Shown here: piece by piece, positions 1-64,000 of the stretch | How the letters are laid out: each line of letters starts with the position of its first letter | Numbering within the stretch: the stretch's first letter is position 1 | Notes under the pieces: generated by a model | What the model saw: the letters and a program-made list of their open reading frames with translations, nothing else | Told to the model about the DNA's origin: nothing | Databases searched by the model: none | Program-made: the position numbers and the translations under genes | DNA from: Octopus vulgaris | Lineage: Eukaryota | Assembly (NCBI GenBank): GCA_951406725.2 | Contig: OX597822.1 | Coordinates: 20,026,001-20,090,000, forward strand | Reading direction: 5' to 3' | DNA: 64,000 nt

Positions 1-584
1 GCGTATATATATATATGCATATTATATATGTATGCCTATCCATATATACAGAGAGAGATAAATATTGATGTATATACATATATTTATACACACGCTCTAT
101 GCTATATGTGTGCCAATGTGTTTGATAAAAATATACGGAAATACGGGCATAGAGAAGCGAATGAGCATACATTTATTTGCATATCTAGTGGTTATATATG
201 CACTCATATCAAAACGCATGGATACATATTTACATAAATCTACATATATTTATGTATTTCAATTTACATTACCTTAAACACAGTTACACACATACGTCAT
301 CGCGGAATGCGCATATGCAGATTATAGTTGAAGATACATAAGTTCTCTGAGTGTTTTGAGGGTTTTGTTTTTATTAAGGTGATACCCTCACTGAAATGAT
401 CCTGTTTTTTTTTGTATATTAAGGAGACATTCTCACTGAAATGATCCTGCAATGCTGCCGAGAGAGAACAGCTTAGTCCTTGGCTCACTCTTCTGATCCG
501 CAACCACTTTCAAGCAACTCGGTAGTCAACTTGACAGCCTTACATCATTGATTAACAAGGTTTAATAATACTTACATTATGTAG

Positions 585-960
585 ATTACAAGTACAGATT
601 TATACCTGTAATTATTGGGGTACTTGGATGTGTAACGCACTGCCTAAGTTCCAATCTTGAAAAATTAGGCTTCTCAAAAAAGAGAGGAGAAAGCTGATTC
701 GTTCGAAGATTAGACATCTAAGCCATCACTGGAACTGTAAATATCTTTAAAAATTTTACAGAAGTCTATCATGTAAAACAAAATATACAAATCTGCTCAT
801 GCACGGATTCCAAATACTGCACATATACACAGACACATGCAAAAGTTCGCTGTTGATGTTGTTGAAATTCCAATGAAGGAGCCTGGGATCTAGCTTCAAG
901 AACCAGCTCTTTCACTATTTGCAAGAAATCTTGAAATAAAACTGAATAATGACATACATA
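585..960 (+). mobile_element. 3' end of an R4/Dong-like (restriction-like endonuclease) non-LTR retrotransposon, degraded, with 3' UTR
   Basis: Reads DYKYRFIPVIIGVLGCVTHCLSSNLEKLGFSKKERRKLIR...AITGTV, resembling the REL-domain C-terminus. A homologous piece lies on the minus strand at ~37600-37960. It ends in ACAT repeats. Confidence 0.65.
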
Positions 961-964
961 CGTA

Positions 965-1135
965 CATATATCTCTCTATATATAAAACTGAGAATGTGTG
1001 TCTGTCTGTCTGTCTGTCTGTTTCCCTAAAACTTGAGAACTGCACAACCAATTTCATTCAAATTTTACACATGCCTAGTTTCATGGGCAAAAAAAAATGT
1101 TCAACTTCTTGCCTAGAGCGAGCCCATAGCAATAT
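965..1135 (+). mobile_element. Non-autonomous Helitron/HINE-like 5' end
   Basis: TCTCTATATATAAAACTG followed by (TCTG)n and an AACCAATTTCATTCAAATTTT motif, a layout typical of animal Helitron-derived elements. Confidence 0.5.
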
Positions 1136-1852
1136 CATATCTTCTCCACTATTTCAGTATTACATGTTAAAAGTAAAACAAAAACATTTCTCTATTTTAT
1201 ATCAGATGCTTTCACTTTAACAATAAAAATAATAATAACAATTGAATTATATGTAGTAAGTAATAATTAAAATCAAACTAAAGTATAATATAATAGTAAC
1301 ATAACAAAAGTAAAAATAGCAATTGGTATAAAATTGCATCAATAACTTGAACTTGAATAAGTGGTTTCACATGAATGGGAATAAATTAAAAATAAAATTA
1401 GCGTGCAGAAATGGAATAGACCAGATGGAGGTGTGCAATACCCTTTACCACGACTTTTACATTAGATTATCTGCTAATTAGCTAACATTAAGTATCTATA
1501 TGAAGTTTGGCTGTATGTAATATCTGTTTTCTCGAAGAGCCGCTCCTGTTTGTTTTATTTCTTATACATAAAGGACTTCAACTGCTTACTGCTTTCTGAC
1601 TCATCGTAAGGTTTGTTGTTATTATAACTGTTTAACTATTGTTATCACGTTTGTTGGTTCCTCGTAAAGGAAACATTGTTGTGTTGCATTTGTTAAATAA
1701 TTGTAAACTGTAACCCTCCCCCTTTGGGAGAAGGAGCTTTGGTTATTGTTTAAAAATTGAATTGTGTCCCTGTTTGGGGAAATTGACAATATTTTCACCG
1801 TTTACACGGAAGCATTTTCGTTAGAATGCCTTCAATAGAAGAAAGTCCAAAA

Positions 1853-2370
1853 ATGAATTTCGCTGCAGCCGTCGGCGGGCGCGAACTCATTGAAATTAAA
1901 ATGGAAGAAATACGGATTGATCATCGACAAAGACGGTGAATCTAGGATAACACCAATAAACGAAATAAAAAATTAAAGAAAAAAAAAGACTATTGTCTAT
2001 AAAGCATACAATATAGAGAAAAAAAAAAGATTTGAACGCCTGGAGGAATGTACTATCGAAAAGTGTCTTGGTGCGACTATGAAAGATATCTAACCAGAGG
2101 CGGTAAATTCGCCACAATAGAAGCAAGGTTCGTGTCAACGGAGCGTGCAAGGGAGTACTCGACTCGAACCTTGCAAAGTGGAAATATTTTATTTTTACCT
2201 TTATATCTGGGACGTAGGACGTCCCGGATAAAAATTAAAAATGCTCCTCCCCCCAGAAGTAGAGGTAGGCTGGATTGTAGCCACACTTCTATACAAGAGG
2301 GAGGACAAGATACAATTGATCGAAATTACAAGAGACGGGCTAACAATTCTAGTCTGTTATATATTTTGAG
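1853..2370 (+). pseudogene. Degraded Tx1/L1-clade ORF1 fragment
   Basis: MNFAAAVGG...RGGKFATIEARF...STRTLQSGNILFLPLYLGRRTSRIKI aligns by eye with the ORF1s at 20081-21391 (RGRKYATVVVHF...LLPGYCGKRAVRIRI) and 25830-26725 (FSDAVGG...STQTLKNENIILLPLYLG). It is frameshifted. Confidence 0.75.
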
Positions 2371-2473
2371 TATTGTTATCACTAGCGATATCAAGGTATA
2401 ACTTTGTATTTTGTATTTTACGTGTAGATGTATATATATAGATGTACATGTAATATGTACACATATATACATG

Positions 2474-2514
2474 CACTAGCACTATGGCCCGGCAACGACG
2501 GGTCTTCAATGCTA

Positions 2515-2515
<1 letters not shown>
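2474..2515 (+). mobile_element. Helitron-type 3' terminus
   Basis: A CCCG-GCAACGA-CGGG hairpin lies about 10 bp before CTAG|T. Confidence 0.55.
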
Positions 2516-2562
<47 letters not shown>

Positions 2563-2854
2563 ACATATGTATATATATGCCCGTGTGTGCTTCTTGCTGC
2601 ATACAAATATGTACACAGTCTCATCTAAGCATATACGTGTACACATAGATATCCAGGATAGCACCAATAACACTCGCGTGCACACACACACACACACACA
2701 CACACATGCATACACACATACACACACACACACGCATACACACACAATCACCAAAGGAAATCGACATCCTCATCGGACCGTGCTTCAAATTTTTTGATAT
2801 ATTATGAGATTTCATTTCAGATTACAGTATATTAATTGTTTATTGCAATTAGCC

Positions 2855-3225
2855 ATGTTACGAAAACCAGAAGCAAAAGAGCTATCTGATTTTCACAGAG
2901 GGCGTATTGAGGGTGGGGGAACAAATTTGAGGGTGAACCTTAACCAGTGTAAGATAGCACAAAACTTTGGAATTCGTCTTGTCACAGTCAAATGCACACA
3001 CTGTGCATTTCACAAGCAAAGAAAAGGAATTAACAACACTCCGTTTAGTTCGACTTGTGTCCTCTGACAGGAGTCTCGCTTGTCAAACGGATTGTTGAAA
3101 GTAATTCCCGTTGTTGGGAAGATTATGTAGCAGAAAAGCTTCAAATGTGTTGAAATGAGTCTGTGAGGTATCTCCATCAACATAGCTACTAGGCAGAAGA
3201 GCTAGAAAGAAACTTCTTTAGTTCC
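2855..3225 (+). pseudogene. Tc1/mariner transposase N-terminal remnant
   Basis: KELSDFHRGRIEG...KIAQNFGI matches the Tc1-type paired HTH start; a later GRRARKK-like motif follows. It contains stops and frameshifts. Confidence 0.6.
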
Positions 3226-3321
3226 TAAAGGAGAAAGGAGAAATAAATCCTTCAAAAATGTCTCTCGTTTTACTTCTGAGATGTCACTGTATCTATGTAT
3301 ATGTATATGTATATATATATA

Positions 3322-3687
3322 GTCACAATGAGGATATTTGAACCTCTTAGAGGGATATTTTTATCCAAGATACACTGATTTAATATATTTATTTTGAAGA
3401 GATATTTCTTCAATGAATATATTAAATAAAATATCGTAAAATATCAACATTGTTATCGAGTTAGAAAACGGAGATCTAATGGATACAAACTAATTTATTA
3501 ATTAATCAATATATTTACCCAGAATTGCTTAATTTCACAAAGTTAAAATTACAAAACACATATAAATACATAATTTTGCATTTTAAATAATTTGTATGGA
3601 AAATCATCAGGGTATATAAAGGACAATAAGGATTACATTAGAATACGTTTGGAATACTCAGAATATATAGGCATGGTATTTAAAATG

Positions 3688-3734
<47 letters not shown>

Positions 3735-3845
3735 TTGTAATTTTGATTTTGTTTATGAAATGAAACAATTGCAGGTGAATATATTAACTAATTAATAAAT
3801 TAAGTTGTATCCATTAGATCTCTTTGTTTTCTAACTCGATAATAC
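3322..3845. repeat. Small fold-back element in (TA)n
   Basis: ~3452-3520 is the reverse complement of ~3775-3843 (TTATCGAGTTAGAAAAC..AGATCTAATGGATACAA). The element is flanked by TA repeats. Confidence 0.6.
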
Positions 3846-3860
3846 ATACATTCACATATG

Positions 3861-3933
<73 letters not shown>

Positions 3934-3994
3934 TATGCGCCCTTTTCAAGCCTAGCCAGGCTCATGGGCCCGGTTTCCCGGTTTCAGCTGGACG

Positions 3995-4335
3995 GGTCGA
4001 TTTACAATGTATAAACTCATTTATCAATGTACCAATGGAAACTCTAGTGTCATTTGCATAATGAACTCCTGGATCATAATTAAAAGCTGCTTCATAGAAG
4101 TTGCTTCTCTGAGCTGTTGCAACTGCTCTTCGTTCTGCAGTAGAGACCCTATTCCTTGTCAGCCGTGCATACGTCTGTTCATCACTTTGAGATGCTCTGG
4201 CTTTTGTAGTGCACATTCTGTTCGTTTCTTGGTATGCTTCCCTATCTGCAGCTGTCTCTCCTTCCCTGGACAGAGACATTCTTTTGGCTGACCTTGACAT
4301 TGTTGACAAATTCAACAGTTTCCTTCTAGGCAAGG
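3995..4335 (-). pseudogene. Helitron Rep/Hel N-terminal fragment
   Basis: An Arg/Glu/Ala-rich helix is followed by AAFNYDPGVHYANDTRVSIG...IHCKS, resembling the conserved AF.YDP..DY...IG.M...C..C start of animal Helitron proteins. Confidence 0.6.
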
Positions 4336-4377
<42 letters not shown>

Positions 4378-4582
4378 GTACATGGGTGCAGAAGATAGTA
4401 AACAATGAAAATAACTGGGTAACGGAAATTATATTTCTTAATACGACGTGCAGAAAGTAAATAAGAAATTTTTACGGAAAATAAAGAATTGTACGAGTTG
4501 AAGCAAAATTTGTCAGTGAACTAAAGAGCCAGGACTGAAGGAGCCAGAAAAAAGCTGTTGACAACAGAAAAGCACAAAACCG

Positions 4583-4633
<51 letters not shown>

Positions 4634-5519
4634 ATACATACATATACACATACATGTTGTGTGTGAATGCGTGCGCGCTTACTGGAGATTCAATTTCTCT
4701 GGAAGTACAAGATTCGATGTGTGTATAAACGGATTGATTACTTTGTTTCTCTGCTGTTGGTATCTGATGTGACCCCCAACGAGAGCAGGGAATCGATTAA
4801 GGCTCTTCATAACTTTTTACAATCTATGGAGAAATATGTAAATTTGACAAGCTTGTTTGCCTACTACGTAGGTTTACATCCATGTACATGCGTATATACT
4901 TGTACACACGCACGCACGCGTGCACATACGCACACACACATACATATACATTCACGTACACTCAGCACCCACAGTCTCCTATACATCTGTGTATGAGCAT
5001 ACATATACACACATATACATACGTACATAATATATACATACACACAGACACATATATATATACATATATACACACACGCACACACATATATATATATACA
5101 AACACAAACATATAAATATATATATGTGTGAATAAATATATGTATATATACATAATATAGTGTAACAGTAATGGTATGAAATGAACACTGTGTTTAATTT
5201 GTGAAGATGGACATATTTACCTAAGACTTGTTATTTCATTGATCAGTGTTTAATCACAATATTGTTTCTTCTTTATTAAATAAGCGAAATAATAGAGCTG
5301 GAACATATGATGCTACAATAAATCATGATATTATTACAGCACCAACATCTTGTACAGCTTGTTTTGTGTTTACTTCACACCTTGGCTCAATATTAGTTTC
5401 AAAATCACTGGATACATGGTAAATAATGATATTTCGATGAAACATATACGCACACACGTATCTCTATGTGTATATGTGTAGAGGTATTTACATACTACAC
5501 ATATATACCCACACATACC

Positions 5520-5561
<42 letters not shown>

Positions 5562-5841
5562 TGTGTACAGGAATGCATGTGTGAGCGTGTCTGTATACAC
5601 GCGCGCCCGCACAGAGGATGATTATATTTATATATGCATACATGCTATATACATACCCATGCATAGTGCTTATTGAAAGTAAAATCATAGTTCACAGCAT
5701 ATATTGGTCTCGCTTCTCGCATTCCTTAGATAGAGTTCACCCTTCGTGCGGGTGCGCGTGTATACAGACACACTCATCTATGCATTCAGATATATATATA
5801 TATATGTATACATGTATACATACGCACATATATATGTATAA

Positions 5842-5910
<69 letters not shown>

Positions 5911-5913
<3 letters not shown>

Positions 5914-6302
5914 TTTACTTGTTTCAGTCATTTGAATACGGCCATGCTGGAGCACCGCCTTTAGTCGAGCAAATCGACCCCATGACTTATTCTTTGTAAG
6001 CCTAGTACTTATTCTATTGGTCTTTTTTACTGAACCACTAATTTACGGGGACGTAAACACAGCATCGGTTGTCAAGTGATGTTGGGGGACAAACACAGAC
6101 ACACAAACTTATACACACACATACACATACGTATACATATATACAATGGTGTTCTTTCAGTGTCCGTCTACCAAATCCACTCACAAGGCTTTGGTCGGTC
6201 AAGGTTATAGAAGAAGACACTCGCCAAAGGTGCCACGCAGTGGACTGGACCCGGAATCATGTGGTTGGTAAGCAAGCTACTTAATACACAGCCACTCCTG
6301 CG

Positions 6303-6305
<3 letters not shown>
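5911..6305 (-). mobile_element. tRNA-derived SINE, family A, full length
   Basis: The minus-strand head AGGCGCAGGAGTGGCTGTG...GATTCCGGGTCCAGTCC has A/B-box-like motifs, an internal CA/TA microsatellite and an AAAAG-type tail. Many copies occur in the window. Confidence 0.85.
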
Positions 6306-6377
<72 letters not shown>

Positions 6378-6859
6378 AGTGGGAAACGTTTGTGTTTGCA
6401 AACTGGGAATGTGGTGCTGATAGTCGTGGATCTCCGTCATTCAGCGATGTGGTTTCAGCTATTCCATCAACTGAGTTTCTGCTCCTGAATTGGTGTGTAA
6501 GTCACCAAGCACTCCAAAGACAGTTATGCTTTTGATGTAATTCTCAGACAGATTGAGCATGATACAATATGTGACAAGGCTGTACCTTTTGAATTACATG
6601 CACAATCTACCTGATGGGCGTCTATGCAATTTCTTTCAACTCGATTTCGTCCTGAAGGCAACCTGAGGTTATAGAAAATAACATTTACCCAAAGTAGTAC
6701 ACAATGGGATCGAAACCGGAACTTCGTAGTTCCGATGCGAACTTTTTAAGCATTTGTCTATACTGCACCTACAAACAAAATACTCATGTGATGTAGCAAA
6801 TATTGCAAATATTTGTAAATATCTCGGTATAGAATTGGTTAATATTGCTTACAAATAAT

Positions 6860-7065
6860 GGCACAAATTCAGCAAATTTAGGGTAGGAAGTATGTCGATT
6901 ACATCGACCCCGGTGTTCCACTGGTGCTTATTTTATCGACGCCGAAAGGATGAAAGGAGGCAAAGTTGACCTTGACGGAATTTGAACTTAGAACGTGAAG
7001 ACGAACAAAATGCCACTAAGCATTTTGCCCAGCGTGCTAACGATTCTACCAGCTTGCCTCCTTAG
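6860..7065 (-). mobile_element. tRNA-derived SINE, family B (Nin/Deu-like central domain)
   Basis: Contains the CCTTTCATCCTTTCG..GTCGATAAAATAAG core shared with 7685-7888, 15860-16025 and 44785-45160. Confidence 0.8.
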
Positions 7066-7684
7066 GATTGGTTAAAATTGTATCAAGACTTGATTGATCT
7101 CCAACTAAATAAAAAGTCAATTACACATATTTTCAGTTATTAATTAGCACATATTTTCATAATGTCATTACCATGTTCAAAAAATCACGTGGAAATATAG
7201 GAGAAATCTCTTCTGTTGATGAAGACTTAATGTTGATGAGTATATGAACATTTCAAAAATATGAAACCCTCTTTCAAGATAAGGCAAATCTTTTGTGCAC
7301 CAAACGAAATTTGCTTGCCAGCTTGTAGTAGGAACTTCTTGAATAAAGTGGAATGAAAATATCTGCATAAAGTCATTCATTCCGATCTTTTGTGAGAAAT
7401 TGTAATGGCTAACATATAATGTTATATTTCTCTTAAACATCATAATTTAAAATGAATCTGGCATTCAAGTCTCATCATCAGCTGCTGTTTTGGAATTCAA
7501 TATGGTTTCGACACCTTGTACTACTATTTAATCCGACGCTGTCCGAAGAAATAAACTACACACACATGCACCTGCGATAGAACGAAGTTCGTAAAAAGTA
7601 GCACATGTATCTTCCCTAACCAACGAAGCCAAAAAAGTGTTAGTCTGCCTGGAACTACAAAAACTCATAATAATTATTTCAAAT

Positions 7685-7888
7685 TCTTGCCACAAGGGCA
7701 GCTTGGGGGAGGTGGGGATGAGTCGATTACATCGACCACAGTGTTCAATTGGTACTTATTTTATCGACCCCGAAAGGATGAAAGGCACAGTCGACCTCGG
7801 CGGAAATTGAACTCAGAACGTAGCAACGGGCGAAATACCGCTAAGCATTTCATCCAGCTTACCAACGATTCTGCCAACTTGCCGCCTT
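7685..7888 (-). mobile_element. SINE family B
   Basis: AAGGCGGCAAGTTGGCAGAATCGTT head plus the GCCTTTCATCCTTTCGGGGTCGATAAAATAAGTACC core. Confidence 0.85.
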
Positions 7889-7904
7889 CCAAGGAAAAAA
7901 AAAC

Positions 7905-7944
7905 AACCTGTGGATTTGGTAGACGGAAACTGAAAGAAGCTCGT

Positions 7945-7981
<37 letters not shown>

Positions 7982-8185
7982 ATATGTTTGTCCCCCCACC
8001 CCAGCATCGCTTGACAACCGATGCTGGTGTGTTTACATCCCCGTAACTTAGCGGTTCGGCAAAAGAAACCGATAGAATAAGTACTAGGCTTACAAAGAAT
8101 GAGTCCTGGGGTCGATGACTAAAGACAGTGCTCCATCATGCCCACAGTCAAATGACTGAAACAAATAAAAGACTAAAAGAATAAA
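7905..8185 (+). mobile_element. SINE family A, 5'-truncated
   Basis: Homologous to the reverse complement of 5911-6180. Confidence 0.8.
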
Positions 8186-9703
8186 AACCTCATAATAATA
8201 AAATTATAGAAACGAAACAAAATTAGAGTAGTATTTAATAAACATATAATAAAGGTAATAAAGAAACTATTGCTCATAAAACCTATGTCTTAATAACTAC
8301 AAAAACCGATTTAAATACAAGGAAAAGAACATTATATAAGTGTTAATTAAACCACATACTAATTGAAATACAATCAAGTTGAAAATCACAAACCCAAACC
8401 ATAACATTCAGCTAACACACGTGTTGCATTTAGTGGTTAACATGTATAACCTACCTAAAACGTAAATCACGCTAAGATAAAAGTAATAAAAAGGTTAGGC
8501 ATCAAGCTAATACTTAATAAATGAAAATAAATAACAGGAATAAACGGACAAGAACTATTGCACATTGAATCTATGTCTTAACGTCTGCTAAAACAAAAAT
8601 AAATGAAATATAACGTAAAGGACCCTAGTCTTAATTAAAAAAATAAATAATATAAAATTACAGTGCTAAAAATCACATACTTTCATCAGACTTGTTGGAT
8701 GTAACAGTAGAAATATCTCAGCCATGGACAGTTTCCTTCAAGAGCCAAGTTAAAAAAAGACACGTCCACCAGAAGCATAGGAAGTGACGAACAGAAGAGG
8801 AGACGAAAAACCCACCGACAGAGTTCTGTTACCAGAATAGCAAGACGATAAACACTTATTAATGGCTAAAATGTCTAAATACTACTATAGAAATTTAATA
8901 TTAAATTATAGGATTTAAAATAATATAAAATTTTAAATAAATCATTAAATTTACCAAGGCAACAAGAATAATTTTAATTAATAACTTGTAGTGAAAACCT
9001 TGTCTAACCATAAGCTTCATTAATTGTTTCACTCACTAAATAAATCAACAGCATTTATTATATTGCTGTATCTAATAACCGGACTGGAAAACACTTTATA
9101 TTCTACTCTAATTGAAATACAGCTATGTGTGAATGGAGTGCTGCTACCCGAAAATTAAAATTTTGAGTTTTATTATAAATTTTAGCAGCGATATTATTAT
9201 TATTTCTACACATCGCTATAACGTCTAAGTAATTAACGACAGCAACACCGGTGCTGCTTATCTCTTCGATACATTTTATGCATTAACGGCAAAAAAAACT
9301 TTCACCAAGAACCTGTAACTGTGAGCAGAATTATTGTCAATTTGTCTCCAGCAACTTTCAAGTTCTTTAACAATTCCCAGTTTTTTTTCTTCTGTGGGCA
9401 TAAATTAAGAATATCGAATCGATAAATACACTTACGCTAATAAGGGGCTATAATTATCGCCCATAGGAATTCCTTCAACTTCTTACAAACCTTCTTTGCC
9501 ACAGTGATACTACTAATAGGGAACCTAATAATCTCTTTCAGTTCCATCATAATTCAACAAATATACCTGTAATATCTTTTCTTAGATAGAAAACCTTATA
9601 AGTTTTTAGCGAGTCGTACTTTCCTAAATACTATGCTTACTATTTTAAAAGTTACTCCCTCACACATGCAGATCTCACACATGCCTATCTACTTACCTGC
9701 TTG

Positions 9704-9734
<31 letters not shown>

Positions 9735-9769
9735 ACCTACCTACCTACCTACCTACCTACATATGCATA

Positions 9770-9844
<75 letters not shown>

Positions 9845-9954
9845 ATATCTATCTATCTATATATCTATCTATCTACAAACTTTAGGTTAGTTCAAGTATT
9901 CTTGTGATATATTTTAACTTCTAAAGAAAATTCACTACAATTACCTATCGGATT

Positions 9955-9994
9955 CCCAGACGACTGTTTCAGGCTATTTTGCCTTCTTCAAGGG
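9955..9994 (-). ncRNA. Hammerhead-ribozyme-like motif (minimal type I)
   Basis: Minus strand reads CCC-TTGAAGA-AGGC(AAAATA)GCCT-GAAAC-AGTC-GTC-TGGG. It is a C3U variant with an imperfect stem I. Confidence 0.5.
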
Positions 9995-10679
9995 TACATA
10001 CCAAAGGGACATAACCCCGGGCAAACTCAGAGCCGTGGCTTTAACTACAAAATAGTAAACACCAGTGACTTAGTTGCGCTATTCGATCGCCTGGTTGGGA
10101 TAAATATAACAGCCCCAGCACCAAGCAAGTATTACGAATAAACGAACTTTAGCTTAGTTAAAATGTTTGTGTCATATCAATTCAAATGTATGTGAGGCAT
10201 ATTTGATCTGCTAATTTGCCGAGGAGAAACCTTCTTTGCGTTAGGCGGTAGGTGTTGAAAAACATCAGTCATTTCAAGCTCTCGGTAGAACAGTGAATGC
10301 ATTTCTCGCTCCTTGGCTATCATCAGCACCGTGTACTGCAAGATAGATGATCCTGAAATAACTTCGGAAACATCCATTTCCTCGTAGTAAATCAGCATTA
10401 AAACATTAACTGATCACACACGATGCCAGCCTCGGCAAAGACGAAATATTGTAGTGGGCCCGGGAAAACATTGTTGTAAATAAAATCAGTTGAAATATGC
10501 GTGGGATACATTACCGAAATAATTGCTTCAATGGAAAAGTCCTTTAAAATTCTGAAATTATCATTTACTGTCACAGAATCTGGCTCAGGTTCACAATTTT
10601 CACGTAACTTCGAATTCACAATTTTGGCTAATGTCCTAATGCACTCTTTGGCCAAATCAGGCATGCATGCGTTTACACT

Positions 10680-10930
10680 ATTTTTAGTACTACCTTACTG
10701 CACTCACCCAGGAGATGGCTAATACTTTCGTCGTCTTCTCTACGGATTTTTCGTTTACTCCATAACTGAATTTTATCAATCTTTGCCTTTATCAAATTCA
10801 CACTAATGGCTTGTTCCTGTGCAGTTATAATCAGTGATTCAGTTTCTACTTTCACGTTTCTATCTGTCAGCCACAACCAATATTTTCTTTTTCCAACATC
10901 CTAGGTTTGTTGCACGAATTTTTTATCGAT
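10680..10930 (-). pseudogene. R4/Dong-like LINE ORF fragment (post-RT region)
   Basis: WLWL...ETESLIITAQEQAI...ESISHLLGECSK matches the ETE.LI.AAQ.QAL...ET..H..S.C motif. Confidence 0.7.
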
Positions 10931-13589
10931 TACTGGAAAATGAAAATTACGTACTTTTTCACTGGATCTGAAAATTTCGGACAGGAAATAGTTTTGTTAT
11001 GATATTAACAGTTTCAAGCAATATCGATTTTTCTACGACTTTGAAGGTTGATTTTATTTGAAGTTGTTTAAGGTAGAATTGGATCTGTTTGGAACTGAGC
11101 CTAGAATTCCAACTATTTCGGTAGCACATTTCTTCATATTCTCGACCACTCTAAGCTTTATTTTGACTGCATATCAATGTTTTTTGTGCTTTTAATTCTT
11201 CTTAGGAAATGTTTACTTGTGTATTGTAATGTGGAGTAGAAAATACATATTTAATTTCTATAACAGTGGCTCCCCCCCACATATATATTTATACACATAC
11301 TTTCACACATATATAGACCTATACTTAACTTTATCTATTGATATCAATTGTCATGAACGCACAAATCTCTTATTTTCACTTTGTAATCCGTCACTTCAGT
11401 GCAGGTCGTTCTCTATATTACTAGTTTGCTTATAAATAATGTCTGCTCTTACGTAAAGTAAATCTGCCCCAACACAAGCCAAAGACAGCCCTCCCTTCTT
11501 TTACGGCTGCTCTAACTTTATGAAACATTTGATATGTATATCATGCTACCTCTCTTTAAAGTCATCATTCGAGGAAGCTTCAATCTATTCATCTTGGTTC
11601 TTGTATTCCTTCCGCATTAATATCATAAGCTCTAACGTATATTATTATTGACTTACATATTAATACTTTAGCTCTCCTCCAAATCACTCATCTACCCAGC
11701 CACCACCTTCATCATTTGGTCTCTAATCAAGTGAAGCTATTTCACAGCAACTCCTGTTCGTCGTACAGATCTATAAGACAAGGTATATCAACTTATCAGA
11801 ACTCACTGACTCAAAAGTCAGCGCGGGACCGATATCACCATTCTATGCATATCCCTTCATATTCCAGACACACAACCACCCACTTGATTCTTTTACAGGT
11901 GACTGCAGTTATAAGCGAAGAGTATTGTTTGGAACTAATGGTTCCTTCCGTCTACTGGGAGGTTTAACACACTATGACACCTGCAAAATAACCATTAGCA
12001 ACGAAGTGATATCACTGTACATACAAAAGCTTGTAAAATACCTCACTTTTCAATGAAGTCTCAAGTAGTTTACATATATTTTAATCACAAGTTTTAATTG
12101 CTCTTTGTTCAAAAGGGTCAAGTCATATTCTCACCAGCAATGGCTTATTTTTTGCAAAATATTTGGCATTTTTATTTTCTAAAAATATTGTAATGGTTTG
12201 ATTTGTAAAATTACATACATTTCTTCAAGTCTTATATATTTCTATTTATAAAAAAAAAACAAACAAAAACAAACTCAAATCTAGTATTTTTCTTTTGTTA
12301 GAATAATGTTTAATACGAATGTTATTAATTTCTCGTGAAGCATTATTTTAGTGCAAAAATCGTATCTTGTTTAATTTCTTTTATTTCCATATAGATCGTA
12401 TCTCGATCTTTAAGATTTAACATTTCTTTCTTTCTTTCTTCCATTCTTTCTTAGATTTACATTATTTCTCTAAACTCCCGCCCTTTCACAAATGCGTTTC
12501 TATTCTCTGGAGTGCTGTTCCTTTCAAATTAATGTTTGTATTCTTGTATTATAGATCTCATGTATAAATACTATATCATTTCTATTTTGGTTAATGCATT
12601 TTAGTAAATATTTTCCTATTCCAGATTGATTCTCTATCTCCTTTTATTTGTTTCCCCTTTCATTGATTCCAATATTTTGGTTGCTATCTCACTTATTGAA
12701 GAAATTAGGTGATTTATATTAATATATTTATTTCATTTTATTGTTTAGCTATTACTTGTAGTACATTGTTAACTTGCTTCATTAATATTCTTAACTCTAT
12801 GTTGAATAACGTCTTACCCATTTTGTGGCTGATTTCAAATTGATGGAAATTTTATTTTCTGGGAATTTCTTGTTTTCTTGTTTTTAGTATTTCCCACAAT
12901 AATTTCAGTATTCCGTACCATAATTTCTATATGATTATATTCATTTATTTCTATAGGCCTACCAACGTGCAGTCTTTATATGCAAACAAACAGAAAATAT
13001 GTACAATCAAATAATGATATTAAATCATGTCTTCTAAATTTTATGTTTTATAAATTCTTCATAAAATATGAAAAGTTTTATCTTGAGGAGACAAGCTGCT
13101 AGTTTGTATTATTCCTTCATTGTTACATAATCCAACAACAATTTGGGTTTCGCAGTGCATGGTTGCTAAGATCATTCTATTCTTATTATTATATGGCTAT
13201 AGAGAAATAATTACTTTCAACGCTTTTTACATTTCTGTGACATTATAGCATTAGTCAATTTTAATTCATTTTCATAGTTTTATTGTTTGTTTTCAGTTTG
13301 AGACAGCGTCTCGAAATTAGTGTGTTTACACCTCTCACTTATATTGTTGTTGCTGCTGTTATTGTTGATATCTGTAGTTGATACATGTTTCCACACATCT
13401 CCGTCTCAGAAAATATTTGTTTTTTCGGAACTAATCTGTGAAATAATAAAATACATTTTTTGTTCTTATTTACCCGGAAAGGCTTCGGAACATTTGCTAG
13501 TGTACCACATTATATACTGGGCCAGAAAAGAAGCGGTAATAGACGAATTCGGCTTGCATCCTTTATCCTGCAGCTATAGCGCGGACTTC

Positions 13590-14415
13590 TTCCTCCAACA
13601 CCCCGTAATCAAAAGGGGTCTTGACGCGGCTGGCTTCTTGTTTAAACTTGAGCCTGCAGATTTCGGTAAGCTCTCCGACGGGATAACCCTCTACCCACTT
13701 GGTGGGAGGCAAATCTCTAGTCTGGGACGCGATGTGCGGTGACACGTTTGTAAGCTCCAACCTTGCAGCATCTGCTGCAGTGGAGGCACAATGGCTCAGT
13801 GGTTAGGGCTGCGGACTCGCGGTTTCGATTCCCAGACCGGGCGTTGTGTGTGTTTATTGAGCGAAAACACCTAAAGCTCCACGAGACTCCGGTAGGGGGT
13901 GGTGGCGATCCCTGTTGTACTCTTTCGTTCCAACTTTCTCTCACTCTTTCTTCCTGTTTCTTGTCCCTGACTACCTACGCAACCACTGAATCTGGATGCG
14001 CATTCATCCATCCGTCGATGCTCTTGGTGTCGGAGGTTGACCTGCTTTCTCTTCTGCGGGTCTTACGAATAGCAAAGGACCACGTTTCGGACTTCTCCCA
14101 CTGGACGAAGACCGCTACGCTCAACAGCAACAGCAACAGCATCTGCTGCAAACACGGGTTCGCCGCCCATAACGCAGAGGAGAGAAAAATCAATAAATAC
14201 AGGTGTCTTGCCGGCCGCTGTCAGTTAGTGCCTGTCGCTGTTGAGACGTCAGCTGTTCTAGGACCCTGAACTACCGATTTCCTCCGCAAAATAGGGATAA
14301 AGACGGCTCGTCGGAGAAATGAGCCCCCGTGAGGTGGTGCGGCTGCTGCAGCGAGTGACACTGTCCATTCTCCGCGTCAACGCCATCGCGGTCCTTACCG
14401 CGGGGCATAGCTGAA
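13590..14415 (+). pseudogene. CRE-like LINE C-terminal REL-endonuclease remnant, interrupted by a SINE
   Basis: IKRGLDAAG...EP...DGITLYP, then (frameshifted) GKSLVWDAMCGDTF, and after the SINE AAHNAEERKINKY...VPVAVETSAVLGP. Confidence 0.7.
13780..14136 (+). mobile_element. tRNA-derived SINE with (AACAGC)n tail and 14-bp TSD
   Basis: Head GGAGGCACAATGGCTCAGTGGTTAG...GTTTCGATTCC. The direct repeat CAGCATCTGCTGCA lies at 13766-13779 and 14137-14150. Confidence 0.85.
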
Positions 14416-15229
14416 CACACCATTTGTTCTGGGATATGTGGCTCATCACCCCCTCTATCTTCCGCTGCTTTACTCCCTCAGCTTTTTGTCCCTTTTCTCT
14501 CTTTTCCTTTCTTATCTCTCTTTCCTGTTTCTTTGTATTTAAATGTTCTAACAAAACTTAACAAACAAAACTTTTTTCATTGTATAATCATTTTTTGCAA
14601 ACATCTGATCTGGCTACTTTATTTGTGGTTTAATATGATCAACTTTAGAGAAGCCGGAGGAGCTGCTCGCCGCAAAGTAGCAGCAATAGATGTACTCTCA
14701 TTTTTAAAAACAAGAAAATCAATTAAAGAAGACATACATTAAAAAATGATAATGTAAACAAATTGGTACCATCGTAAACGTTTGTAGTTACAGTTTGATA
14801 AGAATGAGATCAAATGTGTGCGACATTGACGAGGGAACCAGAACCAACAACATCAAATTATCCGTTGCTAGCATTGTGGAACAAAAGGAAGTGTTTGACA
14901 TTAGTCAGCTCCAGTCTTATTTCCAAAGGTTGTTTTGGTGCAATGTGCCACGACATTTCCTCGGGGGTCAATGCAGACGACCAGCTCCCGGAAATATTTC
15001 GCATCGCATCACATGTTCAATCTGTCAGGGATGACCCTGCCGCTATAGCTACGGAGTTTGATACGGTTGAGGACCAACCCTTTCTAAATATGATAGTTTA
15101 ACCAAAAAACATGGGCCCAGAGAGAGTACCAGTCAAGTACTGGGTCGATGTAATCGACTTGGCCCCTCACCCCAAAATGTAGGCCTTGTACCTATAGTAG
15201 AAAGGATTTTCGAGTCATGTTGGTAGTTG

Positions 15230-15770
15230 AGTACTGAAACTTCCAAGTGCACCAGTCGCTGCCCACAAGCTGCATATTTCTCATTTCAGTTCATCATAGT
15301 TTTTCACTTTTCCTTCTTTCTTTTCGATCCTATTGCTACCCAGGCATGGTGTGTCGATTATCATGTCACCTTCATTCCCAGTAACTCCTTTAGGGGTTTG
15401 GCTATACCACATCTTTGATTTTTCTAGGTTATAATTTCAATAGAGAGCTCCCAGTGGATCATTCTTGGCACATTGTCACGTCTTCTTTTGTATTCGCGTT
15501 GTGCCAATTTCGGGCATTCACTAACTATGTGCAATACTGTTTCACTCCTGTCACCACACATTTAACATTTGTCACTCCCAGTTGTTTAATAGATTCTGCA
15601 CTTCACATAGTTTGTCCTCAATCCTTGTACTAATGCCGCGCATATAAGTACTTCTGGTTTTATCCTCTAGTTTTATTCTCCGCATCCATAACTACCGGCG
15701 TCCTGTATCTGTCTTTGCACTCGTATCTCTTGTAAACTGACTACACATTTTCCCCTTTTCCATGACATTT
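15230..15770 (-). pseudogene. R4/Dong-like LINE fragment (zinc finger and REL region)
   Basis: Minus translation: C*MCGDRSETVLHIVSECPKLAQREYKRRRDNV...IHWEL. Confidence 0.75.
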
Positions 15771-15859
15771 CTTTTCTCGTGTTTTTCTTTTTTCCCTTTT
15801 TAAAATTTCAGATTTGATGATGCTAGACTTCTTCACATGCATCAATATTAGAGGTATTT

Positions 15860-16025
15860 TGTCCGTCTTAACTTTCAAAGTTCTAATTCTACCGAGGTTG
15901 ACTTTGCCTTTCATCCTTTCGAGGCCGATAAAATGAGTACCAGTTATGCACTGGAGTCGATGAAATCGACCAAGTTCCCTTCCCCAAATTTCAGGCCATG
16001 TACCTACACTAGAAAGGATTTTTAT
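15860..16025 (+). mobile_element. SINE family B, partial
   Basis: Contains the GCCTTTCATCCTTTCGAGGCCGATAAAATGAGTACCAG core. Confidence 0.75.
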
Positions 16026-16348
16026 TATTATTGTTGTTGTTGATGTTGTTGTTATTTACGTTGTTCTTACTTCGTTTTGTATGAGCTGTTCCAAGTCTCC
16101 TCCAGAGACTCAAGTAACGGCAAGTTCAACATTTTGCTACAGCTGTTATTTATGATTAGCACTGATATATTGAGGGGAAAGGAGACCAGATTCTGAAAAC
16201 CAAAATTCTGTAAAATTTATGATATTTCAATATTCAAAGAATTTTAAAGGGAATCAGGTTCTTCTTCTTCTTCTTCTTCTTCTTCTTCTTCTTCTTCTTC
16301 TTCTTCTTCTTCTTCTTCTTCTTCTTCATGCTGTTGTTGTAATTGTTG

Positions 16349-16448
16349 NNNNNNNNNNNNNNNNNNNNNNNNNNNNNNNNNNNNNNNNNNNNNNNNNNNN
16401 NNNNNNNNNNNNNNNNNNNNNNNNNNNNNNNNNNNNNNNNNNNNNNNN
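16349..16448. other. Assembly gap (100 N)
   Basis: Run of N following a (CTT)n microsatellite. Confidence 1.
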
Positions 16449-17606
16449 AATAGTGTTTTTTTGAGGTCTTGAAGGCGTATTTCTGGTGCATACCCTTTTA
16501 GCTAAACTGAAAGGGATATTTGTCTTGATGTGTTTTGGGTGGCATGAACTAAAGAGGAGGTATTGTTGTGAGTCTGTAGGTTTGTGGTAGATGTCTGTTA
16601 TGATTTGGTTCTCAGGTGTTTTTATAATTAGGAGATCAAGGAATGGGAGATGATGTTTGCTTAATTCCATAGTGAATTGGATGTTGGGATGTATGTTGTT
16701 TAGTGTGGTTTTGAATTCCAGGAGTTTTTCATAAGGTTCTTTCCATATGATGAAACAATCTTCCAAATACCTTTTCCAGTTTTCCAGGTGTGGAAGACAT
16801 GTCCAAATTTCTGGCGTGATATTTCATAGAGTGATAGTTCGAAGAAACCCATTATGAGGTTCGCAAGGACTGGTGCAGCCTTGGTACCCATCGCAATACC
16901 ACATTTTTGACGGTAGTGTGTGTCGTCGAAGAGAAAAAAATTGTTAGTCAGAATGAACTTGAGAGATTCTGTAATAAAAGTCTTGTTAATGCGGTCAGGG
17001 AATGTCTCTGGGTGTTTTTCTAGCCAGAAGTCAATAGCCTCTATACCATATTCATGTGGGATGTTGGTGTAGAGGTCGATGACATCAGAGGATACCAGGA
17101 GCGCCTCCTCGTTAACTGTTTTCGGGAGGTGTTTGAGCATGTCCAGATCATCCCTAATGAAACTTTTGATGTGAGTAAGGAAAGGTTTCAAAAGGATGTC
17201 TAGGAAATTACTCAGGCGGTGTGTTTTACAGGAGGTACCAGCCACGATGGGCCTTAGTTTTAGGTCCTCCGGTGCTTTGATGTTGATGTGGATGTCAGTG
17301 GAGAGTTTGCAGGCTTCGGTGATGTATTTGTTTTTATGGATTTTAGGAAGGCCATAAAAAAGGCTGGGCTTGCATTTGAAATTGGTGATATAATCCCTTT
17401 CTTTTTCTGTGAGTCCCTGACCGTGTTGGCGTATGAGTGTTGTGAGGTTTCTGATTGTTTTTTGCTGTTTATAGTTGTTAATAACCTCATAGAAAATGTT
17501 GTTGTTAAGCATGGAAAGTACTAGGTGTTTATAAAATTCCGTGTCCATAAGGACCACAGCGCTCCCTTTGTCAGCTTCTTTGATGGTAAGGTTTTTATCC
17601 TGTTGT
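16449..17606 (-). mobile_element. Penelope-like element reverse transcriptase, 5'-truncated and frameshifted, running into the gap
   Basis: Motifs IKEADKGSAVVLM, FYGLPKIHK, RPIV, DVIDLYTNIP, QKCGIAMGT, KRYLEDCFIIW (catalytic DD appears as ED), LPFLD and YHKPTDS...HP. Confidence 0.92.
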
Positions 17607-18606
17607 ATGTCACAGAACAAATAAATCTCCCGGAATACCGACAAATTCCACTGAGTGGCCACATAGACTCATGTACTAAAGACTTAAACCCCAAATTCTA
17701 TATATTCCCTTTCTACCAATGTAAAGACGGGATCACCACACAGGAGAGAATTAACAAGGAGAATCTCTTTATTGAAAAATTCCAAACACAACTTAATATG
17801 CAAACTCCTCGTTGATCAAACTTCCTTTTTCTACCTCATTCTTCATGGATGGACTAACACAAATATATAAGGATACCATGCATTCATCACTTCAAGCTAA
17901 AACTTATATTCTTTAAATATCATTTTTACTATTGTTGTTATTACTATCATTTTTATTATATATGATATAGCAATCTGAAATGTAATTGTCTATGCAAATT
18001 TATATAATTAGAAAATAATATAAATAAAGTGTTAAAATCTGAAAGTTAAGTTAACAAACAATTATATAAAAAAGACAATGCAAATGAAGCTAAAATGATA
18101 ATTTTATAATTTGGGGTTTATCAGCAGCCTTTATTGAAGAACTCAAAAGAGTTGTCTCCCCTTATTCACAACACAGGAACTGAAGAACCACAATTACTAC
18201 TACTTCCTGTTTTGCCAACATCCTAAATTAAACCAAACAACACATGGCCTTAATCCCATTGGATCCTAATACCTCAAGGTAATTTTTTCGTGAACAATCA
18301 TTAAACTCAAGATACACAACGAACTCACAATGTATCGGAGTACTTATTTTTTAATTTTTATACATATTTATTATTATTCTTTTGCAAAAAACAATGCAAC
18401 TTTTTTTCCCCTTTCTCATTTTTAAAAAACTTTTTTACCTAACTATTCTTGATAAGTCAAACTATGACGAAAACGGGTTTGAATAAATATATATTTATAT
18501 ATTTTATCAATTTCTCATTTCATTAAAATTTTCTTTCTGCATTTCACAATTTTTCCTTGCTTATCATTTCTCCACGTGCGGTCAACACAACCCCACCATT
18601 TATTGA

Positions 18607-18610
<4 letters not shown>
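17607..18610 (+). mobile_element. Inverted pseudo-LTR of a Penelope-like element (GIY-YIG C-terminus, 3' UTR, degenerate hammerhead)
   Basis: QIPLSGHIDSC...FYIFPFYQC...RINKENLFIEKFQTQLN* resembles the PLE GIY-YIG end. A degenerate hammerhead TATTC-TTGATAA-GTCA/TGAC-GAAA...GAATA lies at ~18443-18485. The element ends in (TA)n. Confidence 0.7.
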
Positions 18611-18649
<39 letters not shown>

Positions 18650-18779
18650 ATATGTTACAATTACTCAATAGTCAAGATAAAACTCTGAGTTTCAGATGCC
18701 GAAGTGGAAATTCACAACACCATCTCTTCGGTTATCTGGCCATCTGATCGAACGTCACGCATCCATTTCCAAGTAAGTT

Positions 18780-18826
<47 letters not shown>

Positions 18827-18849
18827 AATGTATGTGTGTTTTTAATATG

Positions 18850-19510
18850 TACAAATAACAAGGAAAAAATAAATAGTTACCAGAGTAGCAAAAATTCGCA
18901 TAAGTGTCAAGGATATTACAGCCTAACCATAACGGTAGAAATTCCAGGGTTATGTGAAATGTTTTTGTACAATATGGATGAATTAAGAAATAGAGTTAAA
19001 CGCAGGTGTTATTAAAATCATTTATACTTTTAACATATTTCGAAAAAAGCATTGAGATTATTCCACAGAGAATAAAAATGGTGCAAAACAATGCAATCAT
19101 CTCGCCAGGGAGAAAAAAAGAAACAAAGCACATCAATAAGCCATTTTAACCGAATGTGATTACGGCGTATATGATGAAGAGGAACGCTCGTGTAAAAAAC
19201 CGTTAATAGTTTTAACGTCAAAGAAATTTAGAAATATAGAAGGCGGAGAAAAATAAATTAAGAGTGGAAAAGTATAGTGTGACAGATGAATTGGAATTAA
19301 GTTTAAAAGTGTGGAAATAAATATGTGTAGTGGAAATGTAATGTAAGAAGACTGTTAAAGGTAGAATTTTATAGATTAGTAGAAATTACTTATAGGAAAT
19401 GAAGAGATAATTGTATTGTTTTATATCATGCGAAACATATGATGGAAGTATAGCCTATTTTGATAACACCTGCGTTTGATTCCATTTCTTAATTTATCCA
19501 TGCTATATAT
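18850..19510. repeat. Small fold-back element
   Basis: ~18970-19050 is the imperfect reverse complement of ~19430-19503. It contains CGAAACATATG, a hammerhead 3'-half-like motif. Confidence 0.55.
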
Positions 19511-19672
19511 ATTAGGGTATTATTGTTTATAACAATATCAGTGATTTAATAATTAAGGGTACTAACAAACAGAACTGGCATGCTAAGTATAGCAGTCAAA
19601 ATGACCAAACCGCAAGTTTTCACTAAAACACAAAGGTGAACACTAACAAATGAATAACAATCCTAAAATCGT

Positions 19673-19902
19673 AAAGTGTACTAGCCATCTCAATGTGGCT
19701 AGCCACTGGGAGTGGGTGTTACTGAAGCTTTTAGCCCCAGGAGATCATCGTCTCCAGCTGGCTTTAGACACACCTTCTGTGCCCTTCTGATATTCGCAAA
19801 GGGAGGTCATCCCCTCTCCAAAACCTAAGTGATACGCACGGACTATAGTTTCGAGGTTTTTGCCTCTCGTCAACGTACGGTAATCACCGGTTTTCGATTG
19901 GA
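19673..19902 (-). mobile_element. Hammerhead-containing short element, downstream half of the copy split by the Tx1 insertions
   Basis: Near-identical reverse complement of ~27225-27454. Confidence 0.9.
19835..19879 (-). ncRNA. Minimal type-I hammerhead ribozyme
   Basis: Minus strand reads CGTACG-TTGACGA-GAGG(CAAAAA)CCTC-GAAAC-TATA-GTC^CGTGCG. It has a palindromic stem III (ACTATAGT) and is a C3U variant. Confidence 0.85.
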
Positions 19903-21507
19903 TTTATCTTTATTATAGGCACTAAGGCCCGAATTAAGAGGGGACATTACAAAACAGGACATGGGGTACATATAATAAAAAAATCGAAAAATATGAAGTG
20001 AAATGAATATTTATAATGGATTAGATGGAACGGATTACGAGCCCCCCAAAACTCGCAGCTTCATTTAAAACACAGTTCTGCTATACTGGTCGTTCATCTG
20101 TCAGGTATTCTATCAACCTCTCCTGATCCACAATAGCTGGCAAAGTGTCATAACGTACATATAACCATTCACATACACTATAATCATCTCTCATTTTCTC
20201 CAATGTCTCTCTCTCCACGATTACCGCCTTCCACTGGTCATCATATATTTCTGGGTTCAACTTTACTCTAATTAAACCTTTCCTACCTGCCAACATCTTT
20301 TCCGTATTTTTGTCCTTGAAATATAACATTACCACTCTGTGTTTCTTTCCTTTGGGTCTTCCTCCTCTCTTACAACCTTTCAACTGCTCTTCCATTCTTC
20401 TGTCCCATTCTTCCTCTGCTGTTAATTTTGCTGGTTCACTTGCTTTTGCTTCGCACGTTCGGTCTTTTCTCTCGTCAGTAATATTGTTTTTCGCTTTTTT
20501 CTTCTTCTTTTTTTGTTCTTTGAGTAGTGATTCCACCCGCGTTCTTTTTCTATTTTCTTTCTCCAACTCTTCACCACTTTCCACATTATCTGTAGTGATG
20601 ATTTCCTCCTCCACACACGTATCTTTCCACTCCTTCGTTAAAGCCTCCAGTGCTATCGTTTTCTCCTGCACTTCTCCCAGCGGACACACATCCTTCATGT
20701 GGCCTCTTATTTTGCAATTGTAACATACTGGGAGTCTCCCCTCCACCACGACTCTAAGACGTGTCTCATCAGGGAACACCAACTTCTCCGGGATGTTGTA
20801 CAGGTCTGGCACGGTTATATGTACCAGAACCTGCACCGTATATCCCCACCACTTTACTTCTGTTGACCTTTCCACCTTCAACACCTCAACGCTTTCCTTG
20901 CAGTTGAAAACCACTGCCGCTAGAATCCTTTCTATATTAAGCTCCGGCGAAATCCTACCGATTCTTATTCTTACTGCCCTCTTTCCGCAGTAACCTGGTA
21001 ATAATGTCCATCTTTCAGATTTCAAAATTTTCGTGGCATTCCTTCTCGCTTCATTTTCATTTTTAAAATGGACAACCACTGTAGCGTATTTTCTTCCTCT
21101 GTTGTAAAAAGTAGGTTCTCCCTCAATTCCCTGCAGATATTTCTCTATTTCCTCCGTCTCTGCCACTTCTATTTTCTTTGAAGTCACGCTCCACGTTCTG
21201 TATGTTATCATACGTTTCTCCGCTTCTGTTGCTTCTTCTTCAGACTTTGTGACTCTCACACAATCACCTTCCTTCTTCAAGCTGTCGAAATATTTTTCCA
21301 AAGTCTCCTTCTCGACTACCACTTCTTCCAGCTCTAGTTCACTCGCAGTCAGGCTTCTGCCTGCCACTCCCGCATACGTCTGGGCTTGCATTTTCGAAAA
21401 ATCTCCAAAAAAATTTCACCACGTCTCAACGGCCTCCACCAACAAACTCGAACTCACAACCTCAACACACCAATAACGCAATCAAAAATTCCGACACAAA
21501 AAAAAAG
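19903..21507 (-). mobile_element. ORF1-only (HAL1-like) non-autonomous Tx1/L1-clade element, ~1.6 kb
   Basis: Bounded by the 15-bp repeat at 21508-21522 and 19888-19902. It has a T-rich 5' UTR, a single ORF and a ~180-bp 3' UTR ending ATAATAAAGATAAA, identical to the neighbouring full LINE's terminus. There is no ORF2. Confidence 0.85.
20081..21391 (-). CDS. Tx1/L1-clade ORF1-like nucleic-acid-binding protein (436 aa) with CCHC zinc knuckle
   Basis: Uninterrupted ORF. It has an N-terminal TYAGVAG and VVVEGRLPVCYNCKIRGHMKDVC (CX2CX4HX4C), and is homologous to VSVEGRRPRCFKCGQKGHVRSVC in the adjacent LINE. Confidence 0.85.
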   Translation of the reverse strand: MQAQTYAGVAGRSLTASELELEEVVVEKETLEKYFDSLKKEGDCVRVTKSEEEATEAEKRMITYRTWSVTSKKIEVAETEEIEKYLQGIEGEPTFYNRGRKYATVVVHFKNENEARRNATKILKSERWTLLPGYCGKRAVRIRIGRISPELNIERILAAVVFNCKESVEVLKVERSTEVKWWGYTVQVLVHITVPDLYNIPEKLVFPDETRLRVVVEGRLPVCYNCKIRGHMKDVCPLGEVQEKTIALEALTKEWKDTCVEEEIITTDNVESGEELEKENRKRTRVESLLKEQKKKKKKAKNNITDERKDRTCEAKASEPAKLTAEEEWDRRMEEQLKGCKRGGRPKGKKHRVVMLYFKDKNTEKMLAGRKGLIRVKLNPEIYDDQWKAVIVERETLEKMRDDYSVCEWLYVRYDTLPAIVDQERLIEYLTDERPV

Positions 21508-21819
21508 CGGTTTTCGATTGGATTTATCTTTATTATGATCAAGTGATCTAACATAGAATTGGGACATTACAGGACAAAACAATTACAAAAATGCTATGCG
21601 AGTTCGAATGAAATTATAAAAATTACAAAAATAAAATTTTATGTAACTCGAACGAAAACTTGGCTTACTTTTGCCTTTATCACGAGAACGTATGTTTTCT
21701 TTTTTTTATTATTATTTCTTTATTTTAAACAGTTATGTACAGTGAAAGGGAATGGGAGGTACAAGTTTCAATTTTGAACCCGGCAGCCTATAAATCCCAG
21801 CAGCTGATTTTTCCTTTCC

Positions 21820-24800
21820 TCGATGATTAAGCTGGGTTACTCTCACCCACCTTTCTCATCACATCCTTCCAACGTTCCATATACTCTTTCTGTGGCAGGC
21901 TCCTCTTCTCCAACCCCATCTTGCTCTTCAGATGATATCCGAAGTATTTTAACAAACCCGGGCCAGAGATAAAGGACCCTTTCACAAGACCTTCCAATCT
22001 AGTTCTCCATACACACTCTTTTCAATACTGCCACCGTAGAGTAAAAACAAGCCTTACCTTCCTTTGAAGAGTCCAGTTGGCGGTATCATCTTAATCATAG
22101 ATCCAGCCGACAGCTGTACTCGTCCCAGATGCGACAACACGTGTTCAACGTAACTTATCAAGCCTGACAGCTCCCGACATTGTACAAAAGCGTGTTGAAC
22201 GGTTTCATCGTCCAACCCACATCTTGGACACGTCGGTGGCACTGACATTCCGTGCCAGGATGACTTCTCGCGAACAGGTAATGCATTCCTATAGCACTGT
22301 CAGGTCAGGGATTTTTGGTAATTATCCAAATACCCCGACCTGAAAGTCTTCTTAAACAGGTTGGAGAGTTGATCTTCATCGAACCCCAAAGCCCTTCCTA
22401 GGACGTCGTCATTTCCTTCTACCAGCCCTTTATAGAACACCGAGGTGGTATTCCCGCTGCCGGCCTTGCCCATCTTGTGGATCAGCCAGAGTGGCTGTCG
22501 GCACTCCTTCTGCCATGAAGTCAGGTTACGTCCTTTAATGAGACCGGGTGTAAATCCCTCCATAGAGGCCGGTCGCGGGAAGGATTCCTCTGCCAGCGAA
22601 CTCCACACCTTATCATCCTCCAGGTAACACCAGGTGTCTCAGCCACAACGCATGCTTGCGCATCATTAGCCAAGGCATCCCCAGTCCACCCGTTAGCTGT
22701 TCCTGGCAACACACGGAGCGTCTCACAAGTGGCTTTCCTCCTTTCCACAAAAAGCGGAAAAGGAGTCGTTCCAATTTGTTTAACCACGAATCGGGGCAAG
22801 GCACGACGGTCAGGTGGTAGGTGACGACAGAGGCTATAAACAGCTGTGCCACCTCCGCCCTCCCTTTCAAGGAAAGATGCCTTCCGGACCACTTCCGTAC
22901 TATGGCATCCACCTTGCTCGTTACCTCGCTCCAATTCTTCTCCGTCTGGGAGTCTGGACCAAACCAGACTCTGAGCAATTTAACAGGACCATCCGTCCAG
23001 TGTCCAACAACACTGGACGGTATCGGCTTGTTCCTCCAGGTGCCGAGGCGCAAACCGATGGACTTGTCCCTGTTAACTTTTGCCCCTGCCACCGCTTCGT
23101 ATCTATGGAGAGCACCTGCTACCCGAGGTAGCTGTGTTCCGTTGGACACGATGAGGGTGACGTCATCCGCATAGGCAGAAATAGACTTACCGCATCCGAT
23201 TTCATTAGGGTTGCGTCCCAACTTCTCCAGCTTCCGCAGCAATGGCTCAAGAGCCAAAACATACAGGAGCGGGGACAAGGGGCACCCTTGACGAACTGAA
23301 CGCTTGATCGAAAACGGCTCCGTTAGGTAACCGTTTATCTGGACTGTGGACTTGATGCCGCTGTACATAGCTGAGATCCACCCGCAGAAGCCAGAGCCCA
23401 GCCCAGCCGCTTCGAGGACCGCCGCCAAGTACCGATGGTCTACCCGATCAAACGCTTTACTTTGGTCTAAATGGACCAATGCCCCTCCTTTGCCGTCTAA
23501 TTTCCCGACCCTATCTATAGTGTAGCGGAGAAGGTGAAGATTATCCTGGATCGACCTGCCTGGGATTGCACATGTCTGTGCCTTCCCGACAAGTTTCTCC
23601 ACGACAGCCGTCAGCCTTTTTGCTAACACCTTGGCCAAAATCTTAAACTTTACATTAAGTAGAGTTATGGGCCTATAATTACTAATACTGTCCCCCTTGC
23701 TCAGGTCTTTCTGGACAAGCGTCACAACTCCCCGACTCACAGAGCTGGGAATCCTCCCATTCTGTTGCCAGTTTGCATAGACGCTTGCCAGTATGTCCCC
23801 GAACAAGTCCGGCATACAACAATAAAATTCATAGGGCAGACCATCCAACCCCGACGACTTTTCCCCGGCGCACATAACCCCTCTTACCTCCGCGGGAGAG
23901 ATCGATCCTTCACAGCACTCCGCCTCACCTGCCGAGAGCCGAGGCCCACCAGCTAGGAAGCCCTTTAAGGTCTCCCTACGCTCGAGCGGACCACCGTCCC
24001 CAAACAGCCGTGCGAAATGCTGGTGAAGGACCTTCTGCATCTCCTCCTGTCCATAGATCTTGCGGTCCTGCTCGTCAGTTAAGGACATAATACAGGACTT
24101 TTTGCCCTTCTGACTCTCCTCACGATGGGCCCATCCAGCAACGTTAATACCTTCTCGTAACTTAGCTCTGACTCTACACCCCTCGTGCTTGGCGTTGAGG
24201 TGACGGTACAATACCGCTCTCGCTGCCAACACTCCGGATGCACAGCCAGATTCCATAGCCTCGTCTAAGTTCTTAACTAATTCGCCCTCTATTCTAGTCC
24301 TATCTAAACTTAGCGGCTTGCTAAATCTAATGGACTCCAAACAGATGGCTCTTTTGAGGGCGAGCCACCATCTATTATTAATTATGGTGCCACATAATGC
24401 CCTCTGTACTAATTCCTTAATCCGGGTACGGAAAGCTTCACAAGTCAAAATAGACTTGTTCATTTTCCAGTACTCGGAACCTTGTCTATGGCATTTATCT
24501 ACCTGTACCTCACACGTCACAAGTTTGTGATCTATGTAAGGCACAACAGAGAATTGTGGACAGCTAACACTATTCCTATCTCGTTCCTTAACAAATACTC
24601 TATCTATGTACGATCTGCGTGAGCCGTCGTTATTACTCCACGTCCACTGTGGAACGTTCGGCTCATCCAGTCGAAAACGGTTTACTAGATTAAAGCTCGC
24701 TAGTAGAGCCTTGAGGCCAGGATTCCCCTTCCTATCGCTCGAGCCTACACCATCCACCTGCGCATCGAGAATGGTGTTGAAATCCCCTACCAAGACTACC

Positions 24801-25194
24801 GTTTTGGACGTCACTAGAAAGTGCTCCAGTTCCCGAAAAAACCGGTCTGCCCACGTCCATTAGGAGCGTAGACAGCCACCAACCTGAAGGACTGCTTACT
24901 CACGTGCGTCACATCTAGGATAACCAGCCTACCTTCTGGGTCCAGAAAGACAGTACTTACCTGTAAGTCCAAGTTCTTCCTGAAAAGAACTGCCACGCCT
25001 GCACCTCCCTCCCGGCTAGGAGAAATAAATTTCTCGTAACCATTGAGAAGTGGTGAGAACGCTTGGGGTCCTTTCATCTTGGACTCGGTAACAATAGCTA
25101 CATCGATTCTATGTGAAATGAGGTCGTCCCGAAAACAAGCCTGTTTCCATTTCGACCCCATTCCACGCACATTTATACAACCTAACTTAATCAT
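21820..25194 (-). pseudogene. ORF2: AP endonuclease, reverse transcriptase and C-terminal zinc finger (frameshift ~24814, disruptions from ~22610)
   Basis: INVRG, VYAPN, GDFN, IDR, DHK (APE); SGLDGL, YRPITLLN, LDQSKAFDRV, VRQGCPLSP, YADD (RT); CPRC...ETVQHAFVQC. The L.L.GR...LF.FLW...GGLG motifs are typical of L1/Tx1. Confidence 0.93.
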
Positions 25195-25208
25195 CGAAAA
25201 AAAGAAAA

Positions 25209-26725
25209 TTATTTACTCACGGTTGCGAGAGGGAGCCTGACAGATTCCTTCTGCCTGTCTCCCCCCACACTCGCCGTTGCTGCTGGGCGTTTCACCGGCG
25301 TTGCCACCGGGCCCTGGGTTGGTGTGGCTGCCGGGCTGACGTATAATTTCCCAGTTGTCACCTTCTGGGTGACATCCTTACTGAAGCCGGCTTTTACGTG
25401 GTCTTGTAAGTTTTTTTCTTTCCATCCTTCTTCGCCGACCCTTGCATATCGCCACTCCGCTTCCTTTTCGGTCGCTTTGTAGCAACTGATCTGCGTACTT
25501 GCTTGCACAAATTTTACTACTCTCTCGTCCCTTGTGGTGTATGCTATACATTTTTCATTGGGTTTAAACCCTTTTACAGTTGGGGGGTGGGGTTTGTTAG
25601 AGTGCTGGCCTATAAATGTAGTATCGCCGGGGTGGGATTGGAGGATATTTTTAATTTGTTCGTCTGCGTTGTTTTTTTTTTTGTTACGGATGGGGAGTCA
25701 GGGGTGATGGATTTTTTTCTTTTGTTCGGCACGTTCGTGAATTCCATCTCTTCTTGTATATTTGTTTTTGTTGTATTAATTTCCTCCTTTCCTTTCTCAT
25801 TTTGCATTCCGTTCTTGTCTTCCTCCTTTTTAGAGTTCGACCTGTTTTTTTTTTTCCTCCTTGCTTTCGCCAGTCGTTACTTTGTTCTCCACTTTGCTGC
25901 TTTCTGCGTTCTTCACAGCGTTTTGAGGGGGGGGGGGGGCGTTGCCCGTATTATTTTTCTTTGTGCAAACGGAGCGAACGTGGCCCTTTTGCCCGCACTT
26001 AAAACATCTGGGCCTGCGTCCTTCCACCGAAACTCGTATGGAGTGCCCCTCCCCCACGAAGACTCTGTCTGGTAGGCTTTCCAGCGTCGCATTTTCCGCC
26101 TGGATAATCATCTCCAGCTGCTGGCCTCTCCAGTGTTTTGCTATTTTCCTCTTCATACTAAAAATTGTCAATTTTGATTCAACATCAAAAATGACCGCTG
26201 TTGCCGCCCACATCACGTCGTAGCCCCTTGGTATATCTTCCAGTGTCACTTTTGCTATTCTGCACCCCAAATATAAGGGTAGTAGTATTATGTTCTCGTT
26301 TTTCAACGTTTGCGTCGAAATTTGCCTTGCTTCTTCCGCCGCCTCGAAATGCGCCTCCACTGTAGCGCTTCTTGCACCTCGGTTGACATGACGAACTTTG
26401 CTTCATATTGGTGCCATACACTTTTCGACCATTTCGTTTTTTACGTCGGTCATTCGTTTTTCTTTTATATTGTACACCTTATAGGTGACCATTTTTTCCC
26501 TTATTGCCTCGGTACCAATCGTTTTTCTTCACCACTTTTTTGCACAAGCGGTCTGAACTTAAATAGTCTTTCCATTGACACCTCAATTTCTTCCACTTCG
26601 CCACCTACGGCGTCTGAAAAACTGGGTTTTGCCTGTGTTTCCGTTTGTTTAACAGTTGTTGTACTTTCTCCCATCTCGGGAAAGTCTTTTTTTGAACTTA
26701 AGTCTAATTTCATATTAGACAACAC
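25209..26725 (-). pseudogene. ORF1 (CCHC knuckle), frameshifted
   Basis: ORF pieces 26501-26725, 25830-26360 (CFKCGQKGHVRSVC), 25610-25807 and 25209-25508. At least one break lies near a homopolymer run. Confidence 0.85.
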
Positions 26726-27067
26726 AAACTTGTCACAAATGACAAGGGAATTTTTTTCAAAAATAACCTATACAGGTTAAGAGTTCACACAAAAAAAACA
26801 CACACACACACAGAAATATTTCTACACCGAAGGGCGAAAATTACTGGGTCAAAAACAGTTCAACAAGTATTATACGTGTAACACAACAAAGTAGACAAAC
26901 GGAAACGAACTCACACAACGATTTGCAGCAACAGAAAAATATTTGATATACTCCGAGGAAAAATTCAAAAAGCGGCGGTTTTCGATTGGAGAGACCTGTT
27001 TGCGAATATTTATTTAATGTTTTTCCCAGCAACCACTGTCACTGATTTCGAAAAACTGTCTGAAAGC

Positions 27068-27207
27068 ATTAATAAATCTCCGAACGAGATGTAAACAGTA
27101 ACCACTCGACAACATAAAGTGTACTAGCCATCTCAATGTGGCTAGCCACAGTGGGTGGGTGTTACTGAAGCTTTTAGCCCCAGGAGATCATCGTCTCCAG
27201 CTGGCTT
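27068..27207 (-). mobile_element. 3' 140 bp of the hammerhead-containing element, inverted relative to 27208-27500
   Basis: Reverse complement of ~27362-27500 with a few mismatches. Confidence 0.9.
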
Positions 27208-27500
27208 ATTCGCAAACAGGTCTCTCCAATCGAAAACCGGTGATTACCGTACGTTGACGAGAGGCAAAAACCTCGAAACTATAGTCCGTGCGTATCACTT
27301 AGGTTTTCGAGAGGGGATGACCTCCCATTGCGAATATCAGAAGGGCACAGAAAGTGTGTCTAAAGCCAGCTGGAGACGATGATCTCCTGGGGCTAAAAGC
27401 TTCAGTAACACCCACTCCCAGTGGCTAGCCACATTGAGATGGCTAGTATACTTTACGTTGTCGAGCGGTTACTGTTTACATCTCGTTCGGAGATTTATTA
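27208..27500 (+). mobile_element. Uninterrupted copy of the hammerhead-containing element (empty Tx1 target)
   Basis: ATTCGCAAACAGGTCTC-TCCAATCGAAAACCG-GTGATTACCG joins exactly the two flanks of the Tx1 block (26991-27007 and 19673-19887, minus strand). Confidence 0.9.
27248..27292 (+). ncRNA. Minimal type-I hammerhead ribozyme (predicted cleavage after 27286)
   Basis: CGTACG-TTGACGA-GAGG(CAAAAA)CCTC-GAAAC-TATA-GTC^CGTGCG. It sits at the tip of a long stem: 27230-27238 pairs with 27302-27310, and 27207-27215 with 27328-27336. Confidence 0.85.
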
Positions 27501-27676
27501 ATCCTAAAATCGTTTTTTATTTTGTATATTTTCATTTGTCTTGCTCATTTTTACATTTTGGCGTTTTGCTGAATTATTTTTCTTGAGAATACGCTCTTCG
27601 TGGTAATGGCGATTTGACGTCTATATTTAGCATATTAGGAGTCCACTTTAGTGGTCATTCCTCTCAATTTTGTATG

Positions 27677-27719
<43 letters not shown>

Positions 27720-27720
<1 letters not shown>

Positions 27721-28050
27721 AGTAAAGACCCCCTTCGGTCATGAATGACCATGGGATTGCACCTAGAAAGTTACCCTCCTAGACACAAGTCTGGGCAAGG
27801 TTGTTTATGGAAGACCAGCAGTCGCCCATGCATACCAGCCTCTCCTCTCCACGCCACCAGTGTTATCCAAGGGAAAGACAAAGGTTGATACAGCTTGACA
27901 CCAGTGACGTCGCAACTCATTTCTACAGCTGAGTGAACTGGAGCAACGTGAAATAAAGTGCCTTGCTCAAGAACACAACACGCAGCCCGGTCCGGGATTC
28001 GAGCTCACAACCTCACGATCGTAAGCTCGACGCTCTAACCACTGAGCCAC
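27720..28050 (-). mobile_element. tRNA-derived SINE, family C (Meta-domain-like core)
   Basis: Minus-strand head GTGGCTCAGTGGTTAGAGCG...GCTCGAATCCC, then GTGTTGTGTTCTTGAGCAAGGCACTTTA...CAGTTCACTCAGCTGT. Confidence 0.8.
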
Positions 28051-29289
28051 ACATATATACATACATACATATATATATATATTCTCTCCTAGTTTTCTAT
28101 CTGAAATTCCTGAGCGTCAATTTAATATTTCCACTGTGTATGTCTAATTGACTTTTGTGACTCTTTCCTGTTTTCTGCTTTTAATTTGACACACACACAA
28201 ACAAACAAGGACATGTCTGTGAGTAAGTGTATATCAAATTAAAATATACAGAGGCATTTGCTTTTCGTAATTCTAGTATGCCTTTACCCCCATTCTGAAT
28301 ATATTTTTCGAATTTGGTAATATAAGGAACTTACCTCTAGTCTAACTATTGCTGTCACAGACTCTAACTCGCTTCGTATTTTGCCCAAGAAGCTAGAAAT
28401 GGTGAAGGAATTTAATTAAATACACACATTTTCTCAATGGCAAACGCATACGTACCCATACCATCTCAAAGAATATAGCACACGTGCATTTATATGTTAT
28501 CGTATAGTAGGGATCTTAACGGTCACTCGACCTGCTAGTAATTGGTGCTAAATTTCATCGAATCACACCATTCTGTTTAAAAAAAAAACAGTCGCTGGAC
28601 AGAGCAGTGTAAAACGCATTGCTTGAATAGAAGACAGGTTAATAGTTGCTTGATCGTCTTTAATCATAGGTTTGTTCAATCATTATTCGCCTATGGATAA
28701 ATAACAACACACGCTACATATATACAAATTTATGTGCGCGCGCGTGTGTTTGTTTATATATGTGTGTGTGTGTGTTTGTGTATGTGTGTGTGGATTGTTT
28801 TGTGTGTGTGTAGAAAGCACATGGTCATGATAATATACACCTAGGAACATTCTTTGATGTTGTGAATTGCTTGATTTGATCAGAATATTATCGATATTTA
28901 TCGGATATTTATGTCTAGTAATAAGCACCATTGTGGTCAATCGTTATTACACATTCTCTCTCTCGCTACCAGAAGGACCACTGACGACTATCTTTATCGC
29001 GTTTCCTCTATTTCTAATAACAAGCATCATTGAGGACAATCGTTATTTCAGATATATATATATATATATAGTAAGAAAGAGTAACTGAATACAATTTATT
29101 ATATCTTATAAATCTCCTTCCGCGTGTTAATAAAATTTACCTTGTTTAACGTCTATCTACACAGTTCCCATGACAGCACACATAAACGCAGGTACACACA
29201 CACACACACATACACATACAAATATCAACTGTTGGATACGTCCTCATAGTTGTTCATGTTACTGAGTGAACTTCAGTATGTTCTATGTA

Positions 29290-29715
29290 ATCTCAACTCT
29301 CTTTTAACTGTTAATGTTCATAGGTACCAGATTAGCTATGAGATTAGCTATGAGACCAGCATTCTACATTGTCTAATTTCACTTAGCTATCAATAATAGG
29401 TACCAATTCATCAGTTAATGTAATCTATGATAGACCAAAATTCTACATTATCTCAGTTCCTTTCTTGTCAATAATAGATACCAGATCATCTGAGAATGTT
29501 CCTTGTGGAATATTAACATTACCCCAGTTCACCTACATTTTAGGGATAGGCACCAGACCACCTGGGAATGTTTCCTGTGATATATGAACATTTTACATTG
29601 TCGCCATTCATTAAGTTGTGAGTGACAAATACCAGATCATGTAGGAATGCATTACCTCAGTTCACCTAGATATCAGGTATACGTACCAGATCATCTGCGA
29701 ATGTTACATGTGATC
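29290..29715. repeat. Degenerate tandem repeat, ~55-80 bp unit, ~6 copies
   Basis: Recurring ACATT..C.CAGTTCAC.TAG...TAGGTACCAGATCA..TG.GAATG; anchors near 29321, 29397, 29475, 29547, 29628 and 29683. Confidence 0.65.
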
Positions 29716-30009
29716 TAATAATGTGTTGGGAAACTTCTCGCGTCCATTTTTCGTTCTTGTTGTTTAACTCTAGCCCAACTCTGATCGTGTGTATCTAGAT
29801 CGAAGGCTTTTCCAATCATAACCATACCGTCTTTGCACATTAGTTGCCATATTATCGAATGTATCCTATTTTAAAATCGGTAGGGTGTGATCTAAGTTAT
29901 GTCTAGCATGTCAGGCCACAGAGTTCACGTCCCCCACATGTTTGCAGAGTAATTTTGTGATTGCTGTATGTAGCTTATGCGAAGTCCTGCTTGCCTTCAG
30001 CTATCTTTA

Positions 30010-30223
30010 ATCTTTTACCTGTTTCAGTCATTTGACTGTGGCGATGCTGGTGCATCGTCTTGAAGGGTTTTAGTCGAACAAATCGACTCTAGGACTTACT
30101 ATTTTAAAGCCTAGTACTTATTCTATCGGTCTCTTTGCCGAACCGCTAGGTACAGGGACGGAAACATACCAACACCGCTTGTCAAGCAGTGGTGAAGGAC
30201 AAACACAGGCAGAGACACGCGCC

Positions 30224-30274
<51 letters not shown>

Positions 30275-30292
30275 ACGTATATATACGACAGG
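30010..30292 (-). mobile_element. SINE family A, 3' half
   Basis: Homologous to 5911-6150. Confidence 0.8.
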
Positions 30293-30985
30293 CATTATGC
30301 CGCCTTCTCATCAAGAAAGACAAGGAACTTATGTCAGCATCATGATGAACAAAACCTTTTAGATGACTGCCCACACGGAGTCCATAGCGATAATGAGTGT
30401 TTCTTTAAAATATTCCGTTATAAGCAGTGACGTCAAAAATGGTTGAATGTAGAAGATTCTAGAAAGTTCAAGAGTTCAAACAAGGTTGGAAGGGGAGAGA
30501 TCTAAGAATAGGAAGGTGACAGGGTGCAAGTCATATGAATGGTGATGTGTTGTTGTTTGCTTTTGTTAATGAGATTGAGTGCCTATGTGTGTGTATGTAT
30601 ATAACTGCATTCGTGTCTGTGTGTGTGTATGTGTGTGCGTGATTGTGTGTGTGGTTGGGTAGATGCCAAAAACAACTAGTGGTGAAGTGAAAGGTTTGTG
30701 TCTCTGTGTTTGATTGTGCTTACGATAGAGAGGGGGAGAGAGAGAGAGAGGAGGGAGAGGTAGAGAGACAAAGGTAAAACATACCCCAACGAATTTGGTA
30801 GTAGTCCTTTATGAGTATAAAAATTTGTCTATGGTGGTGTTGTATAATTGGAGCCAAATATATAAATGGAACTGGCAGAAACATATCTTTCACTCATATG
30901 ACTGATGATTAATGTAGATAACCTCCTTGAATTTAAATATATATATATATATATATATATGGATCAAAGTTTGATTCATATTCGT

Positions 30986-31026
30986 TGGTACTCTTGAGTT
31001 TCAAGCGTGATTCTAGTCGTCAGCCA
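30986..31026 (-). ncRNA. Hammerhead ribozyme motif at the PLE 3' end
   Basis: TGG-CTGACGA-(weak stem II)-GAAACTC-AA-GAGTA^CCA. Confidence 0.6.
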
Positions 31027-31588
31027 TTTTGAATTTGAATGAAAGAAGTTGGTTGTTAATACCGTGGACTGCGATTGGTCGAGGAAGGTCACGCTGTGTC
31101 GTGGTTTGATGATGGTTCATGCGCAACAATTAGTTAGAAAATACCGCATGGCGAACAGGGAATTTGCCACGTGGAGAACAGGAAATAGAGCACATGGGGA
31201 TTAGAAATCGGTCAGGTTGTTCGGGTGGAAATAGGAAGGGGCAGCATGTGCAAGTATAGAGTTCTATATGTAGGTGTGAGACGCACCCATATAGTTTTGA
31301 GCACATGTGTATATCGATGCGATTGAGAGCATCTGTAGATGGGTGCGCACGCGCACGTCAGCACACACATATGCACACACACTTGGACGAGCATATTCGC
31401 ACGCATGCGCACAAACATACACACGCATACACACACATGCACACTTACACTCATACACACACATGCGGCGTATTCATTCATATTTGCATATGTATATTCG
31501 CATGCATACCAGAGTGTTCATTCATACCAGTGTGTTCGTGCATATGTGCATTCACAAGCGCACGTGCGCGAGTATACACGCGCAAAAT

Positions 31589-31690
31589 AAGCGTTGGGGA
31601 TTGGGAAGCGTTGGGGATTGGGAAGCGTTGGGGATTGGGAAGCGTTGGGGACTTGTATTCGTTGGGGGTTGGTAAACGTTGGGGATTGGT
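31589..31690 (+). repeat. G-rich 17-bp minisatellite (GGGAAGCGTTGGGGATT)n
   Basis: About 3.5 perfect copies plus 2 degenerate copies. Confidence 0.85.
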
Positions 31691-33213
31691 AAATGATGGT
31701 CCTGCTCATAGGGTTGGTTGGTAGCGGTGACGTTGGTGCAGGCGGTGTAGAGTAGCAGCTGGTGCTGAGGTGGTATATCCGGGTTGATGGCAGTCAGCGG
31801 CCTGAAATGTCCCTGAAGAGCATATCTCTGGTGAGAGCAATACGATAAATCGTATTTCTTGTCGATGGATACTGCAGGTTGATGGAAGATATTCAGGTTT
31901 TCGCGGAGGCAGGGCTGGCAGTTGGGGGCGCCGGGTGAATATCGTAGCGCCATGTCGACAATAGTCCATTTTATGCTGGGTATTTAATCTCGGAGATCAC
32001 GGAATCTCCAGAGAAAACGAGACAGGGAAATAGAATTCTCTCTGTCCCTGGATCTGAACGAGTGCACATGCTGGAAGTATCTTCTCTTGAAGTCGTTAGC
32101 AGTCATACCCGTATAGTTCCTAGTAATGCCATCGGATGGTATAAGGAGGCTCTGTATACTACGGTCCTTGAGAGACAAGATCCTTCTAGAGGGCACATAG
32201 TGGGGTTTCGGAAGTTGCAGGTTGGGGTTAAGGTGGTGTGGGTGCAATTTTACGTCTGTTGATGCGTGCGATGTTAGATGCGATGTTGTCTAAGCAGGAT
32301 TAGCTCACCTTGACATTATGGGGAGTGGGGTGAAGAGTTTGTAATACTTATGGCCTCTGGAGAAGTGTTTCTTAATTAACGACAGGAAGACCCTAGCTAC
32401 GTTGGTGGAAACTTCTACGTTAAAAGGGGTTTATACCATATAATTTCTTTCTCCCAATGCTTTTAGGGTGAGGAGAGGGCATTTCGGGTTGGTCAGATAT
32501 GTGAGCTTTTCAATAAATTCGCCCCTAGCCGAAGCATTGTTGTAGTGGGAGTGACCATGTTAAAGATCTCTCTATTGGCCGAGATATTAGACAGTCGTTT
32601 ACTAATACCTGGAACCACGTTTCTAATTATAGCGGAGTGATAATTTGAGATTTTGTGGATGTATACTGTATCCTCGTCGGACTTCCTGTATGGGTAATAC
32701 TTTCCAGTCTGAGGTCTAAGGTTATGTCCAAGAAATCGACCGTAGTTAGGTTGGTGGTAACCGTTCTGGACAAGCCGAACTCCTTAAATATTTTTATCAA
32801 GTGCTTCCTGAACCTGTTCATCGCCGCAGGCCATCGTCCTATAGAGGACCAACATATGTGTTTGGGTACGTCTCTTGAGAGTATCGAAGTTATATAACCC
32901 GACGAAGTCGGTGATTTCAGCTCCATCAAAGCTCACCATAGTTACATCGAACGATGAGTAGACAAACCAAAGGAGGGCCCTCAATCATTGTTCGACGTTT
33001 CTATTGTAATCTTTGACGGGGTTGAAATTTAAATTAAGCAAAAAATTGAGAAATCTTGATTGACTACCATCGATTATTATTTTAAAGTTTTGTATTAAAA
33101 AATGATAATCGATGGTAGAGCCAATCTGTTGTCGATTTCTGCTTAATTTACCGCCCCCATATGTATATATACATGCATACATATATACATACATACATAC
33201 ATACATACATACG

Positions 33214-33273
<60 letters not shown>

Positions 33274-33913
33274 TATATTGCACATATCATTCCATTGTTA
33301 CATGCATATAGAAACTCACGAATTACACCCGCAGAGACCCGCGTTTATGCATATAATCAAAATAACAACAACAAATCATACACATATACGCTGGCACATA
33401 TAAAATGCACACACGTCTTTTTAATTTGGTGGAGTTAAATTCTACACAATGAATTTCCTAGTGTGAGAAGCAGGCTTTAAAGGGACGACAGAAATGACCA
33501 TGACTCAGAGTGATTTAAGAAAGCTCTTATAATGATATTCAGTGCCATACGTTTGGAATCCCCGGTGGATTCCAATCCTTGTATTGTTAATTTTAGTTAT
33601 TTTAGTTTTAATTTAGAGTCAAACAGATTCAACATTTGCTGAAAAGCAAATGAGATTATTTTGAGTTCTTAAGAATTCTAATCACTTACCCAATGTTCTT
33701 CAGAATTTGCTTTCTAATATTAGTAAGCCATCATGCACGAATGGGGCTACGTTTAATACTGCGTTTTGCAAAGAAATTTCTCAGATAAAATCCAGCTTAT
33801 AGTCGACCTTATTATTTCAAGGTATAGAAATAGACCAAAGATTTTCTGGTTTAATTGAACATACGACGGAAAATGTCAAGATTAACATAACTAGAAAATT
33901 CTTAATTGAGTGC

Positions 33914-34013
33914 AATAATAAATCTCTGAACGAGATGTAAACAGTAACTGCTCGACAACGTAAAGTATACTAGCCATCTCAACATGGCTAACCACTAAGG
34001 GTGGGTGTTACTG
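33914..34013 (-). mobile_element. Isolated, more diverged 3' fragment of the hammerhead-containing element
   Basis: AATAAATCTCTGAACGAGATGTAAACAGTAAC...GGGTGGGTGTTACTG matches ~27071-27167. Confidence 0.85.
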
Positions 34014-36959
34014 TATTTGAGTAATTGAGTGTCTTTTTACTATCCTAAAAGGATTAGATACCATAAATTAATATTTTCCCACTTTTCTATGGGATGTAGA
34101 TATCACAAGAGCTTTAACAGAGGGACACATAAAGGTAATTATTATTCAGAAGCAGTGTTTTCTTTTTTAAATACTTTAATTTTAAAAAAGGCTCTTCAAC
34201 TCTAAGAATTTTACTGCACTTCTGACATGTAATTGCATTTGTCACAGCAACTGTTCTTTTCATAGAAATTGTCTCGCTAAAGGGATAACTTACAGTACGA
34301 GAGGCCAAATTTACTATAATTCCTTGTAGAGTATATAATCTAGATTGACGGAAAAGACTGCATAAGAATTCTTTTAAGACATCTGGAAGAAAGGTCGTCC
34401 ATGTCAGCCCATACAAATATGATTCCCACCAGTAGTCTATATGTGTGTGTGATGTGGTTAAGTGAGATATTGCTCATTTCATACCAAGAACCTTATGCTT
34501 TCAACTCGAATTATTGAAATATTGGATCTTAACAGCTAATTTCATCGACTATCTTTTTTTTTATCAACCACAACTTCTCTAGACTATATTTTGACTGTTT
34601 ACAATTTCTTTAAGTGAGAAAAACCTATAAACTTTTTCATTATAGTTACCCACCCGTGTTGGTCAACTCATTGACAGTAAGTACAATATTTGCGTCATTT
34701 TTCGTAACAATCATATTCATCAATCAAAACGATACTTTTGTTTCAAGTTTTGCGGATAGATTTCGCCCAATAAATATTCGCGTTGATTTTTAAATATATT
34801 CTACATTTGCCTTTAAATATTTTCCAAATGGTCCATTCCTTTTTAATATCGTCCGAAGATCAACGTCAAATAAAATACAACTCTACTTTTAAGATTGAGT
34901 ACAGTTTTTACTTTTTCTTGCTCACATTTATCTGCTCGCATACATACATACATACATACATACATACAAACATACATACATACAAACATACATACATAAA
35001 TACATACATACATACATATATACATACATACGTACATACGTACATACATACATACATACATCACAGTCACACATACATGTAAAGTAACTCGTATAAATAA
35101 TATACATTCATACATACCAAACAAAGACACTAACTCACACAGAGTACATAATATATACTCATAAAAAATCATATAAATACAGACACATATACACATGTAC
35201 ACGCACAAAACGATTGATACACACATACAGAAAGTGAATAAAAACAAACACAGACATACATATACATCCATGTTCACAGACATTATCACAAAGTAGCAAG
35301 ACACACGATTTCCTTTCTGCTCCTTACTCCACCATGCATAGAAGAAAATACAAGAAAATTCTCAGACACAATATAAGTCATAGAACTTACCAAAATGATT
35401 CAACATCACAGACTGTGTAAGAATCTAGTCTAACTGACACAAAACACCCATTATCGAAAGTAGACCGAAATTAGCAGCACTGCTTCTATATTTCAAAGAG
35501 CAACAACATTCTTAAGATACATTGATAACAAAACAATTGATTTAGAGAACTTTCTCATTTCTCCGAAAACTCTTTATTGTTTTGGAGAAAACACGTTTTC
35601 TAAAACTTCATTAAAGTAACTTTTAGTTATTTAGTTGATTGTGATTTTCGACTGTCTAGGTAGGTGTGTAGGCAGGTATGTAGGTAGGTGGGTAGGTAGG
35701 TAGATAAGTATGTGGTAGGGTGAGGTAAGTATAGAGTGTAAGTTGAAAACTTTGGCAGGTAGGTAAGATAGAGTAGATAGATAGGTAGGGTAGTATGGTG
35801 AGCTGTTAGGCGGGTATGTAGAATGTAAATGGGTTGGTGGGAAAGGTAAGGTAGAGAGGTGATTATGTTGGGAAGTGCTTAATGTATGCATGTAAATAGT
35901 AGACAAGTAGGTGGTTATGTTTATAGAAAGGGAGGTAGACAAGGTAGATTAATAGGTAACTAGCTAGCTATATATGTACATATTAATGTATGTATGCGTG
36001 TATGTATGAATGTATGTTGACCGCAGCTAAGGAGCTGCACTGGACGGCACTGTCCCATCCTATTCAATGGTTCACCATCAGATTTACAGTGATACATCTT
36101 AGCATTATTACAAATTAATGCCACCCAGAATATTTTGAAGCACTTCCAGGCACCAAAATATGGCGACGAGCCTGTATTTTTGTATGTGTGTATGTATGTA
36201 TGTATGTATGTATGTATGTATGTATGTATGTATGTATGTATGTATGTATGTATGTATGTATGTATGAATGAATATAAGTATGAATGTATGTATAAGCGTT
36301 TGGTTTATTTCTAAATTTATCAGCATACTTACGTATGTTTACACATTCATATGTTCGCGTGTCTATTAGAAACTAAACTTTATGAATCAAGCCATAATCT
36401 TCTGATTAGAAATGTCCTTTTTGGTTATGTGAATTCTAGCTTCTCATAATTAGAAGATGAGGAAGTTAGTCTCGTAGTAAAGCACTCCCATAATTGTCGG
36501 CACAAATCTGAAGTTACACTCTGGATTAATTAGCGACAAATTTCTCATCAGCTTTGCATAGATACTTTCATTTTTTGTTTTACTTTCCTTTAACACTATG
36601 TTCACATCTTCTGGGCAGCAGATTTATATGTTATAGTTTTGATTTTTCAATTCTTCTTTAGCTACTTCAATATATATTTTTTCATTTGCTTTTATCGATG
36701 ATGTTTTCCTCCGATTACCTGTTAATGTTGACATCATTTTCAGTCATTTTGTTTCTGGAAGATCCATGCATGTGAAACAAATATCACCACGGTTTTTACT
36801 AAATGATTACGTCAGCTAATATAATCAGAAGAATAACCAGCTAATTAACGTGACTGGTAGTTGGAGACGTATTCATCGAATATACAATGAAGTATCCTTT
36901 GTCATGAATGCAACTGCTCTAGTCGAGTCTCTTGATATATATATATATAGATAAGAAAG

Positions 36960-37017
<58 letters not shown>

Positions 37018-37239
37018 CTTTCTTATGTATGTATGTTCTCTTTCTCTTTTTAATTTTAGAGTAAATTTTGACCGACCACCTACTAGGTAGCAAAGCTGTT
37101 AAGGAAAGTATCTTCTTTTAACCGTCATCCTTAAATTCCAAAGATCTTACAGATTTTTATAGTCCCAGATATCGTGATCAATTGTAACATATGAATTAAG
37201 GATTTGCATTCTCTCCTCAAGATCCCTAGTTCAGCCATA

Positions 37240-37960
37240 CTTTTTTTCAGATGGGTTGGTAAGTATCCTGCTGATCCAATAATAATAAGCAGGAAGCTGA
37301 AAGAGTACCTTGCGCATTGGATTTGTTAACTCCTAATCAATGGTCCATAGATGTTCTCTTTCTCTTGTATTTTTCTAACCCCATTCGTGTCTAGTTTGCA
37401 GCTGATTTCCACAACAGAACATATTTTTCTTTGTGGTCCCACACAACGATATCTGGACGGTTGTGGTTTAACTTGGTGGCTGTTTTAATATTTAAGTTCT
37501 ACCAATATTCTTTTGACCTCATCGTTCGCAAACTTCGTTTGTAGGGATTTTCTTATATGTATGTATATGAGTTTTTGCTTAGTTTTATTTCTAACTTTTT
37601 TCTAGAGAAAGAGCCGTTTCTAAACTAGATGTAAGGCTGCGTTAGAATTTCAACGGCAGCAGGGCAGTTGTGCATGTATGTGAGTATATGCAGAAGTGTT
37701 AGGCGTCAGTACACGTACAAATCTGTATGTTTTGTTTTATGTATGTGTACTTATACATACGGTCGAATGTCTAGACATATACAGACGGATTTATATGCTA
37801 AACTTCCATTGATGACTTGTATCTGAAGTCTTCTAATTAGCTTTCTCCTTTCTGGTTTTGAAAACCCTAATTCCTCAAGATTGATGCTCAGGCGGTTTAT
37901 CCAAGCACTTAAACAACGACGGGTTTAATTCTAACTTGTAGTCATCCCAACAACTGTACA
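37240..37960 (-). mobile_element. R4/Dong-like LINE remnants (two pieces)
   Basis: EYW*NLNIKTATKLNHNRPDIVVWD (REL RPD motif) at ~37380-37510. The C-terminus and 3' UTR at ~37560-37960 are homologous to 585-960. Confidence 0.65.
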
Positions 37961-38142
37961 TACTTTCTTTTCACTATCGCAAATCCGTATGCATACATGC
38001 ACGTATGTATTAATGTATGTATGTTCATATGAATGTGTATGCATGTAGGTAGATAGATAGGTAGGTAGGTGAATAGGTACAGAGATGCGTGATTTCTGTG
38101 TGTGTTGTGTTGTTGTTTAATGACTGTGTACTACATCTATTT

Positions 38143-38180
<38 letters not shown>

Positions 38181-38183
<3 letters not shown>

Positions 38184-38328
38184 ATTAAGGGCTAAAGAAG
38201 GTTATTCTATAGCCAATACACTGATTTATCCACTTATAATCCACTTGTTACAGGAAAATTGAACTGAAAGCGGGCAACTAACCTTTAGAAAATTTAAATT
38301 TCGTTATCTCTATATTGAATCAATTTCG

Positions 38329-38366
<38 letters not shown>

Positions 38367-38844
38367 CGAAATTGATTCAATATAGAGATAACGAAATTTA
38401 AATTTTCTAAAGGTTAGTTGCACGCTTTCATATATCCCATAAAGGATATATTCTTCTTCGGTAGAGCTTTCGAGGGAACATAAATAAAATACTCACATGT
38501 GATCATGGAAAAAGCAGAAGCTAAAAACACAACTACATTTAAGTACATCATTTATATCTAAAAATAAAAATTCCTTGGTCAGTCTCAGAACAACGTGTTG
38601 ACCTATCGCCGCTACATATTGTAATGGTTACCGGTCCCCTTGTAACAAGCAGTGAGTTTACTACTAACAATATAGTTACAATTATAAGTGGATAAATCAG
38701 TGTATTGGGTATAGAATAACCTTCTTTAGCCCTTAATTATAAGATGTTTATACTTCAACCGTAATGGGTTTTTTTTTAATATACTGCCACGCTTTTTGAT
38801 GGAATTCTTTTTTGTAGAGAAAGGGACTTCATCCTATATTGTTA

Positions 38845-38845
<1 letters not shown>
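38181..38845. repeat. Nested fold-back element in (TA)n
   Basis: 38181-38240 is inverted at ~38682-38741. 38265-38331 is inverted at ~38362-38430 around an internal (TA)n. Confidence 0.85.
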
Positions 38846-38900
<55 letters not shown>

Positions 38901-39089
38901 TTGTGTAAGTGTGTGTGTGTGTGTGTGAGTTGTGCATGTGTATGTGCAGACGAGCTCCTGTATATGACTGCAGGCACAGAATATGTTTCCACATTTCAAA
39001 TATCTCACCAATGGAAAAAGAGCCGGTTTCTAGCCTAGAAATAAGACTTTCATTGGTATTTAGATATTAGCAGGAGTCACGTATGTATG

Positions 39090-39152
<63 letters not shown>

Positions 39153-39765
39153 TTATGTATGTATGTATGCAAACCTGTATGCGTGCATATATGTATGTAT
39201 TTATGTATGTATGTATGCAAACCTGTATGCGTGCATATACGTATGTATTCATGTATGTGTGTATGCGTATATGAGTAAGTGCACGTGTGTAGGTATGTAT
39301 GTGTATGCTTGTGTGAGGATGTATGTATGTATGTGTATGTGTGTGTAAGTAGACGTTGTTCTAACTTAATGCGATTCAGAGACGAAATCAATAAAGTTTT
39401 AATAGCAAGGTTTGCTGTTTTTGAAGTAAGAGAGGAGAGAAATAGAGAGGGAGAGAGAGGAGGGAGACGGTGGGAAGTAGAGAGTGAATGGGGAGAGAGG
39501 GATTTGGAGAGTGAGGGAATAAAAGCGAGGCAGTAAGAGAAATAGTGACGTAAAAGTGAAGCAGTAAGAGAAATAAGGTGGAAAAGAAAAAAGCACGGGA
39601 GAGAAAGAAAGAAAGAGAGAGAGAGATTGGGTGGGAGAAGGAAAAAAAGAAAGTGAAAAAGCGGAAAAGTGGATAAGTGAGAAAGAAAGAAACAGATTAA
39701 GATAGTAACAGAGTGAATGAGAATAAAAGAAATGGTGGGCATTTGCATGTGAGTGAGTGAGAGAG

Positions 39766-39805
<40 letters not shown>

Positions 39806-40899
39806 CAGAGGGAAAGATTGAGAGAGGGTGAGTAAAGAGTGACAGTTTGAGAGAGAGGGAGAGAGAGAAATAGGAGAGATTAAGAGAAAAAATTACAGAA
39901 ATGGTATATTTGGTAAAACTAAATATATAAAAGGAACCGAAAAGAAATTTGGAGGCTTTTAATAGGTGTTGTAAATATACACACACAAGCACGTTTATAC
40001 ACACATATACATGCGCACGCATATACATGCGCACACATATGCATGCACACACATATACACACAAACACAAACACATATACATGCACAAACACATATACCG
40101 ACACACCAACACATACATTTTAATGCATGAAGAAATGTTTTCGTTATATTTGTCAGATATTTATTTCTATAATCAATATAAAAGCTACATTTGGTATTAA
40201 AATTTCAAATTTCATTTTAATTGTTAATCTCTTAAGAGTGGAACATTCTAATGTATAACTTTTACATGTGCAGAGGCCATATTTGAATTGTAGACATTTC
40301 GGGTGTTTACGGTATTTGCTGGTTTTGCTTCCGATATTTGCGGGCATTTATTAAATTAGCAGATGACGTTAAGTTTTGCAGTTAGAGAATAGTAAATGAT
40401 GGTACAGATGCAGCATCGACTTTCGGATACTGATGAACTAGAACCTCTTATAATTTGCGCTAATTTACGAGCAGGGTCTTCAGATGTCCGCAGCTGCCAG
40501 ACAGTATGAATAAGCTGGTATCAATAATACTAACGTACAGGTACCTGTATTTCATTTAGTTAGTTAAGTAAATTCAATATTTTCATGTGTGTTGACCAAG
40601 ATGACTACTTCTGATTCGGAAAAATGAGTAATCTGGAACGGTTTTAGAACCAAAGCTTCCGGAAATTCGATGTCGTATCTGTATTGTCAAAGGCTTTGTA
40701 AGTTCGTTCAAGCCTTACCAGAGTCATCGTCGTACCTACATCATTTTGCTGAGTCAAAATAACTGGTATCATTCATTCTTACAATCATGATGGTTAACAG
40801 TAATGTTCAAAAGCAGCCATGCTGTTTGTGGTATTCATGTTGGAGAAGATATTCATCGTATATTCAATAAATTGTCACCCAAACATGCAACGCACATTG

Positions 40900-41030
40900 C
40901 TTACCAACAACATGGTTCTGGGTTAACTCCCACTGCGTGGCACCTTGGGCAAGTGTCTTCTCGGGCCGACCAAAGCCTTGTGAGTGGATTTGGTAGAGGG
41001 AAACAGAAAGAAGTCCGTCGTTTATATATA
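40900..41030 (+). mobile_element. SINE family A, 5' half
   Basis: CATGGTTCTGGGTTAACTCCCACTGCGTGGCACC...GTGGATTTGGTAGA. Confidence 0.75.
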
Positions 41031-41035
41031 TATAT

Positions 41036-41522
41036 AACTAATGTAGGATAAAATTATTTTCGAAAAAATAAATTTTATCAATGGCCAGCATATCAAAAAA
41101 ATACATTTAAAGGTTAAATTTATAAATAACTTACAAAATAAGGGCAAAAGAAAAATTCTAATGCCAAATATGCCGAAAAAAAGACAAAATTGTCAATAAC
41201 CATTTTAATTTATGTCTCGAAACAAGCCGATAGAAATTTCTAAAAAATCCGTTATTACCGTTTTGGTCCCAATTTCGGGGTTAATTCATAAGAATTTTCC
41301 CCTCGTCAGCGATAAATACGTAAGACATAAATGAAATACTTACTCATACCCATGAAAAAAGCAAGCACTAAGTCCTGAGCAGATCTAAGTATCCCAAATA
41401 TATCCAAAATAAAAAATCTTCGGCACATCTCGAGACACTTGTGATTCAAACTAGAAACTTTCACAGAGTGAGAGAATCCGGAAGTGAACACTATTAAATT
41501 TACAACTAATGTAGGATAAAAT
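41036..41522 (-). mobile_element. Non-coding hammerhead-bearing element with 19-bp terminal direct repeat
   Basis: AACTAATGTAGGATAAAAT occurs at 41036-41054 and 41504-41522. The minus strand reads TATCG-CTGACGA-GGGG...CCCC-GAAA at ~41314-41273. Homologous to 51897-52300. Confidence 0.7.
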
Positions 41523-41524
41523 AT

Positions 41525-41672
41525 GTACGACGGGCTTCTTTTCAGTTTCCGTCTGCCAAATGAAATCAGAAGGCTTTGGTCGACTCGAGGGTAAAGTAGA
41601 AGACACCCAAATTGCCACGCCGTAGGACTGAGCCCGGAACCCTGTGGTTATCACACGGCCACACTTGCGCCT
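41525..41672 (-). mobile_element. SINE family A, 5' half
   Basis: Homologous to 6145-6305. Confidence 0.75.
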
Positions 41673-42046
41673 ATGTAGATGAAACATTTAAATTTTCATT
41701 CGACCCTAATATATGGCTTTGTACGAAAGTTAGAAACCTTTGTAGACGCAGTGACCTAATGGTTAAGAAGTTCACCTCTCAACTACAAAGTCCGGATTTC
41801 TATCCTTCTGTGCTGCATTTCCGGTAAATATCGTTATTTTCTATAGCATCAAATCATCGCTATGTCTTGTAACTGAAATTGAGTATACGAAAGCTGTATA
41901 GAAATATGTCGGTAACATTCTATTAGCCATTCAAAACGTATAGCCTCGTCGTATACCATGTTATATTTTGTCTGAGAATTAAGTCAAGGATATACATGTC
42001 TGTGGAATAAGTAGCCACACGTTAATTCGGGAGCAGGAAGCTCACT

Positions 42047-42343
42047 TGATCGAACAACAGAATCTCCATCGTTGAACGATGCAGTTCCACCGCCGCCACC
42101 GCCTCCGCCACCGCCTCCGCCACCGCCTCCGCCACCGCCTCCGCCACCGCCTCCGCCACCGCCTCCGCCACCGTCTCCGCCACCGCCGCCACTTCCGCCG
42201 CCACCACCACCACCACCACCACCGCTGGTTCCGCCACCGATATGATCTCTAAAAGTTTTGAATTCAGAATCTACAAAGTGAAATTGTGTACTGTTTCTAC
42301 TATTTCTGGATGTCCAGATGACTGAGGGAACAATAATATTCAT
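42047..42343 (-). CDS. Candidate host-gene exon encoding a poly-Gly tract
   Basis: ORF MNIIVPSVIW...(G)n...DSVVRS in non-TE sequence. There is an upstream pyrimidine-tract/CAG acceptor near 42521 and a GTGAG donor at ~42046. I recognise no homology. Confidence 0.3.
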
Positions 42344-42522
42344 AGTGGATTACTCCTTCTTAATGTCAAATTTAGAAACTACAGCCATCATTCGCAATCG
42401 GGTATGGCTTGATAGTATGTATTACTCTTTAACCGGTTTAAGTGCTCATGTAGTCTCGAGCTGACGTAGATACCCTCATGTCTCGCTCCTTTGACCCAAC
42501 GGAATATCAATGATATAACTGC

Positions 42523-42567
<45 letters not shown>

Positions 42568-43189
42568 TAAGAGAGAGAAAGGAAGAAAGAAAGAGTGAGA
42601 TGCATCAGAACTCGGCTAGTACTCATTAAAAACTGACGGGAGCAACTTAAAGTGAAGTGCCATGCTCATGGACAAAACGTGTATGTGTGTGTATGTGTAG
42701 ATGTATATAATGGTAGATACGATCTATCCGAGTATTAGCGGCGTTCAGAGTGGCCATATAAACACACGTTATATATTCGGTATAGTATATATATTTTTCT
42801 CCTGTCTCTTAAATCTTTTTCTTTTCGTGGACAAAGGGTAATGCCCGAAACATCAGATTCTCTTTCGCTTTCTCCTTTGACGTATTTAGCTTCATTGTAT
42901 ACTTGTTCGTTTTTCTCACTTAATATTAAGTGTACAATTCCTTGTTATTTCTTTCTTCTCTTTATATATCTGCGCTTTTTTAGCCATATACTTTCGTTTC
43001 TTTGACACTACATAAAGGAGGTTTTGGCTGAAGTTTCTAACAGATCAAGCAACCACACAGAGACTATCATTTTGGATCATATTTCACACACGTATATCAT
43101 TTAGTTATCTCAGCTTCCCAGAATAAAATCTTTATAATAGTTAACGGTACTGAAACCTTTTCATTGTTTCGAGTGAACCAATTCACCTT

Positions 43190-43650
43190 TTATTTTATAT
43201 TGTTTACTTTTTTCAGTCAGTGAATCGCAGCCATTCTGGAGTACAGCCGTGAAATGTTTTTCAGTGAACAAATCGACTCCTGTATTTATTTTAAAATGTC
43301 TGGTACTTATTCTAACGGTCTGTGTTGGCCAGCCACTAACTTTCGCAGACATAAACAAAGTAGCATCGGTTGCCAAGCAGTGAGACCATAGACACAAACA
43401 CAAAGGCGCACGCATACGCACACACACATATATATACACAGACACAGACACACTCATACACAAACATACACATACACACATATACACTCGACGGGCTTCT
43501 TTCAGCTTCCGTCTACCAATTCCTCTTACAAGGTTTTGGTCGTTCCGGGCTATTCTAGAAGACATTCTCTCAAGGTGTCACACTGTGGGACTGAACCCAA
43601 AACCATGTGGTTACGAGGCAAACTTCTTACCAGGCAGCCATGCCAGCAAG
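43190..43650 (-). mobile_element. SINE family A, diverged
   Basis: Colinear with 5911-6305. Confidence 0.8.
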
Positions 43651-44784
43651 TAAAAAGGTCCCACAAAAAACCCAAAACCCTAGACACAGTAAATACTCCT
43701 TAACCAATACATGAATTTGTAAAGCATTAATATGGGAGAAATAGTTAAATTGTGAAGTAAATCAGAAAAAGAATTTGTTGTTTTTTTCCCTGCAGGATTT
43801 GAGATCAGAAACCTCTGGGGTTTAACGCTGGCTTTCATCTCTTCAGGGTCAATAAAATAAGTAGCAGATCTATACTTGAGGTTTGTTTAATCGATTCTAT
43901 TCCTTCCCTCTCTGCTGTTGTGTCAACGTTAATGTAAATAATCAATATTTTGCTTTATTCGCTACTTACAAACCTGTTTTTATATCTAGATTCTAGAACT
44001 ACCCACCTTTTGCTATACAACTAAACAAAAGCAAAACAAAAACAAAAGCAAAAAACGTATTTGTGGATATTTCATTGAAAACCACAACAGAAGAAAACAA
44101 ATTTTTCTTAATGTATAAGAACTACATTTGAAACGGTTAGAATTTAAGTATCTTTTAATGCATAATCAGATATTTACTGCATTGGAATAAAATTGCCAAA
44201 TTTGTTGAGTGCATTTCAGTCATATCGTTTACTTTGAAGTTGTTACGATAAACTTTAATACCTGACACCCCTGCCAACTCCCTGTGATTTATCACATGTT
44301 TCGTTACTGCCCATCACCTGTTCATGCATAAACCCTACTATAAAATGCAACCAATTTAAAGAGAAGTGCAGATGATGTCCTCATATGTAATGCAAATGAA
44401 ACGAAGCTGCATAAAGATGAAAAAGGAAGACGGTGATAATAATACTGGCGCTGCTGTTGTTGCTCTTCATGATGATGATGATGATGATGATAACGTTGAT
44501 GTCGATGGGGATAAATTTGATAATGATAATGATAATGTTGATGGCGATTAATGATGATACTTTGGTATCTGTTTGAATTAGATGCAGTCTTAATCATTCC
44601 TCACTAACACCAATAAGTAAAGGTGGAACCTACATCATTATACATTCACTGATCAACGGAAATGCTTCACTTTCACTTTTGTTGTGTACTTAGCGTATGC
44701 TGAGAATATTATAACGTTCATTTTGAATATTTTAGTAAGCGTTATGTAGATAACGAAATGAGAAAAAATGTTAATATAATTTAT

Positions 44785-45160
44785 CACTGAGTTCAAATTG
44801 CGCCGAGGTCGACATTGCCTTTCATCCTTTTCGAGGTCGATAAAATAAGTTGAGAACTGGGGCCGACTTACACTTTCCCCAACATTGCTGGCATTGTGCC
44901 AAAATTTGAAGCTAATATTATAATTTATCATAAGGCGGCGTGCTGGCAGAATCTTTTGCACGCCGATCGAACTGCTTAGCGGCACTTAGTCTGTTTTTAC
45001 ATTCTCAGTTTAAATTGCGCCGAGGTTGACTTTGTCCTTCATTCTTTCGAGGTCGATAAAATAAGTACCAGTTGAATGGTGGGGTCGATGTAATCGACCT
45101 ACACACTCCCCTAAAATTTCTGACCTTGATCCAAAATTTGAAATCAGTATTATATTTTAT
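44785..45160 (+). mobile_element. Two tandem SINE family B copies
   Basis: A partial copy at 44785-44925 and a full copy at 44932-45160 (AAGGCGGCGTGCTGGCAGAATC head). Confidence 0.8.
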
Positions 45161-46097
45161 CATATAATTTAATTTCTTCTTTGCAATGTATAATTATTTA
45201 AAAAAATTATTTATACACAAACTAAGTTTCGATCAGTCGATCCTCGATCAGTATGACTTTCAATCAATTTGATGTACAACGTTATGTTGTGTTCTTATAG
45301 TGGTTACATATAGTCACTATTTTATACTCACACATTTGCACAAACATGAGCCCACTTAAACACACACACACACACACACATCATAAGGCCCATCTTTGTG
45401 CTTTAAAACAGGCAGAATCAACGGTATCTGACTATCCTCCGACTCAAACCCGTTGTCAGACTTTGGTGCTCGGAAGCTCCACAAAATTTTGAGTGGACTC
45501 TCTAACTCGAAATAATTCTAAGGCGCAGTTTCGCAATAAGCATACCCTGTAAACTTTTTCGGCAATCTCTTCAAGTTTATGCTTTAAAAATCAATTACAA
45601 ATCAGTCAGAATTTTTTCTACGTTTATATTGCCTCCACCCTTCACTTTCTGTCTTTGTTACAGGGTATGCAACCGGCCGTAACTTTTTCCTTTTTGAATT
45701 TCTCATTTCTTACAAAAATTCTCTTAGAATTATGTTTTAAACACCGAAGACGATCACACATAAAAGTGTTCATCTTTTGCACCCCCAACTCCTCGGCCAC
45801 GCTTATCTGTTTCGAAGTTTGCAACGAGCTGTAACTTGTTGATAGTTAGGGGGTTATGGAGTGAGGTTTTAATGTTAGGATTTAGGGTTAGGCCATATGT
45901 TCAAGGTTAAGAGTTAGGTTTTGGGTTTAACTTTACGTTTAAACAGAGAAAGAGTGGAAAGTTTTTTCTTTACAGAATCATAATCTTACCATCGTTTACA
46001 CAAAATCCGAAGAAATCGTCGAAAATAAGTATAAAATGTAGAAGTTACGGTAACTTGCACCTATATTAATTTTATATTTACATTTTTTTATTTACAT

Positions 46098-46790
<693 letters not shown>

Positions 46791-47451
46791 TATTATTTTA
46801 TCACATTTAACGTTTGTAATAACATTGTTATTTTAATCAATGTATGAGCGGACCTTTAGGTTTGGCCTACGAAACTTATAAAATTATTGAAGACTAATTT
46901 AAATGGTATTAGCTATCACAAATATTACATTTGCAAGAAATGCATTAAGCTATTTGTAATCTTCTTGACTTAGAACAGAAACGTTCAAAAACGTTTTAAT
47001 GTTTAGTTTTCTTTTGTAGATATCCATGATTGCACTTTTGTCGATGCATCATAGAATGCCAATAGGGTGTAAGCATATGAGTCAGAGTTGAGAAAGATGA
47101 CTTACAAGACACATTGCTTGCAGTGAACGTGAGGGATACAGCACACAGTCTGTAGATATCTGTAAAGGTAGCCTTAAAGAGATATAGTGAAGAACGGATA
47201 TCTCACTGCCTTTTAAATGCGATGTTTTCGAAAATGTAACGTTTGGTAACGCGTAATTCGTCGTAAAATGAGCTGTCCAAGTAGTTTCTAGTTACAAGTT
47301 CACAAATAGGCGATAAATTTGAAACTTCTAAGAATGTTACTGAATCAGGAGACAAAGGCTCTATGGCTGTAAATACCCTTGTGTTGCGTTTATTATAGCC
47401 ACTTGCCAGTTCTCCAATGCAGTTATCAAAAATACTCGTACCTATATCTAT

Positions 47452-47940
47452 TATTTATAACATTTATGTGCTTCGACAACCAATTTATGAAAAAAAAAGT
47501 TATTTCAGACTCTTTGAGAAACTTATAAATTTTTGTGACGTCAATAACATACAGTTCTCGTTCATAAGAATAAAATTTCTAAAATGGACAGAGGAATTCG
47601 AAGGATTGCTTTAGTACAAAGGTAGAATGCCACTTATGTCTACAGGAGATGAGGATTCGAGTCTCACGAGGAGCCTTCGAGTTCATCTCTCCAAAAGTGT
47701 TTACATGCAATTATTTATAGCATTTATGTGCTTCGAGAACCAATTCCAAAGGTTTATAAATTCTTATGACGTCAACAACATATAATTTCCACTGGCAAAA
47801 AGAACATTTTCTAAAATGGATTCTGAAACTCAAAGGATTGTCTTTGTACTATGGTAGAAAGTCTGTCATGTCTACAGGAAATGTGGGTTCGAGTCCCACA
47901 GGCGGCCTTCGAGTTTATCTAACCAAAAGGGGGTTTCAAC
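47452..47940 (+). repeat. Degenerate ~260-bp tandem duplication with tRNA-like segments
   Basis: CATTTATGTGCTTCGA.AACCAATT occurs at 47461 and 47721. Each unit has GGTAGAA...ATGTCTACAGGA.ATG.GG.TTCGAGTC.CAC. Confidence 0.7.
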
Positions 47941-48269
47941 CCAATATTTGCAAAGCGAGATCCAATTTGCTTTTCATAATATCATGATCGATAAATTAAG
48001 TACCAGTTGAGTACTGCGGTCAATGTAATCGACTAGTCCTTTCTCCAAAGTTTCGGGTCTTGTGCCTTTAATAGAAAATGTTATTCATGTGCTTCAAGAA
48101 CAAATTCTGAAAAGACACTGTTTTTGTTTAGTGTCATTTCTTTCGTCTTTTATTTCGCTAGAAAATTATTTGACCAGCTTCTTCGGTTTACTTTTTCTGA
48201 GTAAAATTTATCATTGTGTATCCAGAGGCATTTTGCGTTCGTCAAGGGTCAAGATGTCTTCAGCAAATT

Positions 48270-48490
48270 TTGCCGACAGTTGGTCACTGTACCTTTGAGT
48301 TCTCATGTTAGTTTTAAGACGCAATGTTGTGACCAGGTGCCATAATGGAGAGGACTCAAGACACGTTCGGACTTCATCTGCCGTGGTTCATTTGGGAATC
48401 ACTGGAAAAGTCTGCCTGAAATCGTCAGACAATTAAAGAGTGACACCTCCATGGGATCTTGACAAGCCCTGATGTCTTTTAGTGGTCGAA
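48270..48490 (-). pseudogene. Helitron PIF1-like helicase fragment
   Basis: GGVTL*LSDDFRQTFPVIPK*TTADEVRTCLESSPLWHLVTTLRLKTNMR matches GDFRQ.LPVI...AD....C...S.LW...L..NMR. Confidence 0.8.
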
Positions 48491-50174
48491 CTAAAACTTC
48501 TTTTTCAGTCAGAATGTAGAAAAACCGTAGCGACAGATTTTAACGCAAGACTATTTGAAATACACGGAAGCCAATTTGTTGACAGAAGTTATTGTGTGTC
48601 AGTTTGAGAGAGAGAGAGAGAGAGGAAGAGAGAGAGAGAGAGAGAGAGAGAGAAGGAGAGAGAGAGAGAGAGAGAGGGGAGAGAATCAGATAGAAACTGC
48701 AGAAGTTAAAGGGAGAGAATCGGTTGAAAATTGCAATTGTTAGAAAAAAACCCATGAGAAATACCTTTCTTCTCTGTTTCTCACTTTACGCGGGAGCTCC
48801 GGGCAAAATGTTATAGTGCATGACCATCCTTGGCACATAAGTAATGTGTATGTAACATTTGGTCAAAATCGGTTGAAAACTGTAGAAATGCATACGATTT
48901 ACACACACAGACAGACACACACACATCCTTTCTTATATACATATCGTTAGATAATTTAGACGCACAGGTGGTATATATTCTTTTTTATTTATTTACATAT
49001 TCACATTTCGAAGACTGTTATTTTTGTTGATGTTTTTGCCGTTGTGGTTGTTTACTGTAATGTTACTTTTGCATTTTTTTTAATATTTAAATTTTTAATA
49101 TTTAGAAAAAGGAGACAAAGACAAAAAAGGCAAAAACACTGTACAGATGTATCTATCATCCCCCACAGTCAATTACCACCCACTTTTTTTTCTCAGAGTC
49201 CATATAAAAATTTCCGCCTCCTATAGGGGACCGGTATCCCTACTTTGAAAAGCACACAATCGTTATAAAAACGATAACACTCTATATACTATTGTAGATC
49301 TGACAAATATTTTGAGGTTATTACCCGCGTACATTTTTTTCTGTTTGATGGGTGATTGCATTTGACGTTGAAAACGAATAACAAAAGCAAACATAGTCAA
49401 TGCAGAAACTTCATATTTCTATAAGATTGAATCATAAAACTCTATGGACTTTGAATTGAGTTTCAACTTCAAATAAGCCGCATATCTTTACTTACCTCAA
49501 CTGAGCTAAGTTGAAATATGATCACATTCTTATTCCCGAGCTAAATAATGGTTGAAAAGAAATATCAACTCAAAAGAATTATGCCAAACATAAGAATCCA
49601 CTTCACATTTGTTAACATTATATTCTAACTAGGAAAATTCTCTCAACTCACATCATACCATCTTCAAACACGAGAAGTATATTATAAAGCGGGTACATAC
49701 AACAAAGAACAGAATAATCATGACTTTGATTATGGATCTTTGTGGTTATTTACATTCTTTGGACCTTATCAGGCGACCTGTTAGAAGTAGCAGTCCAATC
49801 CTCCTCAAATACACCCACCGTTTGATATATTGGATAATGTAAGTTATTTATACATTGTGTTTTAAATAAAGACAAGATGATCGTGGATACAATAATTGAC
49901 TATAATCCGTTAGACCTTGAAAAACCGAGACCAAACAACAACTTAACATTTCTGAATTTTACGACAGAAAAAATATACAACATTTATATTTTTTTAAAGA
50001 AACTGGTCTCCGCAAAATATGAGAATAACACGTATATAATTACAAAGCAATATCTGGTGTGTGTGTGTGCGTGCGTGTGTGTGTGTGTGTGTATTTTTAC
50101 TCACCATTTTTTTTCTCTCGGCTTTTTCTCTCCACTTTGTTTTCCTCCCGCCATCTGTTTTCTCTTCTCATTCC

Positions 50175-50210
50175 TTTCTGAAGAAGAGCGTAGGCTCGAA
50201 ACCTCAAAGA
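50175..50210 (+). ncRNA. PLE-type minimal hammerhead motif (mutated stem III)
   Basis: CTTT-CTGAAGA-A-GAGC(GTAG)GCTC-GAAAC-CTC-AAAG; a homologous motif is at ~54715-54750. Confidence 0.6.
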
Positions 50211-50217
50211 CGACTTC

Positions 50218-50234
<17 letters not shown>

Positions 50235-50248
<14 letters not shown>

Positions 50249-50438
50249 AAAGTTAATCCAAACAAGAAAGCACAAAAAAAACACAACAACGCGAGGACGT
50301 GGAACAATTATAGTATTATTGGACGCTCAGGAAAGAAGGAAAGAAGGAGGGTTTAACGTTTCGAGCGGAGCTCTTCGTCGGAAACATAGGAGAAGGAAAG
50401 ATCCAGAGAAGAGAAGACAGGAGAAAAAAATCGCCAAT

Positions 50439-50440
<2 letters not shown>
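50235..50440 (-). mobile_element. Solo PLE-pLTR-like element with a hammerhead variant, between (TA)n tracts
   Basis: Minus strand reads GTTT-CCGACGA-A-GAGC(TCC)GCTC-GAAACGTT-AAAC at ~50385-50351. Confidence 0.55.
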
Positions 50441-50473
<33 letters not shown>

Positions 50474-50478
<5 letters not shown>

Positions 50479-51036
50479 CATACTTCACCCTACGTCGTTA
50501 ATTAATTCCAGGAGACACGACTTAAGTCGAATTAACTTGTCTCTTGGCTAAACTGATAATAACCATCCCCAGTTTTGTACTTTATTTATGAATGCATTTT
50601 CAGTAATACATGGTTAATAAAAACTTATTTTAAGCTTAAAAACAAATAATTTTTATTTTTTAATACAGTACAGTAAAAAAAAAGTAATCTAAATTTATTA
50701 ATACAATCTGGCGGTGTTTAGCGTACATCGTGGAAGCTTTATTTATGAATGCAGTTTGCAATAAGACATGGTAAAATAAAAGCCTTTTTAAAGCTTAAAT
50801 AATAAATTCAGTACTTATCAGATTGCAATAATAAAAAAAAACTAAATTACTTAAAATTTACCAATGCGTACATATAATTTAGTGGTTTACATCGCGGATG
50901 TAGATGCCTGTGAATCGTCAAAATCAACAGTTGACTCTGGCTGTTCTTGTTCTTTGGTGCGTTCACTAAGCTACACTACTTTATGGTGTGTATCTTAAGA
51001 TTTACTGTACACATTTTAATATTATTTTACATGCTT

Positions 51037-51067
<31 letters not shown>

Positions 51068-51247
51068 TTGTAAATGTACTTTTAACGGTTTTCTAGTGAT
51101 TTTACAATTTCAATATTTGTGGCGGACAGACGTAGAGTCGAGTAAAATGACTTAACTTGATTTATATTTTTCCATATATAAGTTTTGAAAACCATCGTAT
51201 AATCGAGAACAACTTAAATCGAAACGACTTAAGCTGAGGTATGCTTA
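50474..51247. mobile_element. Tc1/mariner (pogo/Tigger-like) MITE, degenerate
   Basis: Imperfect TIRs CAGACATACTTCACCCTACGTCGTT / AACGACTTAAGCTGAGGTATGCTT in a TA context. Confidence 0.5.
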
Positions 51248-51254
51248 TATATAT

Positions 51255-51665
51255 ATTGAAGTAGATAAATGAATTATCTTATTACGGATAATTCAAATGA
51301 TAACCGATACTTGGGTAGCAAAAATCACAACAGAAAGAGCACGGTTGAAGTTACGACCATGGGGCAAAAAATCCGTGCCTTAGTGTGGAAATTTGAAGTT
51401 TTATATATTAAGTATAGTAAAGAATGGAGCTGAACGAAGATTTAACCAAATTCCTTTATTTTATTTTCGACATATGTTTCGAAGTCTGCAAAGTCCCTAA
51501 TTCCGATTGAATAAGGAGTCCATTTCAGGATTTTCCTGAAGAGAAAGCTACAAAATGGACTCCCTATTCAATCGGAATTAGGGACTTTGCAGACTTCGAA
51601 ACATATGTCGAAAATAAAATAAAGGAATTTGGTTAAATCTTCGTTCAGCTCCATTCTTTACTATA

Positions 51666-51670
<5 letters not shown>
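51255..51670 (+). mobile_element. Fold-back mini-element in (TA)n carrying a hammerhead
   Basis: ~51409-51525 is the near-perfect reverse complement of ~51553-51669. Confidence 0.8.
51530..51615 (+). ncRNA. Type-I hammerhead ribozyme with canonical core and long stem II
   Basis: ATTTTC-CTGAAGA-GAAAG...CTTC-GAAAC-ATAT-GTC^GAAAAT; stem III is palindromic (ACATATGT). Confidence 0.8.
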
Positions 51671-51700
<30 letters not shown>

Positions 51701-51728
51701 ACATACATTCATATATATATATATCTAC

Positions 51729-51780
<52 letters not shown>

Positions 51781-51896
51781 CTATCTACATACATACATAT
51801 ATATATATAAGTATACATACATATATATATGTGTGTGTGTGTGTGTATGTATATATATGGTGTGTATCTTGATAAATGTATATATATATATATATA

Positions 51897-52300
51897 CAAT
51901 TTATAAGTAAGGGCAAAAGAAAAAATTTCTAATACCAAAATATGCCGAAAATAGACACAACGTCAATAACCATGTAATTTATCACTACAAGCACGCGTTT
52001 CAAAGAAAGCCGACAGAAAGTTCTAAAAAAAGGTTCTTATGAACTAACTCTGAAATCGGGTCCGATATGGCAATAACGGGATTTTTTAGAAATTTCTGTC
52101 GGCTTTCTTCGAAACGCGTGTTTGTAGTGATAAATTACATGGTTATTGACGTTGTGTCTATTTTCGGCATATTTTGGCATTAGAAATTTTTTCTTTTGCC
52201 CTTACTTATAAATTGTTTATAAATTTAACCTTTAAAGGTATTTTTAATATGCTGGCCGTTGATGGAATATTTTTCGAAAAATTTTATCCTACATTAGATA
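51897..52300 (+). mobile_element. Fold-back copy of the 41-kb hammerhead element family
   Basis: ~51900-52030 is inverted at ~52082-52215. The spacer holds GAAATCGG-GTC-CGATA, and the tail TTTTATCCTACATTAG matches 41038-41054. Confidence 0.75.
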
Positions 52301-52759
52301 TGTATATATATATATATGTATATATGTATATATGTACGTATGTTTGTCAAGAACTCAACTCAACTGTCAACCAATACATTTTGAAATCTGATGATTACTA
52401 CGAACGTATGAAAGCGCTAATCGAACTTTATGAATATTACTAAAAATGTTTAACACACTACAACATTGTAAATTTAAAAAAATACAATCATAAAATATGA
52501 GAAAACCAGACCATGTTGTAACTTTATTTAACTGATATATTATTCTATACACATTTACACAAATTCGATATATATATATTTACACACACACACACACACA
52601 CATACACATACATACATACATACATACACACACACATACATGCTCACACAATACACACGGACACACAGACACAAATATATTTTGAAAGTCTATGAGAATT
52701 ACTACGGTTTTTGAAGTATAAAGGTGATTAAAAAAATAATTTTTAAAATGTTATAAAAT

Positions 52760-53838
52760 CTTTTATGAGGATATTACTAGCCATTTTTGGGAAGAAGTTT
52801 TTTCTAATGTGAGAGCGCTTTCGTTTAACCTTTTCATACACACGTGCTCTTAAAGAAGAAGTTGTTAGTTTTGTGGTTCTGGTAGTATTAACTATTTCTG
52901 GTTTATTTTCGGACTTATGGTTTTAGGAAATTAATATATTCCTTCAGAAACAAAAATATCCCAACAAATTAATTCAGCATTCCATAACAAAAACAAAAGA
53001 AATCCTGATCTCTACCCAGTGGAGAAACACTCAGGCTAGAGGTGAAAATAAAAATACAAATATTCCATTTGTAGTCACCCACAATCCTAGAAACTACAAT
53101 ATCATGCACTCAGCCAAACGATACCTCCCAATTCTACATCAATCCCCAAATCTCGAAAGAATAATTAAGATATCACAAATTATTAACAGTCGAAGACAGA
53201 CACCTAATCTCAAGAGTCTCCTAACAAAGGCGAGATTCACATTTGAAAAAAGAAACGATGCAAGAAACCAACTGTGGAGACCCCCGTTGTGGGACATACG
53301 ATTTAATTGAACAAGGGACAACCAAAAGGCCTAAGAATGGGAATGAATGCAAACATGAATTGCAAAACAAAAAACCTCATCTATTGCATCATATGACCAC
53401 AATGCAATGAAAACTACATTGGAGAGACCAGACATGTAAATGTGCATAAACAACAGATTAAGGATTCATCTCTTAGGAATGTTCAATACAGTGAACATCT
53501 AGATATCTGCGCAAATGACAAATTTAAAATATTCCCATTTTACAAAATAAACGATGAAAATGTACAGCTATGAAAGGCAAAAAAAGAATACTTTATAAGA
53601 ATTCTAAATCCGAAATTAAACCGGGAATAGCCAACACTCAATATAATAAACAATGGTAAAAGAATATTTATGACTAAAACCATAACTCCGAAAATAAACC
53701 GGATATAATTAATACTACTGCTACCATAAAAATAACAACTTCCTCTTTAAGAGCACGTGTGTTTGCAAGGGTTAAACGAAAGCGCCCACACACTAGAAAA
53801 ATCTTCTCAAAAAAGGTTAGTAACATCCCCATAAAAGA
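52760..53838 (+). mobile_element. 5'-truncated Penelope-like element with inverted 5' pLTR
   Basis: IPFVVTHNP...SRRQTPNLKSLLTKARF, NCKTKNLIYCI..C.ENYIGET (GIY-YIG) and FKIFPFYK...LNPKLN. ~52760-52870 is inverted relative to ~53735-53838. Confidence 0.8.
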
Positions 53839-53858
53839 CACACACACACATACACATA

Positions 53859-54093
53859 CAGAGTTGGCCAAAAGTCACCTGACAGTAAATCAAAACCACA
53901 TAATTCCAAGATTTATTTATGTTTAACAACTGACTGAATTTAATAAAAGCATCTAAATATGAAACACGGTGAAAATTGCTCAAACTGAAGTCCTTCTTGA
54001 GCGAAACACTTTTCCATTCGAGTCAGTACAGAATTACAGATCGTATTTATGGAATTTTGATTCACTGTCGAGTGACTTTTGACCACCAGTCTG
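53859..54093. mobile_element. Tc1/mariner-type MITE
   Basis: TIRs CAGAGTTGGCCAAAAGTCACCTGACAGTAAATCAAAA / TTTTGATTCACTGTCGAGTGACTTTTGACCACCAGTCTG, with TA on the left. Confidence 0.75.
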
Positions 54094-54094
54094 T

Positions 54095-54850
54095 GTTCGG
54101 ATTGTCTTTACACAGGGGCCATCCATAATCCCGCCTTCACTGTGAACAGGAATTAATCTTCTCTCTTCGCTCCTTTGCGTCACATGGGCTCAACTCCCTT
54201 CCTCTCTTCATCTGACTCCCCTCCTCTCTTCTCTTCATTTGACACCTACCTCCTGTCTTCACTCCTGCTCCACTCCCCACACCCACAGATCCACCCACAC
54301 CCAACACCACTCCTACGCACATCACCCCATACCACACCAACCTATACACCCACACCACCACACGACATCACACCACCCCACACCACTCCACACACATTAG
54401 CACTGACCACTTCCCAGCACCCACAGCACACACCATCTTCTGCACACCCCCAGACCTTCATCCACATACCCACACATTACAGACACACAGTTACACACGC
54501 ACATCCACACATGTCAAAGTCATTAGCCCCTATCCACACACACACTTTCTCACATATGTACAGACACACACGCGTACCTTCGTTTTGGGATCACCAATAC
54601 TTTATTATCTCTCCTTCTTTCTACTTCTCTTTTCTTTCCAATCGGTCGCCATGCTTGACCGCTAAATCGATAAGATTTTTTCAATTCTCTCTCTCTGTTT
54701 ATTTTCTCTTATTCCTTTCTGTTGAAGAGCGTAGGCTCGAAACGTAAAAGACTTTCTCACTTTGCCGAGCGTCAAACTAATACACCTGTTTGTTGTTCAT
54801 ACACCTGTCTTCGTCTTTTGTTTTTCTATAAATTTCAACTATATATATAT
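54095..54850 (+). mobile_element. PLE-type 3' UTR/pLTR with hammerhead variant
   Basis: A C/A-rich tract is followed by CTTT-CTGTTGA-A-GAGC(GTAG)GCTC-GAAACGTA-AAAG (~54715-54750). It ends in (TA)n. Confidence 0.55.
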
Positions 54851-54858
54851 ATTCGGAT

Positions 54859-54962
<104 letters not shown>

Positions 54963-56149
54963 ATGTATGTATATGTGTATGTGTATGCGTGTATATGTGT
55001 ATTTGCGTGTGCGTATGCGTCTATGTATTTGTGTATGTGTGTAAATGTTTTTTTTTTTGTATTTTGAGATGTTGGTAGCATCAAGTTTCAAACATTTAAA
55101 ACTTCTGATCAGAGTTCAAACTCACGTCACTTTGTTCAATTACCATTGTTGTCAGGGCGTCAAATAGAACGCTGACATTTTGCGTTCGGTGTTCAACTAA
55201 CACCTAACAATCCCAGTCCTGTTGATGGTTGGGTTAGTTACCGGATCTTGAGATCGCAAGTGTTTATGAAAACTGCAACGGATGAGGATGACTGTAACCG
55301 TCTGCTACCGAAGTCTAAACATGATGACTACGTTAGTTGGAACACGGCTAATAGCAGTCCAGAACAAAGAACATTAATATGCAAATTAGCGTTTGCCAAT
55401 ATGCAGATTAATGTTCGTTTGACATCCATTAACGAATTGCATGAGTCCAATACAGTGTGAAAATCTAACGCTGAAATATAAATTAGCATCTTAAGCGGCT
55501 ATGAACAACACGGAAACTAGAATTAAACGAATCTCTAACGTGAATCGAACAAAGTCCAAAACTACTCTAGATTTTATACATAAAATTTGCTGTGCAAAAC
55601 TTTGGATATGTCTCCGATGGTTATATTTTCAGTGGCTTTTGACAGGGGTTAAATAGTTGTGCTCAAGGCTTTTTCTGGGTTGGTGAAGGGGGAAGTTATA
55701 CTTAAATTGCAGGCCTGACCCGAATACTAAAAGTAGTGATCTTGAACCGGATGATCGATTAAGTGTACCGGTAAAAATAAACAAGACATATTGAAAACTT
55801 GCAGTTTATCATTTTATTGAAATAATATTATCATGTGATGAAAGGAGATGATTATTATCTGCAAGTTCATGACTTCATGAGTCGACTAAAGTGAAAATAG
55901 GGTAATATTTGGAATTCAAGAAAATTAGTTATAGCCTGCGTGTGGCCGATTTCGAAGCAATTTTGTATACGTCCAATTGCTGTGAATTAAGAAAAATAAT
56001 TGTATTTTCAACATTTCAGGGCCTGACGTTCGTTTGAAAGTAAATGCCTACATTTACCTACGTACTTACATACACAAAATATCACTTTCAATCTACTCTT
56101 CCTTCTAAGATACGGAGGGAGTAAAGGACCACCATGTCATATTCTAGAT

Positions 56150-56408
56150 CAGTGGTTCTCACCCGGGGTCCATATGGCCCTTCGGTGGAGGTGTCTATAT
56201 AGGATTTTCTTGCTTAAAGTTTGTACAATAAATTGCTTATATTTCTACAATGCACAAAATGTTTTAATTTCGTTAAATACAATTCCTAATATTTAATTAT
56301 AAAAATACAGTAGGATATTTTTTATCTTCATCAAATGGCTATAGGGGCCCAGTGGAGTATAATAGGAATCAAAGGGGTCCATTGGTAAAAAATGGTTGAG
56401 AAGCTCTG
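56150..56408. mobile_element. hAT (Charlie-like) MITE
   Basis: TIRs CAGTGGTTCTCACC / GGTTGAGAAGCTCTG; degenerate 8-bp TSD TTCTAGAT / CTTTAGAC. Confidence 0.7.
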
Positions 56409-56880
56409 CTTTAGACATTTCAAAGTAAATGAAGTCGTCCAACTCAGTTATGAAGTCTCCAAGCTGAAAGAACGACTTACTAGTACAAGATATATGTAAC
56501 TAGCGGCGGTTTTCATTTGATCTCCGTAAAAATTATAGTGGTTGTGTATCAGCTTGGAAAAGCTTGATGACAATACACGGCGTTTTGATTCTAACAAGCG
56601 AATATTTTCAAATTCGTTTTAAATAAGCTGCTGTGGTCCCACTAATTTGGATAACAGTAACGTTGTGATTCACTTACCCGTAATTATAAGTGACAGCTGC
56701 CTTAAAATACACGCATTCAGTCTCACATGCACATATACAAATAAGCTTAAAACATGTGCATGCACGCACTCATACGCAATACAATATATTTGAATGGGAG
56801 TGAAACAAACGCATTCACAAAAATACACAGACACACAGACATATATATATACATAAATATATAAATATATATATATATAT

Positions 56881-59596
56881 AACAATTGCAGCGTGGGAGG
56901 TGTTTATAAGCCATTTAAGAAACACACAAAAGCCGTTCGATTCACTCCAACATTTAAGTTTAATTTGTCAAAATATTTTCGTCGCTAAAATCCGCGACCT
57001 GTTCACTGACAAAGTCCGTGCTGCATCTAAGAAAGTAACAGTTAGTTCGTCATATATATGTATGTACGTATGTATGTGTGTATGTATGCATACATGTGTG
57101 TATGTATGTACATATTCATGTCCGCACATACGCCTGTGTATGCATGTATGTATGTATGTATGTATGTATGTATGTATGTATGTATATATGTATGTGTGTG
57201 TATAAGCACGCACATACACTCTATAAAACATAAAGTTATAAACCTGTAGCGATGGATGGATGTAGAGTGACCACTCATCACAACGCTATCAAATTTCAAC
57301 TCCCTACGGCCGAGGCTAGAAAGTGAATTTATGACGCTTGCTCACAAGAACTATACCCTAAAATCTATTATCAGATTTTTATCTCTATATCACAGAACTA
57401 ATGTTTTACTATTGTTCGTATGTATGTATGTATGTGCGTATGTATGTATGTGCGTATGTATGTATGTATGTATGTATGTATGTATGTATGTATGTATGTA
57501 TGTATGTATGTATGTATGTATGTACATACGTACGCATGTGCGTATGTATGTATACGCGCCCGTATGCATGTGCCCATGTATGTGTGTGTGTACATGTACG
57601 TGCGTATGTACGTGTGTATGCCCATACGTAGGTATGTATGTATGTTTGTATTCATGTGCTACGTATGTATGTGAGTGTCTAGGAGAATGGGCAGATGTGT
57701 CCGTGAGAGTGTGTACATGTGTATGTGTATGTGAACGTATGTCCGTGTACTGGCATGTGTCCGTCCAAGTTGTGTACATGACTGTTACTTAGCTGAAGGT
57801 TGTATACATATTTACATATATGTTTGTATAGACGCACACATATATATATATATATGTGTGTGGGTGTGTGTTTGTTCCTCTCATCGTCGTCTAACCGTGA
57901 ATGGGTACAACGCCTAGGTGCAACTGTTCGTATCAAACAACGTCTGCTCATACCGTTGTATATAACTGCACATACGCATTGCAACCTGTATGTAAGGACT
58001 ACAGGTGAAAGGGAGAGAGAGAGAGGGGTGGTTATAGAATAGTCCTTCTGAATGGGATCTGGATGTTATTCCATTCGGACTTTCGGTTGAGAGTAGGTTT
58101 GTATTCTTGTATACAAACAGCTTCTGTGACCTGTCTCAACATTGCATCGGTGGGATGTGTAGATAGGATGTTCAACTTAAGCTCCCTAAGGATCCCTTGT
58201 GGCAGTCTACAGCATGTTGGTAGAAGATGGAGTTTGGCTTCCTTTCAATGTAGTTGTCCATTGAAAGGAAGCCAAACTCCATCTTCTACCAACATGCTGT
58301 AGACTGCCACAAGGGATCCTTAGGGGAGCTTAAGTTGAACATCCTATCTACACATCCCACCGATGCAATGTTGAGACAGGTCACAGAAGCTGTTTGTATA
58401 CAAGAATACAAACCTACTCTCAACCGAAAGTCCGAATGGAATAACATCCAGATCCCATTCAGAAGGACTATTCTATAACCACCCTCTCTCTCTCTCCCTT
58501 TCACCTGTAGTCCTTACATACAGGTTGCAATGCGTATGTGCAGTTATATACAACGGTATGAGCAGACGTTGTTTGATACGAACAGTTGCACCTAGGCGTT
58601 GTACCCATTCACGGTTAGACGACGATGAGAGGAACAAACACACACCCACACACATATATATATATATATGTGTGCGTCTATACAAACATATATGTAAATA
58701 TGTATACAACCTTCAGCTAAGTAACAGTCATGTACACAACTTGGACGGACACATGCCAGTACACGGACATACGTTCACATACACATACACATGTACACAC
58801 TCTCACGGACACATCTGCCCATTCTCCTAGACACTCACATACATACGTAGCACATGAATACAAACATACATACATACCTACGTATGGGCATACACACGTA
58901 CATACGCACGTACATGTACACACACACATACATGGGCACATGCATACGGGCGCGTATACATACATACGCACATGCGTACGTATGTACATACATACATACA
59001 TACATACATACATACATACATACGCACATACATACATACGCACATACATACATACATACGAACAATAGTAAAACATTAGTTCTGTGATATAGAGATAAAA
59101 ATCTGATAATAGATTTTAGGGTATAGTTCTTGTGAGCAAGCGTCATAAATTCACTTTCTAGCCTCGGCCGTAGGGAGTTGAAATTTGATAGCGTTGTGAT
59201 GAGTGGTCACTCTACATCCATCCATCGCTACAGGTTTATAACTTTATGTTTTATAGAGTGTATGTGCGTGCTTATACACACACATACATATATACATACA
59301 TACATACATACATACATACATACATACATACATGCATACACAGGCGTATGTGCGGACATGAATATGTACATACATACACACATGTATGCATACATACACA
59401 CATACATACGTACATACATATATATGACGAACTAACTGTTACTTTCTTAGATGCAGCACGGACTTTGTCAGTGAACAGGTCGCGGATTTTAGCGACGAAA
59501 ATATTTTGACAAATTAAACTTAAATGTTGGAGTGAATCGAACGGCTTTTGTGTGTTTCTTAAATGGCTTATAAACACCTCCCACGCTGCAATTGTT
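56881..59596. repeat. 2.7-kb near-perfect palindrome made of two head-to-head PLE 3' ends
   Basis: Arms are 56881-58250 and 58259-59596 with the 8-nt spacer TAGTTGTC. The centre encodes QHAVDCH...RQVTEAVCI...LNRKSEW (GIY-YIG-like C-terminus). Only the right arm has a ~57-bp extension before (TA)n. Confidence 0.9.
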
Positions 59597-59651
59597 TTCG
59601 TTTCAGCACACGATCTCAGATCAAATTACTTGCTATGCGAGTACATCTCCG

Positions 59652-59694
<43 letters not shown>

Positions 59695-59695
<1 letters not shown>

Positions 59696-59850
59696 GACGG
59701 GCTTCTTTCAGTTTTCGTCAACCAAATCCACTGACAAGGTTTTGGTCAATCTGAGGCTATAGTAGAAGACATTTAGTCAATGTGCCACGCAGTGGGACTG
59801 AACCCAGAACCAATTGGTTGGGATGCAAACTTCTTACCTCATAGCTACGT
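59695..59850 (-). mobile_element. SINE family A, 5' half
   Basis: Homologous to 6145-6305. Confidence 0.75.
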
Positions 59851-60364
59851 CTGTTATTAAGATTGTCACTTGACTGTCAGATATGATAACAGGATTCAAT
59901 GTTTCGTTCGGCTAAAACGTGTTTCGTATTGAGAGAAATGCCGCTACTGGTTTTGTTCAACGGATGCAAGAACGAGCAACTGCTCTAACTGTGCTTTATC
60001 AATACGAATTAAAAAAAAAACTGTCAATTCTGAGAAAATCCTCTTCTACCTGGCTATTGGGTGTCATGTGAAAGCAGGAAAGAAAAAAATTTTGTGCACT
60101 GTTTTATTTAGCAAACGTAACTGACAAAATAATGGATTCTCATTGGTTCGAATTCTTCACTTAGTATGCATGTGACATGAAAATAGGCAGAACACCTGGA
60201 AAACAAACGTTTTATGAATGAAGTACCTTGAGATATTGTTCAGAATCGAGTTACAAACACCCCTTTGTCAGTTTTAATGTCAGAAATACAGAGAACCATT
60301 GACCCACGTTTTGAAACATGTATATTAAATAAATAGATACATAAATAAATAAATAAACAACAAA

Positions 60365-60404
<40 letters not shown>

Positions 60405-60886
60405 TAACAACAATAACGATAACAGAAGGTGGGTATGAAGCTAATATGCAAAGCCATGTAATAGAGAGGCGGCAACTAAATTAATTTAATTAATGCCATT
60501 TGTCATTCGAAGAGTTAGTTTATTAATGCCATAAGTCTAATTAACATTCATATATCGATTATAGATTTTATACGATATTCAATGTGAAATATATCTAAGA
60601 GAATGTAGGCTTTCATTAAAATATCTGTCTAACCCAGATTCAGATCTAGAGAACAATTATTTCATTTAGCATGCTGTACTGGATTTATGTGACAGGAAGA
60701 TATATAACTTATTGATCAGAAACGTATTGCAGATATTATCAAATTTTCCTGATTTCCTTGTATCATGACTAGCTGGAGGATGGCATGATATTTTGTCTGG
60801 CTAAAATAAACAGATTCAAATCAGAACAGTATTATACAAACACGCATACATAAATAGGCGCATAGAACGTCTGTGTGTGTGTGTTC

Positions 60887-60946
<60 letters not shown>

Positions 60947-61465
60947 CATTGTATCTCGACTAGATTATCGGATGTAGGCTGTAAACCGCTGTTCACGTTG
61001 CGATTCCTGGCGTTGTTAAAACATCCCAATGATGGCATCGTGCTGTACACACACACACACACACATCGTCAGTTTATCATACATTCAAAAGAAGAAGCAC
61101 ACTCTAAAGCATAGAGCAGTAATATATTTATATGTAGTTAAGTATATGTCCAGTCATAGAGTGACCATTGGTTTGCCATCCACAAAGCGTTTAGCCATCG
61201 ACCATGTGACTAATCCCTTTAAGGAAGCGAAACCATTGGTCACTTTTTGACCGGACATATACTTAACTGCATACGTGTATACACACACACGCACACACAT
61301 GTATATTTAGGTATATATGTATATAAATTATGCTTGTGTGTGTGAGTGAATTGGTGGCAGTAGGTAGATGTTATATTTAAAAACAATACCAAAATATCCT
61401 AAAAACTAACTGTTGTTAGGGCAGTTTGTTGCCTGTTTAGGTTTTAACTGAGACGCACCAACGCA

Positions 61466-62018
<553 letters not shown>

Positions 62019-62624
62019 CACATACACACAATATATTCATAAGTACATACGCGAATATAGGTACATAAACAGACGCACACATATATATATTTTCACAACT
62101 TTGATATATTTAATTTTTATTGAGCAAACACACTAATTCGTTTTGCGTGATAGAAGAATTCCCAGTATTATAGCAAAATCTTTATTCGCTTGTGTACTGT
62201 AGCCGGTCACTTTGTTAAGTTCATTATTGATCTGTCCTAGTTCGATCAACCAAGCAATAAAGTATTGCTGTGTAAAATCTTCGTAAGCGTGCATTTGTTA
62301 TTTGCAGGATTCTTGTACAATACCGGCTGTTCGTGCTGTGTATATACATTCTCGTGGCTTAGAAACCATTTGCTACATGCTAGTGTGTATATGACTGGCA
62401 AAAACAATGTGTTGTCCAGAGACAAATTATAAACGGCAGATATATTTTTGTCTATGCTATGTAACTATACGTTAGCTTCCAGCGTCACACCTTTTAAACT
62501 AATAAATCGCTTTATAATCGATATTTTTCATTTATACTGAGTGTCCCAGTTAATTCGTTTCTGAATGATACAAAAGAAAAAGTTCTCTGTCAGACTGCGA
62601 AATGTTCATTCACTTATATATGTG

Positions 62625-62715
<91 letters not shown>

Positions 62716-62742
62716 GTATGTATATATATATATATATGTATG

Positions 62743-62778
<36 letters not shown>

Positions 62779-62825
62779 TGTATGTTATATATATATATAT
62801 ATGTATGTATATATATATATATATG

Positions 62826-62868
<43 letters not shown>

Positions 62869-62992
62869 ATATGTATGTATGTATATATGTGCATGTGCGT
62901 GTGTAAATGCAATAAGCATTAAAAAGGAGAGCACAAGAAGAAATATTGACAAATAAGGCATTAATTTAACGCTTCGTTGGAAATGGAAAAAT

Positions 62993-63032
62993 CTCTTAAT
63001 ATTTCAGACGTTAGTCTTTCATCAGAAGAAGG
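62993..63032 (-). ncRNA. Hammerhead-like motif
   Basis: Minus strand reads CTT-CTGATGA-A-AGAC(TAAC)GTCT-GAAATATTA-AGAG; stem I is weak. Confidence 0.45.
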
Positions 63033-63099
63033 GAGAGAGGCACAGAGACTTTGAGACAGAAAAATAGTTAGAAACCCAAGTGGTAATGCTATTCTGAGG

Positions 63100-63153
63100 T
63101 CGACCAAAGGTTGTGAGTGAACCTAGTAGACGGAAACTAAAAGAAGCCCGTCA

Positions 63154-63193
<40 letters not shown>

Positions 63194-63370
63194 CGTGTGT
63201 GTGTGTCTTTGTGTTTGTCTACCACCACCGCTTAATAACCGCTGTTTGTGTGTTTACCGGTTCGGCAAAAGAGAACACTAGAATAAATTCCAGGCTCAAA
63301 AAGATAAGTACTAAGGTTGATTATTTCGACTAAAATTCCTGCAGTCGAATGAGTGAAACAAGATAGAGGA
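63100..63370 (+). mobile_element. SINE family A, partial
   Basis: GTAGACGGAAACTAAAAGAAGCCCGTC...GGTTCGGCAAAAGAG. Confidence 0.7.
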
Positions 63371-64000
63371 TAATATATATATATATTTCTCTCTCTTCTC
63401 CCCCCTTTGGTGCCTTTGTACCTCTTTTTCTCTCTCTCTTTGATTCCTTTGCCCCCTTTTTTCTCTCTCTTCTCCTCTCACGTGACTGCTGGTCAACCAA
63501 CCTTTTGGCTTCTGACCACCGCCACGAGAACACCGTTTTCTTCGTCTGCCGAAAAATATATTTTTTTCCAAATACGCCAGCTAAGCTAAGTTGTACTGTC
63601 TATAGTCGTAAGACAACCGCTGTTTTTGTCCTGTTATTACTATTATTGTTTTTTGTATTTATATTCGTGTGGCATCGTCCGTTTTTCTGTCCTTGTTTCG
63701 TATCCATTCGATCCTTTTCCCAAGGAATCTAATGCTCTTAGCTTAATTTTTCCTTGGGGCTGGCCGGATCGGAGCGATCTCAAGATTAATCAGCCGAAAT
63801 TGCGAGGATGATCCGGTTCTTGACTGAAGATTGAAGGCTTCGAATGTCCCGTCCGTGTTTTTTGTATCGTCTTCTAAATGTTTTGCGTTCTTGTCCCAGT
63901 TTGTATTTTTTTTTTACATATATATATATAATTAAAAAAGGGTAGAAATTGATATTAATCAATTAAAACCTAGCATATTTAAAAAAATCCGAAGATTAAA

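Follow-up and report, generated by a model that had tools for sequence, protein, structure and literature searches.

It is an open problem how target-specific LINEs switch targets and for what reason snRNA genes have attracted several of their lineages. One locus of Octopus vulgaris raises it in concrete form. In the window, i.e., the whole 64,000-nucleotide stretch of DNA analyzed here, a hammerhead-bearing repeat of ~357 nt is split by two elements of the L1 group, A and B, which lie head-to-tail at one and the same target. Do these elements recognize the 15 bp at their borders, the ribozyme that follows, or the position at which they enter?

The interrupted repeat and its two LINEs

The preliminary description placed one 15-mer at three minus-strand borders of the elements and once on the plus strand, in an inverted, empty copy of the repeat. 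All four occurrences were found (Table 1), against a chance expectation of 0.06 matches in shuffles with up to two mismatches allowed. It had also proposed that excision of both elements rebuilds the empty copy. Indeed, the joined flanks match 247 of the 251 bases of 27207–27457. The spacing of 8 nt between target and hammerhead holds for the proximal stem I strand, and the core follows at 14 nt. The retrozyme insertion as a whole has its own 13-bp duplication, apart from the target duplications of the LINEs. The empty copy begins 18 nt before the target and is therefore without the PSE-like motif.

Table 1. Features of the interrupted retrozyme and its surroundings (positions in the window)
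Feature	Position	Strand	Remark
Left copy of the 13-bp duplication on either side of the entire retrozyme insertion	19659..19671	.	
Interrupted retrozyme unit, downstream part	19672..19887	-	98% to empty copy
Minimal type I hammerhead core up to GUC	19841..19873	-	predicted cut after 19841
Target duplication, downstream copy	19888..19902	-	15-mer match
Element B, ORF1-only non-autonomous LINE derivative	19903..21507	-	1605 bp
Intact ORF1 of B, 436 aa	20081..21391	-	two RRM-like folds and one CCHC knuckle
Target duplication, middle copy	21508..21522	-	15-mer match
Element A, full-length but decayed two-ORF LINE	21523..26975	-	5453 bp
ORF2 of A, coding for APE endonuclease, RT, and zinc finger	21827..25194	-	interrupted by frameshifts and stop codons
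Disrupted ORF1 of A (CCHC)	25209..26674	-	
Target duplication, upstream copy	26976..26990	-	putative +1 is A at 26986
Interrupted retrozyme unit, upstream part	26991..27207	-	
PSE-like motif AAATCAGTGACAGT	27035..27048	-	ATCAGT begins 60 nt before the putative +1
Inverted, empty retrozyme copy	27207..27500	+	target 27225-27239, hammerhead core 27254-27286
Right copy of the 13-bp duplication on either side of the entire retrozyme insertion	27500..27512	.	

The earlier view of two head-to-tail LINEs stands as to the number of elements but not as to their content: only A has two ORFs, and B carries ORF1 alone. Naturally open ORF2 frames of 1134 aa are held by two copies (L123 and L132), and ORF1 of A, read from an open copy (L136), is 28% identical to ORF1 of B over 204 aa. 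Element B ends in ATAATAAAGATAAA, without poly(A), and its ORF1 is under purifying selection (dN/dS of about 0.2 between subfamilies). The RRM in ORF1 is suggested by a model with a pLDDT of 64 and by a weak structural match to tandem-RRM proteins (E about 3e-4); the profile match to fish ORF1 is confined to the CCHC knuckle. As in HAL1-like elements, B combines ORF1 only, termini in common with an autonomous partner, and independent insertions. The best explanation is a clade in which families A, D, and F are autonomous and B and C are ORF1-only dependents.

The hammerhead of the empty copy has the core UUGACGA/GAAA/GUC, a stem II GAGG-CCUC, and a palindromic helix III, CUAUAG. An Rfam search of the window returned no hammerhead at the gathering score or at E values up to 10. 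In 34 distinct cores behind LINE ends, chosen without a pairing filter and counted by motif anchoring, stem I pairing reached 89%, vs. 64% with shuffled partners (maximum 75%), values that do not form a probability as the rows are related to each other. These cores show G-C/A-U and C-G/G-C swaps in stem I, and helix III is palindromic in 31 of the 34, with seven different palindromes. Judged by its sequence, the hammerhead in the window is genuine, though minimal.

The element that carries it has the makeup of a non-LTR retrozyme, i.e., a tandem unit of 150–450 bp without an ORF, in short arrays only. A 357-nt period is present in L024 and L113, tandem units occur in L093, L094, L128, L131, and L145, and a type I hammerhead is predicted in each unit. 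Inversions at the 5′ end are frequent (18 of 30 loci). Several retrozyme families of ~350–390 nt are targeted, including RZ1, X, Y, and Z. A Penelope RT probe matched only L142, L143, L167, L171, and itself among the loci gathered at that stage. At L167, a family X unit adjoins a Penelope ORF that breaks off where its endonuclease begins, and no RZ1 unit next to a Penelope ORF was found among the loci examined. The Penelope fragment at 16326–17815 was rejected as a partner as far as seen, having no similarity to the retrozyme unit.

Site specificity across the genome

The LINEs of this clade are site-specific, as had been proposed from the window. By hand count, the A end lies at the retrozyme target in 22 of 31 loci and at U2 snRNA in five; the remaining four include three that were not part of the BLAST-scored set and agree with the control level. 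The 39 A-like loci comprise 25 with a hammerhead, 4 with the target duplication only, 5 at U2, 4 others, and 1 with an interrupted 3′ end. In the sister family D, all 51 ends are on target (hand count; control 0), and D ends are also present in retrozyme family Z. Pattern searches and hand reading gave 106 forward B-type ends, 53 of which have a strict hammerhead core 12–42 nt downstream (control 0; chance 0.6%). With the flanks of A, D, and B-type ends tabulated, copies elsewhere are thus not in general found in unrelated surroundings. Roughly one B-type end in four has unrelated flanks (15 of the 60 loci listed; 5 of 20 in a separate count). Several off-target sites start with TTYATC, which hints at a plain sequence preference.

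The exact 15-mer is not general. It has only 22 occurrences genome-wide, of which 8 are at LINE junctions, 11 at empty targets, and 3 at unrelated sites, so the target is rather a register common to several dissimilar hammerhead families. U2 and U1 genes are entered at this register too. The target duplication, 15–18 bp long, extends from about −4..0 to +11..+14 and varies with the local target variant; therefore, the target is a position and not a 15-mer. Nor is the 15-mer a terminus of the LINE itself: the duplication changes with the target on both sides, both A-B (window) and B-A (C4) orders occur, and 5′-truncated copies (L113 and L145) lie at the same site. Insertions are in sense orientation and upstream of the hammerhead core. 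Family C uses a second register: its junction is shifted downstream by about 5–10 nt, and the hammerhead core marks the end of its duplication.

That a single old insertion spread with the retrozyme or by segmental duplication is hardly credible. A few pairs are indeed duplications (L142/L143), but target variants differ between copies on both flanks, the two orders and the truncated copies recur at the site, at least five families have different ends, and some targets are in U2. The junction table shows independent insertions, and such joint amplification was rejected. A scan of 80 distant metagenome relatives for hammerhead and snRNA words gave no match; these are 20–38% identical, many are truncated, and they are uninformative on the clade. 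Rfam found no RNA family in 20 of the 80 loci.

Putative start sites and the mode of targeting

U2 is a minor, recently acquired target. The U2 copies enter at nt −3, with a duplication covering −3 to +14. They are spread over two chromosomes, behind U2 promoters of two different types. They are 99.2–99.6% identical to young retrozyme copies, and the endonuclease is essentially unchanged. All four full-length U2 copies hold a 14-nt retrozyme leader behind the U2 duplication; it starts exactly at ATCG and is 13/14 identical to +1 to +14 of one retrozyme subfamily. In a U2 tandem pair, private differences number 8–9 in the upstream copy (L137) and 0 in the downstream one (L138), a weak sign, with assembly errors likely, that a duplication lacking a PSE directly upstream can be used. 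The switch from retrozyme to U2 is thus recent (99%+ identity), bears a relic, and shows no visible change of the endonuclease, which makes it directly testable. In addition, one related 3′ end adjoins U1 +1 (control 0), at one among the 42 U1 genes listed; a search with a 496-bp predicted junction did not find the 5′ junction of this copy.

Retrozymes, U2, and U1 have a motif in common upstream of the site. ATCAGT is located at −57 to −59 in 19 of 19 distinct U1 flanks and at −60/−61 in empty retrozymes reaching that far; AT[CT]AGT is found at −57 to −61 in 28 of 30 U2 flanks, both exceptions being LINE-filled. For a matrix trained only on U1 and U2, anchored on the motif first spotted by eye, the best match fell 54–58 nt ahead of the duplication at 18 of 20 hand-chosen retrozyme sites and at 56 in both U2 sites. 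Family X scored 2.6–3.5 bits, below the 95% background of 6.3. A PSE-like element at about −60, as in the host U1 and U2 genes, is therefore found in the retrozymes, weakly so in family X. From these motifs, the insertion position appears to coincide with the transcription +1, and the LINE appears to borrow its promoter from the target.

We consider it quite probable that this L1-group, Tx1-type clade inserts in sense orientation at the start site of PSE-driven genes. Insertion would occur by target-primed reverse transcription. The retrozyme would be transcribed from the PSE-like motif, with a start at ATCG or its equivalent. The LINE, having no promoter of its own, would be transcribed from that of the target, so that its RNA would start with 11–14 nt of target and may end ~6–10 nt past AATAAA, at or within the downstream duplication. 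The APE domain would nick near a TTYATC-like sequence, and specificity may be raised by the start site being open, or by a factor bound to it, together with pairing of the target-derived RNA ends. The target-derived 5′ leader would anneal at the top-strand cut; a leader unable to anneal, as in a first jump into U2, would persist as a relic. The target copy on the downstream side would keep its coding part and lose its promoter. Reuse in tandem arrays of duplications without a PSE directly upstream counts against this start-site model, as do the second register of family C, the B-type ends with unrelated flanks, the TTYATC at off-target sites, and the single U1 case.

The hammerhead is probably a neighbor of the start site rather than the recognized feature. 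Alternatively, the ribozyme might be exploited, cutting read-through LINE RNA and leaving a ~60-nt target 3′ tail that guides priming. This would suit the sense orientation of all insertions upstream of the core and the family C duplications that end exactly there, but it is improbable: the U2 and U1 sites have no ribozyme, every family ends in AATAAA plus a few bases, and hammerheads with a minimal helix III work better as dimers (PMC7229834).

A reading along classical Tx1 lines is a serious possibility, if not the favored one. Each autonomous subfamily's endonuclease would read 10–15 bp in its retrozyme, with U2 and U1 as look-alikes (ATCG and ATAC), and the link to start sites would arise as only copies there get transcribed, selecting the enzyme. 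Such a reading agrees with the Tx1L endonuclease, which reads about 10 bp (PMC1919474), with the A lineages, which follow target families (copies in Z and Y form branches separate from those in RZ1), with the TTYATC common to off-target sites, and with the reuse of downstream duplications without a PSE. However, near-identical endonucleases serve three different 15-mers, D ends extend to family Z, and the U1 site does not resemble the other targets. Moreover, by hand, 24 of 73 listed matches to a loose 15-mer consensus, i.e., a third, are non-retrozyme decoys, and no decoy is occupied by any of the 27 on-target A ends.

Protein tethering, in which ORF1p or ORF2p would bind SNAPc or the Pol II pre-initiation complex and the nick would fall ~56 nt from the PSE, seems rather unlikely. 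The second register of family C, the reused PSE-less duplications, a single-base precision resembling that of an enzyme site, and the use of U1 only once among the 42 genes listed speak against it, whereas the constant 54–58-nt spacing across dissimilar targets, the U2 and U1 insertions, the selection on ORF1 in the non-autonomous B, and the ORF1–TFIIIB precedent of TRE5-A at tRNA genes (PMC5911963) argue in its favor. Similar doubt attaches to the idea that snRNA-type promoters themselves are what the LINEs home to, through tethering to the initiation complex on the PSE, with retrozymes as a stepping stone to snRNA targets. Tethering would then be the reason that a single enzyme can serve U2, U1, and retrozymes unrelated to each other, and those U2 copies that carry a retrozyme leader would record a target switch in progress. 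For genome engineering, too, a small APE retrotransposon able to insert at PSE-driven start sites would be of interest.

Classification and comparison with known systems

Several features suggest that the clade belongs to Tx1. Its autonomous element has two ORFs, ORF2 carrying APE, RT, and a C-terminal zinc finger, and insertion is target-specific with duplications inside the 10–20-bp range of the Tx1 clade. The RT is of the L1 group: among solved structures, its best match is human L1 ORF2p (E 1e-58), vs. 1e-22 for R2. In a quick RT tree of 40 rows, none a named Tx1 or vertebrate L1 sequence and two dropped as too short, A fell within a group of 23 rows (SH-aLRT 92) that includes elements of fish, frog, and lancelet, which may be Tx1. 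Six members of this group carry ZCCHC3-type RNA-binding domains, and the group lies apart from plant and fungal L1s. An ORF1 with RRM domains and a CCHC knuckle is a feature of the Tx1 clade, and the ORF1 studied here is apparently of this type, its RRM coming from the weak model match. Membership in Tx1 is likely.

Tx1L of Xenopus (into Tx1D), Tx1-Mar, Tx1-9_AMi, and Tx1-8_Crp are likewise target-specific APE-type LINEs inside another transposable element, with tandem arrays and with non-autonomous partners that share the target (Kojima 2015, PMC4494074). For SINEU, transcription from the flanking target has been proposed in the same paper. The Tx1 targets given there are DNA transposons, LTR elements, microsatellites, U2, U5, 5S, and satellites, whereas the octopus target is a hammerhead retroelement, entered at its putative start, and the octopus partners are ORF1-only elements rather than SINEs. 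The "Sat" targets in Fig. 3 of PMC4494074 might be hammerhead satellites. In the open-access literature searched, no earlier account of a Tx1-type LINE at a hammerhead element was found.

Keno and Utopia likewise have U2 snRNA genes as their targets, at times with copies in tandem, but their 3′ flank starts from U2 nt 39 (PMC4640811); the octopus copies join at nt −3, and their identity with Keno was rejected. TRE5-A of Dictyostelium is similarly an APE LINE at a fixed distance from a promoter complex, for which ORF1 matters. Yet, it enters Pol III genes, in antisense orientation, 44–54 bp upstream with a range of positions, and its tethering has been shown, whereas that of the octopus clade is hypothetical (PMC5911963). 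Like HAL1 (half-L1), B is a non-autonomous L1 derivative with ORF1 only (PMC5753468); unlike HAL1, it is target-specific, and its RRM-RRM-CCHC ORF1 is only distantly similar to that of its partner.

The octopus retrozyme shares with described non-LTR retrozymes a ~350-nt tandem unit, a type I hammerhead, the lack of an ORF, and a low GC content (PMC7229834; bioRxiv 10.64898/2026.07.22.740005). It differs in its minimal Penelope-like hammerhead with U3/C4/A8 variants, in its frequent 5′ inversions, and in being a LINE landing site, of which a term search of these two sources gave no mention. Mollusc-type retrozymes are described there as highly expressed, with an unmapped promoter. The present work points to that promoter and links it to newt satellite 2, which has an snRNA-type promoter (PMC2220036).

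Two insertions in one hammerhead unit

The preliminary description placed a 15-mer target duplication at three minus-strand sites bounding two elements, and both the sites and the boundaries hold (Table). When elements A and B are excised, the joined flanks reproduce the inverted empty copy at 247 of 251 bases. Both elements had been described as LINEs. This stands for A, whose CCHC ORF1 and APE-RT ORF2 are both disrupted, but not for B, which consists of one intact ORF1 (436 aa), lacks ORF2, and is treated here as an ORF1-only derivative. The two share the 3' terminus ATAATAAAGATAAA and have no poly(A). ORF2 of A belongs to the L1 group, and a structure model of ORF1 contains two RRM-like folds and a CCHC knuckle. 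In a quick RT tree built without named Tx1 references, A lies beside fish, frog, and lancelet elements and not with plant or fungal L1s; by sequence, its Tx1 membership is likely rather than proven.

Features of the window
Feature	Position	Strand	Remark
15-mer	19888-19902	-	target duplication
15-mer	21508-21522	-	target duplication
15-mer	26976-26990	-	target duplication
15-mer	27225-27239	+	further copy
A	21523-26975		two-ORF LINE
B	19903-21507		ORF1-only derivative
Retrozyme piece	33912-34015	-	isolated, 104 bp, no hammerhead
Penelope-type fragment	16326-17815
RT part of fragment	16326-17668	-
Inverted piece of fragment	17525-17815	+	resembles GIY-YIG end
N assembly gap	~16350-16450		inside Penelope-type fragment
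Long inverted repeat	56881-59596		arms 98-100% complementary; near-perfect palindrome around 58250; fold-back or assembly artefact

What the two elements interrupt is a 357-nt unit found in short direct tandems, without coding capacity and with a minimal type I hammerhead that Rfam did not detect in the window. The initial genome search yielded 2408 candidates, of which 40 were scored, and in 18 of 30 fetched loci the unit comes with an inverted part. Pairing was assessed in 34 distinct cores behind LINE ends, collected with no filter on pairing: pairing in stem I reaches 89%, against 64% with shuffled partners (maximum 75%), base pairs are swapped between hammerhead families, and helix III is palindromic in 31 cores, with seven different palindromes. 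The hammerheads targeted by family C, an ORF1-only family of ~1.7 kb, carry a C-A mismatch at the base of stem II.

The Penelope-type fragment in the window is presumably such an element, from a DKG motif and a weak RVT_1 match. Among the loci examined, no unit of the window's retrozyme family (RZ1) was seen next to a Penelope ORF. One unit of a second family, X, adjoins a cut Penelope ORF (locus L167, oriented 1900-3450), which is broken at the endonuclease start and fused directly to the unit, possibly by a template switch. On contig C1, L305 is a tandem array with a 1.38-kb period comprising a retrozyme unit, an antisense RT fragment, and a CA microsatellite. The target unit fits the non-LTR retrozymes in the available text of PMC7229834, which the accessible part of a 2026 preprint (bioRxiv 10.64898/2026.07.22.740005) derives from Penelope elements.

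Site specificity across the genome

The site specificity proposed from the window is borne out genome-wide by the flanks of A, of D, an autonomous sister family ~82% identical to A over ORF2, and of B-type ends, the insertions sharing site and strand. The exact 15-mer has 22 matches: eight LINE junctions, 11 empty targets, and three unrelated. By hand count, the exact pattern of A 3' ends marks 31 loci, 22 at the retrozyme site, five in U2, and four elsewhere; the reversed control gave six rows, and three of the four loci elsewhere are not among the scored A ends. For D, all 51 loci are on target (hand count). B-type ends are followed 12-42 nt downstream by a strict core in 53 of 106 forward matches (0.6% by chance) and in 52 more on the reverse strand (control 0), and hand reading of the 60 listed loci gave 39 hammerheads, six partial or tandem targets, and 15 unrelated flanks. 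On these counts, site choice is strict in A and D and more relaxed in B-type ends.

Retrozyme sequence flanks full-length A copies left and right, with 15-18-bp duplications matching the local variant, two truncated copies occupy the same target site, and contig C4 has the element order B-A; together these establish independent insertion and exclude hitchhiking. In two places an inverted retrozyme is occupied in each of its arms, by head-to-head A copies on C4 (L131 and L134) and by tail-to-tail D ends on C2 near 109.084 Mb. At L151, an "off-target" A-like end is followed in the 3' flank by a stem with GATGA, GAAAC, and GTC words, perhaps a degenerate hammerhead from a further family.

Motif spacing and entry into snRNA genes

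Besides RZ1, represented by at least four variants, the targets include families X, Y, and Z, which differ from RZ1 in sequence at the site; what all of them have in common is a spacing, not a sequence word. ATCAGT, the core of a PSE-like motif, starts 57-59 nt before the transcription start (+1) in all 19 distinct U1 flanks, 57-61 nt before it in 28 of 30 U2 flanks, and 60-61 nt before ATCG, the putative start, in empty RZ1 units. The motif was first spotted by eye. When a matrix was trained on nine U1/U2 promoter types, its top hit fell 54-58 nt ahead of the duplication in 18 of 20 hand-chosen retrozyme sites; one exception has a 9-nt deletion, and in the other the expected position ranks second. 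Scores for family X fall within background. At least four distinct U2 promoter types (loci L172-L201) and three U1 types have nothing in common but the ATCAGT core, which lies at -57 to -61.

Five A copies lie in four U2 genes, on two chromosomes and in two promoter types, with a duplication spanning U2 -3 to +14. All four full-length copies carry a 14-nt piece between duplication and element, which starts exactly at ATCG and shares 13 of its bases with positions +1 to +14 of a single retrozyme subfamily. On the simplest reading, their parent would have resided in a retrozyme, its RNA starting at the A of ATCG. Identity between the U2 copies and young copies in retrozymes is 99.2-99.6%, and, private changes aside, their endonuclease sequences are the same. 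One further LINE end abuts U1 +1 and is 82% like the autonomous-type end at the family X target in L141; its 5' junction was sought and not found.

Possible mechanism and known systems

We infer that the elements have no promoter of their own and use that of the target, so that the LINE RNA would begin and end with a few target bases. The endonuclease would favour a TTYATC-like sequence, the start-site context sharpening the choice. With a loose target consensus drawn after the fact, 24 of the 73 matches listed are decoys outside retrozymes, and none of 27 on-target A ends lies at a decoy. Strict tethering to the promoter complex seems rather unlikely: family C uses a second register, its duplication ending at the hammerhead core, arrays reuse duplications that have no PSE next to them, several off-target sites begin with TTYATC, and, as a weak indication, the downstream copy of the U2 pair looks younger (0 versus 8-9 private differences). 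The ribozyme may take part in processing the LINE RNA but need not, as neither U2 nor U1 contains one. No autonomous partner of family C was found among the loci examined; L222, L223, and L224 hold further ORF1-only families. B ORF1 has a dN/dS of ~0.2 between subfamilies and 0.5-0.76 within one, indicating that ORF1 is needed in cis for something.

Literature searches turned up no account of LINEs that target a hammerhead retroelement, that enter start sites driven by a PSE, or that insert into U2 at +1. A 2026 paper on the repeats of Octopus vulgaris catalogues active L1-Tx1 families, and the terms hammerhead, ribozyme, retrozyme, and snRNA are absent from its available text. A Tx1-type LINE targeting another element is of an already known kind: A works like Tx1L and Tx1-Mar, whose target is another transposon in the accessible part of PMC4494074, where 'satellite' targets could also bear on novelty. 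Newt satellite 2 was the first hammerhead repeat known from animals, and PMC2220036 reports that it uses an snRNA promoter. In Keno and Utopia insertions, according to PMC4640811, the 3' junction is with nt 39 of U2; thus, A, with its -3 to +14 duplication, occupies a different U2 site.

Follow-up and report, generated by a model that had tools for sequence, protein, structure and literature searches.

The octopus element described here belongs to a multi-copy non-LTR retroelement family that codes for ORF1 only, is under purifying selection and forms mixed tandem arrays with an L1/Tx1-group LINE. Insertions of both partners lie at a fixed distance behind predicted promoter motifs in otherwise unlike sequences. 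With a probability of about 0.6, we read this as a system in which ORF1p would act in cis and ORF2p would be supplied in trans, the element would integrate where a Pol II-type initiation complex is assembled, and the captured promoter would then drive its transcription. ORF1-only LINE derivatives are already known, and the interest is mainly in the targeting. In animal APE-type LINEs, the choice of target is usually explained by sequence recognition on the part of the endonuclease. Here, near-identical enzymes and passengers that carry no enzyme are found at the same promoter-relative position across unlike sequences.

Two elements in one target site

The window, a stretch of 64,000 nucleotides from Octopus vulgaris (contig OX597822.1), carries the ORF1-only (HAL1-like) element on the minus strand at 19903..21507 (1,605 bp). 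The unit consists of a 5' UTR of 116 nt with a T-rich leader (21392..21507, minus), an intact ORF1 of 436 aa (20081..21391, minus) and a 3' UTR of 178 nt, and no ORF2 is found within its 1.6 kb. This confirms the layout given in the original prediction, including the CCHC zinc knuckle at aa 222-237 (20681..20728, minus), which is visible as CX2CX4HX4C and gives a weak zf-CCHC match (E 0.0077, under the Pfam cut-off).

An L1/Tx1-group LINE with ORF1, APE, RT and zf-RVT lies at 21523..26975 of the same strand. An identical 15-mer occurs three times on the minus strand, as target-site duplication (TSD) upstream of the LINE (26976..26990), between the LINE and the ORF1-only unit (21508..21522) and behind the unit (19888..19902), where the body of the hammerhead repeat begins with it. 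Its core, GGTTTTCGATTGG, has four occurrences in the window versus 0.08 expected. The threefold repeat implies two insertions into one site, each with its own TSDs, so that the LINE and the 1,605-bp unit stand head to tail and the boundaries of the unit are exact. The best solved relative of the LINE is human L1 ORF2p (E 2e-48; R2: 2e-22), and its architecture is of the Tx1 type, with an APE-RT-zinc finger ORF2 and a CCHC ORF1. It had been called autonomous, which this copy is not, because its ORF1 and ORF2 are frameshifted and split over several frames.

The two elements share their 3' ends, as proposed from the outset. The motif TGTAATGTCCC (19941..19951 in the unit, minus) and the terminus ATAATAAAGATAAA (19903..19916, minus) are each present once in either element and nowhere else in the window. 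Immediately 5' of AATAAA, the unit has a 4-bp hairpin (19917..19930, minus) in the same position as in the LINE and with a different sequence. This architecture, in which AATAAA is preceded by a GTAATGTCC-like motif and a short hairpin, is common to unit and LINE ends; the position of the hairpin is constant and its sequence varies (GGGC/GCCY, GATC/GATC, GCCC/GGGT). Taken alone, the two ends in the window are no more stable than shuffled sequences (z -0.32 for the 58-nt end of the unit). At the 5' side, a short C/G and then T-rich leader had been described for both elements. The T-rich part stands for the unit, and the C/G part looks like target sequence left over from earlier insertions.

The ORF1 of the unit is indeed only distantly similar to that of its neighbour, with 29% identity over aa 54-236, and it aligns with an intact LINE ORF1 copy only over aa 20-239 (29%). 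This N-terminal core is common to LINE ORF1, and the C-terminal region is different. Residues 321-436 (20084..20431, minus) form a confidently predicted alpha/beta domain (pLDDT 88.7) that is conserved in ORF1-only relatives; outside the C-terminus, the full-length model has low confidence. No counterpart of the domain was detected in LINE ORF1, and a suspected homology with the LINE ORF1 C-terminus found no support. No clear family emerges from fold searches, in which the best Z is 5.6 with the whole model and 4.2 with the C-terminal domain; this does not imply a new fold. Likewise, a word-indexed protein search found nothing and an Atlas search with aa 340-436 gave no usable match. As a separate observation, the ORF1 of the unit is a mosaic whose N-terminal part is nearer to the L015 group and whose C-terminal part is nearer to the L007 group, which suggests recombination between subfamilies.

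The target site belongs to a retrozyme-like host repeat of about 355 nt, the downstream part of which spans 19670..19902 (minus). A second, inverted copy at 27225..27457 (plus) is 98% identical to this part. The repeat contains a type I hammerhead-like motif at 19819..19891 (minus; Rfam HH9, E 6.3e-8), whose 37.5 bits are under the Rfam gathering score of 52. At gathering scores, Rfam has no match in the window and matches only U2 in 20 loci. The repeat is of high copy number (2,780 candidates, unit 355-356 nt) and agrees in size and motif with the 170-400-nt repeats with type I hammerhead that define non-LTR retrozymes, with HH9 below its gathering score. Judged from sequence alone, it resembles the non-LTR retrozymes of mussel, coral and salamander; the mussel units measure about 350-390 bp in the section cited here (PMC7229834). 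A Penelope pLTR was considered as the target and dropped, given the 355-nt unit and the lack of any match to the Penelope-like ORF of the window in 30 host-repeat loci. Elsewhere in the window, a 282-aa ORF at 16700-17548 (minus) has no Pfam match and adjoins an N gap near 16350-16450; by its motifs, it looks like a Penelope-type RT fragment.

An ORF1-only family and its presumed partner

Copies of the unit are numerous. A DNA search yields at least 64 matches among the 40 of 317 candidates scored, many across the whole unit at 74-95% identity, and a protein search yields at least 110 matches (96 candidates scored). The exact 3'-end pattern of ORF1-only elements occurs at 90 places genome-wide and has no occurrence in the control. 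Copies carry their own TSDs and 5' truncations, and some stand in tandem arrays. That the unit arose by a single internal deletion within a LINE, or that it is a domesticated gene present once, can practically be discounted: both are refuted by the many dispersed full-length copies, which carry TSDs of their own and keep one ORF1-to-3'UTR layout.

The median dN/dS of ORF1 is 0.19 (11 intact ORFs; 46 pairs with dS above 0.15), with 0.10 at aa 1-240 and 0.29 at aa 346-436, which shows purifying selection. A tree of the ORF1 core places the ORF1-only family in one supported clade distant from LINE ORF1s (39 rows, quick method, long branches included). Named ORF1 relatives comprise 10 proteins from Octopus bimaculoides, O. 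sinensis, O. vulgaris and Argonauta. ORF1 never precedes an ORF2 in the loci examined. In the first 60 loci none is found behind ORF1, all 7 ORF2 matches being upstream or on the opposite strand, and in 43 additional ends the 2.15 kb preceding the 3' end contain no ORF2 match. An endonuclease profile matches once in 108 loci (L260), beyond the AATAAA end of the element. The family is thus HAL1-like in having ORF1 without ORF2, many copies and selection on ORF1, and with its deeply separate clade it represents a long-diverged non-autonomous family and no recent deletion, as had been predicted.

Two further groups are recorded beside the family. Older, more distant families (L289-L308; 148 matches to an O. 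bimaculoides protein) have the C-terminal domain of the family and its type of 3' terminus, which ends most of these 20 loci. A young subfamily (L049-L055, L060, L186, L187, L190) has poly(A) tails and identical copies, and its insertions form arrays at the 5' end of another ORF1-only family, whose ORF1 is 31-38% identical.

Shared target classes, mixed arrays and the common 3' architecture support the view that ORF2 would be borrowed from the LINE lineage, in which no fully intact copy emerged. Among top-scoring LINE matches, 6 of 30 LINE 5' ends follow directly on an ORF1-only 3' end, and 3 of 30 LINE 3' ends stand directly before an ORF1-only unit. The family could also be mobilised mainly by another, unsampled LINE with a closer ORF1, in which case the arrays would reflect shared targets only. 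The separate clades of the two ORF1s at 29% identity, a target class (B) without a found LINE end and the existence of a sister LINE whose 3' UTR differs point in this direction. We nevertheless consider another partner quite unlikely, in view of the identical terminal 14 nt in the two elements of the window and of the distant loci, where an endonuclease follows an ORF with the family's C-terminal domain in 0 of 20 cases. Such a partner would be compatible with the other explanations discussed below. As a separate observation, at L015 731-913 and L112 the 5' part of a LINE, including the first 32 endonuclease codons, is fused to an ORF1-only 3' end, a candidate for deletion within an array or for a template switch.

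Insertion behind promoter motifs

Insertions are in sense orientation with TSDs of 14-17 bp. In the 30 LINE 3' ends, all from top-scoring matches, the following sequence is the hammerhead repeat in 21 cases, U2 snRNA +1 in 3, an ORF1-only unit in 3, a duplicate of the target followed by a further LINE in 2 and other sequence in 1; 29 of 30 are at hammerhead repeats, U2 or tandem partners. For the 90 distinct ORF1-only ends, 55 are scored as hammerhead (one of them false on inspection), 16 as retrozyme-type TSD (with a further element behind nearly all of these), 1 as U2 and 18 as other. After removal of the false call, hammerhead repeats, their TSDs or U2 account for 71 of 90 ends. Each of the 11 exact class-B junctions belongs to an ORF1-only end, and no LINE end turned up in this class. 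The family had been expected to inherit the site specificity of its LINE. This is borne out for the target classes, which are shared, and fails in two respects: the target is a promoter-start position rather than one sequence, and some ORF1-only subfamilies are at classes without a found LINE end.

The remaining 19 of 90 ORF1-only ends, about a fifth, are off these targets; one is a TATA site and many are 5'-truncated. This fraction speaks against promoter-directed targeting and for a reading in which insertion is weakly specific and only copies behind a promoter are transcribed and found lineages. We hold such selection to be very unlikely as the source of the pattern. Choosing masters leaves the sites of their progeny free, yet most progeny are at promoter starts, among them dead, truncated copies like the one at U1.

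In the window, a PSE-like snRNA promoter motif with the core ATCAGT lies at 27033..27049 (minus), 56 nt upstream of the first TSD copy. ATCAGT is present at -56 to -60 in 8 of 12 unlike U1 and U2 promoter types and is taken as the putative PSE of the U1/U2 genes of this genome. With a matrix built from U1 and U2, the best site falls at -50 to -60 in 37 of 42 5' flanks versus 14% of control windows; the misses are 4 mis-anchored rows and 1 true miss (L038), and 3 of the matches are U2 itself. With a matrix of 5 U1 promoter types only, all 11 chosen representatives have their best site at -54 to -60, counted from the start of the TSD; they amount to only about 5 independent PSE classes (four groups, five with U1) because the retrozyme classes are related. 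Three distant copies without PSE have a TATA box at -27, -30 and -31, and L269 sits in a repeat copy without PSE. Insertion at a fixed distance behind a predicted promoter motif, 54-60 nt for the U1/U2-type PSE or 27-31 nt for TATA, is thus shown across unlike sequences, as is the case in TRE5- and Ty3-type targeting. For hammerhead repeats and TATA targets, we infer the start sites from this promoter spacing. Occupied A-type repeats have a PSE in 16 of 16 cases versus 11 of 18 locally intact empty rows (one-sided p 0.006), or in 18 of 19 with three rows added (p 0.017), in samples unmatched by subfamily; among empty A-type rows overall it is 11 of 27. Newt satellite 2 is transcribed from an snRNA-type promoter.

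Several observations on promoter units in this genome stand beside these results. U2 (48 scored) and U1 (42) genes are numerous and have several promoter types (L121-L140, L141-L182). ATCAGT is absent in 15 U6 matches, most of them pseudogene-like, and in a U6-like array on contig C1. Multicopy CCAAT+TATA promoter units (L048, L185, L189, L256) are hit by distant subfamilies, and those of L048, L185 and L189 have no Rfam match.

The U2 insertions are at U2 +1, and the LINEs inserted there start with a remnant of A2-class target sequence, as would be expected if transcription begins at the start site of the host. Following a prediction, a search for element ends at U1 +1 gave 1 match and none in the control. 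It is a 5'-truncated sister LINE (87% identical), distinguished by its 3' UTR, between a U1-type promoter and U1 +1. LINE copies inserted at U2 and those inserted at retrozymes have near-identical endonucleases (23 rows). In 24-nt local windows, 8 target classes have only 6-15 bases in common. A short YYAT(C) motif is common to the A, A1, A2, U2 and U1 sites, and therefore the endonuclease contributes to site choice.

The pattern might arise without any tether to promoter proteins, if a relaxed endonuclease (YYATC-like) acted together with annealing of the target-derived ends of read-through RNA, so that subfamilies return to the target class of their donor; the downstream hammerhead would then possibly trim the read-through ends. 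Such a mechanism is possible, though we doubt it. ORF1-only subfamilies cluster by target though they are expected to share one ORF2, yet they also switch, with 16 changes versus a shuffled mean of 37.0 and 0 of 200 shuffles as low (58 rows, some interrupted). Off-target ends resemble the nearest on-target relative slightly more than expected by chance (86 vs 65.5 matches, p 0.0006), but this resemblance is confounded by subfamily-specific terminal bases, and 8 or more matching bases are found in 3 of 18 ends. For R2, specificity is described as being strengthened by cotranscription (PMC4494074). What annealing and a relaxed endonuclease leave unexplained are the independent jumps to U2, U1 and TATA sites, each at +1, and YYATCG is too frequent a sequence, extrapolating to about 4 million genome sites.

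Proposed mechanism and known systems

In the promoter-directed mechanism that we favor, the RNA would make its own ORF1p and be packaged by it in cis, and ORF2p from the LINE lineage would recognize the shared GTAATGTCC-hairpin-AATAAA end. The RNP would be brought to, or be able to cut only at, an assembled Pol II-type initiation complex (SNAPc/TBP), with a nick within a few nt of +1 and a weak local sequence preference. The new copy would come to lie directly under the host promoter and be transcribed from it, as its target-derived 5' bases would record. The regenerated site behind the promoter could be hit again, giving mixed arrays such as the order PSE-LINE-ORF1-only-hammerhead in the window. 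The structure check proposed for the C-terminal region gave a confidently predicted alpha/beta domain without a clear solved match. As a further suggestion, ORF1 may be kept as the family's own targeting module, its C-terminal domain binding SNAPc/TBP in cis and steering the borrowed RT to self-chosen promoter starts, including classes without a found LINE; we think this unlikely and put it forward tentatively.

Non-autonomous LINE derivatives that code only for ORF1p are described for HAL1, HeT-A and Ag-Sponge (PMC5753468, PMC5786205, in the passages cited), and the octopus family is likewise ORF1 only. It differs from HAL1 in being site-specific, in an ORF1 only 29% identical to that of its presumed partner and with its own predicted C-terminal domain, and in that its subfamilies A-D mostly lack a poly(A) tail at the junction. 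A close parallel in the excerpts of the literature considered is the Dictyostelium pair TRE5-A.1/TRE5-A.2, an L1-clade system whose ORF1-only derivative, TRE5-A.2, is mobilised in trans with ORF1 acting in cis (PMC3159450, PMC5911963) and in which TRE5-A ORF1 binds TFIIIB (PMC3159450). Both systems combine an ORF1-only derivative with position-specific insertion relative to a promoter, the octopus one being known from sequence. In these excerpts, TRE5 insertions lie about 50 bp ahead of Pol III tRNA genes, in opposite orientation and with a promoter of their own, whereas the octopus elements lie in sense orientation at +1 of PSE/TATA units; TRE5-A.2 is also a simple deletion derivative, in contrast to the long-diverged octopus family. 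Yeast Ty3 integrates within 1-4 nt of the transcription start through TBP/Brf1 (PMC5911963, in the part cited), but differs as an LTR element that uses an integrase at Pol III genes.

Among APE-type LINEs, the target-specific Tx1-clade elements Tx1L, Keno and Tx1-Mar, as well as Utopia, are listed at multicopy repeats, other transposons or U2 in the sections cited of PMC4494074, and Keno and Utopia insert before U2 nucleotide 39 according to the passage cited of PMC4640811. The octopus site is U2 +1 and is not the Keno site. The specificity of those LINEs is ascribed to sequence recognition by the endonuclease, unlike the octopus case with near-identical endonucleases at unlike targets. In titles and abstract openings, we found no report of LINEs that target retrozyme or snRNA start sites; the octopus families may already be catalogued in Repbase or Dfam.

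If confirmed, the promoter-directed mechanism would extend transcription-factor-guided integration, as in Ty3 and TRE5, to Pol II-type promoters in an animal. The octopod retrozymes would then be snRNA-promoter-driven units, insertions would map small-RNA start sites, and the question why HAL1-type elements keep ORF1 would become testable. Should ORF1 in addition act as a targeting module, this would be an animal non-LTR system that aims at Pol II-type promoters and takes them over. Apart from these elements, the window contains at 56881-59596 a nested long inverted repeat that is 98-100% complementary and is possibly a foldback or an assembly artefact.

Follow-up and report, generated by a model that had tools for sequence, protein, structure and literature searches.

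The analysed window, a 64,000-nucleotide stretch of Octopus vulgaris DNA, contains between positions 19659 and 27513 a block that is a single insertion, flanked by a 14-bp target-site duplication (TSD), of a non-coding repeat family with a 355-nt period. Positions within the repeat are given as monomer (M) coordinates, in which M1–60 is the reverse complement of 27067–27008, M61–353 corresponds to 27208–27500, and a 2-nt junction completes the period of 355. The features of the block and of one related fragment are as follows.

19659–19672, no strand: left copy of the TSD, 14 bp; its last 3 nt (CGT) are common to the element
19670–19902, minus strand: TSD-proximal unit of the minus arm, M78–310, ending at the short preferred 3' site (S)
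19835–19879, minus strand: second hammerhead copy, identical to the plus copy; predicted cut between 19841 and 19840
19888–19902, also 21508–21522 and 26976–26990, no strand: 15-bp Tx1 target duplication (M78–92), the 15-mer CGGTTTTCGATTGGA
19903–21507, minus strand: TxA, a 1.6-kb Tx1-like insert co-oriented with the minus arm; its one 444-aa frame weakly resembles the protein encoded in the 5' part of TxB
21523–26975, minus strand: TxB, a co-oriented 5.45-kb LINE with zinc knuckle, APE endonuclease and RT in broken frames; lies 11 nt behind the predicted start site
26976–27067, minus strand: M1–92 of the minus arm, made up of the linker and the first part of the rod; M82, where transcription is predicted to begin, is at 26986 (ATCG)
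27041–27046, minus strand: ATCAGT at −60 from M82, the motif as in U1/U2 upstream regions; sole copy in the block
27068–27207, minus strand: distal unit of the minus arm, M216–355; 4 of 95 common sites unlike both proximal units
27207–27502, plus strand: plus arm, M60–355, with the long preferred 3' site (T) as its end and no promoter motif
27208–27335, plus strand: 128-nt rod with the hammerhead at its tip
27248–27292, plus strand: minimal type I hammerhead with a U3·G8 core; its stem III is palindromic and the predicted cut follows 27286
27458–27502, plus strand: ~45-nt "tail" between both preferred 3' ends, found at the right end of the block only
27500–27513, no strand: right copy of the TSD, 14 bp; its first 3 nt (AAT) are common to the element
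33914–34013, minus strand: separate 100-bp tail fragment, M256–353, 92% identical, with the 10-bp direct repeat TAATTGAGTG on each side

The first-pass annotation had described a non-coding unit of ~293 bp with a TTGACGA core (27254–27260) and a palindromic stem III at the tip of a ~130-nt rod, and a minus strand on which a partial tandem copy, a linker and a near-full copy are followed by an inverted copy. Sequence comparison recovered all of these parts, with a rod of 128 nt. The minus arm reads M216–355 and then M1–310, broken at M78–92 by two inserts that are each bounded by the 15-mer, and its M78–310 unit (19902–19670) is 98.3% identical to the plus copy. The ~350-nt period proposed for the unit is 355 nt in many loci of the family, and in these the ~60-bp linker, whose place in the monomer had been posed as a question, joins the tail to the rod and is thus part of it. 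The flanking 14-mer AATCCTAAAATCGT occurs at 19659 and at 27500 and nowhere else in the window. The block has its short end on the left and its tail end on the right, with 3-nt microhomology at both; the CGT microhomology reported for the left end is therefore real, but that end is not truncated and instead coincides with a family-wide preferred 3' site, M307–314. Similarly, the fragment at 33914–34013 exists, not as a dispersed piece of the block but as a separate insertion with direct repeats of its own. The 293-bp unit folds with z = −5.6, and none of 200 shuffles was as good. Only 4 of 250 sites differ between the two proximal units, which indicates that the insertion is young. With one hammerhead per strand, the locus by itself has no pair of cuts from which a monomer could be freed.

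Copy number, arm ends and target sites of the family

A family search over the 2.8-Gb assembly (~31 large contigs) returned 3188 first-look candidates, 40 of which were scored. Exact hammerhead 31-mers gave 164 matches for an older subfamily and 24 for the subfamily of the window, and the family comprises hundreds of copies. Arms were mapped in 66 loci: 29 from the genome search (own locus excluded), 28 of 30 loci taken from the matches of the older-subfamily 31-mer (two duplicates dropped) and 9 of the 24 found with that of the window's subfamily (the rest already included). The 107 arms of these loci end at M307–314 in 48 cases, at M351–M11 in 43 and elsewhere in 16, such that two sites ~47 nt apart account for 91 of them. 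The arms are set back-to-back in a layout of partial tandem plus inverted 5'-truncated copy. In 25 of the 34 two-armed loci the arms end at different preferred sites; two ends of the same kind never occur together, and in the other 9 loci one end is irregular. Thirty of the 107 arms are longer than one period, and six cross two cleavage sites; the arms, of up to ~2.8 units (L255), pass from the tail through the linker into the rod without intervening coding DNA. The longest stop-free frame in the 355-nt monomer is 58 codons, and its frames contain no RT plus GIY-YIG ORF. For the TSD analysis, 7 compound or Tx1-adjacent loci were dropped, and 27 of the remaining 59 lie in simple repeats that are uninformative for TSDs; AT-rich TSDs of 9–15 bp (19% GC) flank 23 of the 32 informative loci, compared with 0 of 59 shifted controls. 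One locus with two copies 5.6 kb apart (L257) was considered as a PLE and turned out to be a segmental duplication.

Insertions of Penelope-like elements (PLEs) are described as having a tandem/inverted layout in which just one of the ends bears a tail (PMC8557442), and in vitro the tail lies between two start sites of the RT (PMC11167929). The 355-nt period, the TSDs, the two fixed 3' ends and the rule of one end of each kind support a Penelope-type event in the octopus and bear out the earlier proposal of a retrozyme- or pLTR-like element inserted in one such event. It is quite probable, in our judgment, that the block is a young insertion of a 355-nt non-coding repeat, a non-autonomous PLE (retrozyme), which was copied by a borrowed Penelope-type enzyme into both ends of one staggered cut. 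We infer the type of the mobilising enzyme from the insertion footprint by itself.

The same footprint could be read in two other ways. The first-pass annotation named one that would undo its own proposal, a DNA MITE; 27068–27500 would then have terminal inverted repeats of 140 bp and TTAA as its TSD. The edges of this segment (TTAAT/ATTAA) and its inverted 140-bp arms suggest as much, but the length of the inverted part varies at every locus, no terminal inverted repeats are fixed, the outer ends differ from one another by the one-of-each rule (25 of 34, alike in none), and TTAA is the longest shared flank in just 1 of 59 loci whose TSDs, where informative, measure 9–15 bp. We reject the MITE, to which we assign practically no chance. 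The other takes the units for solo pLTRs, the 5'-truncated ends left by an autonomous PLE outside the loci compared, and not for an independent non-coding element. It gains some force from the abundance of intact PLEs in the genome, two families of which have, downstream of the ORF, a minimal hammerhead with U3·A8 and a palindromic stem III, and from the resemblance of Xenopus retrozymes to pLTRs reported in 10.64898/2026.07.22.740005. A profile of the monomer nevertheless found no pLTR match in 80 PLE and GIY-YIG loci, a small sample of thousands of candidates that apparently represents one clade; its two significant matches were sister retrozymes nearby. Together with the absence of coding DNA from arms of up to ~2.8 units and a longest frame of 58 codons, this makes solo pLTRs very unlikely.

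The loci compared include a PLE fragment in the window (16700–17668) and its intact family, 20 further, mostly divergent PLE loci and 30 GIY-YIG loci. None of these loci has any sequence in common with the monomer, and the fragment and its family were rejected as the partner. A homologue search identified the family as the RT plus GIY-YIG type, and by its motifs we take the fragment to belong to the Neptune clade. The fragment occupies 16450–18200 on the minus strand, with an RT frame at 16700–17668 and an apparent inverted 3' piece upstream, and is cut by a run of 100 N at 16349–16448. Its family has many intact 753-aa frames, and the ORF is followed by a minimal hammerhead of the U3·A8 type.

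Hammerhead motif and candidate promoter

In the plus copy, the hammerhead consists of the core at 27254–27260, stem II at 27261–27274, GAA, the palindrome ACTATAGT at 27278–27285 and C17 at 27286. The comparison with Rfam that had been proposed as a check gave no hammerhead: no ribozyme was among the 3 matches at E ≤ 10 in 26900–27600, and no hammerhead was among the matches listed for the window (150 of 189). G5, A6, A9, A13, A14, A15.1 and U16.1 are invariant in 17 hand-picked copies of the window family and sister families, and the structure taken from the window copy holds across copies with 89% pairing, compared with 21–42% in slid controls. Covariation, whose lack together with a lack of self-cleavage had been named as refuting the first proposal, is present. 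Two-sided changes occur at 19 of 27 pairs against 10.8 in shuffles, a value reached by 0 of 500 shuffles that is not to be read as a probability, the sequences being related.

Stem III and the core were counted in 56 copies that were not chosen by hammerhead pattern. In 48 of them stem III forms a perfect palindrome (ACTATAGT in 30, ACTGCAGT in 13 and ACTAGT in 5), and a one-step intermediate between these forms is seen in just 2 of the 56. Several findings speak against activity: the U3·G8 core of the window copy is common to 33 of the 56 copies, stem II starts from a C·A pair in the large older subfamily, and U3-A8 combined with G-C is limited to 8. U3·G8 would be expected to lower hammerhead activity; we found no paper on its effect. 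The minimum fold of a single copy is not the hammerhead (−12.2 versus −7.6 kcal/mol for the hammerhead), and the minimum of a two-copy cofold is a double hammerhead at −28.2 kcal/mol. The dimer model put forward for the minimal hammerheads of PLEs, which cut weakly in vitro (PMC4209133), fits this preference of two copies for the double hammerhead. In Xenopus, one of nine retrozyme dimers is reported to be cleaved (10.64898/2026.07.22.740005). We conclude that each unit has one type I hammerhead, with a core and three stems that covary and a non-consensus core, which is predicted to fold as a dimer.

One locus may record cleavage in vivo. At C16:20.78M (L271:3100–3165), the element stops exactly at the predicted cut after C17 and continues into a TxA-like element that lacks its first 46 nt. 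A search for the pattern with a purine directly after C17 gave four matches, three point changes and this one true junction. The junction, a single case, may be a relic of RNA that was cleaved and ligated; AGTC microhomology nearby means that an ordinary cause is possible, and the far end of the block was looked for and not found.

The linker contains AT[CT]AGT at −60 of M82. The same motif lies at −64 to −55 in 23 of 25 U1 and 24 of 30 U2 loci, which reduce to 7 distinct promoter types; its background rate is 22 of 6398 bins. In two sister retrozyme families the motif is found at −57 and −59, and in a third a variant of it lies at −55. M82 and U2 both start with ATCG. Among the 30 loci nearest to TxB, the LINE's 3' end adjoins the window family at M78–82 in 15, the same site followed by another insert in 3, sister hammerhead families in 5 and the first bases of U2 in 4, with 3 ambiguous. 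Eight arms without a Tx1 tail start at M79–85, four of them as palindromic junctions, and no arm starts at M130–150. An A-rich box that is present after U1/U2 was not seen in the monomer on inspection by eye. Given the motif at the U1/U2 distance, its presence in sister families, the insertion of Tx1 elements at M82 and the arms starting at M79–85, the linker is most likely an snRNA-type promoter with its start at M82, a reading based on a 6-bp motif at fixed distance. A proximal element ~60 nt upstream of the start is the arrangement of snRNA-type Pol II promoters.

Tx1-like inserts at the predicted start site

TxA and TxB, which we take to be Tx1 elements, each have an exact 15-bp target duplication, and the matching site in the plus arm is empty. 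The 444-aa frame of TxA has no Pfam match. Other blocks that bear Tx1 elements differ from this one in breakpoints, host subfamilies and order of inserts. Tx1 relatives are inserted both at M82 and at base 1 of U2; close relatives at the first base of U2 snRNA genes are found in L105, L107–L109, L154, L161, L162 and L173.

The first-pass annotation had left it open whether the Tx1 elements came later or travelled as cargo. The exact duplications, the empty site in the plus arm and the independent breakpoints of other blocks favor later arrival, and the Tx1 elements probably inserted after the block had formed. Divergence cannot order the events: private changes amount to 1.26% in TxB and 1.4% in TxA as against ~0.8% in each arm (4/250), and the LINE is thus not visibly younger than the block. 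That the inserts are no less diverged than the arms is what would be expected if they had already been in the template and had travelled as cargo in a 7.5-kb composite. The same TxB-TxA order at C1:68.35M is in keeping with such a composite, as are four sister-family loci with one common retrozyme-TxA junction, where cargo may occur. However, the TxA at C1 is 4.5% distant whereas another copy is 2.7% distant, and the duplication around each insert, the empty plus-arm site and the other breakpoints and host subfamilies of Tx1-bearing blocks likewise speak against cargo, which we consider unlikely at this locus.

With the Tx1 elements inserted at the minus-arm start site, the sole promoter motif of the block now faces the LINE, and for the retrozyme this locus is probably a dead end. 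The hammerhead lies 62 nt past the last Tx1 insert. TxA (19903–21507; also L259, L261 and L276–L295) represents a family of Tx1 derivatives that are 1.6 kb long, have a single frame and keep fixed ends. Of 20 TxA relatives, most reside in sister hammerhead families, several directly behind the −60 motif. At L277–L280, one junction between a sister retrozyme tail and a TxA-like element is common to all four loci and is in tandem in L279, and the retrozyme unit there may carry the LINE derivative as cargo.

Target-specific Tx1 LINEs are known from Tx1D (Tx1), U2 (Keno) and Mariner-N4 (Tx1-Mar), as described in PMC4494074. The octopus elements resemble them in using one fixed site in a multicopy element, in their tandem insertions separated by TSDs and in having relatives at U2, and differ from them in that the target is a hammerhead retrozyme, hit at its predicted start site. 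We found no open-access text that joins retrozymes with Tx1.

Template, proposed cycle and known systems

The 30 arms that exceed one period and the 6 that cross two cut sites imply that the templates are circles or uncut multimers. A single monomeric circle predicts identical units within an arm, and unlike units in the same arm argue against it: 4 of 18 same-arm pairs differ at 5–30 subfamily-diagnostic sites. Where three units overlap, as they do at 11 loci, 49 sites set the distal unit apart from the other two, against 30 and 23 sites that single out each of those, a modest excess (49 versus 30, p = 0.04) at sites that are not independent. In the window block the odd-site counts are 4 (distal), 0 and 1, and the rare variant T269 is in both proximal units and absent from the distal one. 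Hairpin conversion is contradicted by this pattern, since it would match the plus arm to the adjacent distal unit and the reverse is seen. By eye, subfamily switch points do not cluster at the cut site. These comparisons modestly favor a read-through multimer over a single circle as the template.

The same element and enzyme could also have worked from one monomeric RNA circle that was cut, ligated and copied round, and this alternative deserves to be taken seriously. It accounts for the long arms, and the rod, which reaches ~21 nt upstream of M82, is complete only in a circle or multimer. The circular monomer fold has z = −6.2 (0/60 shuffles), and two units at L134 are 0.9% apart and have 4 private variants in common, which fits a circle or a multimer. 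Circular RNAs have been demonstrated in mussel, coral and axolotl (PMC7229834). Even the unlike units could come from nested insertion, template switching or mixed circles. Against the circle, besides those units and T269, stand the eight arms that start at M79–85 as if a linear RNA had run off its 5' end (four being palindromic junctions) and the finding that hammerhead mutants still insert in vitro (PMC11167929). On balance we regard the circle as possible and the multimer as the better candidate.

With a multimeric template, the cycle might proceed as follows. The snRNA-type promoter of the linker would start transcription at M82 and read through tandem units; the minimal hammerhead would cut slowly, mainly as a dimer, such that uncut multimers persist. 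The enzyme would nick AT-rich DNA ~12 bp apart, and the two DNA ends would prime at two fixed sites flanking the ~47-nt tail of the same last unit. Both cDNAs, joined head to head, would give back-to-back arms with one tail, and copying beyond one unit would restore the promoter upstream of the start site. In the window, the two Tx1-like elements would then have entered the minus-arm start site, leaving the sole promoter motif to point into the LINE. It is tempting to speculate further, on a broader view that we ourselves find doubtful, that the retrozyme is a mobile snRNA promoter spread mainly as uncut linear multimers that a Penelope enzyme primes twice from one RNA, with a hammerhead that is kept weak and thereby spares the templates. 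In turn, a Tx1 lineage would parasitise the retrozyme, taking the promoter at base +1 and the downstream hammerhead as RNA end, and the C16:20.78M chimera may be a cleavage/ligation fossil.

Retrozymes, their circles and the PLE hypothesis are already in print (PMC7229834; 10.64898/2026.07.22.740005). Units of metazoan non-LTR retrozymes measure 350–390 bp in mussel and 330/350 bp in axolotl (Cervera and de la Pena 2020, PMC7229834). The octopus family resembles them in its non-coding 355-nt tandem unit, which lies within the 150–450 bp set for such elements and extends to ~2.8 units per arm, in its one type I hammerhead per unit, its highly paired fold, its TSDs well above 4 bp (9–15 bp in 23 of 32 informative loci) and the presence of PLEs in the genome. 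Two consecutive complete hammerheads occur in the family (6 of 107 arms), not at the window locus. Unlike the metazoan retrozymes, the octopus family mostly forms 1–2 units in back-to-back arms and not long arrays, has a non-consensus core and is known from DNA alone; the available text of PMC7229834 mentions neither an snRNA-type promoter motif nor targeting by Tx1. Newt satellite 2 is likewise a tandem repeat with an snRNA-type promoter and a hammerhead (the latter in PMC7229834); its promoter was demonstrated by experiment (Coats et al. 1994, as cited in PMC2220036), whereas that of the octopus element is predicted from a motif.

With PLEs and pLTRs (PMC8557442; Anolis Poseidon in vitro, PMC11167929; PMC4209133) the family has in common the partial tandem plus inverted 5'-truncated copy, the AT-rich targets, a one-sided tail between two start sites and a minimal hammerhead with palindromic stem III. 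In contrast to PLEs, the octopus unit is without an ORF, its tail is ~47 nt versus 30–40 bp in print, and no homologous autonomous family was found among the 80 loci. Li, Clavereau and Pollet (2026, 10.64898/2026.07.22.740005) proposed that retrozymes are non-autonomous PLEs from co-occurrence and pLTR homology, mostly in vertebrates; we arrive at the same mobilising machinery from the insertion footprint, without pLTR homology. No earlier description of the 355-nt family was found in open-access text; Repbase or paper supplements may list one. New here is a countable footprint for the retrozyme cycle, in which two fixed start sites are each used once per insertion. Subfamily-typed units within one arm make circle versus multimer templates testable from DNA alone, and the family further supplies a candidate promoter, a LINE whose position pinpoints the start site to a single base, and a compact substrate for in vitro work on PLEs.

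A second retrozyme family with a 364-nt period is present at L080:1293–1913 and L114. It has a CCGAUGA core, the motif at −57 and, near the tail, a similar GAGATTTA hairpin; a 73% fragment of this family lies in the window at 54340–54489. The window also contains, at 56881–59596, a large nested palindrome with arms of 671, 583 and 161 nt (98–100% identical) that is largely microsatellite.
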